A DNA stretch of 64,000 nt from Scenedesmus sp. PABB004 (taxonomy: Eukaryota): contig JABVCE010000004.1 of the NCBI GenBank assembly GCA_014905635.1, positions 310,001-374,000 on the forward strand, read 5' to 3'. The translations under genes and the position numbers were made by a program. Below the pieces are notes generated by a model. It did no database searches, was not told the origin of the DNA, and saw nothing but the letters and a program-made list of their open reading frames with translations. Of this stretch, positions 1 to 64,000 are shown piece after piece (within the stretch, counting starts at the first letter, position 1; the number at the start of each line of letters is the position of its first letter).

Positions 1-363
1 GGGCAGGGTCGGCGGGGTCGCGCCGCGCTGGCGCGGGCCAGGGCGGCTCTTGGCGGGCGCGGGAAGCAGCGACCGGCCTGGCGCGGCGCGGGAGCTGGCT
101 AGTAGCACCAGAGATAGCCGCAGAGGTCACGACGAATCCGCGCTCGGCTGCGGGCGAGCGCCGTGGTCACGGGCTGCGGAATGCCGCGAGCTGCCCGACC
201 TGGCCAGCGCGGAGCTGCCGCGTCGAGCTGCGCAGCAACGTCGCGCCCAGTCCCTCCGACCGCACGCACGCACTACCGGCGCCGCCCGCGCCCCCGGCGC
301 CCGCAGCGTCAGCGGCGGCGCGCACGGTCAGCCGGCGCCGCCCCGGCAGCTCAGGGACTGCCC

Positions 364-368
364 TTACA
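364..368 (-). promoter_or_regulatory. Chlorophyte TGTAA polyadenylation signal (others at 28851-28855 -, 55287-55291 -, 59772-59776 +, 61769-61773 +)
   Basis: TGTAA lies at or shortly after stop codons in a genome where this AT-rich 5-mer is otherwise rare. Confidence 0.7.
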
Positions 369-376
369 CCTGCCGC

Positions 377-2193
377 TCACGCCGCGCGCGGGAACTCGGC
401 GCAGAGAACGTGCAGCACGGCGGCGGTGCAGAGCGGCAGCGTGAGCGCGGCCGCCAGGTACTCCCAGAAGAGCAGCGAGGCCACCGACGCCTCCTCCTCG
501 CCCGCGCCCGCGACCGACGCGAGCGAGTGCACCAGGAGCGCCGTCGGCGTGCACCACTCGAGCGCCATGACCGCCGCGCCGAGCGGGCCGGCGCCGCCGA
601 GCAGTAGGCCCGCGCGCGCCGCGCACAGCACGGCGCCGCAGCCGAGCGCCGGCAGCAGCACGCAGCGGCACGCGAGCACGGCGGCGACGGTGTGTGCGGG
701 GACGCGCCCCGGCCCGGGCCCGCCCGACAGGCTCGCGCCGAGTACGAGCAGCATCGTGGGGACGAGGCAGGCGCCGAGCATGTCCAGCACGTCCCCGGCC
801 GCGGCGAGGCCGCCGCCGCGCGCAAACAGCGCCGCGCGCAGCGGCGGGCAGCAGCCGACGGCGACGCCGGCGACGCCGGCGAGCGCCGGCGCCGATGCGA
901 GGCCGCGCAGCAGCGGCTGCAGGCGCCGCCGCCACTGCCCCCGGCCGCGCCCGGGCGGCGTCGGCGGCCGCGGCTGCAGCCGCCACGACGCCTCCAGCTG
1001 CTGCAGCTGCGCCAGGCGCTCACCGGTCGGCGCGGCCGGGGCGCCGCGCGGCGGCGACGCTGGCCGCTGCAGCGCTTGTACCTGCGCCGCCGCCAGCACC
1101 GGCGGCACGGCCGCTGACGCCGCCGCCACCGGCTGGGGCAGGCCAGCTGCCGGCAGAGCTGCACCAGCGTCGCCGCATGGCGCCTGCAGCAGCAGGTGGC
1201 CTGGGGTGGCGGCGCCGGCGGCGGCGGCGGCGGCGCCGGGCGTCGCGGCCAGATGCCGGCGCCGCCGGGCGGCGCGCACGCAGCACGCCGGCGCGCGGGC
1301 GGCCAGCCGCCACGCGGCCCGCACCCAGGGGCATCTGAATCAGCGTCGCGCTGAACCAGCCGAGCATGACGTAAGTGGTCGCCACCTCTGCGCACGCGGC
1401 GCCGTCGAAGGGCTGCGCCTGCGCCATCGACAGCGCGATGACGAGCGGCAGGCTGCCGGCGTTTGGGATGGCCGTCGCCGCGCGCACGACGCCGACCAGC
1501 CACGGCGGGGTGGGTAGCAGCCGCGTGTGCGCGACGCCGAGCGCGAGCCCAGCGGCGTGCCTGCGCGGGGTCGGCGGCGGGCGCGGCGTCGGCGGCGCCA
1601 GCGCCGGCCGGTGGCGCCAACAGGCGCGCGCGCTCGCGTGCTGCGCACGCTGCGGCCACGTTGACGGCGACCGGTCCGACCGGTCCGAGCACTGTCAGCG
1701 CCTGCGCCGCGTCGACGTGGCCGCCGAGCTTTGAGACCAAGAGGGCGGGCGTGAACACCTCGAGGCCCAGCCGGCTCAGCGTCCGCCGCGCGGGGGCGTC
1801 GATGAGGCCCTGCGCGCGGCCGAGCGGCGCGGCGCGGCGCGGCGCCGAGTGGGCGCGGGCACGGCCACCACCGCGCGGAGCAGCGCGCAGCCGCCATCGA
1901 CCTCAGGCCAGGTGGCCGCGCGCCCGGCGGTTGCTGGCTGCAGCTGGCCAGCTGAGCCGGCCGGCTGCAGCGCCCCTGCGCACCCGCCGGCCACAAGCCG
2001 CGCCGACGGCGCAGCAGAGAGCAATTTTGACGACCGGCACCGCCGCGTCCGCCAGCTGCGCGCCGCCGGGCAGCGAGGCGCGAGGCGCGTGCTGCGGCCG
2101 CGCGGCGCGGCGCGCGCGTGCCAGCGGCGCGCCGCTGGCCCGGGCGCCCGCGCAGCCGCGCTGCGGCCGCGGCGCCGCGGCCAGTGCCGCCAT
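377..2193 (-). CDS. PIN-LIKES (PILS)/auxin efflux carrier family membrane transporter, multi-exon
   Basis: Exon translations AVPVVKIALCCAVG, VFTPALLVSKLG, IPNAGSLPLVIA, LVPTMLLVLGASL and MALEWCTPTA match the Mem_trans/PILS pattern. ATG 2193, TGA 377-379, TGTAA at 364-368. Confidence 0.8.
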
Positions 2194-2666
2194 GACCGCC
2201 GCCGGCGCGGGCGTCTCCGCTGGCCGAGCTCGGCGGCGGTGCGCTGCTCCGCGCGCGCCGCTGCGGGACTTGCTGGTCAGCGCGCGGCACCCAGCGGCTA
2301 CTCAACTCAACTGCCGCTCCTGAGCACCTCCGCGCGCCACGCCCGTGGCGCTACGGCCGGGGGCCGGGCCTGCGCGCCGTTTTGGCTGCCGGCGAAGCTC
2401 CGGCCCGCACAGCCTCTCCGCCGGCGCTCACGCACAGCTCCCGTTCGCCCCGACGTCCCGCCGCGCCCACGATACCCAGGCGCCGACGCGCACCCACCCG
2501 CGCCTGCTGTTCGTCTGCTCGCAGGCGCCCCCGCCCTCCCCGCGCGCCCCCGCGGCCCCTGGTCTTGCGCCCCACGCCCGGCCCGCCACCAGCGCCCCAC
2601 CACCGAAGGCGCAGCGCCGGCGGCGCGCGGGGGCCGCGGCGGCGGCGATCGGCGCGCCTGCGCGCA

Positions 2667-3680
2667 ATGGCGGGCCTCGTGCAGGCGGCGGTGGAGCAGA
2701 GCGTGCTGCGGGTGGCGAAGCAGCTGGAGGACCAGCTGGACAGCCAGCTGCACGCGCTGGACAACCTGGGCGACGACGACCTGGAGCGCATCCGGCAGCG
2801 CCGCATCGCCGACCTGCGGCAGCAGCAGGAAAAGTCGCGCGAGTGGCTCGCGCGCGGGCACGGCGAGGTCGGCGAGATCCACGAGGAGAAGGCGTTCTTC
2901 AAGGAGATGAAGGGCGAGGAGCGCATGGTCGCGCACTTCTACCGCGACAGCTGGCCCTGCAAGGCGCGGCGCGCGGCGCGCGGCGGCGGCCAATTCAAAC
3001 GCGCCGCGCGCGCCCCGCCGCGCCGCGCTGATGCAAGTGCCCGCCCGCGCGCGGCGCGCGCAGGTGATGGACAAGCACATCGGCATCCTCTGCCGGCAGC
3101 ACCTAGAGACCAAGTTTGTGCGGGTGCGGGCGCGGGCGGGCGGCGCGGGCGGGCGGCGGCGCGGGCGGGCGGCAGCGCCTGGCGCGGCGGGCGGCGCCAC
3201 GGCGGCCGGCAGCGTCGACGGCGGCGGCAGCGGCAGCAGACACAGCAGCAGCGTTCTCAGCAGCAGCGGTCTCGGCAGCGGCGGCGGCAGCGGCAGCAGC
3301 GGCGGCGGCGGGCACAGCGCGACGCCCCGCGCAGGGCCGCGCTGCACCACCGCCAACCGCGGCCGCCGGCGGCGGCGCAGATCAACGCGGAGAAGGCGCC
3401 GTACCTCACCGACAAGCTCAAGATCTGGATGCTGCCCACGCTCGCGCTGATCAAGGCCGAGAAGGTGGTCGACTACGTCGTCGGCTTTGACGCGCTCGGC
3501 GGCGCCGACGACTTTTCGACCGACGTGCTCGCCGACCGCCTCGCCGCGGCGGACGTGATCAAGCCCGACGCGGCCGCCGCCGCGGCGCGCGCGGCCAAGC
3601 CGGCGCGCAACACCATCCGCAGCGGCATCTACTCGGCGCGTGGCGAGAGCGACGAGGACAGCGACTTTGGGGACGAGTGA
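2667..3680 (+). CDS. TXNDC9: Phosducin-like/thioredoxin domain-containing protein 9 (PLP3/TXNDC9), 3 exons
   Basis: DDDLERIRQRRIADL, GHGEVGEI, VAHFYRDSWPCK|VMDKHI, INAEKAPYLTDKLKIWMLPTL, VVGFDALGG and an acidic tail. GC-AG intron 2964-3063. Confidence 0.92.
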   Translation: MAGLVQAAVEQSVLRVAKQLEDQLDSQLHALDNLGDDDLERIRQRRIADLRQQQEKSREWLARGHGEVGEIHEEKAFFKEMKGEERMVAHFYRDSWPCKARRAARGGGQFKRAARAPPRRADASARPRAARAGDGQAHRHPLPAAPRDQVCAGAGAGGRRGRAAARAGGSAWRGGRRHGGRQRRRRRQRQQTQQQRSQQQRSRQRRRQRQQRRRRAQRDAPRRAALHHRQPRPPAAAQINAEKAPYLTDKLKIWMLPTLALIKAEKVVDYVVGFDALGGADDFSTDVLADRLAAADVIKPDAAAAAARAAKPARNTIRSGIYSARGESDEDSDFGDE

Positions 3681-3990
3681 CACGCCGCGAGGCGCGGCGC
3701 GGCGCGGGCGGGTGTACAGCTTGGCAGCGGCTGCCGCGCGGAGGAGAGCGGCCGCGCGCGCCTGTGTGAGCAGCGGGGACGCGGCCATGGGCGGCTGGTG
3801 CGTGCGCACGTAACCGGCGCCCGCGTGCCCTGCGCGCGCCCCGTCCGTCCGCGCCGCCTCGAGGCGGGGCGGGGAGCTCCCGCCACCCCGCCGGCCGGCA
3901 TGCGCCGGCCACGCGCGTGCCAGCGCCAGGCGCCCGCGTCCCTCGGCCGGCGCTGGTGGCAGTGCGGCGCGCCCGCCGCCGGCCGCCGGA

Positions 3991-4510
3991 TCACGCGATG
4001 GTCGGCCGGCGCTCAAAGGAGTCGTGCTCCAGCGCGGCCACGCGGCGCTCGTCGGTGATGCTGCAGCTGTCGATGTGTGACATGGGGCTGCCCTCGGTGG
4101 CCAGCCATTCCTGCGCGGTGCGCCGCCAGTCAGCCACCGCGGCGCCGCCGGCGCGCTGCGCTCGGGCCGCCGGCGGCGCGGCGCGTGCGGGCGCACCCGC
4201 ATCGCCGCGAGGTCTGGCGGCGAGCCCTGGCACTCGCCGACGACCGTGCCGCGCCGGGTGTTGGCCACCCAGCCCACCAGGTGCAGCGCCCGCGCGCGGT
4301 CGACGGTGTGGTTGCGGAAATACACCCCCTGCACCTGCGCGCGTCGTGCAGGCGAGCAGCGGGGGCGGGCGGGTTTGGGGGATGGCTGGTGGCTGGAGGC
4401 GGCGATTGGCTGGCGGGCGGCGACCGACGACCAGCGACGGCGCGGCAGCAGCGGCGTGCGCAGCAGCGGCGCCGCACCCGGCCGGAGACCTCAAACCGAA
4501 ACGCCTCCAT
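3991..4510 (-). CDS. Acylphosphatase, 3 exons
   Basis: Spliced MEAFRFEVSGR|VQGVYFR (signature VxGxVQGVxFR), GWVANTRRGTVVGECQG, WLATEGSPMSHID...FERR. Confidence 0.92.
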
Positions 4511-4780
4511 CCGCCATGTGCTTGGCTTGAGCTGCTCGGGTGGGGGCGCAGCTCTGAAGCGCTCTCCACACGCGTGCACATGTGGCGCGGCGGCGCTACG
4601 CCGATTACGGCCGATATTACCCGATATGACAAAACGGCGCGCCGATCGCCCGCCGCGCCTCACACGCTCGCGGCGGGCGCTCCCGGTCCACTGCCGTCTC
4701 GGGGTCCACGTCCCGACTCTCCCGCAGCGCGCCCGCAGCTCGGACCGCCGCGCGCAGCAGCAGCAGCCGGTGCCGGCGCC

Positions 4781-7761
4781 ATGGCGAGCGGCGCGGCCCT
4801 GGCTCGGCTGTCGGTGCTGTCAGGGCACCTGGCCGCGCCTGCAGACGAGCAGCCCGGCCTCTCCCGCGCGCCCTGCCGCGCGGACGAGGCCGTGCGCCCC
4901 GCGCCGGGCGGCGGCAAGGGCACGCTGACGGTGCTGGACAACCGCACGGGCAAGAAGTACACGGTGCGGGCAGCCCCGCGCGCGCTGGCGCGCCGCCGCC
5001 GCAGCCCGTTGCTGCCGGTGGTGACGGGGTGCTGCTCTGCTGCTCCCGCCGCGCCGGCGCCCCCGCTGACCGATCCGGCGCGCGTGGCGGCTCCGGGGCC
5101 GCTCGCGACGCAGCTGGAGGTGTCGGAGGGCGGCACCATCAACGCGCAGGCGCTCAAGGCCATTACGGCCGGCGGGGATGGCGTGGGCCTGCGCACCTAC
5201 GACCCCGGGTGAGCGCCGCGTGCCGTCCGGGAGTGCGGGGAGGGCGGGCCGAGCAGCAGCCCGCGGCCGGCGCGGCGGCACGCAGCGCGGCGCGGCGCGG
5301 CGCGCGCCGACACCGCCGCTGCGCCTCGCCCCGCAGCTACACCAACACCTCGGCCGTCATCAGCCGCATCAGCTACATCGACGGCGACAAGGGCGTGCTG
5401 CGCTACCGGTGCGCGGGCGCCCCGAGGGCCGCGCCGCGGCGCGCCGCGCCGTCGCGCCGCCCGTCCTGCGAGCGCCGCCGCGCCGCCGCCGCCGCGTCTG
5501 CCGCCGCCGCCGCCGCTGCAGCGGCTACCCCATCGAGGAGCTGACTGACTCCTCGTACCTGGAGAGCGCCTACCTGGTTATCTACGGCACCCTGCCCACG
5601 CGGTGCGCGCCGACAGCCGGCGCCGCGCCCGCGGCCGCGCGGCAGCTCCCCCGGCAGCGCGCCCGCGCGCCCACTGCTCACCCGCACCGCCCGCCCGCGC
5701 GCGCGGCGCAGGCCGGAGCTCGCCGCGTTCAGCGAGGCGGTCGCGATGCACGCGAGCGTGCCCAAGGCGGTGGAGGACGTCATCCACGCCATGCCCCACG
5801 ACGCGCACCCGATGGCCATCATCCTCACCGGCCTCACCGCGCTCTCGGGGTGCCACCCCGAGCAGAACCCCGCGCTCGCGGGCCAGGGCGTGTACAAGAG
5901 CCGCGAGGTGCAGGACACACAGATCGCGCGCCTCATCGGCAAGGTGCGCCGCGGGCCGCCGCCGCCGCCGCCGCCGCCGCGGCGAGCGGACGGGCGCCGC
6001 CGCCGCCGCCGCTGCCGCCGCTGCCGCGCGCCCGACGACCCCGACCCGCCGCCGCGTCGCGCCGCGGCCGCCCAGATCTCCACGCTCGCCGCGCTCGCGT
6101 ACCACAAGTCCACGGGGCGCACCGCGGCGCGGCCCAACGCGCGCATGGGGTTTGCTGAGAACTTTCTGTACATGCTCGACGCCAACGGCAGCCCCGCGTA
6201 CAAGCCCAACCCGCGCCTCGCGCGCGCGCTCGAGGTGCGGGGCGCGCCCGCGGCGCCGCCTCGCCTCGCCCGCCCGCCGCGCCGCCGCCGCCGCGGGGGC
6301 GGTGCGGCTGCTCCCCGGGCTGCCGCGCGCGCCGTCCCACGCGCTGCGCCGCCGCGCCCCCGCGCTGCGCCCCGTGACGCTGGCTGCGTGCGCAGATCAT
6401 GTTCATCCTGCACCAGGAGCACGAAATGAACTGCTCCACCGCGGCGGCGCGGCACCTCGCGTCCAGGTGCGGGCGCGCGGGGGCAGCGGGCGCCGCACTA
6501 ACAGCAGCAGCAGCGCGGCGCGGCGGCGCGCCCCGGGCGGCTGCCTTGCCGGCCGCCGCGCGACCCCGCGCCCCCCTGCCCCCCCCCCCCCCCCCCGCGC
6601 CGCAGCGGCGTGGACGTGTACACCGCGGTCGCGGGCGCGGTGGGCGCGCTGTACGGCCCGCTGCACGGCGGCGCCAACGAGGCGGTGCTGCGCATGCTCG
6701 AGCGCATCGGCAGCGTGGAGAACATCCCCGCCTTCATCGCGGGTGCGCGCCCGCGCCGCTCGCGGCAGCCCCGCGCCCGCCGCCGCCGCCGCCGCCGCGG
6801 CGCCAGGGCCCAGAGGGCCCAGAGGGCCCGCGCCCGCTGCCGCCGCCGCGCGCCGCGCACGCGCGCGCCGCCCTCGCGAGCTCCGCGCCCCGCTGCCCGC
6901 ACGCGCCAACCCCGCGCAGGCGTCAAGGCGAAGCGCGAGAAGCTGTTTGGCTTTGGCCACCGCGTGTACAAGAACTTTGACCCGCGCGCCAAGATCATCC
7001 GCGGCGTCGCGGAGGACGTCTTCCGCATCGCCGGCCGCGACCCGCTGATCGAGGTCGCCATCGCGCTGCAGGTGCGCGCCGCGCCGCGGGGCTGCGCGGG
7101 CGGCGCGCGGCACGCGCGCCGCGGGCGCCGCGGGCGCTGCGGGCGCTGCGGGCGCTGTGCCGCGCACCGAGCGCCGCCGCCGCGTGCTGTTCCGTCCAAC
7201 CCCCTCCTCTCGTCGTCCTGCCAGGACGCGGCGCTGGCTGACGAGTACTTTGTGTCGCGCAAGCTCTACCCCAACGTCGACTTTTACAGCGGCCTCGTGT
7301 ACCGCGCGATGGGCTTCCCGCCAGCCTTCTTCACCGTGCTCTTCGCCATCCCGCGGTGCGGCGCGCGTGGGGCGTACGGCGCGGGGCCGGGGCCGCGGCG
7401 TGCTGGGGCGCGGCGTGCTGGGGCGCAGCGGCGGCGCACGCGCGCCGCACGCGCCGCCCGCCGACGCCGCGCCGCCCGCGCCGCCCGCGCTGCCCGCGCT
7501 GCCCGCAGCATCGTGGGCTACTGCGCGCACTGGCGCGAGTCGCTGGCCGACCCTGACACCAAGATCCTGCGCCCGCAGCAGGACTACCGCGGCGTGTGGC
7601 TGCGGCACTACGAGCCGCTCGCGCAGCGCGGCGCCGCGCCGGGCGGCGGCGCCGCGCCGGGCGGCTTCACGGGCCGCCCCGCGGGCGACGACGCGGCGCC
7701 GGTGATCCGGCGGCCGGGCAACGCGTACCGGCGGCGCGTCGCGGGCGAGAACTGGATGTAG
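4781..7761 (+). CDS. Peroxisomal/glyoxysomal citrate synthase, multi-exon
   Basis: N-terminal PTS2 RLSVLSGHL. Motifs [69 protein letters not shown] 7759-7761. Confidence 0.95.
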
Positions 7762-8179
7762 GCAGCAAGCAGCGGGGCGCGGCGGGCGGGCGGGGCGGCG
7801 GGCGGGTGTGTACCAACAGCGCTGCGCGCGGCGCGGCGCGGCGCGGCGCGCGCCCGGTTTTGGGGCCGCAGCAGGACGTGAATCTGTGTGTGCGTGTGCG
7901 TATGGTTTGGCTCGGTAACCCGGGCTCGCGCTTGCTTGCTCGCTCGCGGCGGCGCGGCGGCGGCACAGCGGCAGCGCCGCCCCCGGCACACACACAACCC
8001 GGCCGCTGCCGCTGCGCCCGGTGCCGCCACACCGACCGCCAGAGGAGGAGGAAGCGACGCTGCGTCGCGACGCACGCCCTCGCTGCGGCTCGACGCGCCG
8101 GGAGCCGGGGCCGCTCGACGCTGTCGGCTGAGCCAGCGCTCCCCGCGACGTGTCCACGCTGAGAGTGGCTTGCGCGCCC

Positions 8180-9335
8180 ATGCTGCAGCGCGCAGGGGCG
8201 CCGCCCCTGCAGCGCGGGGTGCGCCGGGATTCGCCCGCAGCAGCAGGTGGGCTCCCGAGAGCGCGCCGCTTGGCGCCGGGCCGCGCCCGCGGGGCGGCGT
8301 GATTAGCACGTCCCGCTCCCGCACGTCGCGGGCACGCGCCCCGCCGGCGCCGGCGGCGGCGGCGCAGCTCTGCGCCCGGCAGCTGCACCGCCCGGGGGCG
8401 GCAACTGCTCACGCGCGGCCGCCCTCTGCCCCGACCGCTGCCCACACCGATGCCCTGCCCGCTGCCCTGCACCTCGCACCCCGCGCCCCGCGCCCAGGCC
8501 CCGCGCCGCGGCAGGCCGCGGCGCAGCCGCGGCGGAGACGCGCGCCGGCGCCGGCGCAGCAGTCGCCGCGCCTGCGCGCCGCGGCGACCGAGGCGCAGGC
8601 CGCGCCCGGCTGGCTGCGCGGCCTGAGCCCGTTTGGCGGGCGCAAGGCCGCCGCCGCGACGGCGGAGCCGCTCGTGCGCTCGGTGTCGGCGGCGGAGCTC
8701 GCCGTGGCGCTCGCGGCAGCGGGCGAGGTGCCGACCGTCGTGATGTTCTCGACCACGTGGTGCGGCCCCTGCAAGGTGAGAGGGCGGCAGTGCCGGCGTG
8801 CGGGCCGGCCGCGCGGCGGCACAGCCCGGCGTTGTTTTTGGGGCGCGCCGCGCAGAGCGGCGCGAGGCGTACGCCGGCGCCGCGGGCCCGGCGGGCCGAG
8901 CCCGGCTTCCCGCGCCGCCGGCCGGCCGCCGCAGGTGATGCACACGCGCCTCGAAGGCCTGGCGCGCGAGCTCGGCCCCCAGCGCCTGCGCGTGCTGAAG
9001 CTGGACACTGAGGAGAGCGAGGGCGGCCCCGCGCTCGCTAGCGAGCTGCGCATCAACAAGCTTCCCACCATGATGGTCGCCGGTGCGGCGGCGCGCTGCC
9101 GGCAGCGCGCCCGCGCGCTGTGCACCGCGCGCTGCCCGGGCCGCGCGGGGCCGCGCCGCGGGGGGTCGCGCCGCGGCCGCCGAGGCTCGCGCCCGTGCGC
9201 GCGCGCGCAGGCGGGCGCGCGGGTGGCAAGGTCATTGCGCTGAGCGGTCTGGTCAAGGAGGGCGTGCTGCGCGACCTGCTGCTGAACCGCGCGGCGGCGC
9301 TCGGCAACGACCTCAGCCAGCGCATGACGTGGTGA
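8180..9335 (+). CDS. Plastid-type thioredoxin (WCGPC), most like TRX z/CITRX
   Basis: VRSVSAAEL...VVMFSTTWCGPCK|VM...VLKLDTE...LRINKLPTM. The start is inferred from ATG 8180 with an in-frame phase-1 intron at 8247-8497. Confidence 0.8.
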
Positions 9336-9844
9336 CGCGGGCGGTGCCGCCAGACGCGCGCCGCGCGGGCGCGCGGGGCTGCGGCCACGCAGGGACGGGG
9401 CGCGGGGCGCGCGCGAGCGAGGTGTGCGGCGCGCCGCAGTGCAGCGGCGTGAGCGGGGCGCGCGAGGGCCGGCGGCGGCCCATTGGCGCGCGGCGCGGGC
9501 GCTTGAGCGTGCGAGTGACGCGAGCGAGCGTCGGAGCGCGCGCGGTCTGCGTGCGGGGCGCGCTGTGCGCCGCCGCGCGGTGTACTGTATTTGCAGGGCG
9601 CTCTGGGGGAGGGGCTCTCGAGCGGGGGACTGTCGTCATGCGCTGACGCCGCCCATGCCCTGTGCCGCACGGGTCGCGCGCGTTTCAATGTATTGCCCGG
9701 AGATCGGATCAGATCACCCTGCTGCTGCTGGCGGACAAGCCCTCACAAAAACGGGGTCATGAAATCGGCCTGGGCCACCCCATTCCCGTGCCCGCCTGCC
9801 TGCCTCGCTCGACAGCCGCCGCCTGGCCGTGCACGCACGAGGGT

Positions 9845-12800
9845 TCAGCCGTCGAGCCCGCGCGGGCGCCTGTACAGGCGCAGCGCGAGGCTGCTGGCCA
9901 CGACGCTCACGCTCGACGCGGCCATCGCGACCGCGGCGACCCAGGGCGGCATGAGCTGGTGCGTCGCGGGGTAGAGCGCGCCCGCGGCGAGCGGGATGGC
10001 GAGCACGTTGTAACCGAACGCCCACACAAAGTTGAGCTGCATGCGCCGGAACGCCCTGCGCGAGGCGCGGCGCCCCGGCGGCGGCCGAGGCGCGGCGGCG
10101 CGGCGTCGGGGCGGCGGCCGACGTCCCGCGGCGGCGCGGCACGCGGCGCGGCGGCGGCACGTGACGTCTGCAGCCGCGTGCGGGCGCGCGCGCCTGCGGC
10201 TGATGTCAAACGCGACGACCACGTCGGCGAGGTTGCTGCGCATGAGCACAACGTCGGCCGCCTCCATCGCGACGTCGGTCCCGCTGCCGACCGCGACGCC
10301 GACGTCCGCCTCGCTGAGCGCGGGCGAGTCGTTGATGCCGTCACCGACCATCGCCACGACGACCCGCTTGCCCCCGGGGCCGGGCGCCTTGAGGCGCTGG
10401 ACCATGTCGAGCTTGGTGCCCGGCAGCGCCTCGGCCACGACCTGGGCCTCGGGGATGCCGAGCGCCGCCGCGAGCACGAGCGCGGCGCGCCTGCCGCCGG
10501 CGGCGGCGCGGCGGCGGCGGCGGCGACGGCGGCGGCGGCGGCGGCGCGGGCGCGCCGTCGGCGGCGGCGGCCCAGGAGGGCACGGCTTGGCGCAGCAGCC
10601 GCGCGCCCCCACAGCAGGCCCACGGAGCCACCGCACCTGCTGTCGCCCGTGATCATCCAGCAGGCCATCCCGCGCCGCCGCAGCGCGCGCAGCACGGGCG
10701 CCGCCTCGGGCTTGACCTGATCCGCCACCGCGAGCAGCGCGACCGCGGCGCCGCCCAGCGCCGCGGCGACGACCGTCGCGCCCTGGCCCTCGAGCTGCGC
10801 CTTGCGCTGCCGCGCGGCGGGCGAGAGCTCGACGCCGCACTCCTCCAGCCACGCGGCGTTGCCAATGACCACGTCGACGCCGCGCGCGCCCGTGCCGGCG
10901 GCGGCGGCAAACGCGCTGCCGCCGTTGGCTGCGCCTCCGTTGCCGGCGCCGCCGTTGGCAGCGCCGTCGGTGGCGGCCTGGGCTGCGTGCGGCACAAACC
11001 AGGCGCGCACGCCGCGCCCCGGCTGCACCTGCAGCGACTCCACGCGCCCGCCCGCGCCCGCCTCGCCCAAGCCGAGCGCGGCGGCGTGCGCGACGACCGC
11101 GCGCGCGAGCGGGTGCTCGCTGCCCGCCTCGACCGCAGCGACGACGGCCAGCACGCCGCGTTGCGCCGCGGTGAGGCCGCCCTTGCCGCCGCCGGCGTCC
11201 GGCGCGGGCGGCGGCGCGGCGCGGGCCGAGCCGCCCCGGGGCGCGGCGCTGCCGCCGCAGCAGCCGCCCGGCGCCGGCGCGGCCGCGGGCGGGTCGTCGG
11301 GCAGGCCGTCGCTGACAAAGACGAGCTCCGTGACGACCGGCTTGCCGGTGGTGAGCGTGCCGGTCTTGTCAAACACCACAACCCGCGTCCTGCGGGTGGT
11401 GCGGCGGCGGCGACGGCGGCGGGGGCCCGGAGTGAGCGCCGCGGCACCGCCCCCGCAGCTCCTGCCGCCGCCGCCACCGCCGCCGCCGCCCCGCGCCGCC
11501 GGCGCCGCCCCGCCGGCGCCGCGCCTGTGCGCGAGCTCGAGCGTGGTGCCGCCCTTGATGAGCACGCCCTGCTTGGCCGCCACGCCGGTCGCGACCATGA
11601 CGGCGGTCGGCGTGGCCAGCCCCAGCGCGCAGGGGCAGGCGATGACGAGCACCGCCACGGTGTGCAGCAGCGCGAGCAGGCCGGGCGTGGTGCCCGGCGG
11701 CAGCGCGGCCGGGTCGAGCCGCCCCGACGCGCCGAGCCAGAGCCACACGCCAAACGTCGCCGCCGCGAGCGCCACGACCGTCGGCACAAACCACGCGGCG
11801 ATGGCGTCCGCGAGCGCCTGCGGCGGGCGTGCACGCGCGCGGGCGTGAGCCCGCGCGCGGCCGCCGACCCCTGGCGACCCCTGGCGGCGGGCGGGGCCTG
11901 CCCGCCGGCGCCGGCGACGGCGCCGCGCGCGCGGCGCGCGCCTGGATGGGCGCCTTGTTGGCCTGCGCCGCCGCGACGAGGCGCACGATGCTGGCGAGCG
12001 TGGTGTCGGCGCCGACGCGCGTGGCCTCGACATGCAGCACGCCCGCGCCGTTGACGGTGCCGCCGATCACGCCGTCCCCTGCCGCCCGCGCCGGCGGCGG
12101 CGGCGCGGTAGCGGCGGCAGTCAGCGCAGGCTGGGAGAAGGCGCGCCCTGCAGGGCGGCTGCGGGCATGCGCGGGCTTGCGCGGCCGCACCGAGCGCCTT
12201 GGTAACGGGCATTGCCTCGCCCGTGAGCATCGACTCGTCCACCGCCGAGGTGCCCCACACGACGACGCCGTCGGCGGGGACCGTCGCGCCGGGCGGCACG
12301 CGCAGCACGTCGCCAACCTGCGCGCGCCGCCGCGCGGCGCCGCGCTCAATGCAAGGCCGTTAAACCCTGAGCCGCGGCGCCGCGCCCGCGCCCGCCGCCG
12401 CACCTGCGCGAGCTCCGCCGGAATCTCCCGCGCGCCGACGACCTCGCCGCCCGGCCCGAGCGTCAGCAGCTCCGCGGTCCGCGCGCCGAGGCGCAGCAGC
12501 GAGCGCACCGCGTCGCTCGTGCGCGCCTTGGCCTTGGCCTCGATGTACTTGCCGGCGCAGACAAAGACCAGGATGAGCACCGAGCTCTCAAAGTAGACGT
12601 GTCCCATGTACCCCGCGTCGCACGCGGCGAGGCCCATGCTCACGAGCGAGTGCGCGAGCGCCGCGGTCGTGCCGAGCGAGACGAGCAGCCCCATGTTGGC
12701 CGACCCGTAGCGCAGGCCGTGCCAGGCCTGCCGGTAAAACGGCCCGCCCACGAGCACCTGCGGTGGCAGGCCGCACGGTCGGCCGCGGGAGTTGCAGCGA

Positions 12801-14788
12801 GGCGCGGCCGCGGGGCCGACGCAGCTAGCGGCAGCAAGCGCGGCGCGGGGCGCGAGCACCTGCACCACCGCGGCGAGCGCCGCCTCGAGCACCCACGCCG
12901 CCGGCAGCGCGTTGACGACCAGGGGGCCGTCGCCCCACGCCGCCAGGCCGGGCAGCATACCAGCCATGCCCAGCACCACCACCGGCGCGGCGAGCGCGCC
13001 GCCAACGACCAGCCGGCGCCGCCAGACCGCCGCCTCGCGCTCCATCGCGCCGCCGGGGCCGCCTGCAGCGCGCCGGCGAGCACCGGCGAGCGCCGGCGCC
13101 CGCCGCAGCGGTGAGCGCGCCGCGCCGCCGGGTTCGCGGCAGGCGCCCCCGCCGGCGCGCCGCGCGCCGCTCACCCGGCTCGCCGCCGGCAGGCGCGAGC
13201 GCCGCGTCAAAGCCGGCGTCCGCGATGGCGTCGAGGATGTCGCGCGGCCCCGTCGGGCCGGCAGGGTCGTAGCTCACGTCCGCCTGCTGAGTGAGCAGGC
13301 TCACAGACACCGACAGCACGCCGGGCAGCCGCCGCACCGCCGCCTCCACGCTCGCGACGCAGCTGGCGCAGCTCATGCCGCCGAGGCTGAGCGTCAGCGC
13401 CGCCGCCGTCGCCGCCTTGGCGCCGCCGCCTTGGCCGCCGCCTGGCAGGGCCGCGTCGACGCGCAGCAGGCGCGCCGGGTACCCCAGGTCGCCCGCGGCC
13501 TCGGCGACCGCCTCGGCGCTCGTCAGCGCCGGGTCGAAGGTCACGGCGAGGCTGCCGGTCAGCAGCGACGCGCTCGCGGCCGTGACGCCGCGCTGGCGCG
13601 CGAGCCCGCCCTCGAGCGCGGCGACGCAGCTGCCGCAGCTCATTCCGCTGACCTCGTACGTCGCTGTGGCGGCGGACGCCGCCTGCTTGGCCGCCGCCAC
13701 GGTGAGCGCCACGTGCGGCTGCGCCCCCGCCTGCGGCAGGCCTGGCAGCCCGAGCTGCCGCACGTCCGGCAGCAGCTGCTTGACCGGCGACGGCCTGCCC
13801 GGCGAGGGCAGGCCCCCCCTGCTGGGCACGCGCGCGAGCGCCGGCGCGTTGGCCAGCAGCGCGCCCAGCAGCGCCGCTGGGCTGCCGCCCGCTGCGGCGA
13901 GCTCGTCGTACAACGTCGCGCCGGGGCTGGCGGGGCCGCCGGGGCTGCCGACAAAGAGCTGCGGCCCCGGCTGGAAGGTGAAGCCCCGGGGCTCCAGCAC
14001 AGCCGCCACGCGCGGCTGCGCCGCCGCGGCCGCGGGGCGGGGCAGCAGCACCTCCAGGCCCGCCGTCACCCAGTCGAGCCGCACACCTGCGGGGCAGCGG
14101 TGCGCAGGGCTCGGCGCGCGCGGGGCAGATGGGGCAGACGGCAGGGCAGCCGCGCGCCCGCGGGGCTGGCGCCGCCACACCGCGCGCTCACCGATCACGC
14201 CCAGTGCCGCCTCCGGCGCGTGCAGGAGCGCCGCCGCCGCCGCGTGCGCGCCCGCCTCCATCGCCGCGCGGCTGGCGGCGCTGAAGCACAGCGCCGCGGC
14301 GGGCTGCGACAGCTGCTGCACGAGCGCGCCGGCCTGCGCCAGCGCCTCCGCGTCGTTGCAGGTGCAGCCGGCGCAGGTGCAGACACAGAGCGAGAGGACA
14401 GGCGTCGCGGCGCCGCGGACGAGGAGGTGGGAGCAGGTGCAGCCCGCGGCGGGGTCGCCCCGACAGCCGGAGCAGGGACAGGCCGCAGGTTGGTCAGCGG
14501 CGCCGCCGGCGCAGCAGCCGCCGCCGGCAGAGGCGCCGTCGCGCGGCAGCAGCGGCTCGTGCAGCTCCTCGCTGCCGTGTGCCGCTTCCCGCCTCCTGTG
14601 GCAGCGGGAGCGGCGGGCGGCGATCCGCGCCGTGCCGCTGGCGGCAGCGGCGGCAGCAGCGGCGCGTGCCGCGCTCCCGCCCGCGCCGCGCACCCGCCGC
14701 CGAAGCCCAGGCCCTGTTTGGCGCGCTGTGCGCCCGAGCCCTTGGCGCGGAGCTCGTCGTAGAGCGCGGCGGCCTTGGCCTCCTCCAT
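9845..14788 (-). CDS. Cu(+)-transporting P1B-1 ATPase (HMA5/RAN1/CTP-like), multi-exon
   Basis: Two HMA motifs (GMSCGSC, GMSCASC), VDESMLTGE, ACPCALGLATPT, DKTGTLT, SEHPL, MVGDGINDSPAL, YN and MAASS in the last TM helices. First exon 14788-14694 splices in frame to 14595. Confidence 0.93.
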
Positions 14789-15215
14789 GGCGGCGGCTCG
14801 ACCGCCGCTCGCGATGGCCGGCGCCGCTGCTGCCGCGGCGCCGCCTACGGCTGCCCGGGCATGGCGCCCGGCGCCTCGCCGCGAGCCCGCCTCACTGACT
14901 AATCAACCGCACGGGCGCGCGGCGACCGGGCGGGAGGGGCGCCGCACTTGCGCTGGAGGCGGCGGCGGGCGCGCGTGTGTGTACGGGACGTGGGCACAGC
15001 GTGGCGGCGGCTGTGTGGTGCGCTGGCGGAGCGCCCTGCCGTGTCCGGGCGCAGCGCGCCCCGGCGGCGTGGCTGGGCGCCACGCGCCGCAGGCCCTGGC
15101 ACACGCGGCGCGGCGCGGGGCGCGGGGCGTGCGGCGGCGCACGTGCGCAGCGCGCGCCGCGCAGGGCAGGAGCGCTGGAGCGTGAGCCCTCATCACACAG
15201 TCTGTGCGCCCCTCG
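14620..15215 (-). repeat. Copy A of a roughly 600-bp inverted duplication (promoter + exon 1 + intron donor); partner at about 33735-34345
   Basis: The reverse complement aligns with 33735-34345. Exon 1 is 93/95 nt identical and the flanks carry indels. Ends are approximate. Confidence 0.95.
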
Positions 15216-15704
15216 GCCAGGCGCGCGGTCAACGGGCGGCCGAGCATCAAGCGACCGCCCCGCCGGCGGTGGAGCGCGCTGTGCAGTTTACATTTCCGAG
15301 GAGCGCGCCAGCCAGCGCACTGACCAAAACCCCAGCCGCCGGTCATTGTGCCCACGTGGTCAGCAGCGTCGTTCAGTGCGGCGCCACCGCGGCGGGCGCG
15401 GCCCCCCCCCCCCCCCCACGCCGCCGCGGCAAACAGTTCGTGCTGGCAGCGGGCGCTTCTGCAGCGCCTGCGCTGCCGCGGCCCCTGCGCGGTGCCGCCT
15501 GAACGGCCATCCTGAACCCTGCTGCCTGTCTGTCGCCCCGTGTCACTGTGCAGTCGGCGCCGCCACGCCGCCCGTATGTGCGGGCTCGTCAGCCGCCGGC
15601 GCCCAGGGCTGCCTGGCGCGCGGTCATGGCCCGGCGGCTGGTAATCGACGCTACTCGCCCTCCCGACGCGGCCCGCCCGCCGCGGCCGGCCGGCGCCGCC
15701 GCGC

Positions 15705-18128
15705 TCAGCGGGCCTTGCCGCCCTTGGCCGCCGCGCGGCCCGCCGCGACGCTCGCCTCGAGCTGGTCCAGCTCCTGCCACATCGCCGCGGCGCTGAAGTC
15801 CTGCCACGCGGCGTGCTGCTCGCGGATCGGCCGGTTCGCGCGCAGCACGGCCGAGTTGAACTTGAAGCCTGCTCGTGGCGGCGGCGGCGGGCGCGGCGGC
15901 CGGGGCGTGAGCGGCGCGGGAAGAGGGCGGAGGGCGGCCGCAGCGCGCCCGCGCGCCGCCGCCGCCGCCTGCGCTCGCACGCGCGCGCGGCGCCGCTGCG
16001 CACCCGAGCCAAACGCGAGCTGCCACACGCGCTGGCCCTTGGTCACGCCGTAGGTCGACTCGATGTAGGCGAGCTCGTACCAGACGCTCGTGGAGCTGGT
16101 GTTGCCAAAGCGGTAGAGGCTCGCGCGGCTCGGCTCGACCTGGGCCCGCGAGAGGCCCATCTCCTTCTCCAGGCCGTCGATGATGCCGCGGCCGCCGGTG
16201 TGGATGGCGTAAAAGTCAAAGGCCTTGCGGAAGTCGGGCGTGTAGGGCGCCAGCCAGGCCTTTGGCAGCGCGGCGCGCAGCGGCGGGCACGCGCGCGCGG
16301 CGGCGCGCGCGCCGGCCGACGCGCCAAACGCGGCGAGCTCGCTCCACGGCAGCACGCGCGGGCCGAGCGAGGTCATGTTGGCGCGCAGCGCCTGCGCGCC
16401 GACGCTGATGAGGTCCTTGTTGAGCCGCACGCCGAGCTGGCCGTCGCCGTCCTCGGTCTGGTACACGCAGGCGTACGCGACGTCGTCGGCCGCGAGGCTC
16501 GTGCGCACGAGCACAGGGATGGTGTACTTGGCCGCGCCCGCGTGGCGGCGCTTGTTGCTCAGCAGCACGGCCGAGCCGTTGGAGCGGAAGAGGCACTGCG
16601 GCGCGCGCGCGGACCGCCGCGGCGTTAGGCGCGCGTCTGCGGCGCGCGCTGCGGGCCGGGCAGCCGGCGGGGCTGGCGCGGGCTGCGGGCTGGCGCTGGC
16701 GCTGCGCAGACAGCTGCGGCGCGGCTCACGTTGGGGATGAGCATGCCGCGGTCGTTGCCGCAGTAGTAGTTGTTGGTGATGTTCTCGTGGCTCACCTGGG
16801 CCGCAGGGGCGGCGCGGGCCAGGCGTGTGAGGTATTTTTTTATCGGCGCGGGGCGGCGCGGGGCGGCGCGGGGCGCGGGGCGTCGCGAGCGCGGGGCGCC
16901 GCCGCACCACGAGCGCTGTCTTGTTGGGGTGGCGCTCGAGCAGGTCCTTGGCCAGGTCTAGCGCGATGACGCCTGCGCGGCGCGGCGCGCCGGCGGCGCG
17001 CGCGGTGCAGTTGGCGCGCGCCCCCGCCTCGCCGCCGCGCTGCCGCCGCGCCACGCGCCGCCTTGGGTCCGCCGCGGCCCCGGCGCCGCCACTGCACGCA
17101 CCCGCGGAGCAGCCCATGCCCCCGAGCGAGTAGTTGAGCGTGCCGGGGCGCATCTTAAAGTAGTTCATGATCGCCGCGCTCAGGCTGGGCGTGGGGTTGA
17201 AGAGGCTGCTGTTGGTGATGACGATGTCGACGCCGCTCGCCGGCACGCCCGCCTTGGACAGCACCTCGGCGATGGTCGGGAAGCAGGTCGCGGCAAACTC
17301 AAACCTGGACGCCGCGCGGCGCGCGGCGGCACGCGTAAGCGTGCGCGGGTGGGCGCGCGGCGCGGGGGCAGAGGCCGCGCGGACGCCGCCGGCGCGGCGC
17401 GGCGCCCCGTGCACGGCGGCGGCGGCGCACCGCGCCGCCTCGATGCCCAGCTGGCCCGCGTCGCCGCTCTGGATCGCCGGGCAGACCGCCGTGTCGTCGC
17501 CCAGGCCCGTCCTGCGCGCGCGGCGCGCGCAACGTGAGTGCGCCGCCCTCGCGCTGTCTCGCGCGCGCGCCGGCGCTGCCCCGCGCGGCTCCGGGCGCGG
17601 CCGTATGGTGCCCGCGGCGCGCGCAGCGCGCGCACCTGTACGCAATCTTCTCCTGGAAGTCAATGTCCTCCGCCGTGAACATCTCGCGCTTCTCGCACAG
17701 CGACCGGATCTCGCTGCGCGGGAAGCGCCAGCTGAGCGGCGGCGGTCGGCGCAGCCGGCGGCGGCGGGGGCGCGGTCAGGCCCGTGCGCGCCCCGCGCGG
17801 CCGTGCGCGTCGTGCGGGCGCCACGGCGGCGGGCCGCGCCGCGCCTGGGGTCGGGCTTGTGCACCGCAAAGTCGAGGACGTAGACGGTGGGGAAGCTGCG
17901 CGGCCGCAGGCTCCACAGGTGCGCGAGCAGCAGGGCGCCCGCGAGCATCAGCAGCGGGTGCACCGTGATGCTGGCGCCGCCCAGGGCGCCCCACACCCCG
18001 CTCCCGCCCAGCTCCAGCTGTGACAGCGAGCTGGTGAGGTCGTCCAGGCCGCGCAGGCCGCACACGGTGGCGAGCAGGCCCACGGCCGGCATCACCGCCT
18101 GGCTCACCGCCTCCATGGCCGCCTCCAT
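15705..18128 (-). CDS. KCS: 3-ketoacyl-CoA synthase (FAE1/KCS, very-long-chain fatty acid elongase)
   Basis: VYVLDFAVHKP, TNSSLFNPTPSLSA, YSLGGMGCSAG (catalytic Cys), CLFRSNGSAVLLSN, IHTGGRGII, LYRFGNTSSTSVWYEL, QLAFGSG|FKFNSAV. Confidence 0.95.
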   Translation of the reverse strand: MEAAMEAVSQAVMPAVGLLATVCGLRGLDDLTSSLSQLELGGSGVWGALGGASITVHPLLMLAGALLLAHLWSLRPRSFPTVYVLDFAVHKPDPRRGAARRRGARTTRTAARGAHGPDRAPAAAGCADRRRSAGASRAARSGRCARSARCSRRRTLTSRRRLRTGARAARAAGTIRPRPEPRGAAPARARDSARAAHSRCARRARRTGLGDDTAVCPAIQSGDAGQLGIEAARCAAAAVHGAPRRAGGVRAASAPAPRAHPRTLTRAAARRAASRFEFAATCFPTIAEVLSKAGVPASGVDIVITNSSLFNPTPSLSAAIMNYFKMRPGTLNYSLGGMGCSAGACSGGAGAAADPRRRVARRQRGGEAGARANCTARAAGAPRRAGVIALDLAKDLLERHPNKTALVVRRRPALATPRAPRRPAPPRADKKIPHTPGPRRPCGPGEPREHHQQLLLRQRPRHAHPQREPRRSCLRSASASPQPAPAPPAARPAARAADARLTPRRSARAPQCLFRSNGSAVLLSNKRRHAGAAKYTIPVLVRTSLAADDVAYACVYQTEDGDGQLGVRLNKDLISVGAQALRANMTSLGPRVLPWSELAAFGASAGARAAARACPPLRAALPKAWLAPYTPDFRKAFDFYAIHTGGRGIIDGLEKEMGLSRAQVEPSRASLYRFGNTSSTSVWYELAYIESTYGVTKGQRVWQLAFGSGAQRRRARVRAQAAAAARGRAAAALRPLPAPLTPRPPRPPPPPRAGFKFNSAVLRANRPIREQHAAWQDFSAAAMWQELDQLEASVAAGRAAAKGGKAR

Positions 18129-18663
18129 GCGGCGCCGCGCGCCGCTGTCGTGTATTAGACCCGCTGACCCCACGCCCAGCTCACAGGCGGTCCCGGGAGG
18201 GTCGAGCGCGCCAGGCGCGGCCCGCACAGCGCCAACTCCCGCGGCGACGTCCGCCGGGGGCGCGCAGCTCCGCGCGACGCTTGTATAGGTGTGGCGAGTC
18301 ACGGCAAGAGCTTTGCACGCGCTGCCAGGGCGCGACGCTGCGGCAGGGCGCGGCGGGAGCAGCAGCTGCGCGCGAGCAGCACGGCGGCTGCCAGCGCGTG
18401 CGCGACACTGCTGCGAGAGGCCAGTCACAACTACCGGACGCCACTGGACGGCTGTGGCGGTGGCGGGGGCGGCCGACGGGTAGCTCGGGCGCGGCGCGGC
18501 TCCTGCAACCCGCGGGCTGTGTCCACCCGCGCCGCGCGCGCCCGGGCGCTGTCAGCAGCGCCAACGAGCTTTCCAATCTCCGACACACCTCCAGAAGCCG
18601 CCAGGCGCGCAGGTGCCGCGCTGCGGCAGCGACCGCCGCCGACCGCTGCGGGCCGCCCAGCGC

Positions 18664-21600
18664 TCAGCCCAGCGCGCCGCCGCCCAGTCCCTCGAGTCCC
18701 TCCTGCAGGATGCCCACGACCGCACTGTCCAGAACGAGGTCGGCAAACGCCGCAAAGCCCGGCGCCGCCGGCGGAATGGCAGCGCTCGCAGGCGCACCCA
18801 CGGCCGGCGCCGCGGCTGACGCAGCTACGCTCGCCTCCTGCCCCTGCCCCGGCTGCTGTGGTCTCTGGCACAGCTGCGCGTAGGTGGGCACCGGCGGCGG
18901 CGGGAGGCGCTCAAAGGCTGCCGCCACGTCGCCGTCGGCCCACACCTCGCGCAGCAGCTCCCCCACCACCGCGCCCGCCGCCGCGAGCGGCGGGCCAGCC
19001 GCCCGCCCGGCGTCGCCTGCGCCGCCCGCGCCGCCCGCGCCCGCGCCCGTCGTGCCAGCCGCGGCGGCGGCGGCGGCCGCCGCCGCCGCCGCCGCCGCGC
19101 ACGGCGCCATGCTGCCAGGCGGCACCAGCAGGCTCACGGGCCGCTCCACGGGCAGCAGCAGGTGCGCGACTGCCAGCAGCTTGGCCGCGTCGCGCGCCTC
19201 GGCAGGCTGCATGTAGCTGCCCGCCTGGATGTGGGCCCGGCCGAGCACGCTGCCCTGCACAGTGACCACGAGCAGCTGCGGCGGCGCCGGCGCGCCGTCG
19301 CACGACACGGCGCGGTCGCCGCCCACGCGCGCGGCCGCCGCCGTGAGCGCGGTGTGCAGCGACGCGCCCAGGCCGCCGCCGGCGCCGGCGGCGGCCGCCT
19401 GCAGGCTGAGCGCGTGCGCGTGCTGCCGGTCCAGCAGCTCGAAGCGGCTGCACGTGGACGCGGTCATGGCCAGGTGCAGCGGCAGCCGCGCGCGCGCCTT
19501 GCGGCCCAGGCCGCGCGGCACGGGCGACCGCCTGCGCGCACCGGTGGCGGCGCTGGTGTGAGCCGGGCGACGCGCGCGCCGGCGCGGCACACGCCCCACG
19601 CCGCCGCGCCTACCGTTCTGGGTGCTGGGCGATGACCTGCTCCGCCTCCGCGCCCTGCTCCAGCTCCAGCTGCTGCTGCTGCTCCAGCTGCTGCTGCTGC
19701 GGCTCGCCCCGCTCCCACGGCGGCGGCGACGGCGAGCGCTCGAGCTCGCGCTCTGACTCGCCGCTCGGCCCCAGCGGCCGCGCATAGCAGTGGACCTCCC
19801 CCGCAAACAGCTGTGGCGCCAGCCCCGCCTCAAAGGTCAGCTGGCACACACGCGCCTCGCCCGGCTCCAGCACGCCTGCGCCGAGGGCGGCGGCGCGCGC
19901 GGGGCGGTGGGCAGGCCGCGCCCCGCGCCGCAGCCGCGCGGCTGCGCCCTGCCGGCCAGCACCCTGGTGGGCGGCCCGCCACAGCCCTCCCTGCTGCCCG
20001 CACCGCTCGCCGGCGCCACCGCGAGGCGGCCGCTGATGGCGGCGCGCGCCTCCTCAAACACGCCCAGCTGCCACACGAATGCGAGCGGCGCCGCGCCCGC
20101 GTTGCTGAGGCGCAGCAGCCGTCGCGCCGTGCTGGCCGGCAGCACGACGCCCAGGTCGACCAGCTCTGCGCTCGCGCGCAGCGTGCGGCTCGGTGGCGCG
20201 GCGGCGGGTGCAGCACTGAAGCCCACCCAGTCCTGCCAGCGCCTGCGGGCGCGCGGCGCGGCCGGCCGCGTTGGCGGGGGCGGCGGGCGGCGGGGCGCAG
20301 CGGCCGCGCAGCCGTGCGGCCGCCGCGCGCTCACTGCGCCGCCTCCTCGTCGCTGCACGGCCCGCCGCCGGGCGCCTCGCGTGGGTTGAAGCCGCGCCCG
20401 CGCAGCAGCAGCGGCACCGGCGGCGCGGCGCCGAGCGCGAGCGGCAGCGCCACGCTGTAGGTCCGGGCCTCCAGCGGCGCGAAGGCCCAGTTGAAGACCG
20501 CGACGTCGCCGGGCGGGACCTCGCCTGCGCGGCGCCGGCGCGGCGCCGGCTCAGCACGGCGCGCGCTGCGCTGCGCAGGGGCGCCGCCCGCAGGGGCGCC
20601 TGCCGGCCGGCGGCGCAGTGTCAAGCCCAGCGCGACTCCACCCACCCCACCTGCGAGGGGGCTGCCGCCGGCAAACTTGATGACCTCGGCGCCGTAGTGC
20701 TGCTCCGCCAGCGCCGCCAGCGGCGAGACGTCCAGCCTGCGGGGGGCGCGGCGCGGGCGCACGGCGCGTCGGCTGGCGGCGCGGCGCCCGCACCCCGGAT
20801 GCCTCGGGGCGAGGCGGGGCGGCCCACCTGTACTGCAGGGGCGCGGGGCCGCCGTTGCGCAGCGTGTAGCTCTGCAGCGGCGGCTCCAGCTCGCCGAGCG
20901 GCGCGGGCGCGAGCACGCAGCTGTGCGCGCCGCGCGCCGCGAGCGCCAGCTGCGCGCACGGCGACACGGCGCGGCCGCGCAGCTGCAGCTGCAGCTGCTT
21001 GCCGTCGCGCACGCGCAGGAAGAGCGGCAGCTGGTAGCTGCCCTCGGCCACCGGATTGAACGCAAGGCAGACCTGCTTGCCGCGCGCGCGGCGCGGCGCG
21101 GCGGCGCGGCGGGCGACGGCCCGCTCAGCGCTCGCTCGCCAGCCGCCCCTGCACTGCCGCCTGCGGCGGCGGCGCGCGCACCTGGGCGCTGGCGCCGGGC
21201 GCGAGGTCGCCGCTGCGCGGGTGCAGCTCAAACACGCCGTGCTCCAGGATGAACGCGCGCTCGCGCTCCGCCTGGCTCAGCGGGCGCGGCGGCTCGACCC
21301 AGTTCTCCAGCTCCACCTCTGGCGTGTCGTAGCTGTGCAGCTCCCAGTGCAGCGGCACGCCGCCCTCGTTGGTGAGCGCAAGCCAGAACGCGCGGCGCGG
21401 GGCGCCCGCCGCCGCGGCGCCCAGGTCGACCTCAAACGGCGGCAGCAGCGCCGCGGCGTTGTCGTTGGTGAGCCCGCCGGCGTCGCTGAGCGCCTGCGCG
21501 CGCAGCTCCACCGCCGACACGGGGGCACGCAGCTCGGCGTTGAGCTGCGCCAGCCCCAGCATCTGCCAGGCGACCTGCGCGGCGGCGGCAGCAGCGCGTG

Positions 21601-24600
21601 GCGCGGCGGCGCGTGGTGAGTAAGCTGTGTACCGCCCGCCGGTCGCCCGCGCCGCGCGCCAGCATGGGCGGCCCAGGGAGCCCGCGCGCCCAGCTGCTGC
21701 CAGCACTGAGCCTCACCGCCTTGGGCAGGCCGTGGCAGAAGACGTCCGTGAGCAGCAGCGAGGGGAAGCTGGCGGCGGCGGTGATGCTCACGCTTGCGAG
21801 CGGCGGCCGCTCGGCGTCGGCGGGCCCCGGCGCGGGCGAGCAGCACCGCTCCTGGCCTCCAGCCTCGTCCAGCGCGCCCGGCGCGGGGCTGCCGCTGCCG
21901 GGCCGGCTGCCGCCGAGGCTGCCGCCGAGCGCGCCGCCGGCCTGCTGGGCGCGGACCTCCAGGCGCAGCGCGTAGCTGCCCCGTCGCCGCGGCAGCAGGG
22001 TGAGCGTGATGGGCTTGGAGGAGCTGCGGCGGCGGCGGGGGCGCGTGAGGCGCCGCCGCGGCCGCGCGGGCCCGCGGCAGCGCATGTGCTGCGCCGACGG
22101 CGGCACCGCGGGCCCACCCCAGCCCAGCCCGGGACAGCGCACCGCGCGCTCAGGACGCCCTCCGGCTCGTCCACCCAGCAGTCTTCCACCTCGCTGCTGC
22201 CGGCACCGCCGGTGCTGCGCGCGGCCGCGAGCGCCGCCGCGGCGCTGCCAAACTCGCACGCGGGCGCGCCGCGGTCGACGCCGCCCGGCGCGTCGTCGCG
22301 CAGCGCCAGCGCGTAGCGCAGCACGCCGCCGCCCTGGTTGACGAGGCGGAGGCTGGCCGTCGCTGGCACGCCCACGCGCAGCTCGCCAAACGCGAGCGCG
22401 CCGGGCTCCAGGCTCAGCACGCCCTGCGTGGCCTCACCCACGATGGACAGGATGAGCTTCTCACCACACCCCTCGCCGCTGGCGCCGGCGCCGGGCTGCT
22501 CCTCCGCGCCCCCGGGCTCCGCGTCCAGCTGCTCCAGCTGCTCCTGCTGCTCCCGCTCGCCGCCGGCCGCGCCGGCGGCGGCGGCACTGACGCCGCAGCC
22601 GCCGCCGCCCGTGCCAGCGCCGGCCGCCTCGGGCGGCAGCAGCAGCAGCGCCGCGCGCGCGCTGTAGGTCTGCTGCCTGGTCGGCGCAAAGGTCAGCGTG
22701 ACCGTCGCGCTCTCGTGGCCGCGCAGCACGCCGCACTGCGGGCGCGGCGGGCGCGCGGGCGTGGGCCAGGCACTCGCGCCCGTCCGCGGGCGGCCAGGCT
22801 GGCCGGGCGCCCCAGCGGCGCAGCCGCGCCCGGCGCGAGCGCGGGCGCGAGCGCCGCCGCTCCCGCGCACCTCTGGCGTCGCCGTGACCGCGCCGGCGAG
22901 CTTGCGGCTGAGCAGCCAGCGCCAGCCGCAGGGCACGGGCGAGGCATTGGTGACCGTCACGCGGCGGTCCGAGGCCGCGCCGACGCAGGTGGGCCGGAAG
23001 AAGAGGCGCCCCTCCGGCACGTCCCACGCGAGCGCCGGCGCCGCCGCGACGCCGGAGAGGGCGAGGGCCGCGCTGCTCGCGGCGCAGTGGTTGAACGCCA
23101 CCGTGAGCCGCGCCGCCGCGGGGCCGAGCGCGCGCGGCCGGAAGCGCAGCGCCAGCAGCGCCTGGCCGCGCGGCTCAAGCACGCCCTGCGCCGGCAGCAC
23201 GGCAAACGGCCCAAACGCCGCGGCGCTGCCCGCCACGCCGCCGGGGCGGCGCCGGCGCCAGGGCCGGTGATGCGGAAGTGCACCGGCGTGTCGCCGGCAT
23301 TGGTCAGCGCCAGCGTCTGGTGCGCCGCGGCGCCGAGGCGGCACGGCGGGAAGGCAACCGCCGGCGCGCTGAGCGCGACGCGGGGCGAGGCCTCCAGGCT
23401 GGCGCCGGCACAGGTGTGCCCCGATGCCTGCGGGGGCGGGGCGGCGCGCGCGCGTGCGCGCGTGCTGAGGAGGCGGCGGGGAGGGCGCGTCGCAGCTCCT
23501 GCGCCGCGCCGCACCAGCAGGGACATGCTGAGCGGCGGCACGACGTGGCCGCCCTCGGGGACGAGCCGGTAGCTGCGCATGGCCTTGGGCACGGCCGACA
23601 GCAGCAGGGTCTGCACGTAGTGCGCGCCGTCGCGCGGCGGCCGGAACGCGAGCCGCACCGTTGCGGCTGCGCCGGGGCGCAGCTCCAGCGTCGCGGGATA
23701 CGCAGCGAAGACCTGCGCCGCCTCGGTGCCCGGCGGCGCGAGCGGGTCCGCCCAGGGCGGCGCGTCGAGCGAGACCAGCAGCCTGGCGTCACTGCGGTTT
23801 GTGACGGTGAGCGCGCGCGCCTCGCACGGCGCGAGCCAGCTGCAGGCGCCAAAGTCGACCGCGCACTCGCTCACGGCGAGCAGGCCGCCGGCGTCGAGGC
23901 CGTCAAACAGGAGGCCCCAGCCGTCGGGGCCGGGCAGCGCCGGCGGCGCGTCCGCGTGCGGCGCGGCCGAGCCGCCGCTGCTGCCGCGCGTGTGGCGCCC
24001 CGGCAGCACCTGTTGGAGCTGGTGCTGCTGGTGCTGCTGCTGCCAGTCGCCCGACGCCGCCGCCTCGGCCCCGCCGGTCGCCGCGGCCGGCGGGCCCGGC
24101 TGCCGCCGCTGCAGCGCTGCCGCCGCCGCCGCCGCCGCCGGGGCGTCCGGCAGCAGCGGCGCGCCTGCGGCCAGGCGCTCCAGGTGCGCCGCAACGTGCT
24201 TGTGGCTCAGCGGCGGCGGACGCAGCGCGTCGTCGTAGCAGCTCGCCAGCAGGTCGACCGCGACCGGGTCAGAGTCCTGCGGCGCATAGTCGTGCGTCAG
24301 CGCGGGCGCGCATGCACACGGGCCGCCGGGGCCCGGCGCCGCCGCCGCGCGCCGCACCCGCACGAGGCACACGACGCGCTGCCAGAAGTTGCCGGGCGCG
24401 CGCGCGGCGAAGCCGACCGCCACGTGCGCGATCGCGCGCGGGGGCACGGCGCCACGGCGCCGCGCGAGGCTGAACGCGCCGCCGGCGTCGCCGAGGAATT
24501 CGTACGTCAGCGGCGCGTCGCTGTCGTTCTGCAGGTAGAGAGCCTTGGCCGGCGGCGGCGCGCCCGCGCGCACGCAGCCAAACGACAGCGCGCGCGCGCT

Positions 24601-26139
24601 CAGGCGCAGGCGCGGCCCCGCGCCGGTGCCCTGCGCCGTGAGCGCGAGCGCGTTGCCGCCGGGCGTGGCGAGCGCGTAGGCCTGGCAGGAGAAGGCGCCC
24701 GCGGCGCGCGGCGCAAACGCGACGTGCAGCAGCCCATACGCGCCGGGCGCGAGCGTGCCCCTGCGGCGGCGTGGCGCGGCGCAGCGCACGGCGGGACGGG
24801 GCGAGGCGGGCGTCTGCGCGCGCCCCGCGCGCAGACCCCCGGCCGGCCCGCCGCGGTGCCGCGGCGCCGCGCCGGTCGCGTGGCGGCGCGCTCACTGCGC
24901 CGGCCGGACGCTGAGCGCGCCGTCGCCGCTGCCGGCGGCGGGCGCGACGGTGAAGCGCGCCGGCACCGCCGACGCGTTGCCGAGGCGCACCACCGCCTCG
25001 GCGCGGCCGCCGACGGGGACGTCCCCAAAGTCCAGCCGCGACGTGTCCAGGGAGAGGAACGGCAATTTGGCCATGCCGTGAATCTAGGGGGGGGGGGGCA
25101 GGCGCGGGCTGGCGACCGCTGCTGGCCGTGGCGCTGGGCGGCCGGAGCGCACGCGCGCCCCGGGCGCGCCGCACGCGCCTGCACGGTGACCAGCTCGCCG
25201 TTGTCCAGGCTGCACGCGGCGTTGGCGCGGTACGCGGCCGCCTCCTGCGGGTCAAACGTGACCTGCGCCGGGCGGCGGCAGGCGGGGGCGTGCGCGTATG
25301 CGCGCCATGGCCAGGGCCGCCGCGGCGCCGCGCACCCTGCGAGCCGCCGCCTTGCGGAGCCCCCCGCCGCAGCGCACCTCGCAGCCCAGCGTCTCGCCCG
25401 GCGCGAGCTGCCCCGCCGCCGGCGCGATGGCAAACGGCGGCTCCACGGCCCAGGCGAAGCGCAGCGGCGCGCCGCCGACGTTGCGGATGGGCAGCGCCAG
25501 CGCCGCAGCCTCCTTGGCGGGCACGACGCCAAAGTCGAGGCCCGCCGGCGCCGCGAGCCGGCTCGCCGGCAGCACCGCCTCGAGCGGGATCGCCAGCGCC
25601 GCGCCGCCGCCGACGGCGAGCTCCAGCGCGTCGGCGTACGCCTGCCGCCGGGCAGGCCGGAAGGCCACCTGCGGCATCCGCGTGGGCGCGTGGGCGCGCG
25701 GCGCGCGGGGCGGCGGCGTGGCGCGCGCGCGCGCGGTCGCCCGTGCCGCGCGCGCGCCTTGATGCTCGCCACCATGCCGGGGCTGAGCGTGTGCGTCTGC
25801 GGGAAGTCCACGCTGAAGGCGCTGCCGGCGGGGAGCAGGCGGTAGCTCACGCGCTGCACCTGCAGCGAGACGTTGCGCACAGACAGCGTCTTCACGAACT
25901 CGCCGCCCGCCGCCCATTTTCGCCAGCGCAGCTGCCGCGGCACCTCCAGGCCCAGCCTGCGCAGGGAGCAGCATGCGGTCGGGGTGGTGTGGGGCTGCGG
26001 CCCGCGCCGGGGGCGGCGCCCCGCGCGGCGCGCAGCAGCGCCCTCGCGGCGGCGGGCCGCACCGCTCCTCCAGCTCTGGGCCGCCCCGGGCGCGGGTAGA
26101 GCTGCTGGTCGCGACCGGAGACCGCGCGGGGCGTGGCAT
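18664..26139 (-). CDS. CFAP65: Cilia- and flagella-associated protein 65 (CFAP65/CCDC108)-like, many Ig-like ASH/MSP repeats
   Basis: N-terminal LEVPRQLRWRKWAAGGEFVKTLSVRNV. Repeated LDFG...L.N...F.W...P..G.L.PG...V.F.P units, FFRPTCVG, ELENWVE. ATG 26139 splices in frame (EER|LGLEV), TGA 18664. Confidence 0.8.
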
Positions 26140-27097
26140 GGCTCGCACGCCGGCCGCGCTGCTGCGCCGCTGCAAGACGGGCCCCCCACGGCCGCCTTCG
26201 AGCTCACGTGCGTGTGCCGATGGGCGTGCGGAATGCTGGAGGTCGGGCGCGGCCTGGCGTGGGCGTCGGGGCGCGGGCGGGCGCCGGTCAAACCCTGCGT
26301 CACTTTGCTGACTTGCTTGGCGCCGCGCGGAGCCCGGCGCTGGGTTGTTTACACCATGGACGCACCCATGGCAAAAACTTGAGCCGAGTGGCTGCGTCCG
26401 CACCCCGCCCGTCGCGCGTGGGGGCTGCGCGGCGCGCGCCCGCACAGAGGTGCGCGGGGCGACACCAATATCTGCGCAGACGATGGCAGTGCAGGCAGTG
26501 CCGGTGGTCGTCGTCCCTCCCGCCCTGCGCCAGCCAGCCACCAGCTGCAGCGCCCGGCGCGAGCCGCCGCCGCCGCCGCCCCGCCCCGCCCGCCGCAACG
26601 AACGCGTAAATGCAAGTTGAGCGAGCGCCTCTCTACTCGGCACCATGCGCGCCGAACGCCGCTCGGCGGCCTGCCGTTGCCGCCGCGGCGGCTGCGGGCG
26701 CAGCGCGCCAGCGCCGCGCCCACGCATACCCCGGGCGGCCGCCAGCGGCCGGGGCGCCGCCGGCCGCGCGCGCCCCGCCGGCCACGCCGCTCGCGCGCGC
26801 GCCGCGGACACGCCGCGCTGCTGCTCGCACGCTCGTCTCGCTCTCGCCACGTGCACAGCGGCGGCGGCGCAGCAACAGATCGACCACTCGGCGTTCAGGG
26901 AGCAGCTGCTTCTGCTCGTGTGCCGGCGCGCGCGCCCCCGCGCGCCGCCCCGCCCCGCCGGGCCTGCCGCGTGCGCGCCGCGTTGGGCGTGGCCGCTCGC
27001 ATGCCCGGCCGGCGCGCCGCGCCGCCCGCCCGCCCGCCCGCCCGCCGCCCCCCGAGTCCCCCCCGCGAGGCGCAGTGCACGAGGCCGGCGCGCGCGC

Positions 27098-30886
<3,789 letters not shown>

Positions 30887-31173
30887 CTTGCGGACCCGGG
30901 GTGGCACCGCGGGGCGCGCCTGGTCACGGGAAGAGGCCGAGCGGGGCGGAGGGGCGCCGGCAAGCGGAGCAGCAGCAGCACGGCCTTGAACCCCTCAGAC
31001 CCAGCGCAGCGCAGGAGCCGATTCCGGGCCCCCCGCTCCGGCAGCAGCGCTGCACAGCTCCTGCACGACTCTCCAGCACCCAGCACGGCGCGGCGTAGTC
31101 GGCACGTCCCGCGCGCGGCGCGCCCAGCCCGTTGGCTCTCTCGCCGGGCTCTCGCAGCGGCCGCTCGGGCGCC

Positions 31174-31834
31174 ATGGCGCTGGCGCGGCGAGGGACCCGG
31201 CGCCTCTCCGCGCCCGCGGCCCCGCACCGCCCGTGCGCGCCGCGACGACGGAGCACGCGCGCCCCGGACGCGCGGGAGCGCGCCGCCGAGCTGGCTGGCG
31301 GCGCCTGGGCCGACGCGGCGCCGGCGGAGCAGCAGCGCCCGTCGCCGCCGCCGCGCGCGGGCGCCGAGCACCGCGGGCTGCTGCTGGAGGAGCGCCCGGT
31401 GTCAGGTGCGCGCGGCCGCGGCGGCGGGCGGCGCGTCGCCGCGCAACCGCCGGCGCGGCGCGGCGCGCGAGCAGCGCTGACGCGCCGCGACACCGCCGCG
31501 CGGCGCCGCACGCGCAGTCGCGGAGCTGGTCGACCACATCTGCGCCGACGGCCTCGCCGCCATCGCGGCGACGTGGGCGGCGCAGGGCCCGGCCGCGACG
31601 GCCGCGCAGCTGGGAGCGCGAGGCCGCCCCATAAAGTGGGCGTGCTCCCCGGCCTCGCTACCGCCGTGGGAGCGCCGGCCGGTGGTCTCAACACCGGCGG
31701 CTGGGGGGATGGGGGCTGCCGGGGCGCCCCGGGGGGCGCCCCGGCGCCGCGGGCGCGCGGCGCGCGTGCGCGGCGCTGCCACCGCCGCGCGCGCGCCGCC
31801 GCCGCCGCCAACACCGACCATGGGCATCCTCTGA
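31174..31834 (+). CDS. Short spliced ORF of unknown function, or a 5' gene fragment, divergent from RPS3
   Basis: GCCATGG start. Intron 31406-31517 has G|GTGCG, a CTGAC branch point and GCAG|, joining LLLEERPVS to VAELVDHICADGLAAIAATW in frame. The 3' part looks non-coding and stops inside the hairpin region. Confidence 0.35.
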
Positions 31835-32035
31835 TCGCCGGCCGCCTGAAACAGGCCACAGCGGCGTGAGGCATGACGGTTTGGGACCGGCCCGTCGGTC
31901 GGTGCCCCCGCGAAGAGGGGGTCCCCCCCACCCGGAACGGGTGACAAGGCGAGAAACGCACGCGCACACGCCTGACCTAACCTGGCAACACAACACAACA
32001 GCAAGAGGCCTTTTAACGTCCTGCCCAGGACGGAG
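31810..32035 (-). ncRNA. Candidate Fanzor omegaRNA scaffold (hairpin-dense non-coding segment)
   Basis: Lies just downstream of the Fanzor stop. Stems at 32017-32032, 31929-31943, 31905-31921, 31885-31900 and 31844-31856, plus an 8-bp long-range pairing 31812-31819/31897-31904. Strand and function are inferred. Confidence 0.5.
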
Positions 32036-32059
32036 AGCGCAGCGCACCGCACACGCCGC

Positions 32060-33414
32060 TCACGCCGGGGGGTCCACCGCGGCGGCGGCCGCCTGCCGGA
32101 ACGCGCCGGCGAGGCGCGCGCCGCCCGCCGTGCCGCGGCTGCCGCGCAGCAACTCGTGCAGCGTGAGCGCGCAGATGTTGCGCGCCGCGTTGTCGTCGCG
32201 CGGCGCGACGACCGTGCACCCGGGGCACTGCACCAGACCATAGATGCCCCGCAGCTTCTCCACGCGCGCCCCGCAGACAGAGCAGGTGACGCTCGTGCGG
32301 TGCTCGTCCATGAGCACCGCGGCGACGCGCCGGCGCGCGTAGTAGGTGCGCAGCAGCGCCAGCAGCGCCTGCCGCGGCGGCCCCGGCCCCGAGATGCAGC
32401 CCCCCATGCCCAGGCTGGCGTCCCCGATGCCCAGCACCACCGCGGGCAGGTCGGCGGGCAGGCGCGCGTGCTGCCGGACGCGCCCGCGCACAAAGACCCG
32501 GCCGTATGCAGTCAACTGAATCGCCGCATGCAGCGCGCGCTGCTTCAGCCCGTGCTTCCGCAGCCGCCACGCACACTCTGCACGGCACGCAAGCAAGCTA
32601 TATGCGAATGCATTGTTGAGCACATGATGCACCCGGCCGTTGCGCCACGCCCCGGCGGCGGCGACGCTCGTGCCCGAGTATGCAGGCACGCGGTTCAGGC
32701 AGGCATGCACGCAGTCGCCGCCGCCGGGCGGGCGGCGGTCGTACCGCCCCGGCCGCCCCGGCCGCCCCTGCTGCCACGGCCGGTGCCGCTCGATCCCGCG
32801 CGCGTCGCGGTGTGCGGCGGTCTTTATTCTAATGATGCGCTCCGCCTCGTAGCGGCGGCCGTGGTCGCCGCGGTGGCGCGGCGCGTTGGGGCAGCGCCGC
32901 TGCGCGATGCGGCGGTGCGCGACGCGCGTGCAGCCCGGGCCCTGCCGCCAAGTCGCGGCACAAACCATGCGGGCCCGGCCCGGGTCGACTCCGACGACGC
33001 GCACGCCCGCGTGCACGGCCGCGGCCGCGCCGCGCAGCGCGTGCCCCGGCGGCAGGCCCTCCACGCCGCGCAGCTCGCACGGGTCGAGCGGCAGCGCGTC
33101 GAGCGCCGCCTCGTCGGCCACGCCGTGCCCAGCTGCGGCGTCGCGGCCAGCTGCTCCTCTCCCAGGCGGTAGCAGGCGAGCTGGCGCAGCGCGCCGCGCA
33201 CGCCCGCGAGCGCGCCCGGCGCGCCCGGCGGCGCGCTCAGCGCCGCGAGCAGGCGCGCGAGCTCCGCGCCGTCGGCGCTCTGCGCCGGCAGGAGCACGAC
33301 GCCCGCGCAGTCGGCTATGCGCGCCTGGCGCTGCGCCGTCCGCCTGCGCGGCTGCTGCTGCTGCTGCTGCTGCTCCTGCGTCAGGGGGGCGAAGAAGGCC
33401 GTTATCTTCGCCAT
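32060..33414 (-). mobile_element. Fanzor (eukaryotic TnpB-like) RNA-guided nuclease gene; RuvC/Zn-finger half intact, N-terminus atypical and apparently frameshifted at 33121
   Basis: RuvC-I VVGVDPG (D at 32984-32986), VLGIGDA...GPGPP, RuvC-II VLMDEHRTSVTCSVC (E at 32303-32305), CPGC, RuvC-III RDDNAARNI (D at 32195-32197). Intronless and locally more AT-rich than host exons. Confidence 0.88.
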
Positions 33415-33734
33415 CGCGCCGCCGCCGCGACGCAGCTGCGCGCGCAGCGGCTGCAGCGCTTGAACGGCGAGCGGCCGGGTGCGGCGTGCGCGGCGCGTGC
33501 GGCGGTGCAGACAGCTGCCCGGGGCGCTCTGGCCAGCCCGGGGAGCCCGGGGGAGGAATGGACAGCGACGACGGCGCGGCTTGAGCCCCGCCGACGCCGT
33601 CGTCGTCGCAACCGCCCGCCGCCACCGCCGCCGCCGGCGCCATTGCCCCGCGCACCGCCACGCGCGCGTCACGCTCGTCGTCGCCGGGGCAGCAGCTCCC
33701 GACGCCCGACGCACCGCGCGAGAGGGCGCCCCTG

Positions 33735-34345
33735 GCGCGCGCAGGCTGTGTGATGACTGGCTGGCTCACGCTCCAGCGCTCCTGCCCTGCGCGGCGCGCG
33801 CTGCGCACGCGCGCCGCCGCACGCCCCGCGCCCCGCGCCGCGCCGCGTGTGCCAGGGCCTGCGGCGCCCTGCGCCCCGCCACGCCGCCGTGGCGCGCTGC
33901 GCCTGGACCGGGCAGGGCGCTCCATCAGAGCACCACACAGCCGCTACCAACGGTGTGCCCACGTCCCGTACGCACACGCGCCCCGCTGCCGCCGCCTCCT
34001 GCGCACGTGCGGCGCCCCCTCCCCGCCGCCCGCTGCCCGGTCGCCGCGCGCCCGTGCGGTTGATTCAGTGAGGATGGCTCGCGGCGAGGCGCCGGGCGCC
34101 ATGCCCGGGCAGCCGTAGGCGGCGCCGCGGCAGCAGCGGCGCCGGCGCCATCGCGAGCGGCGGTCGAGCCGGCGCCATGGAGGAGGCCAAGGCCGCCGCG
34201 CTCTACGACGAGCTCCGCGCCAAGGGCGCGGGCGCACAGCGCGCCAAGCAGGGCCTGGGCTTCGGCGGCGGGTGCGGGGCGCGGGCGGCGCCGCGCTGCT
34301 GCCGCCGCCGCTGCCGCCAGCGGCGGCGGCGCGGACCGCGCGCGG
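33735..34345 (+). repeat. Copy B of the inverted duplication (promoter + exon 1 of the PRP40C-like gene)
   Basis: Matches the reverse complement of 14620-15215, including MEEAKAAALYDELRAKG.GAQRAKQGLGFGG and the GG|GTGCG donor. Confidence 0.95.
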
Positions 34346-37300
34346 CCCAGGCAGCGGGCGCCCACGCCTGCTTACCGGCGCACCCGCCACCGCAGGGGCC
34401 AGCAAGCGCCGCCGCCCGCGCAGGCGCCGCCGCAAGGCGGGCCACCGCCGGGCAAGTGGGGACCGCCGCCGCCGGCGTCGGCGCCGCACTTCCACGCCGG
34501 GCCGCACCCTGGACCGCCCGGCTTCGCACACCCCGGCGCGCCCGGCTTCCCGCCGCACGGCGCGCCCGGCTTCCCGCCGCCGCCCATGGGCCACTACCCG
34601 CCCGGCGGCCCTCCGCGGGGGCCGTGGGGCCTGCCACCGCCGCCCGGCTACGGCGGCACGCCCGCACCCGGCTACGGCGGCGCGCCAGCTCCCGGCTACG
34701 GCGGTGCGCCACCTCCCGGCTACGGCGGCGCGCCGCCGTCGGCGCCGTACGGGGTGCGGCGCAGCGACCGGCCGCCCGCGCGCCCCGCCGCCGCCGCCCG
34801 CGCCGACGCCGCCGCCCGCCCGCGCCGACGCCGCCGCCCGCGCCGACGCCGCCGCCCGCCCGCGCCGCCGCCGGCGCCGACGCAGGCGCCGCCGCCGTTT
34901 GCGGCGCCGCGCGGCGCGGCGCTGCCGCCGCCGGCGGCGGGGCGGCCGCTGACGGAGGAGGAGCTCGAGCAGCGCGCGCTCGAGGAGCAGGCGGCGGCGA
35001 TCGAGGCCGACTTTGCCGCCGCCGACGCGGCGGCGGCGCGCGCCGCGGCCGCCGAGGAGGCGCGCGCGCGCGTGGCCGCCTGGGCGGCGCACAAGGCCGG
35101 CGACGGGCGCACCTACTACCACAACAGCCTGACCGGGGAGTCGAGCTGGACGCGGCCGGACGGCTTTGCCGGCGACGAGGCCGGCGCGGGCGGGCCGCCC
35201 GTGCCCGTCGCGCAGGCGCAGGTCGGCGACACGCGCTGGTTTGAGGTCAAGTGCGCCGACGGGCGGCGCTACTTTTTTAACCACGCCACGCAGGAGACGG
35301 CCTGGACCGCGCCGCCCGAGGTGGTGGAGGCCAAGGCGCGCCAGGCCGACGAGGCCGCGGCGGCCGAGGCGCGCGCGCACGCCGCCGCGGCGGAGCAGCG
35401 CGCGTTTGCGGCGCGCCAGATGCAGCAGGCGTCGGTCGCGGCGGCGGCCGCCGGAGGCGGCGGCGGCGCCGGCGGCGGCGCGGCGCCGTGGGCCGCCGCG
35501 CCGGTCGGCGCGGCCGCGGACGCGGTCCGCGCGATGCACATGCAGCGCATGGCCGCTGCGCGGCAGCAGGGTGGCGACGCCGGCCACCTCGACAAGGGCG
35601 CGCGCGTGCAGGTGCCGCGCGCCGCACGCCGCGCCGCGCCGAGCGTGCGCCGCGCCGCCGGCCGCGCGCGCGCCGCTCAGCGCCGCGCCGCGCCGCGCCG
35701 CGCCACGCGCCGCCAGGCCTTCAAGCGCCTGCTGAGCGAGGGCGGCGTCAACGCGTTCAGCCTCTACGCCAAGGCCAAGAAGACCCTCGAAAAGGACCCG
35801 CGCTGGAAGCTGCTGCCCAGCGACGGCGAGCGGCGCCTCGTCTTTGACGGTGCGCCGCCGCGCGCGCGCGCGCCGCGCGCGCCGCCGCCGCCGCGCCGGG
35901 CCAGGCGGGCGGCCCACTCGCGCGCGCGCCGCGCGGCCCGCGCCGCGCAGAGTTTTGCAAGAATGTGGCCGAGGAGCAGAAGGCCCTTGCCGCGGCGGCG
36001 GAGAAGCAGGCGGTGGAGGGCTTCAAGTGAGGCGTGGGCCTGGCTGCTGCCTGGACCTGCCAGCCCGCTGTGTGTCGCGCCGCAGCGCAGCCGGCCGCCC
36101 ACGCCCGCCCGCGCCCGCGCGCGCCCGCGCCGCGCAGGGCACTGCTGGAGGAGGCGCTGCAGCTGGAGCGCCAGCTGCACGTCGCGCTGCTCGCGGACGA
36201 GCAGGCGCAGGGCGCCGACGGCGCCAACGGCGAGGCCAGCGCGGGCGAGGAGGGCGCCGCGGACGGCGCCGACGGCCCAGGTGCGCGTTCGCGATGGGCC
36301 CGCCGACTGCGGCGGGCGCGGCGGCCGCTGCTGACGCGCGCCGCGCCCGTCGGCAGGCGGCGCCGCTGTGCCGGCGCCTGACGACGTGCCCGAGGAGGCG
36401 CTGGAGCTGAGCCTGGAGCAGCTGGAAAAGTACTGGTGAGCGAGGGGCGCGGCGGCGCACGCTTGCGGGGCCTGCTGGGCACAGCGCCCAGCGCGCCCGG
36501 CGCCGCGCCGCAGGTCCAACGACGAGCGCTGGGACGCGGCCACGGCCGAGCAGCGCGCTGCCCTCTTCCAGAAACGCTTCGGCGCGGCGGCCGCCGCCGC
36601 GGCGGAGCGGCGCGCGGCGCAGCGGCGCCAGCAGGAGGCGGACTTCCGCCGCCTGCTGGTCCACCTGGGCGTGCACGCGGACAGCAGCTGGCGCGGCGGC
36701 GTGCGCGACGCGGTGCGCGCCGCGGCCGCGGCGCACCAGAAGCAGTCGGCGAGCGGCGGCGGCGACGCCGGCCGGGCGGCACCGGACGCGGCGACCGCGG
36801 CGGCCGCGGCGGCGCTGGACGAGGCCGAGCGCGAGGCGCTGTTCCGGGCTGCCGTCGCGGAGCTCGCGGCCGCGCGCGACCGCGCGGCGGCGAGCGAGCG
36901 CGCCGAGGCGGCGCGCGCGGCGGCCGCCGCAGCGCGCATGGCCGAGCAGTCGGCGGAGGCCGACGCGCGGCAGCGCCGCGCCGCGCGCAGCGACGCGGCC
37001 GCCGCGTTCCGCACGCTGCTCGGCGAGACTGTTCGGAGCGAGGTCGGCGCCGACTGGGACGCGTGGCTGCCCAAGCTGCGCAAGGACCCGCTGGTGCGCG
37101 CACGCGCGCGCCGCGTCGGCGGCCCGCGCGGCTGGCGGGCCGCCCCGCCCGTGCGGCTGGCCCGCGCCCGCGCCGCCCGCGCCCACGCCGCCCGCGCCCG
37201 CGTCGCGCCGCACGTGCTGCGCAGAAGCGGGCCAGCAATGCGCTGCTGGGCGAGGGCGACATGGCGCGGCTGTTTGACGAGCATGTCGCCGCGCTGGCCA

Positions 37301-37890
37301 AGGCGTCTGCCGCGGGCGCCGCCGCGGCGCTGCGCGAGCGGCTGACGCCGCTGCTGCCGGGGCCGCTCGCGGCGGTCGCGGCCGCGGCGTCGGCGGGCGT
37401 GCCCGACCCCGCCGCGGAGGCGGGCGCGGCCGCGTGGCGGCGCGCGGGCGACGGCGAGCTGGCGGACGAGCTGCGGCACTTTGCCGCTGCGGACGACGCG
37501 CTCGGCGGCGACGAGCGCTGGGCCCGGGCGCCCGAGGGGCTGAGGCGGAGCGCCTGGCGCGCCTGGGTCGACGAGGCCGTGTGGGGCAAGCCGCCGGCGC
37601 CGCCGGGCGGCGAGCCCGGCGCGCACGCGCGCGGCGGCGCGGGCGCGCGCGACCCGCCGCCCGCGCGGGAGCGCGACCACCGCGCGCCGCGCGACCACGG
37701 CGGCCGGGACAGGGAGCGCGAGCGCGACCGGGAGCGGCGGGACGACCGGGAGCGGCGGGATGACGGCCGCCGCGAGCGCGAGCGGGAGCGGGAGCGGGAG
37801 CGCTCCCGGTCCCGCTCGCGCGAGCGGGAGCGCGGCCGCGGCAGTCGCTACGAGGGCGACGAGCGCGACCGCAAGCGGGCGCGCGGCTGA
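34177..37890 (+). CDS. PRP40C/TCERG1-like WW + FF domain RNA-processing protein
   Basis: Pro/Gly-rich N-terminus and two WW domains (WAAHKAGDGRTYYHNSLTGESSWTRP; WFEVKCADGRRYFFNHATQETAWTAP). FF repeats (AFKRLL...DPRWKLL...RRLVFD; AFRTLL...W...LRKDP) and an RE/RS tail. Exon 1 34177-34271 splices in frame to 34396. Confidence 0.88.
34643..34740 (+). repeat. Coding 24-nt tandem repeat (PGYGG[T/A]P[A/P]) x4
   Basis: CCCGGCTACGGCGG recurs with a 24-nt period inside the Pro-rich exon. Confidence 0.8.
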
Positions 37891-38224
37891 CGCCTGGGCG
37901 GCGCGCGCCTCGGGGTGGCCGCGGGGTCGGTTACCCGGCCGCGCGGCGTGTGTGGTGCAAACCCCTGATGCATGCCGGCCAAGGGCATGAGAGTCGCGCA
38001 GTGCCCCGACACGCTGCCGCTGCAGGCCCTACGAACGAAACAATGCCACCGCGGCGCGCCCGGCCGCCGCCCGCGCGCGCGCGCGCGCGGGCGCGCGCAA
38101 GAGATCGCCCCGCGCGCGCGCCTACCAAAACACCAAAACAACCGCGCTGCGCGCCCCGCCGGCCAGGGCGGTCCGGGGCGCCCGCTGCGCCACCTGCGCC
38201 GCGCCCGCTGCGTGGTCGGCCCGC

Positions 38225-40577
38225 TCAGCTGCTGCCGCCGAGCTGCTGCAGCTTCTCGCTCGCGACGTGCGCGATGCTCTTGCCCTCCTTGGCCGCGACC
38301 GCCTCGAGCGCCTTGAACGTCTCCTCGTCGATCGACACCTGAGAGACGACGGCGCGGCGGCGCGGGGCCGTTGGTTGAGCAAGCGCGGGCGCGCGGGCGG
38401 TGGGCACCGGCGGCGGGCCGGGCGCGGGCCCGCTTTCAGCGCGCGCGCTGCCGGCCGCGCGGCGCGCGCGGCGCGCGCGGCGCCGCACCTGGGGCAGGCT
38501 GGTGAGGCGCTCGGCGGGCACGTAGGCGGCCGCGTACTCGCGCAGCGACGCAAAGCCGATGCGCGCGACAAAGTCGCCAAACGCCTCGCCGGGGCTGCGG
38601 CGCGCCTTGAACGCGGCGAGCAGCGGCTCCAGGCCCGCCTCAAGGTCACGCAGCTTCAGGCGCTCCTGGTAGACCTTGGCCAGGCGCGTCTGGTTGGGCG
38701 AGCCGCCGAGCCAGAGCTGCGCGGGCGCAAGCGCGCCGCGCGCGCGGCGCGGGCGGCGGCCGTGAGCGCGCGCGCGACGGCGCGCGGGCGCGGCCGGGCC
38801 CGGGCAGCCACGGGCGGGCGAACGGCCTGGCCCTGCTGGCCGGCCCCCACAGCCGCCCCTTGGGCGCCGCACCTGGTACGAGTTGGGGCCGTCGCCGACA
38901 AAGCCAACCTCGGCCATGTAGGGCCGCGCGCAGCCGTTGGGGCAGCCCGTCATGCGCAGCGTGATCGGCTCGCCGGAGAGGCCGAGGCGGTCGAGCAGCG
39001 CCTCGACGCGGCGGTTGACGTCCGGCAGGCCGCGCTCCGCCTCGCTGATCGCGAGCCCGCACAGCGGCAGCGCGGGGCAGGCCATGCTGAGGCGGTCGAT
39101 CGCGCCAAGGTCCACCACGTCCACCAGGCCCGCCGCCTGCGGGGCGGCGGCGCGGCGCGGAGAATTGTTGTTGTTTTTGTGTGTGTGTGGGGGGGGGGGG
39201 GGCGCAGCAGCGTGCAGCGCGCAGCGCGCAGCGCGCAGCACGCGGCGCGCGGCGCGCGGCGCGCGCACCTCGAGGCTGGCCTGCACGTCGTCGCGCCAGG
39301 CGGGCTCAATGTCGCGCAGTATGATGTTCTGGTTGGCCGTGAGCGTGACGGGCAGCGCGTAGCGCTCGATCACGCCCCGCAGCGCGACCTTGGCGGCGCC
39401 CTTGATGCGCCCGTTCTGCGCGCGAGCGGCGAGCGGCGGGCGGGCGGCCGGCCGGCGCCGGGGCGTGGGGCTCGTGCGGGGCGCGGCGCGGCGGCGGCGC
39501 CGCCGGCGGGCGGGCCCACAAACAAACAGACACACGCCCACAGACAAACAAGCACACGCGCCCACAAACAAACAAACAAACACACGCATGCGCCCACACA
39601 CCTGCACGTAGACGCCGTAGAAGAGCTTGCCGTCGCCCTGCTCGTGCCAGCCGAGGTAGTCCTCAAACCGCCACGCCGGCAGCGGGCGGAACGGCTCGAG
39701 GGCCTTGCCCAGGTACTGCTCGACCACGGAGCGGAACTTGGCGAGCCCCCACTCATGGATGAGGTACTTCAGCCGCGCCTGCGCGGGCAGCGGTGTGTGC
39801 GGGGCGGTGTGAGGGGCAGGGGGCAGGGCAGCGCGGGCAGCGGTGTGTGCGGGGCGGTGTGAGGGGCAGGGCGCAGGGCAGCGCGAGCGGCGGCGTGCGA
39901 GGCCCCGGCGGGGGTGTGAGCAACGGGGGTGTTGAGTGTGGGGGCGTGAGCGGCGGTGTGTGAGCCGGGAGGAGCTGGCGCGCGCGAGCCCAGCGGCGCT
40001 GGGGCGCGGCGCGCGCGGGGCGGCGCGCCTGCTTGCGGTCGTCGCGGCGGCCGTAGTCGCGCTGCGTCGCGACGATGGCCTTAATCGCGTGGAAGATGTC
40101 CTCCTTGTCCACGTAGCCCAGCGGGTCGGCGAGGCGCGGGAAGGTGTCCTCGTTCCTGCGCGCGCGCGCGTGGGTGCGTGTTGAGGTGGTCGGGGCGAGG
40201 GAGCGGTGGGGGCGGGCACGGGGCGCGGGCCGCGGCAGCGGCACGGGGCGCACGTGTGCGGAGGCGGCAGGCGGCGCCGCGCGCTGCGGCCGCGCCGCCG
40301 CCGCGCGCCGCGCTTGCCTGTGGGTGCGGCCCATGCCGCCGCCGACGAGGAGGTTGAAGCCCTGCAGCTGCCCCTCCGCGTCGCAGATCACGACGACGCC
40401 GATGTCGTTGGTGAAGATGTCGACGCTGTTGTCGCCCGGCACGGTGACGGCGACCTTGAACTTGCGGGGCAGGAACTGCGCGCCGTAGATCGGCTCCGGG
40501 CTGCCCTCAAAGTTGGTGCCAAAGCCGTTGAACGCGCGGTCGGCGGTGACCTTGGGGTTCTGGCGGGTGGGGCGCCG

Positions 40578-40608
<31 letters not shown>

Positions 40609-41815
40609 AGCGTGGGCGGTTGGCCGCCGCGCGCGCGCGGGCGCCGCGCGCCGCGCGCCAGCGCCGCTGCCCGCGCGCCGCCGCCGCCCGCGCGCCGCCA
40701 CCGCCCGCGCGCCGCCGCCGCCCGCGCGCCGCGGCCGCCGCACCTCCTTGTACGCGCTGACGAAGCGCTCGCCGTCGAGCCAGACGTCGTAGTAGGCGCC
40801 GCTCTGGGGCGCGAGCAGGTCGGCGATGTCGTTGGCGACCTGCGTGGCGATGACGTACTCGGGGCGGTCCAGGTAGGGCGCGGCGGGGCCCATGACGTTG
40901 CGGTTGACGTCCCCGCACGCGGCGAGGGTGGAGCCCATGTTCTTGATCACGCTGCTGAACACGGTCTTGAGGTCCTGCTTCAGGACGCCGTGCAGCTGGT
41001 ACGCCTGCCGCGTCGTCAGGCGCAGCGTGCCGTTGCCGTACTGCGCGCGGCGGCGCGGGCGCGGGCGCGGGGCGGCGGGGCAGGGCGGAGTCGGCGGGGG
41101 CGGCGGGCGCCGCGCCAGAGCTGCTGCCGCCGGCAGCTGCCGCCTCGGCCGCTGCCGCGGGCGCGTCCAGGGCACGCGCGGCGTCGGCCGCCCGCGCCGC
41201 CGCTGCTGCTGCCCGCGCCGCTGCCGGCGCCGCTGCCGCTGCTCTGCCGGCGCCGCTGCTGCCGCCGCTGCCGCCGCATCTGCGGCCGCCGCCGCTGCTG
41301 CCGCGCCCCATTCCTCCCCTGGTCGGCGGCCCACCTGGTCGGCGAGGTCGTCCATGACGAGGTAGAGCTGGTTGGTGACGAGGCCCGCCGGCTGGCGCGT
41401 GCGCATCATGAACTGGTAGAACTTGCCCTGCCCGAACGCGCGCTTCTCGCGGTGGTCCTGCTGGTAGGAGCCGTGGAACTTCATGAGCTGCACCGCGTCG
41501 TCGGTGATGAAGGTCTCGTCGTTCACGAGCTCCTCCATCAGCGGGTGCCGCAGGTAGTCGCTGCGCTCCTTGATGATCTCCACCTGCGCCCCAGGAGCGC
41601 CCCCGGGTCGGCCTGCGCACGGAACGCGACGCGCCGCGCGCCCCCGGCGCCCCAGGCCGCGCCGGCGGCCGTGCCGGCCACGCATGCCGGCCGCGCACCT
41701 TGCTGCGCCGCGGCGCGCGGCTGGTGGGCGGCTTGCTCGGCACCGCGACCGCGCAAACCGACAGCCGCCGCCGGCTCGCCCCCGGGGCGCGCAGCCCCGC
41801 GCGTGTCGGCAGCAT
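38225..41815 (-). CDS. SIR: Ferredoxin-dependent sulfite reductase (plastid)
   Basis: Transit peptide, then [56 protein letters not shown] and [13 protein letters not shown] (siroheme/4Fe-4S Cys). Confidence 0.97.
39781..39880. repeat. Intronic tandem duplication (about 50 nt x2) in SIR
   Basis: GCGCGGGCAGCGGTGTGTGCGGGGCGGTGTGAGGGGCAGGG occurs at 39781 and 39831. Confidence 0.8.
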
Positions 41816-42064
41816 GGTGCCCGGCCTCCCCGCTGCTGCCGCTCGGCGCGCGCGGACCCCGGCGGGCGGTGGTGGTGGCTGCTGCCCGGCCGCTGCTGCC
41901 GGCGGGAGTGTGGGCGGCGCGACGGCCGGCGGCGGCGTGCGGAGGGGCGCCGCCCGCGTCGGCGAGGGTTCGCTGCACCGCCGGCGTGACGACGGAAACG
42001 CAGTCATCGCTCCAAGCCGCCAGCTCGCCACGCACCCGGCACGGTTGGCGCGAGCTGTGTCGCG

Positions 42065-44007
42065 ATGCGGCCGCACGCCGGGGCGCCGCGCGCGGCGCCG
42101 ACGCCGGCCGCGCCCGCTGCGCCGACGCCGGCGCGCGCGGCGATCGAGTACGCGCTCCGCCTGCTGCGCAGCTACGGCGTGGACGGCCTCTCCGCGGAGG
42201 CCGTGCGGCTGGCCAAGTTTGACGCACCGCAGGCGCGCGGCGGCGGGCGAGCGCGGCAGCGGTCGCCGGTCGCCCGCGGCCGCTGCTCACGCGCCGCCGC
42301 CGCCGCTGCCGCCGCCGCCGCAGGCGCGCCGCCCGCTGCTGGCGGCGCTGCACGACCTGGCCCTGTGCGTGGCGGCGGGGCTGCCGCGCGGCGGCGGCGA
42401 GGGCGTGCGGCGCCTGCGCGCGGAGCTGCTGCGCGAGGCGTTCGCCGGCGCAGACAGCCACCCACCGGCCGAGGGTGCGTGTCGCACGCGCACGTGGGGC
42501 GCGCAGGGGCGGCAGCAGGCGCGCGCGGGGCGGCAGCGGCTGCCGGCCGCTGGGCGACGGGCGCGCGCCGCCGCCACGCCGCCGCCCGCGCGTGCCGGCG
42601 CCGCGTGCCGCCGCAGGCGAGCTGCTGCTGCTGCACCTGCTCGCGGGGTGGGGCTGCCCGGGCGGCCTGGTGGCGGCGCTGGCACTGCCGGCGGCCTCGG
42701 CGCCTGGCGGCGGCAGCCGCGCCTGCCTGCTTGCGCTGGCGTGGCTCATCGGCCACGCACGGCTCTTTGACGCCGCGCTGCAGCACCTGCAGCTGCCGCC
42801 GTCGCTGCTGCCGCTGCTGCCCCCATACCCGGACGACACGGGCGGCGCCGCCGAGCCGCAGGCACGGCGCGCCGACGCGGCGCGCGCCGCCGAGGCGCAC
42901 GCGCGCCGGGTCCTGCGCCTGCTGGCGGCGCCCGCCGGCGCCGGCGCCGGCGCCGGCGCCTGGGCGCAGGTGCAGGCGGCGGCGCAGCACGTGCTGGCGT
43001 CGTATCGCGGCGCGTCGCTGCGGCTGCAGCTGCTCACGTCGCTGCAGGAGGGGCGGGAAAAGCTGCTGGACCAGGTGCACGCCCTGCAGGCGGAGCGCGC
43101 CCCGCCGGCCGGCGGCGGGCCGCCGCTGTCGGCGTTCGAGCTGCACCTGCTCGGCAGCCCGCCCCTGCTGGAGGCGCACGCGCAGGCGCTGCAGCAGGCG
43201 TGCGGGCTGCTGGAGGCGCAGCTGCAGTGCGCGGCCGCGGCGCGGACGTTCTTCGCGTGGGCCGGCAGCGTGCTGGAGGAAGAGCGCAGGAGCGCGGCGG
43301 CGGCCGCCGCCGCGCAGGGCGCCCAGGCGCTGCCGCCGCCGGCGGTCGCCGACGTGGCGCCGCTGCTGCGGCAGCTGCCGCCGGCGGGCTCGCCGCTGGC
43401 GGGCGCGGTCATGCGCCGCGTCGCGCGGCAGCTGCACGCGGCGCTGGCGGGGGCGGGGGCGGGGCTCGGCGCTGGTGCGCAGGCGGGCGCAGACGACGCG
43501 CTCGCCGCGGCGCCGCCTGGATTCGTGCGCGCCGCGGCAGCGGCCATGGTTGCGAGCGGGCTGGCGCCGGGGCCGCAGCCCGAGCTCGCCGCGCTGCCGG
43601 ACGACGTCACGCAGCAGCTCCGCGGCGCGGCGCGGCGCGGCGTGGAGCTGGGCACGGCGCGGCAGCGCGCCCAGGCGGCCGCGGCGCAGGCGGCGCGCTG
43701 GCAGCGGCGCCGCGTCGGCGCGGAGGAGCTGCCGGCGCTGCTGGGCGAGCTCGCGCTGGCGGACGCGGCGGGCGGGCCAGCGCCAGGCGCCGCCGCGGCG
43801 CCCCCCGCGCGCAGCGTGCCCGTGGCCGGCGAGCTGCAGCGCCTGAGCGCCGCCGCGCTGGCGGTCGCGAAGGGACTCGCGCGGGCGCGCGGCGCCAACA
43901 AGCAGCGCATGGCCGCCGCGTCCGAGCTGCTGCTGGCCGCCGGCGGCCGCGGCGGCGCGCCGGGCGCGCCGGGCGGCGGCGGGGCGCTGGTAATGTACGG
44001 CACCTGA
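42065..44007 (+). CDS. TEDC1: Tubulin epsilon and delta complex protein 1 (TEDC1/C14orf80)-like
   Basis: AIEYALRLL...AEAVRLAKFD, LLAALHDL, GWGCP and SRACLLALAWLI resemble the TEDC1 N-terminal domain. FFAWAGSVLE and a coiled-coil C-terminus follow. Confidence 0.65.
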
Positions 44008-44734
44008 GGGTAGGGCGCGAGCCGCCGGCACCCGCCGGCCGGGTCGTCACACGGGGGGTGCGCTTCAGCGGCGCGCTGCGCCGCGCACGGCTCGGGCGTG
44101 CGCGTTCGGCGCCGCCGATGCGACCATCATCACAGCCTCCTGCTGGCCCCCCGGCACTTGCACCCGGGCTGCCCGCGACGCTTGCTTTGCGCACCAGACG
44201 CCGCCGCCAGCGAGCCGCAGCAGCAGCGGCAGGCCCAGACGAGCGAGCGCCTGCCGGGAACGGAGTGACGTGAGAAAGCACAGGCGCGAAGGTGCGGCGA
44301 GGGCCTGGGCGCCGACGGGCCGGGTGCCCGCGCGCGGCAGCGCGGCAGCAGCGCGGCGCGGCGCCTGTGGCGCGCGCGGCGCGCCGTGAGCGCGCGTGGA
44401 GCAGCAGGTGGCGCGAGACAAGGATGATGGGACAGGCGCCAGCAGCCCAGCGCCACCGCAGCGGCGCCAGGGGGCAGCGAATGCCGCAGTGCCCCGCACC
44501 CGCCGCCACGGCGGGGCGCTGACCCCGTGCCGGCCCTGCGGCGCGTGGCTGGCCTCACCCGGGCGCCGGTGCCGGCGCTACAGGCCCAGCAGCGGCGCCA
44601 GCCAACCGCCAACCGTCCTCGCCTCGCTCGCAGGCACCCAGGAGCCCCGCCCCTGGCCCCTCGGCCCCCAGCAAGCGACCATCGCCGATCGCCGGACGCA
44701 GAGGCAGCGGCGGACGCCGGCAGCGGCGGGCGCG

Positions 44735-46791
44735 ATGGGCGGCGCCGGCCGGCGACCAGCGGCGCTGCTGCTGCTGCTCGCGCTCGCGCTCGGCGGCGGC
44801 GGCGGGCCCGGCGCCGGCGCCGGGGCGGGCGTGCGCGTCGCGGCGGCGGCGGCGGCGCCGCTGCGCTTCGCGATCGTCAACCAGGTGCACTTTCACCTCG
44901 AGGTCGTCGCGGGCGCGATGCAGGTGCTCAGCGGCCTCACGAGCGCGCCCGTGACGGTCTACCTCCCCGCCAAGGTCCTCTCGGGCAACTGGTACGGCTT
45001 CCGCAACTGGCTCGGCGCGCGCGAGGGCTTTGAGTGGAAGGAGTGCAAGGACTACGACGGCACAACGACGTACGACCTCGTGTGGTTTGTGAGCCCCGAG
45101 TACCACATCTCCTGGGTCGCGAGCGTCGCGGCGCAGATGAAGCCGGCCGTCGCGCTGGTCATGGTGCACAACGGCCACATCCCCGACGCCGACTTCAACA
45201 AGATCAAGGCCATAAACCCCGGCTTCCCGCTCATCACGCTCTCGCCGCACGTCGCCGCCAACATCAGCAGCCGCGCCGCGCCGGTGTCGCCGCAGTGGCT
45301 GCTACCCATCTACCCGTACACCCCCGGCAACGCCTGCGCGCTCGCCGACATACAGGCGCGCGCGGCGCGCAGCGGCGGCGCCGGCGGGCCCGCGGCGCGC
45401 CCGCGCCGGCGGCCCGCGCTTGGTTCGCGCCGCGCCCGCGCTCGACCCGCGCTCGACCAGCGCTCGACCCGCGCTTGACCCGCGCCGCGCCCGCGCACGC
45501 GCCCGCGCGCGGCCGCCAGGGCGGCAAGTCGTGCCTGAAGGGCTTCAGCGTGCAGGGGCGCATCGAGAAGAGCCGGCGCAACTACACGGAGATGTGGGAG
45601 CAGATCAGCGCCTACCGCACCACGGAGGGCGCCGACGCGCTCAAAAACTTTCGGCTCAACATCCTCGGCGAGAGCGTCGAGTTCTTCAGCGTCCCGGGTG
45701 CGGCAGCACGCGCCGCGCCCCGCCCGCCGCGCTGACGCCGCGCACCGCACCGCACCGCACCGCGCCGCGCGGTGCCCGCCGCGCCGCTCACGGCCGCCGC
45801 CCCCACCCGCCGCGCCCCGCCCGCGCCGCGCCGCGCAGCGCCGGTGCGCGACCTGGTCGCGGTGTACAAGAACCCGCCGTACCCCATCTTTTACGACGTC
45901 GTGTACCACAGCTACGGCCTCGTGCCGATGCTGGCCAGCCCGCTCTACTACGCGAGCAAGTTCAGCTCCACCGTGCTCACCAGCTTCATCACGGGTGTGA
46001 ACCGCGGCGCCCGCGGCGCCCGCGGCGGCGGCGGCGGCCGCGGCGGCCGCGGCGGCAGCCAGCTCCCCGGCCGCGCCCGCGCCACGCAGGCGCGCGCGCG
46101 CTCACCGCGTGCCCCGCCCGCGCGCGCGCTGCTCCCGCCGCCGCCGCCGCCGCCGCCGCCGCGCCGCGCGTGCGCGCTGCCAGGCGTGCCCATCATCGCG
46201 GACAAGCGCTTCATGGCAGCGTACAGCATGATCGAGCGCCCAGCCGTCTACTACCAGGCGCGCCGCGCCGCGCGGCGGGGCGGGGCGGCCGGGCGGGCGG
46301 GGGCGGGCGGCTGGGAGGCCGCGGCGCAGCGGGCGCATGCGCGCTCGCGCCGGCGCCCGCCGCCGACCGCGCGCCGACCGCCGCCCGCGCGCGCCGCCCG
46401 TCCTCCCTTGCAGGACGACGACAAGAACGAGCTGGACGTGATGTTCAGCGTCGCGCGCATGGCGCCCGAGGAGATGTGGCGCACGCGGCTGTCGCTCGAT
46501 GAGCTGCGGCGCAAGATGAACACGCGCGTCGCCGGCCTGCTCGTGGGTTGGCTCAAGGACAAGGGCCTCGCGCCGGACGTGCCGCTGCCGGGCGCCGACG
46601 CGGCGGGCACCGCGGGCGGTGGCGGTGTCGCCGCGGCCGCCGGCGCGGGGCGGCGGCGCGACGCGCGGCGCGCGCTGCTGTCGCCGCTGTGGCTGCTCGA
46701 GCGCGCGGCGGAGCAGGCGGCGGGCGGCGTCGCGGCGCTGCTGCACCCCGGCGGCGCGGCGCTGCCGGCGGCGGCGCACCCGCAGCCGTGA
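44735..46791 (+). CDS. Uncharacterised secretory-pathway protein, possibly glycosyltransferase-like
   Basis: Hydrophobic signal/anchor ALLLLLALALG and strongly coding exons: RFAIVNQVHFHLEVVAG, FSVQGRIEKSRRNY, YYASKFSSTVLTSFITG|VPII. The function is a guess. Confidence 0.6.
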
Positions 46792-47107
46792 GCGGCGTGG
46801 GGAGAGAGGGCGCTGCTGGGGCAACAGCTGACCGGATCGCGCTGGAGTGAGTGCAGCTGCAGCCTGGCAAGTCGCAGCCGGCCGGCAGCCGTGCGCCGCG
46901 CGGCTGCTCAACCGCCGTTGACGCCCGGCTGGCTCAGCGCGCCTGCGCTGCTGCAGCAGTCCCATCGATCGCTCCCACACTCTCCTAGCCATTCGCTCAG
47001 TCCATTCGCGCCAGGGCACGCCGATCGGCCGTCGGCACTACACTACAGCGCCGCCGCCCGCCCGCGGCGGCCGTGTGCGCGCCGCGCGCCCGCCGCCACC
47101 GCTCAGC

Positions 47108-48907
47108 ATGGCCCGTTGCGCGGCCCTGGCGCTGCTGCTGGCGCTGGCGGGCGCCCTGGGCCCCGCGGGGGCCGCGGGCTACTCTGTGCTGTTCTACCCG
47201 CTGAGCGAGCGCACGCACATGCTGGTGCACCTCAAGCTCGCCACCGAGCTCGCCGCCCGGGGCCACACCGTGCACTTCATGACCGCCGACTGCCACCAGG
47301 ACTTTGCGGAGGCCACTGCCACGCGCTTTGCAGCCGCGCGCGCCGTCGTCACCGGCAGCGACGGCAGCGGCGGCAGCGGCGGCGCCGGCGCCGCTGGCAC
47401 CAGCGCGGCGCCGCGCTGGCGCTGGGGCTGGGGCAGCAACGGCGCCACCGCCGCCGCCGCCGGCGCCGGCGCCAGCGCCCCGCCGCGACGTGGGCACGGC
47501 CTGACGTGGGTGCCCTACGCGATGGACTGCGCGCGGCACGAGGCCGAGAAGGCCGCGAGCCAGGCGGTGCACCCGCTGCGCGCGACGCCCGCGATCCTGG
47601 GCAACGTGCTCGGCCGCGCCGACGCCGTGCTGGCCAACGCCACGCTGCTCGCGCAGCTCGCGGGCCTCGCGCCGGGGCTGGACCTCATGGTCAACGACGT
47701 CCTCTCCCTCGGCATGCTCCTCTCGGCCAAGCTCGGGCTGCCGCACGTCGACCTCGACGTCGGCACCGCCGGCGCGCTGTGGGAGGCCGTGTTTTACGGT
47801 GCCGAGCCCGCCGCGAGCTACGCGCCGGGCGTGGGCACGTTCTTCGCGACCAACGGCATGCCCCTCTGGCAGCGCGCCGCCAACCTCGTCGCGACCAAGC
47901 TCGCGCGCGGGCTCGTCGCCGCCGCGTACTGGGCGCCCGGCGGCCCGGTGCAGCGCCTCGTGTCGCGGCACGCGGTGCCGCTGTCGTGGCCTTACACGAG
48001 CTACCTGCTGCTGCTGACCAACAGCAACTTTGCGACCGAGCCGCCCCGCGCGCTGCCGCCGAGCGCGCGCTACGTGGGACCCATCCTGCCCGAGCCGGCG
48101 CGCCCGCTGCCGGCGCGGCTCGCGGACTGGCTCGCCGGCGCGGGCCCCGGCGGTGCGGTGCTCGTGAGCTTCGGCGGCACGCTCCAGGCGCCGCTGTCGG
48201 CGAGCCGCACGCTCGCGGCGGCCATGGCGGCGATGCCGGGCGTGCGCTTCGTGTGGCGGCTCAGCGGCGAGCACCAGGCCGCGCTCGCGCCCGAGCTCGC
48301 GGCCCTGCCCAACGTGCTCGTCGACGCGTGGCTGCCCCAGAACGACCTGCTCGGCGCGCCCGGCCTGCGCGCGTTTGTGAGCCAGGGCGGCTACCTGAGC
48401 ATGGCGGAGGCGGCCTACCACGGCGTGCCGGTGCTGGGCATGCCCTTTATTGTGGGCCAGGGCGAGCTCATCCGCTTCGCCGAGGACCAGGGCCGCGCGC
48501 GGCGCCTGCCCGCCGACACGCTCACCGCGGGCCGCGTCGCGCCGTTTGTGGCCGCGCTGACCGACCTGCTCCAGCGCCCGAGCTACGCGGCCGCCGCGGC
48601 GGTCACGGCGGCGCGCCTGCGCGCCGCGCGGCGGCCGTACGTCGCCGAGGCGGCCGACGCGGTGGAGTTTGCCGCGGCGGTCGCGGAGCACGGCCCCTTC
48701 CTGCAGCCCTTCAAGGTGCGCCAGTGGTGGCACCAGCAGGTCATGCTGGACGTGATCCTGCTCTACGCCGCCGCCGCGGCGCTGCCGGCGTGGCTCACGC
48801 TGCGCGCGCTGCGCCGCGCGGCGTGGGCGCGCGCCGGCGCGGCGCCGCCGCGGCGCGGCCCGCTCGCGCACGTGAGCCTCCCCGCGGCCAAGGCCAAGGC
48901 GACATGA
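47108..48907 (+). CDS. UDP-glycosyltransferase (GT1/UDPGT), intronless, membrane-anchored
   Basis: Signal peptide, THM...ELAARGHTV, VLVSFGG and the UGT signature WLPQNDLLG...FVSQGGYLSMAEAAYHGVPVLGMPFIVGQ. C-terminal TM helix and KAKAT*. Confidence 0.92.
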   Translation: MARCAALALLLALAGALGPAGAAGYSVLFYPLSERTHMLVHLKLATELAARGHTVHFMTADCHQDFAEATATRFAAARAVVTGSDGSGGSGGAGAAGTSAAPRWRWGWGSNGATAAAAGAGASAPPRRGHGLTWVPYAMDCARHEAEKAASQAVHPLRATPAILGNVLGRADAVLANATLLAQLAGLAPGLDLMVNDVLSLGMLLSAKLGLPHVDLDVGTAGALWEAVFYGAEPAASYAPGVGTFFATNGMPLWQRAANLVATKLARGLVAAAYWAPGGPVQRLVSRHAVPLSWPYTSYLLLLTNSNFATEPPRALPPSARYVGPILPEPARPLPARLADWLAGAGPGGAVLVSFGGTLQAPLSASRTLAAAMAAMPGVRFVWRLSGEHQAALAPELAALPNVLVDAWLPQNDLLGAPGLRAFVSQGGYLSMAEAAYHGVPVLGMPFIVGQGELIRFAEDQGRARRLPADTLTAGRVAPFVAALTDLLQRPSYAAAAAVTAARLRAARRPYVAEAADAVEFAAAVAEHGPFLQPFKVRQWWHQQVMLDVILLYAAAAALPAWLTLRALRRAAWARAGAAPPRRGPLAHVSLPAAKAKAT

Positions 48908-49145
48908 CGCGGCGCGGCGCCGCACCGCCCATTGCCGGCCGCGCTGCCCTGAACGCCGCGCGGCCGGGCGAGTACTTGCGGCGCGCGTGTGCGCGCCCGT
49001 GCAAGCGATGATCTGTCAAGCGCTCTGTGTGTGTGTTTGCGTGCATGTTGCGGCCTGCGCCAGTGGCAACTTGGAGAGCTCGCGCTGCTGCTAGCTGTGG
49101 CAACCGACCGCTCGCGCCACCGGCCCTCGCTGAGTTGCACCGCGC

Positions 49146-50624
49146 TCATACTCGCGCGCGCCGCCGCGCGGCCACCGTCGCCGCGATGCTGTCGGGCGGC
49201 GCCGCTGGCAGGCTAAACTCCTCGTCCAGCGAAGCCTTGGCCGCGGGCGGCGGCAGCTGCATGCGCGCCTGCTTGCGCGGCCGCCCCTGGCCGGCGCCCG
49301 CGCCGCGCGGCGCGGCACCCGCCGGCGCCCGCGTGCCGGCTGCGCATGCGCCGTACGACACCATGCCCGCGATCGCCAGCGCCATGCCGGCCAGCTTGCG
49401 TGGTGTCATGGGCTCGCTCCACACCCACCAGCTCGCCAGCAGCACCAGGATCGTCTTGGCGTGGCCCAGCACCTGCGGCGGCGGCCGGCCGCTCGGGCTC
49501 AGCACTCGGGCGCAGGCGCACGGGCCCCGGCGCCGCCGCCCCGCGCGGGCGCTCCTGCGGCGTGGGACTGCAGCCGCGCCTGGAACGTGACCGCGCTGAA
49601 GCGGCCGAGGCAGGCAAACTGGCTGAGGTTGACGGCCACGGCGAGGCTGCACGACAGCGCCAGCGCGCGGCCCGCGCCGGGCGGGGGCGCCCGCAGCCAT
49701 TCGAGCAGCCAGGCGCGCGCGACGTATCGATCGATGACGGGGCCGGCCAGCAGCAGCATGGCGCCCTGAGCGGCCCCCGCCGCGCGGCGGCGGTCAGCCG
49801 CGCCGGCGCCGAGCGCGCGGCGGCGCGGCGGCGGCGGTGGCGCGGCCAGCGTGCCGCAGGGCCCGCACCTGGAGGTGGGCCGTGTTGGAGAGCAGCTGGT
49901 GCGAGCTGAGCGCGTGCCTGCGCTGCAGCGCGCCGCACATGATCTGCTGCGCGGCGCTCGACGACACCGCGAGCGCCGCCACGCCCAGGCCGAGGGGGTT
50001 GACCGCGACGCCGTCGTTCACCGCGACGACCGCCACGCCGCACACGACCGCAGCGATGCTGAGCGCAGCGCGCAAGCTCACGGCCTGGCCCAGCAGCGCC
50101 GCCTCCGCGACCGCGACGCAGGGGATGATCAGCAGCTTGGCCACCTGGTAAGCTCCCACCGAGTTGACCAGCAGCGACAGGTTGAGGCTGGCGACGCTCA
50201 CGCTCGCGACGGCCGCAAAGCGCAGCGCGTCGCGCGCCGGGATCGACGCGCGCGCCGCCAGGCCCGCCGCCTGCGCCGCCCAGACCGCGGCCGCGCAGGC
50301 GAGGAAGTGCAGCGCGCACAGCGTCGTCGCTGTGTGTGGTGCCGGCGGCGGGCGCGCGTGGGCTGGGGCTGGCTGCCGGAGCCGGCGGCGTCGGCTCGCC
50401 CGCGGGCGCGGTCGCCGCGCCGGGCGCGCGTGGGCTGGCTGGCTGCCGGAGCCGGCGGCGTCGGCTCGCCGCGCCGCGCCGCGCCGCGCCGTGCCGCGCG
50501 CACCGAATGTGAAGCCGTGGCCGCTGCGCTCGTCCATGACGAGCTTGTTGGCAAACACGATCAGCACCGACGTGCCGACGTTGGCCGCCAGCGCCACGGC
50601 GTTCGCGGCGCCGCCACGCCGCAT
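49146..50624 (-). CDS. Nucleotide-sugar transporter (TPT/NST family, UXT/URGT-like)
   Basis: NVGTSVLIVFANKLVM, TLCALHF, NLSLLVNSVGAYQVAKLLIIP, VNLSQFACLGRFSAVTFQ|VLGHAKTILVL. Confidence 0.92.
50350..50470. repeat. Intronic direct repeat x2 in the NST gene
   Basis: GGGCGCGCGTGGGCTGG...GGCTGCCGGAGCCGGCGGCGTCGGCTCGCC occurs twice, about 70 nt apart. Confidence 0.75.
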
Positions 50625-51163
50625 CGTTGGCCGCCGCGTGGGTATCGGGCGCTGGCCTGCTCAGGGGCGCTGCCCCGAGCTCCGGCGCCGTCGTGTGCCG
50701 GCTCTGAGTATCCCCGCCGCTTGGGGGACTCAAACACAAAGCCAAAGTTGGGCGTCAGCGCCGCCGGCCAGCTCACAAGCCGGCGTACTGCTGCTGCTCG
50801 CCGGTGCGGCCGGGACCCGCGGCTGCCGAGCGACGGTTGCGCGAGCCTTTCAAGGTCAGGGAGAGTACGGGAGAGCTGCGCCCGGCTCGCGGTGGTTGCG
50901 GCGGCGGCGCCCGCGGCGCGCGACGCTTGGCATAACGCCGGCGCTTCTTCTGCGCCTCCCCGGGTGCCACTCACGCGCCGTCTCACGCGCCGTCTCCGCC
51001 CTCCCGCCGCTAAAGCCCGCCGGCCGCCCGCCCCGGGTCGCCGCCGCAATTCGATCGCCGGCGCCCGCCGCGGCGCCGGCGCCCGCGCGTCCAGGCGGCT
51101 GCGTGCGCCGGCGGCAGCAGCTGCGGGCGGCGGCGGCAGCAGCTGCGAGCACGGGGGGCAGCG

Positions 51164-54100
51164 ATGGACGGCGCCGACGAGAATACCGCCGGCGGCGGCT
51201 GCTGGCGCGTGGAGGCGGTGCACGTGCGCGCGTTCAAGTCGTTCTCCGGCGCCGCGTGGGCGGCGTTCGAGGGCCTGCCCGCGGGCCTCGTGGGCGTGCT
51301 AGGCCCAAACGGCGCAGGCAAGAGCACCCTGCTCGAGGCGATCAGCTTCGCCACCGGCGCGAGCACGGCGCTGATGCGCGGCTGCCGGACGCCGCGCGAC
51401 GCCACCGCCAACGACGCCGCGGGCCGCCTGCCCGAGGTCGTGCTGCGCCTCGCGCGCGGCCGCGGCGAGGCGCACGAGCTGCGCGCGGCGCTCACGCCGG
51501 AGGGCGGCCGCGCGTACCGCGTCGACGGCCGGCTGCGCAGCGGCGCGCAGGTCAAGGTGCGGCGGCGCCGCGGGTATGCTTGCGCCGCCGCGCCGCCGCC
51601 GCCGCGCATGCTCCCACACAAGCTGCTGCGCGTGCTGTGCCGCACACCCCAGGAGTTTCTGCGCGCGCGCGGCATCGTCATCGACGGCACGACCTTCATC
51701 CGCCAGGCCACCGTCACGCGCCTCGCGGAGTGCAACAGTGCGGCGGCGGCGCGGCGCGCGGCGCAGCGCGGCGTGCGGCGCGGCGTGCCCAGCACGCGCG
51801 GTGAGGCGACGGCCGCGCCCAGCACGCACGCGGCGCCCCCGCCCGCGCCCGCCGCGCCAGGCCCGGCCGCGCTCGCGGAGCTCGTCGCCGCCGCGAGCGG
51901 GCTCGACGCCTGGCAGCAGGAGACGGCGGCGGCGCGCGCCGAGGTGGCGCGCACGCGCAGGACGCTGGCAGACGTCGCGGCGAGCGTGTCGCGCCTGCAG
52001 GCCGCCGGCGCGGCGGACGAGGCGGCCATGGCGGCGGCGGCGCGCGCGGCGGCGCTCGACGCGGAGCTGGAGCAGCTCCTTGCCGGCCTGGGCGGCGGCG
52101 TGGCGGCGCGCCGCGCGGCGCTCGCGGCGGCGGCGGCCGACGCGGCGCGGCGGGAGCGTGAGCGCGGCAACGACGACGCAGCCGCCGCGCAGCAGCTGCA
52201 GGCGCTGTCGGCGGAGCGCGCGCGCCTCGCGACCGCGCAGGCGCAGGTGCTGGCGGAGCTGGACGCCGCGGCGGCGGCCCCCGACGCCAGGGCGCTCGCG
52301 GAGGGCGTCGCGCGCGTGCAGGCCGAGCTGCAGGCGCTGCAGGCCGCCGCGGCCGCGCGCGACGCGCTGGCTGCCGACCGGGGATCCTGCGCACAGCTGC
52401 TGGCGCAGCACAGCGAGCGCGCAGCGCGGCTGCGGGGCGAGCTCGACGCGGCGCGGCGCGCGGCCGCGGAGGCGGCAGGCAGCCTGTCGGCGGCGCGCGA
52501 GGCCGGCAGCGGCGCGGAGGGCCTGGCGCGCCAGGCGGCGGAGCTGGCGCGCCAGGCCGCGGCGGCGGGCGCCGCCGCCGCGGCGCAGGCAGAGGCTGCG
52601 TCCGCTGCGGCGCGCGAGCACGAGCGCGCGCTGGCGCGCGCGGCGGCGGCGGAGCAGCGCCTGCCGGGGCCGGCAGCGCGCGACACGGTGGCGGCGGCGG
52701 CGGACGCCGCGCGCGCCGCAGCTGCCGAGGCGGAAGCGCGCGCGCAGGCGGCGGCGCGGCTGCGCCAGCAGGTGGAGCAGCTGCAGCTGGAGCAGCAGCT
52801 GGCCGACGGGGCGCTGCCCGCCCGCCACACGGCCGCCGTGCTGGCAGCCGCCGGCACGGGCGCCGCCGGAGCCGCGCCCCTGGTCTCGTGCTTTCGCTTC
52901 CGCGACGCCGCCGCGGCACAGGGGCGGCTGCAGGCGCTGCTGGCGCCGCTCGCCGCCATCGCCGGCCCCGCCGCGCTGCAGGCGCTGGTCGCGCCGACCA
53001 TGCGGCAGGCCGAGTCGCTGCTCGCGGCGGCCGCGGGCGGCGGCGGCGGCGGCGGCGGGCGGCTGAAGATCTGGCCGCTCGACTCCCTGCGCGTGCGCAG
53101 CCTGGGCCCGGCGCAGCGCGCCGCGCAGGCCGAGCTGGGCGCGGCGCGCGTGACGCTGCCGCTGGACCTGCTGCAGTTTGACCCCGCGCACGAGCCCGCG
53201 CTGCGCCGGGCGCTCGGAGGCTACGTGCTGGCGGCCGACGACGCCACGGCGGCGGCGCTCGTGGAGCGCTACGGCCTGGCCTCGGTCACGCCGGACGGCA
53301 CGGTCACCCGGCGGGGCCAGATGACCGGCGGTTGGGCCGGCAGCGGCGGCGGCGCCGCCGCCGCGGCGTGGGCGGCAAAGCTGGCTGCCGACGCGCTCGC
53401 GACGCGGGCGGCGGGCGCGGCGGCCCAGCTCGCGACGGCGCTGCGCGACGCGGCGGCGGCAGAGGCGCGCCGCTGCGAGGCGGAGGCGCGCCTGGCGGCG
53501 GCTGAGGCGGCCGACGCGGCGGCGCAGGAGCTGGCGCGGCTGCGCGCAGCCGTCGACGCCGCCGCGAGCGCGCGCGCGGAAGAGGAGCGGGGCCTGGCCG
53601 CAGCGCAGGAGCGCCACGCCGCCCTGCAGGAGCGGCTGGCGCAGTGCCGGGCGGCTCTGGGCGCCGGCGGCGAGGCCGCCGCCGCCGCCGCGCTGCAGGC
53701 GCGGCTGCGCGCCGACGCGGAGCGCGCCTCGGCCGACGCAGCAGCAGCTGAGGAGCAGCTGCAGGCGTCAGAGGAGGAGGCGGTGGCCGCCGAGGCGCGG
53801 CTGGAGACGCTGGAGCTGCAGCTCGCCGGCGCGGCGGAGCCCGCGGCCCTGGCGCGGCAGCTGGCGGACCGCGAGGCGGCGCTGGAGGAGCTGCGCGCGC
53901 AGCAGGCGGCGCGCGGCGAGGCCGCGGCGGCGCGCCAGGCCGAGGCGGCGCGCCTCGACGGCGAGGCTGCTGAGCTGGAGCGCGCGCTGCGCCTCGCCGA
54001 GGCCCGGCGCGGCGCGGCGGCGGGCGCGCTCGCGGCGGCGCGCGACGCGGCGGGACAGGCGGCCGCGGCGGCGGCGGCGCTCGCGCGTGAGGCGCGGCTG

Positions 54101-55250
54101 CTGGCGCGCGACTTCCCTGGCTGCGCCGCGCTCTCGGCCGCAGCCGCGGCGGCGCCGGCCGCAGCGCCCACGCCGGCAGCGGAGGGCGCGCCGCCGCCGC
54201 CGTCCGCCAAGGAGGTGTTGGCGATGGCGGCGGCCGCGCGCCGGCTGCGCGCAGAGATCGCGGCGCAGCAGGCGCCCGACCTTCCGGCCGCGCAACGGGT
54301 GCGCGGCGCGGACGCGCAACCAGCCACGCGCCGCAGGGTTCCCCTGGCCGGCACGCTGCGACGCCTGCCGACGACGCCCGCGCCCGCAGGAGCTCTGCCA
54401 GGCGCGCGCCGCGCGCGTGGCGCGCTTGACGCAGGAGGCGGCGGCGCTCGCGGGCGCGGCGGACGCCCTCGAGGTGCACGTGGCGGCCGCGGCGGAGCAG
54501 GCGCGCGCGCGCTGGCTGCCTTCGGGAGCTGCTGCTGCGGCGCGGCCGGCGCGCCGAGGCGGCGGGCTGCACCCACACGCGCGCGCACTCGCGCAGGTGT
54601 TTGCTGCCAACGACGCCATCTTTGAGGACGTGGCGGCCGGCTTCAGCGCGCTCTGCGGCAGCCTGCTGCCGTCGATGGAGCTGCGGGTCGTGCGCGTCGG
54701 AGCGCAGGCGCACGGCGGCCTGCGCTTTGAGTTCCGCCGCCTGCCCGACGCGGCGCCGGCGGCGGGCGCGGGCGCGGCGGCCGGCGCGGGCGCGTGGGAG
54801 GGCAGCCTCGGCGAGCTGAGCGGCGGGCAGCAGACGCTGGTGAGCCTGGCGATGCTGCTCGCGGTCGCGCGCGGCGGCAGCGGCAGCCGGGTGTTCCTGC
54901 TGGATGAGGTCGACGCCGCGCTGGACGAGCACAACCAGGCCCGCGCGGCGGCGCTGCTGCGCCAGCTCGCGGCCGCGCGCGACGGCCGCGGGCGGTGCCA
55001 GGTGCTGGTCGTGACGCACAACCCGGCGTTCCAGGCGGCCTGCGACGGCCTCGTCCACGTCGTGCGGCGCCCTGGCGGCGGCAGCGCACCCGCCGGCGCC
55101 GGCAAGCCGGAGCAGGCGGGCGGCATGGAGCCGGGCGGCGGCGCCGCCGCGGCCAAGGGCAAGGCCAGGCAGCCGCGCGGCGGCGGCAGCGGCGGCGGCG
55201 CGCCGCGCGGCCGGGGCGCGGCCCGGAAGCGGGGGCGCCTCGCGCCGTGA
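51164..55250 (+). CDS. Divergent SMC-family ATPase (SMC2-like hinge and signature)
   Basis: AFKSF, Walker A GPNGAGKST, long coiled coils, hinge (RLKIWPLD...SVTPDG...MTGG), signature LSGGQ, Walker B/D-loop FLLDEVDAALD, H-loop VVTH. Confidence 0.88.
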
Positions 55251-55326
55251 GGGCGCGCGCGGGCCCCGGCTCGTGCAGCGCTCGGGTTACACGCTGCGGC
55301 CGCTCGCCCGCGCGCCCGAGCGCGCC

Positions 55327-57674
55327 TCACAGCTCGTCGCGCGCGGGCCCCCACTCGCCGCCGGACAGCCGCGCCATGGTGAGCCCGAGCACGCCGACGC
55401 CGGCGCGAATGTCGGCCTCCGACGCAAACTCGTCGGGGCGGTGGCTGTAGCCGTGGGCGCAGGGAATGAAGATCATGCCGGTCGGGGCGATTCGCGCCAT
55501 GAACAGCGAGTCGTGGTACGCGCGGCTAACCATGCGCTTCGCGCTCAGCCCCAGCTCGGCCGCCGACGCCGCGATCGCGTCCTGCACGTCCCCGTCGCAC
55601 GCGGCGGGCGGGTCCTGGTTGATGAGCGCCGACGCGACGCGCACGCGCCGCGCGGCCGCGATGGTCGACGCGGACGCGAGGATCGCAGACACGACGCCGT
55701 CGCGGCGCGCGCCGTCGACGTCGCGCACGTCTGAGCGCGCGTGGCGGCGGGCGGTCAACGGGCGGCGTTCAACGGGCGGCGCTCGGCCGGCGGCGGTCGG
55801 CCGGCGGCGGCGGAGCAGGCCGGGCGTGCGGGCCGCGCGCGCGCGCGCGCGCGCACCGATGGCGAGCCGCGCCTCGCGCGGCACGCTGTTGACGGCGTTG
55901 GGCGAGACCTCAAACTTGCCCGTGGTCCCGACAGTGTCCTCCGCGCCCGTGGCCAGCGTGTGCGCCTCGACCGCAAGCGCCAGCTCCGCGCCCGCGAGCC
56001 CCGCGTCGTTCCTGCGACGCGCGCGCCGCGCGGCGCGCGCGGCGCGCGTCAGGCAGAGGCCGCCCCGCCCGCCCGGCCCCTGGCGCCCGCCGCCGCCCGA
56101 GGCCCCCGCCGCCCGGCCGGGCAGCGCCGCCGCCGCCGCCGCCGCCGCCGCCCCCGGCCGCACCGCAGCGGCATGAGCTGCGCGCCCGCGTGGCCGCCGT
56201 CGCCGGAGAACGTCACCTCGAGCGCCGCGGGCGCAGCGATGGCGGTGACGACGCCGATGTCGACGCCCTCCTGCGCAGGTGGTCGGGGCGGCGTTTGCTG
56301 TTTGCCCCGGTGCGCGCCGCCGCTCGCGCGCGCGCGCTCGCCGCGCGTGCGCCCGCGCGTGCGCCCGCGCCCGCGCATGCCCCCGCCCGCGCACCGCCTC
56401 GAGGGTGGGTCCCTGCTCGATGTGCAGCTCCACAAAATAGTCCACCACCCCCGGCGCCGTGCGCGCCGCGTCGAGCACCGCCTGGTGGCTGCTGCCGCCG
56501 TAGCCCGCCGCGTTGGCCGCCTGCGAACGGAGGAGGTCGGCGCCGCGCGGGCGCTGCCCGGGTGCGTGTGCCGCCCGGCCCGTGCGCGCCCGGCGTGCCG
56601 TGCCTGTAGGAAGGTGGTCCCGTTCTCGTCGCGCTTCGCGTCCAGCGTCTCGGCGCTCAGCGCGCCCGCCATCGCGCGGCTGCCGATGCAGGAGAGCTTG
56701 AAGCGCGTGGGCTCCTCGCTCGTGAACATCATGACCTCAAGGCTGCGCTTGGGCTTGAAGCCCTGCGGCCGGCGGCAGTCCGCGGCGGCGGGGCGTGAGC
56801 AGGGGCCCCGAGCGCGGGGCCGGGCAGCCCGTCCCGCCGCCGCCGTGCCGCGCGTGCTGCGGCGCACCGCGCGGCGCAGCGCGGCGAGGGCCTCCACGGC
56901 GCCGATGACGCCGAGGGTGCCGTCGTACATGCCGGCCAGCGGGATCGCGTCGCAGTGCGACCCCGTCAGCACTGATCCGAGGCTCGGGTCGGAGCCCTCC
57001 CAGCGGCCAAAGATGTTGCCCACCGCGTCCTCCCGCACGGCCAGGCCGGCGCTGGCCATCAGATCCTTCACGAAGCTGCGGCCGGGCGGCGGCGGGCAGC
57101 GGGCAGCGTGCGGCGGCGGGCGCGGGCGCGGTGCAGTCGGTCCGGCGTCGGCCGCGGCACGAGCCGTGCCCTCGGCCGCGGCACGAGGGCGCCCTCGCTG
57201 CCGGCGCGGCGCTGAGGGCGCAGCGCGGCTGCCAGGTCCAGCAGGCTGGCCTGCCACCCCCTCGGCCGCCGCAGCCGCTGGCGGCGCTGCGGTAAGCGAT
57301 TAGCCCCGTCGCCCGCTGCTGCCGCCGCGCCCCCGCCCCCCACTCACGCCCGCGCCTCCATGTCTCGCGGAGTGAAGAGTATGCGCGTCACCGCGGGGTT
57401 GGGGTCATCGCTCAGGGCAGCCAGCGCGGTCAGCTGCGCAGGGCAGCGCGGCGCGTGAGCTCGCGCGATGGGCCGCCCCCTCGCCGCGTGGGCGGGCCGC
57501 TGCGCCCGTCTGGCGGGCGCGTCACGCTTGCCGCAGCTCTCTGCCCCCCAAACTCACGTCAGCGACCACTTTGCTCGCGTCCACAGCCAGATTGGCGCTG
57601 CTGCCCGCGCTCGCCCGCGTGGCGCACGCCAGCAGGGCTAGCGCCAGCGCCAGCCGGGCGCGCCCCGAGGTCAT
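55327..57674 (-). CDS. UAH: Ureidoglycolate amidohydrolase (M20/allantoate amidohydrolase family), ER-luminal
   Basis: Signal peptide, TGSHCDAIP, FTSEEPTRF, FVELHIEQGP, GGHAG, MVSRAYHDSLFMA, GYSHRPDE, C-terminal RDEL. Confidence 0.92.
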
Positions 57675-58096
57675 TGAACTCACGCCGACGTGCCGGGCGA
57701 ATTTGGTTGCCGCTGCGCGCGCGTGTGGGAGAGGGCTGGCGGGCGCTGGTGTTCGGCGAGCCCGCGCGCGCTGGTGCGTCAGACGGACGAGGCGGAGAGC
57801 CGGGAATGCGGGGAGCGCGGCGGCGCGCGGAACAGGACTCCGCGAGGCCGCGCACGTGGCATATCAGGGCAACGCAGGCACGACAGCGGCAGTGACGCCT
57901 GCTGCTGCCTGCCGCTCTGCCTCCTGGGCGCACCCAGAGGTCGGCACGCTCGTCACACCACAACCCTGACGCTGGGCGTGAGAGCCGGACCGCATGCGCT
58001 GAACTTACTCGCGCGACAACAGCAGCGGCGACCAGCGCCCTAACCGCCGCGGAGGGCTCACACAGGGGGGCTGCTCTCCGCGCCGCTCGCCCCTGG

Positions 58097-59776
58097 ATGG
58101 TCAAGCACGTGGGCCACACGCCGTGGTGGCCGCAGCGGGACAGCCCCGCGGCGGCGTCACTGCCGGCGCGGGTGCTGCTCTCGCCGCTCTGGCTGTACCA
58201 AAAGCTCATCTATGACGGCCGGCCCGACACCGCCGGGCTGAAGACGCGCCCCCCGTTATGGCGCGTGCTGCAGAGCCAGTGGCGCTGGCTGCAGGCCGCG
58301 ACGTGCTACGTGGGCCCGCCGGCGCACATCCTCGTCAACATTCGCTGGCCGCTGCTGGTCAACATGATGCTTGCCATAGGCATCGTCGCCGACCTGGCGC
58401 GCCCCACGCCGCTCCTGCCGCACTTTGGCACGTTTGTGATCACCACCTGGCGCCTGATCAGCTTCGTGATGGCGCTGCTGCTTGCGTTCAGGCTCAACCG
58501 ATCGTACGACCGCTGGTGCGGCCGCACGCCGCGCCGCGCCGCCCCGCCGCGCCGCTGCCGCGCCGCGCGACCTGCCGCGCCACCCGGGGCGCCACCACGT
58601 GCAGGTGGCTCGCGCGGCAGTCGTTTGGCGGCGTCGCCGGCGCGAGCATGGCCCTCAGCCAGCAGGCGATTGCGTACGTGCAGGACGCCGCGATACGCGT
58701 GAGCCGCCCGCCGCGCACGCCGCCGCGCACGCCGCAGCGCACGCCGCCGCGCCCGCGTCCGCCCCACAACGCGCGCGCTGCGCGCGCAGGCGGAGCTGCT
58801 GCGCTGGGCCAAGGTCTGGCCGTGGTGCATACTGCAGGCGTGCCGCGGCGACGCGTCGCTGCACGCGCGCGCCGCCGCGGTGCTGACTGCGGACGAGCTG
58901 CGCTTCTATGACGCGGTGCCCAAGCCCCGCGAGGTCATTCACTTCAACCTGCGCTCGCTCGTGGCGCTCGCGGGGCGGGCCCTGGGCGACGCGGAGCACC
59001 AGGCGCTGGAGGGAACGGTTGCCACCGGCATCGCCGCCGCGGGCGGCTGCGTGCGTATCCGCATGCAGGCAATGCCGCTCGCGGCGAGCCTCATGTGCAC
59101 GGGTGCGCGCGGCGCTCCGCGGCCGCGGCCGGGAGAGCGCCGTCGGCGGGCCGCCGAGAGCGCCGCCGGCGGCCCACGCCACCGCACGCGCCCGTGCCCC
59201 CGTGCGCGCGTCGTGGCCGCGCGCGCGCGTCGCGGTGGCTGTGCCGTCAGGTTTCTTGCAGATCTTCCTGATGTTTCTGCCCTGCGGGCTGCTCATGGAG
59301 CTGCCGACCACGGCCGCGACGCCCGCGTGGGGCCTGGTCATCTACTTTTTCACCTGCGTGCTGCTCCTCGGCGTGGACGAGGTCGCCAACCAGCTGGAGA
59401 TGCCGTTTACGGCCATCCCGATGGAGGACATGGCCAACTCGACGGCGCGCGACCTCGACATGTGCGCACAGCGCGCCACGCGCGCTGTGCGGCGGCTCCG
59501 CAGCTGGCCGGGCGGCGCCCGCTGCGCCGCGCTGGCTCTCTCTCCTGACCCCGCGCCCGCTGCCGCCGCCGCAGCCTGCTGGGACAGGCGGCGGCGCTGG
59601 GCGCGCTGCGGGAAGCGGCGCTCGAGCGTCACCGCTGCTCGGCCGGCGCGGCGCCGCCGGCGTCGCCGGTGCCGCCGGCAACGACCGCTAGTGTGGCCGG
59701 CGCTGACGCGGCAGTCGCGGGGCCGCAGCAGCTGCCCGCGGCGGGCGCGCAGCAGCAGCGTCGCATGGCGGTGTAA
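58097..59776 (+). CDS. Bestrophin-like (UPF0187/RFP-TM) anion channel, copy 1
   Basis: LLLAFRLNRSYDRW|WLARQSFG and LLGVDEVANQLEMPF. 5 exons, with the TAA overlapping TGTAA. Confidence 0.88.
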
Positions 59777-60108
59777 CCAGAACCTCAAGGCCCGCTTACG
59801 CGCGTTTGGGTCGGCGATGTCGGTGCCTGTCGCCTCCTGGTGGCCCGCCCGGATCGACGTGCCCGATCGCAGGCTCGCCGCGCCCCGACGCAGCTCCCCC
59901 AACGGCGCGACGCCGCCGCGCCCGGTGAGCTGCTATCTCTTCACAGGAGGTCGCGCGCTCCTCAAACCACCGACCTGAACTCCTTGGCACGCGCGAACCG
60001 GACCGTCGGCGGTGGTCTGGCCTGCGCGCTCCACTGCGCGCAGCAGCAGCGACCAGCACCCTTACCGGCACACACAGGGGGGCTGCTCCGCGCGCCGCTC
60101 GCCCCTGG

Positions 60109-61773
60109 ATGGTCAAGCACGTGGGCCACACGCCGTGGTGGCCGCAGCGGGACAGCCCCGCGGCGGCGTCACTGCGGGCGCGGGTGCTGCTCTCGCCGCT
60201 CTGGCTGTACCAAAAGCTCATCTATGACGGCCGGCCCGACACCGCCGGGCTGAAGACGCGGCCCGCGCAGTGGCGCGTGCTGCAGAGCAAATGGCGGTGG
60301 CTCCAAGCCGCGACGTGCTATGTGGGCCCGCCGGCGCACATCCTCGTCAACATTCGCTGGCCGCTGCTGGTCAACATGATGCTTGCCATAGGCATCGTCG
60401 CCGACCTGGCGCGCCCCACGCCGCTCCTGCCGCACTTTGGCACGTTTGTGATCACCACCTGGCGCCTGATCAGCTTCGTGATGGCGCTGCTGCTTGCGTT
60501 CAGGCTCAACCGATCGTACGACCGCTGGTGCGGCCGCACGCCGCGCCGCGCCGCCGCGCCGCCACGCCGCTGCCGCGCCGCGCGACCTGCCGCGCCACCC
60601 GGGGCGCCACCACGTGCAGGTGGCTCGCGCGGCAGTCGTTTGGCGGCGTCGCCGGCGCGAGCATGGCCCTCAGCCAGCAGGCGATTGCGTACGTGCAGGA
60701 CGCCGCGATACGCGTGAGCCGCCCGCCGCGCACGCCGCCGCGCACGCCGCAGCGCACGCCGCCGCGCCCGCGTCCGCCCCACAACGCGCGCGCTGCGCGC
60801 GCAGGCGGAGCTGCTGCGCTGGGCCAAGGTCTGGCCGTGGTGCATACTGCAGGCGTGCCGCGGCGACGCGTCGCTGCACGCGCGCGCCGCCGCGGTGCTG
60901 ACTGCGGACGAGCTGCGCTTCTATGACGCGGTGCCCAAGCCCCGCGAGGTCATTCACTTCAACCTGCGCTCGCTCGTGGCGCTCGCGGGGCGGGCCCTGG
61001 GCGACGCGGAGCACCAGGCGCTGGAGGGAACGGTTGCCACCGGCATCGCCGCCGCGGGCGGCTGCATGCGCATCCGCATGCAGGCAATGCCGCTCGCCGC
61101 GAGCCTCATGTGCTCGGGTGCGCGCGGCGCGCGCCGGCCGCGGGGCCGCGCGCAGGTGGCCGCCGCTGGCGCCCACAGCATGCCGCCGCGCCTGCGCGCG
61201 CGCGGCGCGCGTCGTGGCGGCTGTGCCGTCAGGGTTCCTGCAGATCTTCCTCATGGTTCTGCCCTGTGGGCTGATGGAGCCGCCCACGGCCGAGACGCCC
61301 GCGTGGGGCCTGGTCATCTACTTTTTCACCTGCGTGCTGCTCCTCGGCGTGGACGAGGTCGCCAACCAGCTGGAGATGCCGTTTACGGCCATCCCGATGG
61401 AGGACATGGCCAACTCGACGGCGCGCGACCTCGACATGTGCGCACAGCGCGCCACGCGCGCTGTGCGGCGGCTCCGCAGCTGGCCGGGCGGCGCCCGCTG
61501 CGCCGCGCTGGCTCTCTCTCCTGACCCCGCGCCCGCTGCCGCCGCCGCAGCCTGCTGGGACAGGCGGCGGCGCTGGGCGCGCTGCGGGAAGCGGCGCTCG
61601 AGCGTCACCGCTGCTCGGCCGGCGCGGCGCCGCCGGCATCGCCAGGGGTGGCGCCGCCGGCGTCGCCGGTGCCGCCGGGAACGTCTGATGGCGCATTCGG
61701 TGCTCACGTGGCTGTCGCGGGGCCGCAGCAGCTGCCCGCGGGCGGCCCCGCCACCTTCGCACCAGAGGTGTAA
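60109..61773 (+). CDS. Bestrophin-like anion channel, copy 2 (tandem paralog)
   Basis: Same motifs and exon structure as copy 1, offset by about 2.0 kb. Confidence 0.88.
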
Positions 61774-61969
61774 CCGAACCTCAAGGCCGCTCACGCGCGG
61801 CAGCTGCCGCGCGCCGTTTGGGCCGGCCACGTTGCGGTCTTGAGGTGTCGGCGTGTGGTGGACCGCCCCATCGATCGATCGCAGGCTCGCCGCGCGCCGC
61901 TGGCCAGCCATCGGAACGCGCCCGGCCAGCGCCGCCCAGCCGCCCCTGCGCGTGTCCGACGCACCCGGA

Positions 61970-64000
61970 ATGGCACACAGACGCTGTGAGCTGCGCATTC
62001 CCGCGGCGTGCGGGCTGCTCCTGCTCATGATCGCGGCAGCAGCAGCTGCCGTCTGCCCGAACATCGAGCGAGCGGACAAGCACTTCACGCTGACGGCCTC
62101 CGACTACAAGCTCAAGCTGCCCAACAACGCCACCGTGGCCCAGAAGGCGTACAACGACAGCGTGGTGGGGCCTCCCCTGATCTTCGACCTCGGCGACGAC
62201 GTCTCCATCGATGTCACCAACAACCTCGACTCCGCACGTGAGACCGGGTGCAGGCTGCTGCGCTCGACCCCCTGCAGCGGCCGCCACCGGCCCGCGCGCG
62301 CCTGCCGCCGCGCCGCGCCACGGCGTCACCCGCCGCCGCTGCTGACCGCGCGCTGCGTGCCGGCCGCCGTCGCCGCCGCCGCCGCGCAGCCACGAGCGTG
62401 CACTGGCACGGCCTCCTGCAGCGCAACACGTCGTGGGCGGACGGCGTCGACACCGTGAGCCACTCCGCGTTTGAGCCGGGGGAGACGTTCCGCTACCGAT
62501 TCACCGCCGAGCCCGCGGGCACGTTCTGGTACCACGCCCACACGGGCGAGCAGTTTGCCGACGGCCTGCGCGGGCCGCTCATCATCCGGGTGCGCGCCGC
62601 CGCGCCGCCGCGCTGCCGCACGCGGCCCGCGCCGCGCCCTGGGCGCCCGCCGCGCCGCCGCCGCGCCAACGGCCCGCGCGCCGGCCTCCCGCGCCGCCAG
62701 GACCCCGCCGACCCCTACAAGGGGCAGTACGATGACGAGGTGGTGCTGATGCTGTACGACCAGTCCAACCAGACAGCCGATGACCTCCAGCGCCAGCTCG
62801 TCTCGGTGCGACCCCCGGCCGCGCCCCGCAGCGCCGCGCCCCGCAGCGCGCCATGCAGCGCCCCGCAGCGCGCCACACCGCGCTGCGCCGCCGCCGCCGC
62901 CGCCGCCGCGGCGCGCAGGGCGAGGCGCGCATGCGCATGGGCCTGTGCGACGGCGAGGCGCCGGCGCGCGACTACAGCGACATCCCTTACTTCAGCATCT
63001 TCACAAACGGGCAGGGCTGGGTGCGCGACGAGGACACCGGCGCCGCGCTCGGCGCGCCGCACGTCATCACGGTGCGCCGCCGTCCGCCGCCTCCCGCCGC
63101 CGCCGCGCCCGGCGCGCGGGCCGCGCCGCGCCCCGCCCCCGCCCCCGCCCCCGCCGCCGCCGCCGCGCCCGCCCCGACCCGAGCCGCCGCTGCCGCCGCC
63201 CCCCGCGCCACGCCGCGCCGCCGCCGCGCCGGTGCGCCGCGTGCAGGTGAAGAAGGGTCGGCGCTACCGCTTCCGCACGATCCAGGGCTCTGCGAGCTGG
63301 GGCCTCAAGTTTGCGCCGCTGAACCACAGCATGACGATCATCGCCGTCGACGGCGCCAACGTCGCGCCCACGCCCGCGCGCGGGTTCATCGTCAACCCCG
63401 GCGAGCGCGTGGACTTCCTGCTCACCGCCAACCAGCCGGTGCGTGTGGGGGGGTGTGGGTGTGGGGAGGGAGGGGGGGGGAGCAGCGCGGCGGCGCAGCG
63501 GCGCAGCGGCGGCCGCGCCCGCCCAGCAGGCCGCCCCTCGCGCCGCGCCCGCCCGCACCCGCGCCCCACACGCGCGCCCCACGCGCCCGCCACCGCAGGT
63601 CGGCAACTACTGGATCAACGTCGCCGCGCTGCCCGGCTTCAACTCGCCCGCCGTGCTGCACTACGAGGGCGCGCCGCCGCCGGCGTCCGACCCCAAGCTC
63701 GGCAAGCCGACGCTCGACCTCGGGTGCCGCTATCAGCTGGAGACGGAGGGCGTAGTTGACTTCAAGGACACCACGCTGCCCCCGCACAAGGGCACGCCGC
63801 CGCCGCCGCCCAAGCCGACCGTGGCGCACGTGGTGTACCTCACCGACAACGCCGTGCCCAGCATGGGCCAGGCCGACGTGCTCGGCCCCAACGGCACCAT
63901 CCTCGGCCTCGCGCCCGGGGTGCGCGCGGCGCCTGCGTTTGCGCGCGCGCCCGCGGCGCGCACCGCGCCCACGCCGCGCGCCGCCGCAGGTGTCGCCAAG
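61970..64000 (+). CDS. Secreted multicopper oxidase (laccase/ascorbate oxidase/ferroxidase-like), runs off the window
   Basis: Signal peptide, Cu ligands TSVHWHG and GTFWYHAH, GLRGPLII, VKKGRRYRFR, IIAVDG, PGERVDFLL. Confidence 0.92.

Follow-up and report, generated by a model that had tools for sequence, protein, structure and literature searches.

In a 64,000-nt stretch of Scenedesmus sp. PABB004 DNA (the window; 79% G+C, on contig C35 of a 40-Mb genome in 80 contigs), a copper-pump gene carries at its head an inverted copy of the 5' end of a PRP40C-like splicing-factor gene, and we consider it probable (at roughly 0.6) that transcription of the pump starts from the copied promoter and that its protein carries a fused PRP40C leader of 31 residues. 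In the series of events that we propose, a piece of ~620 bp of the PRP40C-like gene, holding the core promoter, the 5' UTR, coding exon 1 and the first half of intron 1, would have been copied, probably as a small circle, which would then have reopened within its intron part and been inserted in inverted orientation ~50 nt upstream of the resident pump start. The copied 5' splice site would pair with a CAG of the pump's old 5' region to form a 98-nt hybrid intron, so that the 31-residue leader would be joined in frame to the whole pump, whose own ATG would have been lost. Through the copied promoter and the copied ATG, the pump would now follow the expression of the splicing factor.

Self-BLAST of the window showed that positions 14620–15212 are an inverted copy of 34339–33734 (89% identity across 616 columns, E given as 0). 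Together with a search of the genome, this bore out the original prediction that a copy of the 5' end of a WW/FF-domain gene lies ahead of the Cu-ATPase, with better bounds at 15228–14624. The insert so defined, by homology to the donor and by junction alignment, is ~605 bp long (14624..15228, reverse strand), and its source, ~19 kb away and ~6% diverged, covers, in the WW/FF gene, the upstream region, exon 1 and the 5' half of intron 1 (33734..34351, forward strand; self-BLAST and alignments). One alignment of the two copies gave 32 substitutions in 597 aligned columns together with 14 indels, and a second gave 35 substitutions in 567 columns with 8 indels (9 gaps counted, one end gap being removed by hand), six of these eight not being multiples of three. 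Across the whole genome only the two copies themselves give long matches to the segment; the other 54 of the 56 matches are low-scoring and short, none covering more than 213 query bases. The exon-1 peptide was likewise found twice in the genome (2/2 candidates). In both genes exon 1 is 95 nt long and ends in phase 2 (14788–14694 and 34177–34271), with two substitutions and no indel between the copies, and in the gene models it is joined in frame to what follows on either side, as had been proposed. The copied upstream region (14789..15210, reverse strand, by alignment to the donor) would provide a putative core promoter and 5' UTR. Within it, an ATG at 15193 opens a 96-aa ORF and an ATG at 14862 a 5-aa ORF. 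Both copies have this 5-codon upstream ORF (14862, reverse; 34101, forward), and an extra upstream ATG followed by a 14-codon frame (34074, forward) is seen in the donor only. The tetramer GTAC, of which there is one in both copies, occurs at about chance level by a hand estimate.

The donor was modelled as a PRP40C/TCERG1-like gene of nine exons (34177..37890, forward strand), in which removal of the intron at 34272–34395 yields a 951-aa protein that opens with a proline-rich segment and contains two WW domains and one or more FF domains. This assignment draws on the gene model, on Pfam (PF00397 twice, PF01846 in exon 4 and PF23517 below the cut-off) and on homologues named PRP40C; a second exon piece gave no FF match. 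The donor retains 457 nt of contiguous native upstream DNA, of which ~440 nt were copied to the pump, so that the core promoter probably lies within the copy. RPS3 (start at 30886, reverse strand) and the PRP40C-like gene (34177, forward strand) are divergent, with start codons that were ~680 nt apart before a young insertion separated them, so that some of a bidirectional promoter may have been carried along in the copied upstream region.

Homologues of the two genes support copying from the WW/FF gene into the pump gene, with one informative outgroup protein on each side. On the splicing-factor side, a Micractinium conductrix protein annotated as pre-mRNA-processing 40C (P0044) begins with the leader (20/31 residues identical to the donor version; E=2e-6 among the 161 proteins compared) and has Ala at a site where the pump copy has Ser. 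The leader was carried by one of the 150 best matches to the WW exon, 16 of which were inspected at full length; many of the 150 are fragments, come from other lineages or have other N-termini. A direct search with the leader peptide, a weak test, scored none of 121 candidates, and an initial WW search gave a single match among 8000 scored, which lacked the leader. On the pump side, ten relatives were found, five examined and four aligned with the full model, the closest named proteins for exon 5 coming from Scenedesmus sp. NREL 46B-D3 (85%) and Tetradesmus obliquus (82%). All four aligned orthologues lack the leader (0–1 identities in 31). The Scenedesmus orthologue P0151 starts MDAELREPLL, which was matched by eye to GSEELHEPLL in pump exon 2, and identity over exon 2 is 75/135 residues to P0151 and 60/135 to P0155; only one of the four orthologues is annotated up to the EPLL motif, the other three having later starts. 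A metagenome scan for related algal loci kept 80 of 307 confirmed loci, at 36–48% identity versus 66–85% for the algal proteins.

Since the leader is present in P0044 and the start of P0151 falls inside exon 2, the WW/FF gene is supported as the donor and the pump as the recipient, and the same alignments support an ancestral pump start within the present exon 2, with loss of the pump's own ATG. Every comparative test that was run (leader ancestry, orthologue start and intact frame) agrees with the young chimeric gene, formed by capture from the WW/FF gene, that had been suggested from the window. At the 3' junction of the insert, 14624–14622 (reverse strand) reads ATC in the pump frame, one base off ATG, so that an older start codon of the pump, further upstream, may have been the site struck by the insertion.

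The junctions themselves bear on how the piece travelled. Homology ends on the 3' side at donor position 34335 and pump position 14624. At the opposite end, local and anchored alignment match the first ~18 nt of the insert (15211..15228, reverse strand) to donor 34336–34351, which lies just past the 3' end of homology and would thus stand in permuted order. The local score of this short piece is 24 there (null fraction 0.005) and 17 at the donor's 5' edge (0.19), and its anchored score of 20 was reached at none of 1500 random sites, for ~18 GC-rich bases with anchors picked by eye. These data suggest, with moderate support, insertion through a circularly permuted intermediate. If the order is permuted, a circle of ~620 bp would have opened at GA^CC and been joined into GA^TC of the host, with a 2-nt microhomology (GA). 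Upstream of the insert lies the 3' end of a ketoacyl-CoA synthase gene (15288..15707, reverse strand; PF08392), comprising a stop codon at 15705–15707, the 3' UTR and a TGTAA at 15292, which we take to be its chlorophyte poly(A) signal. With the insert removed, the synthase stop and the old pump start would be 523 nt apart. Neighbouring gene pairs are separated by 535 and 520 nt, and the likeness fits a clean insertion, so that the native promoter may persist upstream; any surviving native pump promoter would sit in 15288–15707.

This spacing, normal for the region and leaving no room for a large deletion, is what favours capture of the exon without capture of the promoter. The native promoter would then survive upstream of 15228, overlapping the 3' end of the synthase gene, the insert would form part of a long 5' UTR that gives the pump just a start codon and an exon, and regulation would be largely unchanged. 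Against this, two ATGs (15193 and 14862) would precede the real start on such a transcript, and only ~60 nt separate the TGTAA from the insert; we regard this explanation as rather improbable.

Under the preferred reading, in which the copied promoter drives a fusion, the chimeric pump gene comprises 11 exons on the reverse strand. The captured exon 1 (14694..14788; gene model and alignment) supplies 31 codons and 2 nt, with its ATG in the context GCCGCC-ATG-G. The predicted hybrid intron (14596..14693; 98 nt, GT..CACAG) consists of a copied donor half (14693–14624) and a pump-native acceptor half (14623–14596). Exon 2 (14192..14595) holds, by orthologue alignment, the ancestral start region from which the ATG has gone, the EPLL motif and a Cys-rich segment, and exons 3–11 (9845..14086; gene model and Pfam) encode the P1B Cu-ATPase. 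Spliced at 14693–14596, the model yields a single open frame of 1261 aa. As the original prediction had stated, the exon-2 frame has no Met ahead of the Cys-rich segment: its first in-frame ATG is Met145, at 14261, and 13 Cys residues precede it. We take the EPLL motif to be a possible sorting signal. Exon 2 with the Cys-rich segment occurs once in the genome, and a search there for an unmodified copy of that exon found none. The ESM Atlas gave no usable match to exon 2.

Pfam identifies two HMA domains, an E1-E2 domain and a hydrolase domain in the pump, and the motifs CPC (805), DKTGT (849), YN (1207), MAASS (1236), TGE, HP and GDGIND are all present. The CPC, YN and MxxSS membrane motifs and the catalytic motifs are, as we understand them, marks of P1B-1 Cu(I)-ATPases. 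By its full set of domains and motifs the pump is a member of that class, with copper transport predicted, and the database name of an orthologue is P-type Cu(+) transporter. A paralogous two-HMA Cu-ATPase on another contig (C19:466000-477008) has a different N-terminus, and the Cys-rich segment was not detected in it. In exon 3 of the pump, the short stretch LYDEL (13915–13895, reverse strand) also occurs in the captured leader; since P0155 has YDEL at this place too, the match is probably a coincidence.

To assess splice-site strength, a weight matrix was built from 35 modelled introns, which come from five genes in the window. It gives the copied 5' splice site 9.1 bits, a value that 26 of the 35 modelled sites equal or fall below. 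The acceptor at 14596 is weak, at 3.1 bits: only two of the 35 true sites do no better, and 12% of 5837 decoy AGs do at least as well. Positive-scoring AGs within 130 nt of the splice donor lie at 14638, 14596 and 14593, and all three (3/3) are in frame. At 98 nt the hybrid intron falls inside the 76–570 nt range of the modelled introns. The commonest branch-site-like 5-mers are absent from it, and GGCAC, found in 1 of the 35 introns, is present. Splicing of the hybrid intron is thus predicted from its sequence. GC-AG donors are needed in 4 of the 35 modelled introns (11941, 11524, 10193 and 17844, reverse strand), three of the four within the pump gene.

The weak acceptor is also the first point in favour of a shorter pump, translated from Met145 or from a near-cognate codon on transcripts that start downstream of the copied ATG, with the copied exon as a passenger. 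Met145 stands in a usable context (GCGGCG-ATG-G), the 3' junction (14624) itself reads ATC in frame, two in-frame AGG codons follow it, later starts are annotated in what was counted here as 2 of the 4 orthologue records, and the C19 paralogue could buffer the change. Against this, the stretch ahead of Met145 shows no decay: it retains 47 of the 60 residues common to both orthologues (124/170 for residues 145–470, a comparison of low power) and, over exon 2, 11 of the 12 Cys residues of P0151, with a GC3 of 0.91 and no frameshift. Furthermore, any transcript that contains 14788 meets a strong out-of-frame ATG first, which if unspliced opens a dead-end frame of 197 aa. Applied to everything ahead of Met145 in exons 1 and 2, a test on the absence of frameshifts is borderline (P 0.02–0.07); for the exon-2 part by itself it gave P 0.04–0.12, at most suggestive. 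We hold a shorter pump to be about as improbable as exon capture under a native promoter.

Over exons 2–11 no frameshift was seen, versus ~23 (by a hand recount) to 34 expected if the region had been neutral since the event, an expectation obtained by applying half of the between-copy indel rate per lineage to the 3.7 kb of pump coding region. This difference indicates that the pump has been under selection since the event. That the insertion silenced the pump, leaving a young pseudogene covered by the second two-HMA Cu-ATPase on C19, is accordingly very improbable: the copies have reached ~6% divergence with 8–14 indels, yet the 3.7 kb of pump coding sequence holds no frameshift or stop and the catalytic motifs are all intact. 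Less probable still is that the assembly is at fault, through a chimeric read or the misplacement of a haplotype, since, although the junctions are known from the assembly alone, they are sharp and lie inside one contig, and an artefact would be near-identical whereas these copies differ by 32–35 substitutions and 8–14 indels along their whole length.

For the captured exon, the original prediction had pointed to the two differences in 95 nt set against indel-bearing flanks; the counts stood, and as a sign of selection the argument was dropped. A Fisher test of exon against flank gives p=0.14 on substitutions alone and p=0.03 once indels are counted as well, and with the donor exon taken as constrained, 2 changes are seen versus 4.2 expected (p=0.22). 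The low exon-1 divergence is compatible with neutrality and gives no evidence of selection on the copy.

Abutting the donor, and so limiting its contiguous upstream DNA to the 457 nt given above, lies a young composite insertion (31110..33719, reverse strand; PF07282 and genome matches), in which two pieces derived from contig C9 surround, in permuted order, the 3' part of a Fanzor-type element. The flanking pieces are adjacent on that contig (C9:586000-595000) in the opposite order, from which they differ at 3/599 and 6/540 aligned bases (0.2–1%). Sequence at C9 continues into an intron-bearing gene, so that C9 looks like the native site of the pieces. This is a second, clearer permuted insertion within the same 20 kb, and at 0.2–1% divergence against ~6% for the pump duplication it is the younger of the two. 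The 3' 1.5 kb of the element has at least 13 further near-full copies (at least 1.38 kb, 93–99%) among the 74 matches listed, which came from 40 of 484 candidates scored. In this family the 3' end is fixed, with short variable bases beyond it, and the 5' side carries captured host-like DNA. One copy (C24:672500-688000) spans ~10 kb and has a 2370-codon stop-free frame that ends in the Fanzor domain, along with SAE2-like and TFIIS-N-like pieces.

The Fanzor-type insertion was ruled out as the cause of the pump duplication, being younger and having left no element DNA upstream of the pump (null fraction 0.44). Duplication of the donor by an element end, through ACCGCGC repeats at both ends, was rejected since the 5' motif belongs to the younger C9-derived piece, and a 13-bp target-site duplication around the element was rejected since one arm lies inside that piece. 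On the RPS3 side, no homology was found to continue past the insertion (null fractions 0.89 and 0.12). In the genome there was no match to a tyrosine recombinase, and a search for Helitron-like sequence gave no match, as did its positive controls.

A broader scenario, which we put forward tentatively and rate as rather unlikely, is that a resident pump kept by selection exchanged its promoter, start codon and first 31 residues, all at once, for a 0.6-kb circle from a splicing-factor gene and afterwards came to depend on the graft. Taken with the permuted C9-derived insertion beside the donor, this would point to a genome in which such circles, possibly from the rolling-circle machinery of Fanzor-bearing elements, routinely move promoters and first exons between host genes.

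The event is of a known type; less usual are the re-heading of a resident gene, the loss of its own start, the predicted hybrid intron and the circle-like junction. The sheep ASIP case reportedly borrows non-coding exons. As described in PMC3927395, a sheep ASIP duplicate lies under the ITCH promoter, and the likeness is that a duplication places a gene under the promoter of an unrelated one, promoter use being predicted here; in sheep a duplicate of the target gene is involved, whereas here a predicted hybrid intron would join a coding exon in frame to the resident gene. The same source describes the cattle KIT duplication via circular intermediates (Durkin et al. 2012, in PMC3927395), with which the pump copy would share a permuted order and microhomology at the join (2 nt, GA, here) and from which it differs in scale (492 kb versus ~0.6 kb, with a permuted piece here of ~18 nt). 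In C. elegans and Drosophila, young genes are reported to include many partial and chimeric duplicates (PMC3449122), and like those the pump graft combines a 5' partial duplication, a break inside an intron and an ORF completed at the new site; unlike them, the recipient here is a resident orthologue that lost its own ATG and not a spare copy.

Chlamydomonas CRe-1/2/3 are described as Fanzor1 non-autonomous Helitron2 elements (PMC3627910), and it is the insertion beside the donor, not the pump copy, that resembles them in its fixed 3' ends, variable 5' ends and captured 5' sequence (PMC3627910; related, PMC10288648); the pump copy, by contrast, holds no element sequence, and the element beside the donor arrived after the duplication. 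Arabidopsis halleri HMA4 (PMC12744752) is likewise a P1B metal pump with a change of expression in cis, reported there and predicted here, although in that plant a point-like cis change and tandem copies underlie a proven phenotype, whereas here the 5' end was replaced wholesale. In Chlamydomonas, iron starvation induces CTP1, a pump proposed to load copper into the Golgi (PMC8814560), orthology to the present pump not being assumed, and a table of the pump family is given in PMC3355532. The literature covered, which took in few subscription journals, yielded no publication on this pump/PRP40C fusion.

With donor, recipient, both junctions and outgroups all in view, the locus shows the re-heading of a gene with unusual completeness and in a form that can be dated. 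If expressed as modelled, it would present a metal pump on a splicing-factor promoter, a 31-residue leader ahead of EPLL and an intron made from two half-introns, and would give work on green algae a test case of regulatory rewiring, intron gain and circle-mediated duplication.

Elsewhere in the window, a 1.9-kb intron-bearing membrane-protein gene, presumably bestrophin-like as judged by eye, is present as tandem duplicates (58020–59887 and 60041–61899, forward strand) that are 90% identical. Long identical stretches lie beside diverged ones in this pair, a pattern that suggests gene conversion.

Follow-up and report, generated by a model that had tools for sequence, protein, structure and literature searches.

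Genomic setting

The locus lies in a 64-kb stretch of DNA (the window) whose GC content is 73-85% per kb throughout, giving a background of ~80% for the features collected in Table 1. A nitrite/sulfite reductase gene (Pfam NIR_SIR, E 8.6e-10) is broken by a GT..AG intron at ~39483-39600, which identifies the window as eukaryotic, and the host is a very GC-rich, green-alga-like eukaryote. Host genes lie on both sides of a Fanzor-like locus, the ribosomal protein S3 gene on its downstream side and a gene with WW/FF domains on its upstream side. The pentamer TGTAA, the chlorophyte polyadenylation signal, is found at 28855, 3′ of the ribosomal protein S3 gene. Window self-BLAST also revealed one true repeat (33734-34339 versus 15212-14620), which is a host gene promoter plus first exon and not Fanzor. 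Parts of the locus occur in 17 sequencing runs from 10 studies, mostly labelled freshwater metagenomes, and the best of these runs contains 0.39 of the locus words.

Table 1. Coordinates of the features at and around the Fanzor-like locus
Feature	Position in the window	Strand	Remarks
Ribosomal protein S3 gene	start ~30868, stop ~28950	minus	KH_2 E 2.5e-10; Ribosomal_S3_C E 2.1e-14
Low-complexity flank, would-be guide/target side	31690..31809		92% GC; (GGC)n and GC palindromes; length varies between strains
14-nt word GCGGCGGCGGCGCG	31792..31805 and 33415-33428	minus	direct repeat
3′ non-coding tail of the Fanzor-like gene, candidate omegaRNA/element-end module	31810..32059	minus	5-6 short hairpins; follows stop 32060-62
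Predicted multibranch domain	31811..31904		closed by 15-nt arms 31811-25/31890-904; from allele folds
Long-range match CACCGACC/GGTCGGTG	31812-19/31897-904		
GCCTG/CAGGC nested in CGCCG/CGGCG	31836-31866	plus-strand text	
Stretch covered by contigs of two metatranscriptome runs, X14 and X16	31838..32099		
Alternative stem GGGACC/GGTCCC	31883-88/31920-25	plus-strand text	
Stem GACCG/CGGTC	31885-31900	plus-strand text	
Hairpin CCCCC-GCGAAGA-GGGGG	31905-31921	plus-strand text	
Stem CACCCG/CGGGTG	31929-31943	plus-strand text	7 bp including a G-U pair at 31928-31944
Stem CGTCCT/AGGACG	32017-32032	plus-strand text	
RuvC-I/RuvC-II/zinc ribbon/RuvC-III half, P0002 (362 aa)	32060..33148	minus	complete C-terminus; GC3 periodicity, PF07282, relatives, fold
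Putative N-terminal coding segment	33130..33414	minus	starts MAKITAFF; GC3 up to 0.98; frame differs from RuvC half

The Fanzor-like gene

The minus-strand open reading frame (ORF) at 32060-33925, which closes with a TGA stop at 32060-32062, is genuine in part only: codon-position GC shows this frame to be coding from ~33150 downwards. The corresponding protein half, P0002, carries VGVDPG, MDEHRTS, CxxC..CxxC and RDDNAARNI, and scores 39.8 bits against Pfam PF07282 (cut-off 26.3, E 5.2e-10). The Fanzor/TnpB motif of Bao & Jurka (2013, PMC3627910), which lies in the C-terminal half and reads D-X(125,275)-[TS][TS]-X-X-C4 zinc finger-X(5,50)-RD, is present in P0002 as D55, T285 S286, C289/C292/C308/C311 and R317 D318. 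Among 1.84 billion protein cluster representatives we identified 34 relatives at E <= 0.001, the best with 37% identity (E 1.3e-18); cluster look-up of seven relatives returned unnamed metagenome proteins in all seven cases. P0002 and eleven relatives have in common an RRWRLRKH-like block, GxGDAS, DExRTS, the zinc ribbon, RDxNAARNI and a terminal L..FRQ, and their alignment contains eight invariant columns, including D281, E282, T285 and three cysteines.

We modeled P0002 with AlphaFold (pLDDT 63, pTM 0.62). The top four Foldseek matches of the model are chains of SpuFz1, the Spizellomyces Fanzor1 (E 9.9e-8 to 1.3e-6; TM 0.42-0.45 on the query), and Cas12f, PpFz, mimivirus Fanzor2, GtFz and TnpB come next. 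Among solved relatives, mimivirus L79, a Fanzor2, is the nearest by sequence (E 0.0014), and a word-based protein search with ORF residues 270-610 gave no matches. An earlier note on this DNA had called the ORF upstream of the tail a Fanzor ORF, and this name is borne out for the C-terminal half (PF07282, E 5e-10; closest fold SpuFz1): the C-terminal 360 residues are a genuine Fanzor1/TnpB-type RuvC and zinc-ribbon module. Moreover, since the protein ends as its relatives do, with L..FRQ followed by the stop, 31810-32059 is a true 3′ flank.

The N-terminal side is less regular. Its frame begins at ATG 33414 and gives way to the RuvC frame through a one-base slip at a G-run (33128-33130), which may be a real mutation or a homopolymer assembly error; by eye, we found no in-phase GT..AG intron joining the two frames. 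Only ~145 residues, split over these frames, lie ahead of RuvC-I. When the 34 relatives were compared with the window by tblastn, 29 matched, all within 32111-32992. The best match to a profile of four relatives' N-termini (E 0.21) lay outside the locus, at another place in the window, hhalign of the N-terminal segment against relatives' N-termini gave a probability of 0.3%, and on this side Pfam returned nothing beyond a sub-threshold DUF. Fanzor N-termini are described as highly variable by Bao & Jurka (2013, PMC3627910), so the missing similarity is not proof of loss. It is the WED and REC domains that hold the first eight nucleotides of the guide in solved Fanzor1 complexes (Xu 2024, PMC11423790). 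The partner protein looks impaired, given the slip in frame, the lack of any recognisable WED/REC part and an allele that has no RuvC-III (see below).

Hairpins and folding of the tail

The tail shows no codon periodicity, and its GC content of 0.668 compares with 0.73-0.85 per kb in the window. The earlier note had argued from this more balanced composition that the stems are less likely to be GC noise. The tail is indeed 67% GC against a background of ~80%, but such a dip is not unusual, as the 64-kb window holds 46 islands below 66% GC. Base-by-base reading located every stem that had been listed, and the long-range match CACCGACC/GGTCGGTG extends, with one bulge, to the 15-nt arms of the predicted multibranch domain. 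We counted perfect hairpins (stem >=5, loop 3-8) against 1000 dinucleotide shuffles. The tail contains 8, representing six distinct hairpins of which two are counted at two loop sizes, versus a shuffle mean of 1.81; 3 of the 1000 shuffles reach 8. Across the window, 5.7% of 283 tiles are as hairpin-enriched (p <= 0.01 versus their own shuffles), as are 2 of 23 low-GC tiles, the tail region being one of the two. The hairpin count is mildly unusual.

Folding energy, a point on which the earlier note had let its proposal of a guide RNA depend, went against that proposal, since the tail folds no better than shuffles on either strand. On the minus strand, the minimum free energy is -115.7 kcal/mol versus -113.1 +/- 5.3 for shuffles (z -0.50; 60 of 200 shuffles fold as well), and on the plus strand it is -97.3 versus -92.9 +/- 4.8 (z -0.92; 35 of 200). 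Of the 120-nt sliding windows inside the region, 31810-31929 on the plus strand is the best (z -2.0; minus strand, -0.74), and the stronger values (z -2.3 to -4.1) fall on GC palindromes at 31630-31779, outside the tail. A pseudoknot in which 31812-19/31897-904 crosses 31883-88/31920-25 is no more than a geometric possibility, although allele differences spare both stems.

An Rfam scan of the whole window at gathering thresholds gave no matches. An E-value scan of 30500-35000 returned SNORA43 at 33332-33416, which we rejected (E 0.58; 21 bits versus a gathering score of 80). Neither scan places an unrelated Rfam family at the tail, and on this count the guide-RNA proposal stands. TGTAA is absent from both strands within 31500-32100; the ribosomal protein S3 gene and several others have one.

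RNA-library cover

Four RNA contigs lie on the tail and the end of the gene, two from X14 (31838-32022 and 31993-32099) and two from X16 (31864-31957 and 31928-32018); the two runs are one study, the contigs have a depth of 2-4, and they show neither RNA ends, strand nor size. On 31200-34200, neither run has another piece longer than ~27 nt, the remainder being pieces of <= 27 nt in GC-rich repeats. We considered a GC artefact or DNA carry-over as the source of this cover. The ORF segment 32500-32699 (GC 0.66) is covered by DNA contigs and not by RNA contigs, and because its GC content equals that of the tail, GC bias or DNA carry-over alone does not explain the RNA cover; at this low depth, the artefact is partly rejected. 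The distribution suggests that RNA over the tail is more abundant than the mRNA body.

Alleles in public sequencing runs

Assembled contigs provide all of the allele evidence. A DNA contig of run X1 (31876-32776) is collinear with the window, with 9 substitutions and 5 gap letters, as are DNA pieces of run X5 from 31640 to 32714, one of which (31766-31859) crosses 31810. Because collinearity extends across 31810, X1 and X5 represent alleles of one locus in related strains, and not transposed copies. Some contig placements contained joints that skip 1-2 kb; their sides are 20-24 nt in (GGC)n, and we disregarded them as cross-matches.

Ten distinct ORF codons differ between alleles, six silently and four with replacement (X1, 4 silent and 2 replacing; X5, 4 and 3; three codons in common), and this pattern, judged from the sequences, leans toward constraint. 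In the main X5 allele, carried by one population, 32098-32199 appears to be replaced in frame by 9 letters, which by manual reading of the codons would remove RDDNAARNI (RuvC-III); the short side of the joint is only 30 nt.

The tail carries 14 allele differences, 11 of them outside the listed stems by manual tally. A change at 31896 breaks the closing pair of GACCG/CGGTC, and with the gaps at 31909 and 31917 the two arms of the C5/G5 hairpin (31905-31921) become shorter in step. The gaps in this hairpin, which fall at 31909, 31912-14 or 31914-17, and 31917, occur in X1, X5, X14 and X16; all other alleles have a GCGA loop on 4-5 bp stems, versus GCGAAGA in the window. The allele pattern is compatible with structure, without reaching significance, and palindromes are also mutation-prone. 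The multibranch domain is predicted in 7 of 8 allele-by-strand folds, and the middle of the region takes a different fold in each. By hand arithmetic from the contigs, the tail diverges by ~1-3%, with indels on top, which is about as much as the ORF or more. By this comparison the tail looks near-neutral, evolving about as fast as silent sites.

Flank, boundary and search for copies

The would-be guide beside 31810, which the earlier note put at the next 15-20 nt on the minus strand, is a (GGC)n microsatellite of a kind that recurs throughout the genome, and an X5 contig omits 31732-31800 within the flank. Window self-BLAST for a second copy of the tail produced only GC-rich low-complexity matches, and the same was true of a search for a terminal inverted repeat pairing the tail with the gene's 5′ side. 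A tblastn search of the window with the Fanzor-like ORF found only the ORF itself, and no further copy of the arm of the long-range stem occurs in the window. Pattern scans for the tail in genome and viral sequences gave no matches, and no conserved boundary emerged from these searches. Metagenome contigs matched 20-mers at 26 loci, which we attribute to chance as there is no similarity past the word (GC 0.39-0.66). Protein-led scans yielded a distant TnpB of viral origin and nine from bacteria, the latter matching ~60 residues, and P0003 and P0010 found nothing in viral contigs.

The two copies of GCGGCGGCGGCGCG in Table 1 bracket the gene and its tail: the 5′ copy directly precedes ATG 33414, and the other begins 4 nt past the tail. 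Either a target-site duplication or chance may lie behind this direct repeat. There are 24 occurrences of the word across the window, and among pairs of 60-nt segments at this spacing 0.4% share a 14-mer (1.0% if GC-matched), before any correction for the free choice of the 5′ boundary. Because the word is common and that boundary was free, we give the repeat little weight.

Interpretation of the tail

In the Fanzors studied so far, omegaRNAs are encoded between or over the stop codon and the right end (Saito 2023, PMC10432273). The tail, directly after the stop at 32060-62, sits in this place, as the earlier note had recognised. We tentatively favor a reading, held at somewhat less than even confidence, in which the tail is the 3′ end module of an immobilised Fanzor1 element and an omegaRNA region by descent, with present activity doubtful. 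A single Fanzor1-type element would have become lodged, immobile, between host genes, with the tail as its transcribed non-coding 3′ end module. A minus-strand RNA would run from the last ~40 nt of the ORF, through the chain of short hairpins, to ~31810, and the flank adjoining ~31810 would serve as guide. The protein family, the 3′ position, the RNA cover and the hairpins are observed, whereas the strand and ends of this RNA, its binding by the protein and the boundary at 31810 are inferred.

Protein family, 3′ position, RNA cover, hairpin enrichment, allele pattern and the existence of known 5′-truncated elements all support a Fanzor1 element. Several observations speak against a working system: the fold statistics, a divergence close to neutral, a single copy fixed in place, a would-be guide of microsatellite repeats and a protein that looks impaired. 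At ~290 nt, the implied RNA would also far exceed published Fz1 omegaRNAs (75-150 nt; Xu 2024, PMC11423790). Both the short, out-of-frame N-terminal part, which resembles nothing recognisable, and a tail that evolves about like silent sites make it doubtful that a working guide RNA exists today. Overall, the omegaRNA interpretation of the earlier note keeps its Fanzor gene, its position, RNA-library contigs and freedom from unrelated Rfam families, but loses the argument from folding; the guide-RNA idea for the tail is plausible and unproven.

Nearly as likely as a Fanzor1 3′ end module is a plain 3′ UTR, or a convergent intergenic spacer, with no guide-RNA role, the non-coding DNA of this genome simply falling to ~60-67% GC and its short GC hairpins being due to chance, an explanation to which we give a substantial minority share of probability. 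The 46 low-GC islands in the window point this way, as do the reductase intron, with the same T-poor plus-strand composition as the tail, and the sense strand of the tail, which is G+U-rich like the 3′ UTR of the ribosomal protein S3 gene. The fold z-scores (-0.5/-0.9) and the neutral-looking substitution rate also agree with it. What argues against it is a hairpin count in the top ~6% of tiles, RNA contigs that lie on the tail and not on the ORF, and the absence of TGTAA noted above.

The hairpins could instead act as DNA, as the 3′ subterminal hairpins of a Helitron2-type carrier left as a 5′-truncated insertion from ~33414 to 31806. There is precedent: according to Bao & Jurka (2013, PMC3627910), Chlamydomonas Fanzor1 rides in Helitron2 elements with terminal hairpins, and green-algal Fanzor1 elements are often 5′-truncated, with 3′ ends kept and 7-19 bp flanking duplications. 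At our locus, 33414..31806 lies between the two copies of the 14-nt direct repeat, neither strand offers better stems than the other, and the N-terminal Fanzor part was not found. However, the repeated word belongs to a common microsatellite (24 copies in the 64 kb), the 4 nt before its 5′ copy are CGTC and not T-rich, some 26 nt separate the end of the last hairpin (31836) from the boundary, and we saw no Helitron-like copies or RepHel gene in the window. We regard a Helitron2-type origin as improbable.

We consider it slightly less probable again that the RNA is read from the plus strand, as an antisense transcript or as 3′ UTR belonging to a small gene there (~31160-31834). Codon periodicity is detectable at 31200-31680, the start of the ORF there resembles a transit peptide, and the frame ends at TGA 31832-34, 4 nt before the leftmost RNA contig; the plus-strand loops are GCGA, GAA and AAA, and the best local z (-2.0) lies on this strand. 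Yet the periodicity is weak (spread 0.15-0.23), the ORF has no Pfam match, the plus strand has no TGTAA, and no RNA contig lies on the ORF, although its 84-92% GC could explain that absence.

A more ambitious reading, which we judge quite unlikely, is a host-fixed (domesticated) Fanzor1 nuclease with an unusually long (~260-290 nt) guide RNA made from its own 3′ tail, a (GGC)n guide and more of this RNA than of its mRNA. The locus would then be a single-copy gene that several wild freshwater populations keep at one place, its catalytic triad intact and its substitutions mostly silent. If true, this would point to work in the cell at GC-rich repeats and not to the homing of a transposon. A literature search on Fanzor and domestication or Chlorophyta listed no report of a host-fixed eukaryotic Fanzor, which does not prove that none exists.

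Finally, an intron (minus strand, GTGAGC 32063 to CAG 31845; or plus strand, GTGAGG 31867 to CAG 32028) is very hard to credit: both strands have splice-like motifs and the composition resembles that of the reductase intron, but the C-terminus of the protein is already complete by comparison with relatives, no coding signal is seen in the frame downstream, and the RNA contig 31993-32099 crosses the putative minus-strand donor unspliced.

Relation to known systems

The Fz1 omegaRNAs of Spizellomyces punctatus, Guillardia theta and Parasitella parasitica (Saito 2023, PMC10432273; Xu 2024, PMC11423790) resemble the tail in their 3′ non-coding position, their stem-loops and the detection of RNA. 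The GtFz1 omegaRNA overlaps its ORF by 17 aa, and the tail RNA possibly also starts in the last codons. Known Fz1 scaffolds are 75-150 nt long, span a conserved inverted repeat and recur in many copies, followed by a 14-15 nt variable guide; the 7-bp SL1 of three solved complexes (Xu 2024, PMC11423790) compares with tail hairpins of 5-6 bp (7 with the G-U pair). In contrast, the tail was found as a single copy, has no inverted repeat, would be ~250-290 nt long and gives no fold signal, and its partner protein lacks a recognisable WED/REC part.

The locus also has features in common with CRe-1/2/3 of Chlamydomonas reinhardtii (Bao & Jurka 2013, PMC3627910). Both have a green-alga-like host, a Fanzor1-like gene and 3′-end hairpins, and both show apparent 5′ loss with an intact 3′ end and, at our locus possibly, a duplication within the 7-19 bp range. 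CRe-1/2/3 are multi-copy and multi-exon and insert after T-rich tetranucleotides, features not seen at our locus, and the 3′ subterminal hairpin of this element type lies within ~20-30 bp of the end; the tail was compared with them by published description. Green-algal Fanzors are already in print (Bao & Jurka 2013; Auxenochlorella preprint PMC12633428).

Should the tail encode a guide RNA, Fanzor1 would gain a lineage of green-alga type, with a protein only 37% identical to its nearest relative and a scaffold longer than any solved Fz1 omegaRNA, in a copy that is apparently host-fixed and not mobile. If it does not, it counsels caution, as chains of 5-6 bp hairpins beside nuclease genes are common in an 80% GC genome and carry little weight there unless joined by copies or stranded RNA data.

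The logic of the favored reading is that of the ISDra2 TnpB omegaRNA/reRNA (IS200/IS605), in which a guide RNA comes from the 3′ end of the gene plus the right end, with the flank as guide. ISDra2 is bacterial and has a known TAM and right-end boundary, whereas P0002 matches bacterial TnpBs over only ~60 C-terminal residues.

Boundaries of the Fanzor-like gene

A 600-bp stretch on the upstream side of the minus-strand Fanzor-like gene is present a second time in the window, inverted, and it takes in the first coding exon (MEEAKAAALYDELRAKG...) of a WW/FF-domain gene together with the sequence 5′ of that exon. The pair is a paralogous promoter-plus-exon copy that lies outside the Fanzor unit, and it bounds the upstream reach of the Fanzor gene. 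Closer in, one copy of a 14-nt (GGC)-type word lies immediately 5′ of the Fanzor-like ATG and an identical copy just beyond the non-coding 3′ tail, the candidate omegaRNA region. These two copies could be a target-site duplication or could have arisen by chance, as 24 occurrences of the word are spread over the window.

Coordinates of repeats and neighboring genes (window numbering)
Feature	Position	Strand	Details
14-nt word	33415-33428 and 31792-31805		identical
Inverted duplication	33734-34339 vs 14620-15212		600 bp; 89% identical
WW/FF-domain gene	start at 34177	plus	
Possible small gene	31160-31834	plus	ORF start MALARRGTRRLSAP, transit-peptide-like

Beyond the tail, positions 31630-31779 are palindromic GC-rich low complexity of the GGGGCGCCCC type, which in 120-nt windows folds better than shuffles on both strands (z -2.3 to -4.1). 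Positions 31732-31800 are absent from an allele in X5, a public sequencing run with DNA contigs collinear with the window. The possible small gene, whose transcription would converge on that of the Fanzor-like gene, has a GTGAGC donor near 31405 with a different frame beyond it; one frame stops at TGA 31832-34, and the candidate has no Pfam match.

Reading frame and alleles

A one-base slip at the G-run 33128-33130 separates the frame of the N-terminal coding segment from that of the RuvC half in the Fanzor-like gene, and is either a true mutation or a homopolymer assembly error. In the main X5 allele, 9 bases replace the 102 bases at 32098-32199 with the reading frame kept, yielding a putative allele without the RuvC-III motif (RDDNAARNI); as one side of the joint is just 30 nt, this allele is a candidate.

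Window composition

Composition is extreme, at ~80% GC and up to 0.98 GC at third codon positions, with non-coding islands falling to 53-66%. TGTAA occurs 10 times, several directly 3′ of genes. A second low-GC tile, 2713-2938, is rich in small hairpins (perfect stems of at least 5, loops of 3-8), with 12 versus 2.7 in dinucleotide shuffles, a count matched by 0 of 100 shuffles.

Follow-up and report, generated by a model that had tools for sequence, protein, structure and literature searches.

A RuvC and zinc-ribbon nuclease fragment of the TnpB/Fanzor type in the green alga Scenedesmus sp. PABB004, probably a truncated transposon copy

An intronless frame of 353 codons (P0001; 32063 to 33121, minus strand; stop codon at 32060 to 32062) was found in the window, the 64,000-nucleotide stretch of Scenedesmus sp. 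PABB004 DNA analysed here. By its sequence profile and predicted fold, this frame is the RuvC plus zinc-ribbon nuclease (NUC) half of a TnpB/Fanzor homologue, with the zinc ribbon between RuvC-II and RuvC-III. It lacks the recognition half and is out of frame with the ORF upstream of it. The most likely explanation is therefore a broken copy of a transposon rather than an enzyme that works or was newly invented. It is probably a 5'-truncated, non-autonomous transposon copy of the Fanzor1 lineage.

Results

Translation of 32060 to 33121 on the minus strand gave VVGVDPG, VLGIGDA..GPGPP, MDEHRTSVTCSVC, CPGC and RDDNAARNI in this order, and the uninterrupted 353-codon frame was as the first-pass annotation had described it. 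The RuvC-I aspartate, D46 in VVGVDPG (32984 to 32986), falls in the "idPG" column of the profile built from the relatives. Since this aspartate is residue 46, about 45 residues lie ahead of RuvC-I, as had been counted before. The strand that bears the canonical RuvC-II glutamate in TnpB was located by translation and profile in the GIGDASLGMGGCISGPGPP block (32375 to 32431, minus strand). Gly233/Asp234 were found at the position of that glutamate, followed by the G..P block, and strand 227-234 (...VVLGIGD) of the AlphaFold2 model ends at these two residues. The relatives carry D, N or S at this position. A glutamate in a nearly invariant column of a 33-sequence alignment, E273 in MDEHRTS (32303 to 32305), sits 39 to 40 residues past it. 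For Fanzors, it has been described that Pro/Gly replaces the canonical RuvC-II Glu and that another Glu is conserved about 45 residues further on (PMC10530073). The frame shows this Fanzor arrangement of an inert canonical site plus a relocated, nearly invariant Glu, and E273 is probably the catalytic glutamate of a triad D46, E273 and D309. The triad had been called complete at first pass; the three acidic residues are present, but the glutamate is the relocated E273, and VLGIGDA holds Gly/Asp.

The C4 zinc ribbon, C280-x2-C283 ... C299-x2-C302 (32216 to 32284, minus strand), lies in the match to PF07282, and all four cysteines are nearly invariant in the 33-sequence alignment. R308 and D309 of RuvC-III, in RDDNAARNI (32195 to 32200), also occupy nearly invariant columns. 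The nine nearly invariant catalytic and zinc columns are all retained. The superfamily motif of Bao & Jurka, D-X(125,275)-[TS]-[TS]-X-X-[C4 zinc finger]-X(5,50)-RD (PMC3627910), reads here as D46, 229 residues, T276 S277 V T, C280..C283..C299..C302, 5 residues, and R308 D309.

The Pfam family PF07282 (Cas12f1-like_TNB) matched the frame with 39.8 bits (cut-off, 26.3; E 5.2e-10) and the segment 32108 to 32518 with 42.1 bits. The prokaryotic TnpB models NF040570, NF038280 and NF038281 scored 23.9, 22.2 and 21.3 bits, under their cut-offs of 100, 350 and 425, and the NCBIfam TnpB models aligned to only the last 50 or so residues. When a profile of six full-length relatives was run against the six-frame pieces of the window, the frame was the sole match at E 1.3e-44, contiguous over profile positions 261 to 531 of 536. 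At E ≤ 1e-3, 34 representative relatives were found, the best with 37% identity (E 1e-18); the nearest full-length relative found was also 37% identical, and two of the 34 were omitted from the alignment of relatives as low-complexity-like matches. The profile of alignment A1 matched the solved chains of ApmFz2 (8e-18, 68 bits), SpuFz1 (2.8e-15, 60 bits), GtFz1 (1e-13, 54 bits) and TnpB (2e-9). The AlphaFold2 model (pTM 0.70; core pLDDT, 85 to 93) had its best Foldseek matches in SpuFz, AsCas12f, ApmFz2, GtFz and TnpB. All 13 matches at E ≤ 0.001 were Fanzor or Cas12f chains, with TnpB next at 5.8e-3, and VIA Z scores against the nuclease lobes of Fanzor, Cas12f and TnpB were 10.7 to 11.8. The profile and Foldseek comparisons proposed with the first-pass annotation thus returned significant matches to the nuclease lobes of all three groups, and the RuvC-I/II/III plus CxxC-CxxC layout that it had recognized is borne out by D46, E273 and D309 and by the Pfam, profile and fold matches.

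A Fanzor1 affinity is plausible from the motifs. Two marks were used for it, a TDG block ahead of RuvC-I and a GD/N-A...G.P(S/T)P block past the RuvC-II strand. Blocks similar to GIGDA..GPGPP ("GDA..G.PSTP") occur in the Fanzors of the Bao & Jurka supplement and not in the ApmFz2 alignment. The relatives of the frame bear a Fanzor1-type TDG block, in a region that is missing from the window. The earlier statement that the GD..G.P block is most like Fanzor1 is plausible in view of the TDG block in the relatives, but profile scores do not separate the Fanzor1 and Fanzor2 solved chains.

In structural alignments, residues 31 to 351 corresponded to residues 368 to 633 of SpuFz, 182 to 378 of TnpB and 215 to 422 of AsCas12f. 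Profile positions 1 to 260, the WED/REC side, were not convincingly matched in any frame of the window. Apart from the nuclease frame, the profile had one match under E 0.01, to low-complexity sequence within the RPS3 gene, on the opposite strand. When the six full-length relatives were aligned, an "FA.H..TDG" block stood ahead of RuvC-I in five of them and at another place in the sixth. The TDG block was also found 18 times in the Fanzor protein file of Bao & Jurka. Upstream of the frame, a TDG-type block was absent. The string "FAGAPTDG" near 31914, past the stop codon, was attributed to chance, as it has neither the following strand motif nor a coding signal. The WED/REC lobe was thus not detected by profile or by structural alignment, in agreement with the first-pass view that it is missing. 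WED and REC are described as preceding RuvC-I, reading the TAM and lining the heteroduplex channel (PMC10432273). It is unlikely that the frame as assembled acts as an RNA-guided nuclease, and it is no candidate editor because the RNA/DNA-recognition half is absent.

A frame discontinuity (a -1/+2 shift) was located at 33121 to 33129 on the minus strand by GC content by codon position, codon log-odds and a maximum-likelihood switch point. Within a few bases, with no space for an intron, the coding-like signal switches into this frame from that of an upstream ORF of 96 codons (P0037, MAKITAFFAP...; 33127 to 33414, minus strand, ATG at 33414), which lies one base out of register. Position 33121, the upper end of the stretch in the first-pass annotation, is a frame discontinuity with a coding-like ORF upstream, which that account did not include. 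The in-frame ATG codons that would take in RuvC-I (the nearer at 33646) traverse sequence that looks non-coding in the frame of the nuclease. As assembled, the nuclease frame is not a self-contained gene. Introns down to 83 nt occur in the window, but an intron bridging the two frames was rejected because coding-like codons reach the junction from both sides. Programmed -1 frameshifting was rejected because there is no slippery heptamer at 33119 to 33132. The break could be an assembly error; none of the metagenome contig pieces listed covers 33011 to 34051.

The upstream ORF has host-typical codon usage (log-odds, 0.65 per codon), and its ATG is about 760 nt from the start of the divergent PRP40-like gene. 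It had no Pfam family above cut-off (best, DUF6752 with 17.6 bits; cut-off, 27) and no match in the Atlas, and a protein search with residues 1 to 130 of the nuclease frame against shorter proteins gave none among 153 candidates. A single-sequence model (pLDDT 64.8) predicted four helices; the ORF contains poly-Q and Ala/Gly/Pro-rich stretches, and a beta-rich WED was not seen in the predicted model. Its start contains KITAFF, which may resemble a PCNA box. This ORF could be either a small exon of the host or a 5' part that was captured or invented.

The region around the frame has 73 to 85% G+C, and many spurious frames of 600 to 750 codons were listed there, so that an open frame by itself could arise by chance. 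Of the 190 coding-like segments flagged in the window, the longest had 209 aa, compared with 353 uninterrupted codons here, and the host genes of the window are broken into many short exons. GC3 was 0.918 (0.855 in the middle third), compared with 0.956 (minimum, 0.91) in 41 Pfam-supported host exon segments. The higher A/T content than in neighbouring exons that had been noted is therefore real, though modest, and the whole-sequence G+C of the frame, 0.73 to 0.76, is also reached elsewhere in the window. Codon-usage log-odds per codon were 0.61 ± 0.13 for host exons, -0.80 for off-frames and 0.25 for the frame, of which the middle third scored -0.15 and the two ends a host-like 0.50 and 0.41. 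The frame is less host-adapted in codon usage than the upstream ORF.

The non-coding stretch 3' of the frame (31640 to 32059, minus strand) is shared with metagenome contigs, with 1- and 3-base indels, and showed no coding signal in any frame. By analogy with known Fanzors, this would be the place where the guide (omega/f) RNA is expected. No Rfam family matched across 28000 to 38000, and the RNA fold of 31800 to 32130 had a z of -0.48. A perfect 13-nt palindrome at 31718 to 31745 is not unusual in DNA of 85% G+C.

The RPS3 gene and the PRP40-like gene are 3.3 kb apart, and the frame lies between them. None of the 141 coding-like segments of at least 50 aa in the window matched a transposase family at E ≤ 0.001, and no Helitron protein was among them, as the first reading of the window had held. 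The DNA around the frame yielded no element ends, terminal repeats or target-site duplication. Direct repeats flanking the frame were at best 11- to 14-mers, about as many as we would estimate for chance, and the longest, a 14-mer, was low-complexity sequence of the CGC type. The repeats within 30500 to 35500 were GC-rich and of low complexity. Loose contig ends near 31418 to 31447 and 32882 were considered as element ends and rejected, as they fall in low-complexity DNA and agree poorly.

Self-blastn detected a duplicated block comprising the upstream region and first coding segment of the PRP40-like gene (33734 to 34339), repeated inverted at 15212 to 14620 with 89% identity over 616 nt. The block contains near-identical peptide segments at 34150 to 34278 (plus strand) and 14815 to 14687 (minus strand). 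The edge of the block at 33734 marks the limit of the locus-specific DNA that lies upstream of the frame. A protein search with the PRP40-like region gave a best match of 62% identity and no PABB004 orthologue.

A second protein of Scenedesmus sp. PABB004 (P0002) is 98% identical over the last 115 residues of the frame. Its gene model begins only at the counterpart of residue 239 and continues into an OB-fold protein, which is absent from the window; the different neighbour could reflect rearrangement, not transposition. The nuclease had been described as sitting alone; its surroundings are indeed ordinary host genes, but this copy and variant copies in metagenomes exist. Among about 15 billion predicted proteins, it had one close relative, a result compatible with a masked repeat and equally with a low-copy gene.

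Variant copies were drawn from freshwater contigs of four metagenome studies. The 8 runs that were listed, none of them of RNA, were all metagenomes with small shares. Contigs X5 and X7 share a replacement of 102 nt by 9 nt, a 15-nt deletion was also seen among the variant contigs, and one 693-nt contig had a net change of +6 plus a gap of about 56 nt. Of the 23 listed substitutions in the frame, 14 were synonymous, compared with 28% expected (p 0.0009; 40 of 55 rows listed), in a list that does not separate strains from paralogues. Over 272 nt of 3' flank, contig X1 had 8 differences and 3 gap letters; over 603 nt of the ORF it had 7 differences. The depth of the contigs was higher on Fanzor pieces than on flank pieces in some runs; depth is not equal to copy number and was left out of account. 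More distantly related loci were found in metagenome contigs (15 loci, 30 to 48% identity), viral contigs (one locus, 39% identity) and genome contigs (12 loci, which are TnpBs of cyanobacteria, Bacillota and Gallionella), none close enough for element ends or RNA covariation.

Discussion

In the reading that we consider probable, a Fanzor-carrying non-autonomous transposon copy would have landed between the RPS3 and PRP40-like genes of a Scenedesmus-like green alga. By analogy with the Helitron2-borne Fanzor1 of Chlamydomonas, truncation during transposition may have removed the WED/REC lobe, leaving a nuclease fragment that adjoins the 96-codon host-like ORF one base out of register at 33121 to 33129. 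In the full-length parents, an RNA from the 3' end of the element would guide the protein to cut DNA beside a TAM. In Fanzor, TnpB and Cas12, reading the TAM and holding on to the guide-target duplex are functions of the WED/REC lobe. The copy as assembled would be incapable of RNA-guided cutting by the Fanzor mechanism and is presumably inactive. The first-pass annotation had left the choice between a remnant and a stand-alone, possibly domesticated Fanzor; of the two, the non-autonomous remnant is better supported.

A host gene under selection would also be consistent with the excess of synonymous changes, with indels that mostly keep the frame and with host-like codon usage at both ends of the ORF. 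Such a domesticated or exapted mini-Fanzor would be a gene of about 447 codons from the ATG at 33414 to the stop codon at 32060, in which a short helical N-terminus replaces WED/REC, the promoter region is shared with the divergent PRP40-like gene, and the frame break stems either from the assembly or from a very recent lesion. Its RuvC and zinc ribbon would be used other than for self-contained RNA-guided cleavage, for example as a partner-recruited nuclease. The intact catalytic and zinc residues and the 14 synonymous versus 9 non-synonymous changes in the rows listed are consistent with such a gene, as are the indels, most of which in coding sequence are multiples of three (102 by 9, -15, net +6). 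So are the fully host-like 96 codons near the start of the divergent gene, the lack of transposon ends or a transposase in the window, and the single close relative among the predicted proteins. However, the two frames are not joined as assembled and no intron fits, the middle third has non-host codon usage, and the N-terminal piece is without relatives and has a low-confidence fold. The closest copy adjoins a different gene, with a model that starts only at residue 239, and the gap of about 56 nt in one variant contig would break the frame. A synonymous excess is also seen in copies from an active master element. We regard a domesticated gene as unlikely.

A "half-Fanzor" retained by the host is a more doubtful proposal. 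It would combine an intact nuclease lobe, loss of WED/REC and a short host-coded N-terminus (KITAFF, poly-Q and a basic patch) with purifying selection and divergent expression from the PRP40-like gene, and a partner protein, not its own RNA, would aim it at the substrate. If true, the nuclease half of an OMEGA effector would have been exapted in a eukaryote, the opposite of what is known from the nuclease-dead TnpB derivatives of bacteria, and retention of the nuclease-only half would be an unusual mode of domestication.

An intact, still mobile compact Fanzor, with a frame break due to assembly error, a minimal recognition lobe of 140 residues and a guide RNA in the 3' flank, appears highly improbable. 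Setting one base aside, the coding-like signal is contiguous between 33414 and 32063, the triad is intact, the variant contigs have the 3' flank in common to at least 31640, and near-identical copies at two loci suggest recent mobility. In contrast, the N-terminal part is much longer in all six full-length relatives and includes the TDG block, and even TnpB, the smallest solved relative listed, keeps about 180 residues before the aligned RuvC part. The N-terminal piece here is predicted to be all-helical, with poly-Q and Ala/Gly/Pro-rich stretches in place of a beta-rich WED. The 3' flank has an unremarkable fold and no Rfam match and is less conserved than the ORF in contig X1, and no element ends were found.

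A chance open frame or low-complexity artefact in DNA of 80% G+C has a negligible probability: long spurious frames are common in the window and 2 of the 34 representative matches looked like low complexity, but it is ruled out by the six-relative profile match over 270 positions, the Pfam score above cut-off, the A1 profile matches, the nine retained columns and the 13 of 13 Foldseek matches within Fanzor/Cas12f.

Fanzors are eukaryotic RNA-guided nucleases, and each new lineage may offer a scaffold for genome editing and documents the history of transposons and their hosts. With this frame, the hosts of the chlorophyte Fanzor lineage now include a Scenedesmus-like alga of extremely high G+C. 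Members of that lineage in the searched collections are mostly unnamed metagenome proteins, and the truncated form common in Chlamydomonas is seen in a Scenedesmus-like alga too. Given the near-identical variants, a full-length, recently active parent is probably present in this or a related genome, and the practical value of the truncated copy is as a probe for that parent. Among the papers listed on Fanzor in green algae, domesticated Fanzor and PABB004, no report of this element was seen.

Comparison with known systems

The closest described counterparts are the Chlamydomonas reinhardtii Fanzor1 families CRe-1, CRe-2 and CRe-3, which are described as non-autonomous Helitron2 elements in which 5' truncation is frequent, internal deletions occur and the 3' ends are intact (PMC3627910). 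The likeness to these and to CrFNuc "Fanzor1c" lies in a green-algal host, the motif D...[TS][TS]xxC4...RD and the lack of an own transposase (PMC3627910; PMC10530073), and is drawn from descriptions and motifs. The Chlamydomonas Fanzor1 genes are described as having 5 to 10 exons, whereas the present frame is intronless. For Chlamydomonas, a conserved 3'-UTR RNA is also described, as are Helitron2 ends and target-site duplications next to TTTT; at this locus the searches found no ends or duplications above chance, and the 3' flank gave no structure signal.

SpuFz1, the Fanzor1 of Spizellomyces punctatus solved with omega RNA and target DNA (8gkh, 9cey), resembles the frame in its NUC lobe (Z, 11.4 to 11.5). 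It differs in about 367 residues of WED and REC before the RuvC part, as described (PMC10432273), which have no counterpart here. ISDra2 TnpB and Cas12f (8h1j, 7wju, 8j1j) share the RuvC/TNB fold (Z, 10.7 to 11.8) and PF07282, but are prokaryotic, with the canonical RuvC-II Glu and a WED/REC lobe of about 180 to 215 residues.

RNA-guided transcription factors have been described as domesticated TnpB derivatives (bioRxiv 10.1101/2023.11.30.569447). The likeness to them is that of a TnpB-family protein that may have left its transposon. Domesticated TnpB derivatives keep the RNA/DNA-binding lobe and lose the nuclease residues. In the Scenedesmus frame the situation is reversed, with the nuclease residues kept and the binding lobe gone.

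Family assignment of the nuclease ORF

The minus-strand ORF at 32060 to 33121 encodes 353 residues (P0001) followed by a stop codon. VVGVDPG, VLGIGDA..GPGPP, MDEHRTSVTCSVC, CPGC, and RDDNAARNI are present in the translation in the order reported by the first-pass annotation, which had proposed a Fanzor/TnpB nuclease. The G+C content of the region is 73 to 85%, and stop-to-stop frames of 600 to 750 codons are plentiful on both strands, so the length of the ORF is by itself unremarkable. It is the family signal of P0001, not the length of its frame, that goes beyond chance. The Pfam model PF07282 (Cas12f1-like TNB domain) matched P0001 at 39.8 bits, compared with a curated cut-off of 26.3. A phmmer search of 1.84 billion representative proteins gave 34 relatives at E ≤ 1e-3, the top one being a 627-residue protein with 37% identity (E = 1.1e-18). 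The 536-position profile of six full-length relatives was run unfiltered on all stop-to-stop pieces in the six frames of the whole window and matched the P0001 frame at E = 1.3e-44. The sole other piece at E < 0.01 was of low complexity (E = 0.0094) and lies on the opposite strand within the RPS3 gene. The alignment was unbroken across profile positions 261 to 531, indicating that the nuclease part carries neither a frameshift nor an intron.

The sequence profile of the 33-sequence alignment of P0001 relatives matched ApmFz2 (8e-18), a Cas12m (1e-16), SpuFz1 (3e-15), GtFz1 (1e-13), PpFz1 (9e-13), and ISDra2 TnpB (2e-9). The structure predicted from this alignment had a pTM of 0.70, with pLDDT of 85 to 93 in the core strands and helices. 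All 13 PDB matches by Foldseek at E ≤ 0.001 were Fanzor or Cas12f chains (SpuFz, AsCas12f, OsCas12f, ApmFz2, and GtFz), followed by TnpB at 5.8e-3, and VIA-align gave Z scores of 10.7 to 11.8 on the same Fanzor/Cas12f/TnpB set. The near-invariant alignment columns were E273, T276, S277, C280, C283, C299, C302, R308, and D309. P0001 matches the superfamily motif of Bao & Jurka, D-X(125,275)-[TS][TS]-X-X-C4-X(5,50)-RD (PMC3627910), with spacers of 229 and 5 residues. The strand that carries the canonical RuvC-II glutamate in TnpB ends in P0001 at Gly233/Asp234 (VVLGIGD), where relatives carry D, N, or S. The passages of Jiang et al. on Fanzors describe replacement of this glutamate by Pro or Gly and a conserved alternative glutamate about 45 residues downstream (PMC10530073); the distance in P0001 is 39 to 40 residues. 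Judged from the sequence, E273 is the putative relocated, Fanzor-type glutamate. The superfamily motif, PF07282, the fold, and this rearrangement bear out the TnpB/Fanzor assignment: the finding is real, and its family was correctly named. Placement with Fanzor1 over Fanzor2 appears likely from the relatives, and the alignment profile scores against Fanzor chains do not settle it.

Absence of the WED/REC half

Structural alignments start at model residues 31 to 37, and the aligned part corresponds to SpuFz 368-633, ISDra2 TnpB 182-378, and AsCas12f 215-422, indicating that P0001 consists of the RuvC and zinc-ribbon lobe only. Approximately 100 to 150 residues ahead of RuvC-I, five of the six full-length relatives carry an FA.H..TDG...CVH block in register; in the remaining one (P0029), STDG lies at another place in the alignment. 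The Fanzor protein file of Bao & Jurka (supplement file 9) contains TDGV 18 times, each case shown being upstream of a DPG motif. No TDG-type block was found upstream of P0001 on the minus strand, and profile positions 1 to 260 had no match in any frame of the 64-kb window. The lobe is thus missing or replaced, as had been suspected. LFAGAPTDGPV at 31893-31916 (-), downstream of the Fanzor stop, was considered as a candidate block and judged to be a chance occurrence, as coding signal is absent there and the strand motif does not follow.

In the parts of Saito et al. dealing with architecture, WED and the RuvC core are common to Fz, TnpB, and Cas12a, and the TAM is read by REC and WED, which build the heteroduplex channel jointly with RuvC (PMC10432273). 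Without the REC/WED lobe, the known Fanzor mechanism therefore cannot operate. P0001 fails as a functional effector with respect to WED/REC. The more exciting reading, in which an active Fanzor stands alone or has been domesticated, is not supported. On balance, P0001 is probably a 5'-truncated, nonautonomous copy of an element of the Fanzor1 lineage, unlikely to be an RNA-guided nuclease as assembled.

Frame break and upstream ORF

G+C content ranges from 0.71 to 0.885 across the part of the window profiled, from 26 to 40 kb. At such extreme values ORFs carry almost no information, and exons are in practice best traced by codon-position G+C. The host signature (G+C highest at the third and lowest at the second position) follows the P0001 frame from approximately 33160 to 32081 and another frame from 33430 to 33161. 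Codon log-odds were derived from the 3,995 codons of 41 host exon segments with Pfam support, which score 0.61 ± 0.13 per codon in frame (minimum, 0.37) and -0.80 in the other five frames (maximum, 0.18). The upstream ORF P0037, 96 codons from the ATG at 33414 (33127-33414, -), scores 0.65 and is therefore indistinguishable from host exons. The Fanzor frame upstream of 33121 scores -0.83 and is thus noncoding in appearance. The maximum-likelihood switch between the two frames falls at 33121-33129, a break that the first-pass annotation overlooked.

P0037 starts at 33385-33414 (-) with MAKITAFFAP, after which come a run of seven glutamines and a basic patch; its KITAFF start presumably resembles N-terminal PCNA-interacting boxes. 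A nuclease-only derivative retained with a host-coded N-terminus, for which P0037 has the codon usage, is an unlikely reading of P0001. An intron bridging the two frames was excluded, because positive-scoring codons reach the switch point from both sides, and a slippery site was not seen at this point. In the sequence as assembled, translation from the ATG at 33414 would end at 32824 and not reach RuvC. From the break onward, the Fanzor frame has its first ATG at M51, past the RuvC-I Asp. Translation from its ATGs farther upstream, of which the nearer is at 33646, would have to pass through approximately 175 codons that look noncoding in this frame. Very short, non-GT introns exist in this genome, as an 83-nt GC-AG intron at 56521-56603 (-) lies in an M20 peptidase-like gene between ...TTFLQ and AANAAGYGG. 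The one-base discontinuity may mark the junction of an insertion, a mutation acquired later, or a fault of the assembly; the listed metagenome contig pieces all lie outside it. That P0001 is an intact compact Fanzor with a misassembled junction is improbable.

Codon adaptation, copies, and variants

The lower codon scores and GC3 of the Fanzor ORF and its uninterrupted length fit a relatively recent and only partly adapted arrival. The whole Fanzor ORF scores 0.25 per codon, lower than every host segment, with 0.50 for residues 1-49, 0.22 for 50-101, -0.15 for 102-176, -0.01 for 177-201, and 0.41 for 202-353. Its GC3 of 0.918 (0.855 in the middle) compares with 0.956 (minimum, 0.91) for the 41 host segments. 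No other coding stretch found runs as far without interruption: the longest of 190 filter-flagged coding-like segments has 209 aa, and the exons of divided host genes, citrate synthase for example, are of approximately 60 codons.

A word-indexed search of 5.8 billion clusters gave one close relative, the 271-aa protein KAF8064625.1 of Scenedesmus sp. PABB004, with 98% identity across the last 115 residues. Its gene model begins at the equivalent of M239 and continues into an OB-fold protein (PF21473) that tblastn did not find in the window, indicating that this copy has a different neighborhood. Small shares of the stretch occur in eight metagenome runs from four studies, and no sequencing run contains most of it. 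Contigs from four runs, placed on 29000-36000, covered 31640-33010 at approximately 95 to 100%. In two contig sources (X5 and X7), 102 nt at 32098-32199 are replaced by 9 nt (net, -93). Variant contigs also have a 15-nt deletion at 32531, and one 693-nt X7 contig shows, in addition, a gap of approximately 56 nt and a net change of +6. Indels 3' of the stop codon are of 1, 1, 1, 1, 3, and 3 nt. At least 40 substitutions were present (40 of 55 rows), 23 of the 40 within the ORF: 14 are third position and synonymous and 9 change a residue, one change being V278I of the PABB004 protein. Random changes would give a synonymous share of 28% (binomial P = 0.0009), indicating purifying selection on the nuclease half among the variants. 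The variants may be strains or paralogues. Descent from an active master element and selection as a host gene give an identical synonymous pattern.

Genomic neighborhood and element ends

The Fanzor ORF lies in a 3.3-kb interval between the starts of RPS3 (~30900, -) and a PRP40-like gene (~34178, +). Pfam, run on 141 coding-like segments of the window, identified Mem_trans, acylphosphatase, citrate synthase, Cu-ATPase, an FAE1-type synthase, CFAP65, an RRM protein, RPS3, the TNB segment, a WW and FF (PRP40-like) protein, sulfite/nitrite reductase, TEDC1, UDPGT, EamA, SMC, an M20 peptidase, two bestrophins, and a multicopper oxidase. No transposase family was among them, in agreement with the initial observation.

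A 616-nt block at 33734-34339, containing the PRP40-like upstream region and first coding segment (MEEAKAAALYDELRAKG...), has an inverted duplicate with 89% identity at 14620-15212, approximately 19 kb away. Because the second copy directly precedes the Cu-ATPase gene region, a captured or pseudo first exon may be present at one of the two places. The WW region of the PRP40-like protein, used as a query, gave no match above 62% identity. The bestrophin-like genes (Bestrophin_2) at 58091-59510 and 60103-61486 are in tandem and nearly identical, with matching exon segments approximately 2 kb apart, and look like a recent tandem duplication.

No Rfam match was obtained within 28000-38000 at E ≤ 1, and the 331 nt around and after the Fanzor stop showed no folding advantage over shuffled sequences (z = -0.48). 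The repeats of the interval consist of GC-rich low-complexity sequence, and the best direct repeats on the two sides of the ORF are 11- to 14-mers, by estimate in about the number expected by chance. The noncoding sequence 3' of the ORF contains, at 31718-31745, an inverted repeat with perfect 13-nt arms (GCCGGGGCGCCCC / GGGGCGCCCCGGC) separated by 2 nt, which is probably unremarkable at ~85% G+C. Metagenome, viral, and prokaryotic genome collections yielded only distant TnpB-like loci.

Comparison with known Fanzors

P0001 is of value chiefly because it points to a probable full-length, recently active parent in Scenedesmaceae. Diverse Fanzors occur sporadically across green algae, according to the portion of an Auxenochlorella preprint that treats them. 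Bao & Jurka described the Chlamydomonas Fanzor1 families CRe-1/2/3 as nonautonomous Helitron2 elements that often lack their 5' part and carry internal deletions but keep intact 3' ends, a pattern that they attributed to one-ended rolling-circle copying (PMC3627910). The account of Chlamydomonas in Jiang et al. gives six CrFNuc copies on Helitron2 with a conserved 3' UTR RNA and undetected cleavage (PMC10530073). The element in the window resembles Chlamydomonas Fanzor1 in being a truncated nuclease half whose 3' side is common to variants, some with internal deletions, but it differs in being intronless and in having no demonstrable Helitron features.

Follow-up and report, generated by a model that had tools for sequence, protein, structure and literature searches.

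A Fanzor1-like reading frame with an orphan leader and a one-base phase break in Scenedesmus sp. PABB004

Among the TnpB/Cas12 nucleases, Fanzors form the eukaryotic branch, and they attract interest as compact genome editors. In the window examined here (the whole 64 kb stretch of DNA from Scenedesmus sp. PABB004), the minus strand carries a Fanzor-like nuclease frame which meets, one base out of phase, a second open frame lying upstream of it. The locus raises the question of whether these two frames were brought together from different sources or are two pieces of one gene. The initial annotation had suggested that the upstream frame may be the beginning of a host gene for chromatin or replication, joined to the nuclease across a single-base frameshift, and had named a broken insertion junction or an assembly indel as other options. 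Here we refer to the upstream frame as frame A and to the nuclease frame as frame B (Table 1).

Frame A is present exactly as it had been described. It opens with ATG at 33414-33412, its 98th and last codon is GCG at 33123-33121, and its translation reads MAKITAFF...PQLGTA. The first codon of frame B, GTG (33121-33119), has base 33121 in common with that GCG, which gives a -1 offset. As assembled, frame A continues past 33121 outside the nuclease frame to a stop codon at 32826-32824, for a total of 196 codons. The annotated length of a continuous reading was borne out as well (98 + 353 = 451 codons) and, with coding periodicity on both sides of the junction, the read-through makes a sensible ancestral ORF.

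Table 1. Features of the locus in window coordinates.
Feature	Position	Strand	Basis or remark
Lower-GC 3' non-coding tail, 144 nt	31916..32059	-	Position of the would-be Fanzor guide-RNA scaffold
Stop codon TGA of the RuvC frame	32060..32062	-	Sequence
RuvC core of Fanzor1 type (308 codons), with a zinc-ribbon (TNB) domain	32063..32986	-	PF07282, HMM, fold
First 45 codons of frame B (VADEAALD...VRVVGV)	32987..33121	-	Coding-like GC; predicted disordered
Zone of the -1 reading-phase switch, sequence GGGCACGGCGTG	33119..33130	-	Base-by-base S/W tracks; sequence
Frame A, 98-codon orphan leader	33121..33414	-	Sequence, translation, codon-position GC
Stretch without periodicity before the ATG, presumably 5' UTR and promoter	33415..33733	-	Flat GC1/2/3

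Open frames are uninformative at this locus, because the window has 79% GC and all six frames are open (45 ORFs of at least 50 aa overlap 30500-35500 across the six frames). Even at ~80% GC, codon-position GC still places the frameshift within about 12 nt. Frame A has GC1/GC2/GC3 of 0.83/0.56/0.97, and its difference between GC3 and GC2 is reached by only 1.2% of 294-nt windows over all phases and both strands of the 64 kb. The corresponding values are 0.79/0.60/0.92 for frame B as a whole and 0.98/0.53/0.98 for its first 45 codons, while the 100 codons upstream of ATG 33414 (33415-33714) are flat at 0.79/0.81/0.83. When frame B is extended upstream of the junction, or frame A downstream of it, the codon-position GC is inverted in both cases. 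The phase flip is confined to 33130-33119 in base-by-base S/W tracks, with no non-periodic gap. As the GC pattern is strong on both sides, the switch falls within these few bases and there is no room for an intron, frames A and B are one interrupted coding sequence. The further in-frame ATG that had been pointed out at 33643 does exist and opens 527 codons; this reading is not coding, since its codon-position GC pattern is inverted (0.91/0.82/0.66). The antisense (plus-strand) reading of 33121-33414 was rejected, as it needs GC1 of 0.56 and GC2 of 0.83 and the plus frame has a stop at 33170-33172.

The same figures bear on the extremely unlikely case that the 98 codons are open by chance within non-coding, GC-rich DNA and that the nuclease is a leaderless dead fragment truncated at its 5' side. 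Besides the openness of all six frames, some introns of the window mimic coding periodicity and the leader has no homologs, all of which would agree with a chance frame. On the other hand, GC3 of 0.97 together with GC2 of 0.56 is sustained over 98 non-repetitive codons, which places it among the highest 1.2% of the window; the signal sets in precisely at the ATG and runs without a gap into the nuclease frame.

Splicing might restore the frame if the junction were taken out with an intron running from a GT donor of frame A to an AG acceptor of frame B, which we consider very unlikely. GT-AG pairs that would join the frames do exist (donors 33300, 33297 and 33201; exon 2 starts at 33109, 33073 and 33058), and their candidate introns measure 92-242 nt. 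However, each candidate intron would remove at least 27 codons with full coding periodicity, and the acceptors read GAG, whereas the usual acceptor is CAG. By manual check, the GT donor at 33121 had no frame-restoring AG.

In IS1 and IS3 transposases, a -1 ribosomal frameshift joins two ORFs, and a programmed shift of this kind could in principle join the upstream ORF to the nuclease ORF. The direction of the shift at this locus is indeed -1, and a relaxed slip site, CTG GGC at 33132-33127, lies in the switch zone. We nevertheless give this explanation almost no credence: between 33414 and 33060 frame A holds seven relaxed sites but no canonical slippery heptamer (X XXY YYZ), none of the relatives has a two-frame layout, and we know of no programmed frameshift in TnpB/Fanzor genes or in green-algal nuclear genes.

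Downstream of the junction, the 353 codons of frame B are assigned, by sequence and by model, to a Fanzor1-type RuvC/zinc-ribbon core. Frame B matched PF07282 above the Pfam cut-off (E 5.2e-10), and the core had 34 relatives at E<=0.001, the best being P0004 at 1.1e-18. A family HMM built from seven sequences matched frame B contiguously (E 2e-53), and no intron was detectable within the 308-codon core. Among PDB entries, the best matches of the family profile were SpuFz1 (1e-17), mimivirus L79 (1e-15), GtFz1 (2e-13) and PpFz1 (3.5e-13). The core model (pLDDT 70, pTM 0.69) gave 17 Foldseek matches at E<=0.001, with SpuFz on top (E 1.8e-7), followed by Cas12f, PpFz, GtFz, ApmFz2 and TnpB.

The putative catalytic residues in frame B are D46 (32986-32984), an alternative glutamate, E273 (32305-32303), and D309 (32197-32195), with a CxxC...CxxC pattern at about 32284-32216. 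The RuvC-I aspartate, D46, stands in V-G-V-D-P-G, aligns with the D-P-G of 7/7 aligned relatives and lies in strand E40-46 of the model. The rearranged site of the Fanzor type is present, with G-I-G-D at the canonical RuvC-II place and E273 about 43 residues later; E273 is invariant in 23 sequences and aligns with E467 of mimivirus L79. In RuvC-III and the zinc ribbon, R308, D309, A312, C280, C283 and C299 are invariant or nearly so. Jiang et al. (2023) describe the Fanzor-type site as one in which the canonical RuvC-II glutamate is replaced by Gly/Pro and an alternative glutamate lies about 45 residues downstream, and they report the E467A mutant of L79 to be catalytically dead.

In related metagenome contigs, 14 of the 22 ORF variants were synonymous third-position changes (p 0.0035), so that, judged from these sequences, the core appears to be under purifying selection among related copies. 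A metagenome scan with the core protein returned 13 loci, all of them distant (30-48% identity, in the C-terminal part only), and no close copy with the 5' part.

As for the upstream part, the frame A peptide consists of a PIP-like M-x-x-I-x-x-F-F start, then a poly-Q run, a basic patch (PRRRTAQRQAR) and predicted helices. A single-sequence AlphaFold2 model showed four low-confidence helices (pLDDT 63). The initial annotation had likened this peptide to the TFIIS N-terminal/Med26 motif, a likeness for which no signal was obtained by profile or by fold. At E<=1, Pfam returned only DUF6752, below its cut-off, with TFIIS_N/Med26 (PF08711) absent. There was no match in NCBIfam, the best PDB sequence match was an unrelated protein at E 0.31, and ESM Atlas gave a top score of 0.83, which is at chance level. 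Foldseek with the low-confidence leader model reached E 1.8 at best, with none at E<=0.001 and no TFIIS/Med26 chain among the 50 matches listed. In a collection of 5.8 billion proteins, which contains the closest named match of the core, an annotated protein of Scenedesmus sp. PABB004, neither the proteins of 162-518 aa nor those of 519-2000 aa yielded a homolog of the leader. Scans of viral and prokaryote genomes gave 262 and 590 pattern matches, respectively, of which none was confirmed. With tblastn run without composition correction, and swamped by low-complexity matches, the leader and the P0003 core matched this locus only.

Thus, the 98-aa frame had no homologs in the profile, fold and protein-collection searches, and the apparent host fusion dissolves once such searches are run. 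As far as they reach, nothing in the leader can be recognised as part of a host gene for chromatin or replication. Since no known host protein matches the leader, the locus looks like a mobile-element gene that is broken or mis-assembled, rather than like a host-nuclease fusion. The initial annotation had also considered a broken insertion junction; this is unlikely, since the frame switch lies inside uninterrupted coding-like sequence, ~130 nt upstream of the point at which family homology starts.

The resemblance of ITAFF to the aromatic half of a PIP box holds as a pattern. The PIP consensus is Q-x-x-[ILM]-x-x-[FY]-[FY], and PIP boxes placed at the N-terminus typically belong to replication and repair proteins. 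Like PIP-box proteins with the motif at the extreme N-terminus, leader residues 1-10 (M-x-x-I-x-x-F-F-x-P) fit at positions 4, 7 and 8; position 1 is M and the canonical Q is absent, and the sequence comparisons revealed no homolog among such proteins. The relaxed pattern [QM]xx[ILMV]xx[FY][FY] had a single match in the 122,353 six-frame residues of the window, namely the start of the leader.

A chimera would mean that a Fanzor truncated at its 5' side near RuvC-I (~32990) came to lie behind a host gene start or an unrelated exon, the leader being host-derived. We regard this as rather improbable, although several observations would agree with it. Homology to the family sets in only some 10-15 residues ahead of the RuvC-I Asp: within the first 45 codons of frame B it is limited to the last 10-15 residues, the HMM alignment begins near RGAAAAVHAGVRVVGVDPG, and residues 1-33 were modelled with pLDDT <50. 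The N-terminal module of the relatives is missing, the window has no second occurrence of the PIP-like N-terminal motif, and GC3 is slightly higher in the leader than in the core (139/143 against 280/308, Fisher p 0.017), a difference that would fit a different origin. Against a chimera, the leader occurs in no protein of the collection, including the proteome that holds the 98% paralog of the core, no TFIIS_N/Med26 or other family was detected in it by profile or fold, and no further minus-strand host exons were recognised by eye behind the element.

The leader is not the normal N-terminus of full-length relatives either. The full-length relatives (P0004, P0007, P0027, P0010 and P0030) have N-termini unlike it, with 118-290 residues before RuvC-I and a conserved F-A-H-H-x-x-T-D-G strand, which we take to be WED-domain-like; in the window ORF, 143 residues precede D46. 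No counterpart of their module was found in the window: tblastn with six relatives gave nothing upstream of 32992, the seven-sequence family HMM had no second match among 710 six-frame pieces (next best E 1.5), and the strand motif [ST][TA]DG had its sole window match at 56973, with none near the locus. WED/REC N-terminal domains, by which guide RNA and heteroduplex are held in these nucleases, were not recognised before D46 with this HMM of only seven sequences, such regions being poorly conserved. Frame B by itself scored 176.6 with the family HMM; when the leader was added with an X at the break, the score was 171.1, and each of 200 shuffled leaders scored at least as well. In hhalign, the N-terminal alignment of the relatives matched the leader with a probability of 0.2%, and two of the 12 shuffles listed (of 50 run) did better. 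None of the searches run turned up another copy with the leader. Since the ORF is without the N-terminal module of its relatives, it is probably not a complete RNA-guided nuclease even when read through.

What the missing base represents has to be weighed with these results. An assembly indel, in which 33130-33119 has one more base in the organism and the gene forms an unbroken ORF of 451 codons, is a considerable possibility that we nonetheless rate as the lesser one. It would agree with a single disruption amid a clean coding signal on both sides, with purifying selection on the core among related copies, and with the position of the break in a G/C-only stretch of a ~80% GC region. Conversely, an abrupt phase-switch scan of the 64 kb gave nine clusters, and of the five inspected, the 33121 junction among them, only this junction has protein-like sequence on both sides, the other four being exon-intron borders or low complexity; these five give no hint that indel errors are common in the 64 kb. 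Intact-looking frames also carry little weight at 79% GC, and decay would be unsurprising in an ORF without the N-terminal module of its relatives. A search of sequencing runs listed 17, the highest word share being 0.34; contigs of four were compared, and these had real matches at about 31915-33000 and only 24-36-nt low-complexity pieces in 33000-33414, so that no contig of the four, from DNA or RNA, crossed 33121. We judge a real mutation in a decaying copy to be somewhat the likelier cause of the break, and causes of another kind, such as splicing or ribosomal slippage, to be improbable.

The surroundings of the two frames were examined for signs of mobility. Three contigs from three runs (X1 record 1, X5 record 15 and X13 record 8) stop matching at 31915-31918, and two RNA-library contigs match 31918-32099 with 0 differences, although DNA can occur in such libraries. 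Scenedesmus sp. PABB004 also has a 98%-identical paralog fragment of the core with a different downstream gene. This paralog and the common 3' break point suggest that the element may be present in multiple copies. In Fanzor elements the guide RNA is encoded from the 3' end of the ORF to the right end of the element. Here the 3' tail, which ends at the common break point, folds no more stably than shuffled sequences (z 0.05) and belongs to no Rfam family, with one noise match to SNORA43 (21 bits vs a gathering score of 80). A search for terminal inverted repeats returned 140 pairs, which are GC-rich noise, and none of the 25 longest of the 140 lies at the ends; no transposase was seen adjoining the element. 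A repeat boundary lies at 33734. The neighbours supported by Pfam are an RPS3-like gene downstream (minus strand, from about 30776) and a WW/FF gene upstream (plus strand), which is divergent and shares the intergenic stretch upstream of ATG 33414.

Taken together, we consider it fairly probable that the locus derives from one ancestral ORF of the Fanzor1 type, made of an orphan leader and a core without the N-terminal module, which is interrupted where one base is missing. Frame A and the RuvC frame would then be the halves of a single ~451-codon ORF of a eukaryotic TnpB-like element. Its first part would be a 143-residue leader without detectable relatives (98 codons of frame A and 45 of frame B) and its second part a complete RuvC and zinc-ribbon core with the rearranged triad D46, E273 and D309. 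In origin and role, the leader may be a fast-evolving, largely disordered or helical, lineage-specific N-terminal extension. By analogy, its basic patch is possibly a nuclear-import signal of the kind that Fanzors have reportedly acquired; Jiang et al. (2023) describe N-terminal disordered regions with nuclear localisation signals in Fanzors. We infer that the base is missing in 33130-33119, inside the leader, so that ATG 33414 would yield a 196-residue product without the nuclease.

A more speculative account, to which we assign only a slight chance, takes the same pieces as a working protein. Here a Fanzor of the Scenedesmus lineage would have swapped the N-terminal half that holds the guide RNA for a short helical leader with a PCNA-docking (PIP-like) peptide (residues 1-8) and then a nuclear-import patch; the shortened RuvC nuclease, under purifying selection, would be domesticated or tethered to the replication fork instead of dead, and the missing base would be an assembly error. 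The significance of the leader depends on its distribution. If it is in every copy, the element would exemplify a Fanzor whose N-terminus has been replaced wholesale; if it is not, this would simply be a truncated, broken copy.

New at this locus is a green-algal (Scenedesmus-like) lineage with an apparently intact Fanzor-style catalytic core, constraint on that core and an N-terminus unlike that of any relative. In the literature we found no paper on a Fanzor in Scenedesmus. Published work describes Fanzors as sporadic in green algae, one of them being the most abundant repeat of Auxenochlorella. Jiang et al. (2023) mention a Chlamydomonas Fanzor, CrFNuc-1.

The closest sequence relatives of frame B are the metagenome ORFs P0004, P0007, P0027, P0010 and P0030, with 24-34% identity in alignment A2; over its matched stretch, P0004 reaches 37%. 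They have the layout from RuvC-I to the C-terminus in common with frame B, including the motifs W-R-L-R-K-H..., G-x-G-[DN]-A, V-D-E-x-x-T-S-x-x-C-S-x-C and D-R-D-x-N-A-A-R-N, and they differ in having the F-A-H-H-x-x-T-D-G strand, which the window ORF is without.

With bacterial TnpB (ISDra2, PDB 8H1J/8BF8) and Cas12f, the core shares the RuvC/TNB fold and motifs (PDB profile E about 2e-5; Foldseek E 4e-4 to 2e-5; NCBIfam guided_TnpB E 2e-5, below cut-off). It differs from them in making no use of the canonical RuvC-II glutamate, in its eukaryotic context and in having no recognisable WED/REC.

The Fanzor1 proteins, namely SpuFz1 of Spizellomyces punctatus (PDB 8GKH), GtFz1 of Guillardia theta and PpFz1 of Parasitella parasitica, have in common with the window core both the RuvC core with its zinc-ribbon (TNB) insertion and the replacement of the canonical RuvC-II glutamate by an alternative one downstream. 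The window ORF differs from them in that its 143 residues before the RuvC-I Asp match nothing and in being frameshifted as assembled; the window model covers about half of SpuFz, with a target-normalised TM-score of 0.29. Mimivirus L79 (ApmFNuc/Fanzor2, PDB 9B0L) is a viral, complete enzyme with demonstrated activity, and its match to the window core spans the C-terminal 53 residues only. It has a 64-residue disordered N-terminal region with a nuclear localisation signal, according to Jiang et al. (2023). Within the matched stretch, the alternative-Glu motif aligns residue by residue, E273 with E467, and so do the CxxC...CxxC and RD.NAA.NI motifs that L79 shares with the window core.

On the minus strand, two coding-like stretches abut with a -1 offset, namely a 98-codon frame (frame A) and the nuclease frame (frame B), and coding begins at ATG 33414. 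The initial annotation, in which a host-like N-terminus was joined to the RuvC half of a Fanzor nuclease across a single-base frameshift, was right overall as to two abutting offset frames, both by sequence and by codon-position GC. The frame it quoted from this ATG was recovered on translation, the two frames do share base 33121 at GCG/GTG, reading through gives 98 + 353 = 451 codons, and the 527 codons described from ATG 33643, in frame with the nuclease, are present too.

Coordinates of the nuclease ORF and of its neighbouring genes
Feature	Position	Strand	Description
Leader start	ATG 33414	minus	opens 98 codons; sequence and translation
Junction	33123-33121	minus	GCG, last frame-A codon; base 33121 common to GTG
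Frame B	GTG at 33121 to TGA 32062-32060	minus	353 codons
WW-WW-FF (PRP40-like) gene	from about 34177/34586	plus	
RPS3-like KH_2 gene	about 29079-30776	minus	with introns

The GC content of the window is 78.8% (0.73-0.89 in local windows), and since stop codons are rare at such GC, the openness of the 98 codons is worthless as evidence; between 30500 and 35500, 45 ORFs of at least 50 aa overlap in the six frames. Codon-position GC (GC1/2/3) was 0.83/0.56/0.97 in frame A, whose GC3-GC2 difference is reached in just 1.2% of the 294-nt windows taken across the window in every phase and on both strands, and 0.79/0.60/0.92 in frame B. The pattern was inverted when frame B was extended upstream of the junction (0.97/0.84/0.57 over 33412-33122) or read from ATG 33643 (0.91/0.82/0.66), and likewise when frame A was extended downstream (0.61/0.94/0.85), while the 100 codons upstream of ATG 33414 were flat. 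Base-by-base tracks confined the phase switch to 33130-33119, with no non-periodic gap. Scanning the whole window for abrupt phase switches yielded nine clusters, that at the junction being by far the broadest (36 positions); four others that were inspected proved to be exon-intron borders or low-complexity sequence. Periodicity alone can mislead in this genome, because GC-rich introns imitate codon periodicity. Such introns, right after exons and in another phase, were seen at 41328 and 3000, for example with the donor CAG/GTGGGC behind ...L-V-M-D-D-L-A-D-Q.

An intron at the junction itself is impossible because there is no space for it. Splicing could restore the frame from further out, and the only canonical GT-AG introns joining frame A to frame B have donors at 33300, 33297 and 33201 with exon-2 starts at 33109, 33073 and 33058, but any of them would cost 27 or more well-formed codons. 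Ribosomal slippage could join the frames at a relaxed CTG GGC at 33132, although the canonical slippery heptamer is absent from frame A. Taken jointly, causes other than a lost base or an assembly error are improbable. An assembly indel, in favour of which are the clean flanks on both sides and the constraint on the Fanzor family, is a serious candidate at rather less than even chances. We lean slightly towards a real one-base loss, which would fit with an ORF already lacking half of its family's architecture and with the 64 kb, whose inspected clusters contained no further abrupt phase switch inside an exon. As assembled, translation from ATG 33414 stops at 32826-32824 after 196 codons, and the first frame-B ATG past the junction sits behind the catalytic D46, so that a complete RuvC domain cannot be produced.

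The 98-residue leader of frame A was searched against profile, sequence and structure collections. Pfam gave only DUF6752, at 17.6 bits against a cut-off of 27, with TFIIS_N/Med26 absent; NCBIfam gave no match, and the best PDB sequence had an E value of 0.31. In a collection of 5.8 billion proteins, none of 6027 candidates of 162-518 aa reached E<=0.1 and none of 8000 candidates of 519-2000 aa reached E<=1, and no match was found in the scanned viral contigs and prokaryote genomes. The top ESM Atlas score, 0.83, is reached by shuffled sequences a third of the time. A single-sequence model predicted four helices (pLDDT 63), for which Foldseek found no match below E 1.8. With TFIIS_N/Med26 absent from the Pfam result and the PDB and fold searches empty, the proposed TFIIS_N/Med26 likeness is unsupported; profile, sequence and fold searches gave no positive evidence for a "host-like" leader, nor is a fusion of the nuclease with a host chromatin or replication gene supported. 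The leader starts with M-A-K-I-T-A-F-F-A-P, which fits positions 4, 7 and 8 of the PCNA-interacting peptide (PIP) consensus, without the canonical Gln. This start, one of 686 Met positions, is the sole match to [QM]xx[ILMV]xx[FY][FY] when all 122,353 residues of the six-frame translation are scanned. No paper on a Fanzor-PCNA link was found in a literature search, and the PIP-like start may be taken as a lead.

In five full-length metagenome relatives of frame B (P0004, P0007, P0027, P0010 and P0030), RuvC-I is preceded at a distance of 45-153 residues by a common strand motif, F-A-H-H-x-x-T-D-G-V, and relatives with long N-termini have up to about 290 residues ahead of RuvC-I, whereas the window ORF has 143 before D46. 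The motif pattern has one, unrelated, match in the window (56973), tblastn of six relatives gave nothing upstream of 32992, and the family HMM found no other match among 710 six-frame pieces of the window (next best E 1.5). Reading the leader through (X at the break) brought the HMM score down from 176.6 for frame B by itself to 171.1, a value equalled or exceeded with all 200 shuffled leaders; aligned to the leader by hhalign, the N-terminal columns of the relatives gave a probability of 0.2%, and family homology starts only 10-15 residues ahead of D46. Motif, HMM, hhalign and tblastn are thus all against the possibility, raised in the initial annotation, that this segment is the normal N-terminus of Fanzor relatives, and it does not appear to be so. 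Judged from sequence, the ORF would be a Fanzor core whose guide-holding N-terminal half was replaced by an orphan leader, or which was never preceded by such a half; this reading has to allow for the weak conservation of the family's N-termini and for a thin profile.

The leader is probably an N-terminal extension that belongs to the lineage itself and evolves fast, as coding periodicity is unbroken from ATG 33414 into the core (the 308-codon RuvC/zinc-ribbon part) and no parent gene turned up in the collections that were searched, among them the proteome with the 98% paralog. The leader also carries a basic patch, PRRRTAQRQAR, a putative nuclear localisation signal, and published accounts of Fanzors include disordered N-terminal regions carrying such signals. 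Fusion of an unrelated exon to a 5′-truncated copy is unlikely; it would agree with the missing N-terminal module and with the slightly higher GC3 of the leader codons, counted together with the first 45 of frame B (139/143), compared with the core (280/308, Fisher p 0.017). No copies reaching upstream of 33000 were found among the metagenome contigs or in the metagenome scan.

P0003, an annotated Scenedesmus sp. PABB004 protein, is identical to the last 115 residues at 113 positions, and beyond the matched part it is an OB-fold protein absent from the window; it represents a paralog from a different locus. Metagenome runs from freshwater and sludge yielded contigs with 90-100% matches to 31915-33000. 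Of the 24 listed differences, 22 lie in the ORF, 14 being synonymous third-position and 8 non-synonymous (binomial p 0.0035), and one contig (X5 record 15) has in-frame indels, a 6-nt insertion behind 32377 and a 15-nt deletion at 32531. These are signs of a Fanzor family that is under constraint, alive and multi-copy. The same contig skips 102 nt with 9 other letters at 32097-32200, a multiple of three, and 56 nt at 32442-32499, which is not. In a contig of run X1, 32290 C>T changes V to I in H-R-T-S-V-T-C, and the same V-to-I difference separates P0003 from the window.

Matches of three contigs, each from a different run (X1 record 1, X5 record 15 and X13 record 8), end at 31915-31918 while the contigs go on for 37-75 letters, which suggests that the 3′ end of a repeated unit lies there, 144 nt downstream of the stop codon; the compared stretch continued for only 15-18 nt past these positions, and none of the three records was flagged as overrunning it. 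Two metatranscriptome contigs, from an RNA library of a kind that can contain DNA, match 31918-32099 with 0 differences, and this is the place expected for a Fanzor guide-RNA scaffold. The 3′ region folds no more stably than its shuffles (z 0.05) and matched no Rfam family. Possibly, 31915-32099 comprises a candidate guide-RNA region together with the right terminus of that unit. High third-position GC marks a short stretch at about 31500-31640 on the plus strand that resembles protein (A-V-A-E-L-V-D-H-I-C-A-D-G-L-A-A-I-A-A-T-W...); it is a possible exon of a plus-strand gene that runs towards the Fanzor 3′ end.

The neighbouring genes look eukaryotic, and among database relatives of the nuclease ORF the only one with a name comes from the green alga Scenedesmus sp. 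PABB004, where it is annotated as a hypothetical protein. Two copies of a ~606-bp segment, 89% identical, lie at 33734-34339 and, inverted, at 14620-15212. The segment contains the upstream region and first coding stretch (M-E-E-A-K-A-A-A-L-Y-D-E-L-R-A-K-G...) of the plus-strand gene running into the WW/FF (PRP40-like) ORF, its second copy adjoins a gene with two HMA domains, and the similarity ends at 33734, ~320 nt upstream of the Fanzor ATG.

Its profile, fold and catalytic-residue matches identify the core as a RuvC/TNB nuclease domain of Fanzor1 type, within the Fanzor/TnpB fold. Pfam placed the Cas12f1-like TNB domain PF07282 in it (E 5e-10), and NCBIfam TnpB models matched the C-terminus below their cut-offs. 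Exhaustive HMMER over 1.84 billion representatives gave 34 relatives of frame B at E<=0.001, the best being P0004 (627 aa, E 1.1e-18; query residues 40-305 against 274-558), and all nine looked up were metagenome ORFs. The match of the seven-sequence family HMM to frame B (E 2e-53) begins shortly ahead of RuvC-I and is unbroken as far as the C-terminus; therefore, this part contains no intron. Solved structures ranked by a 23-sequence profile were led by SpuFz1 (8GKH, 1e-17), mimivirus L79 (1e-15), GtFz1 and PpFz1, then Cas12f and TnpB, and an AlphaFold2 model from the 23-sequence alignment (pLDDT 70, pTM 0.69; residues 1-33 below 50) had SpuFz as its top Foldseek match (E 1.8e-7). Residues 141-200 of frame B (about 32520-32700) are clearly below the rest in GC (0.63-0.65) and GC3 (0.72-0.75); they take in the conserved W-R-L-R-K-H helix, which begins at about residue 182, and, ahead of it, a segment that aligns poorly.

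Fanzors have already been reported in green algae; no paper on a Fanzor in Scenedesmus was found in a literature search. We file the element as a new, N-terminally aberrant, frameshifted member of the known Fanzor kind. No N-terminal WED/REC part was recognised in it, and it has the other four of five defining Fanzor/TnpB features that were compared, namely RuvC-I, a rearranged RuvC-II, RuvC-III with the zinc ribbon, and the overall fold. The catalytic set is D46 (V-G-V-D-P-G), E273 and R308-D309; E273, T276 and C299 are invariant in the alignment, and D272, C280, C283, R308, D309 and A312 nearly so. According to Jiang et al. (2023), it is a Fanzor hallmark that Gly or Pro occupies the canonical RuvC-II position and that an alternative Glu follows about 45 residues later; the window ORF has G-I-G-D about 43 residues before E273, as counted on the sequence. 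The same E273 aligns with E467 of mimivirus L79, in which E467A is described as catalytically dead (Jiang et al. 2023).
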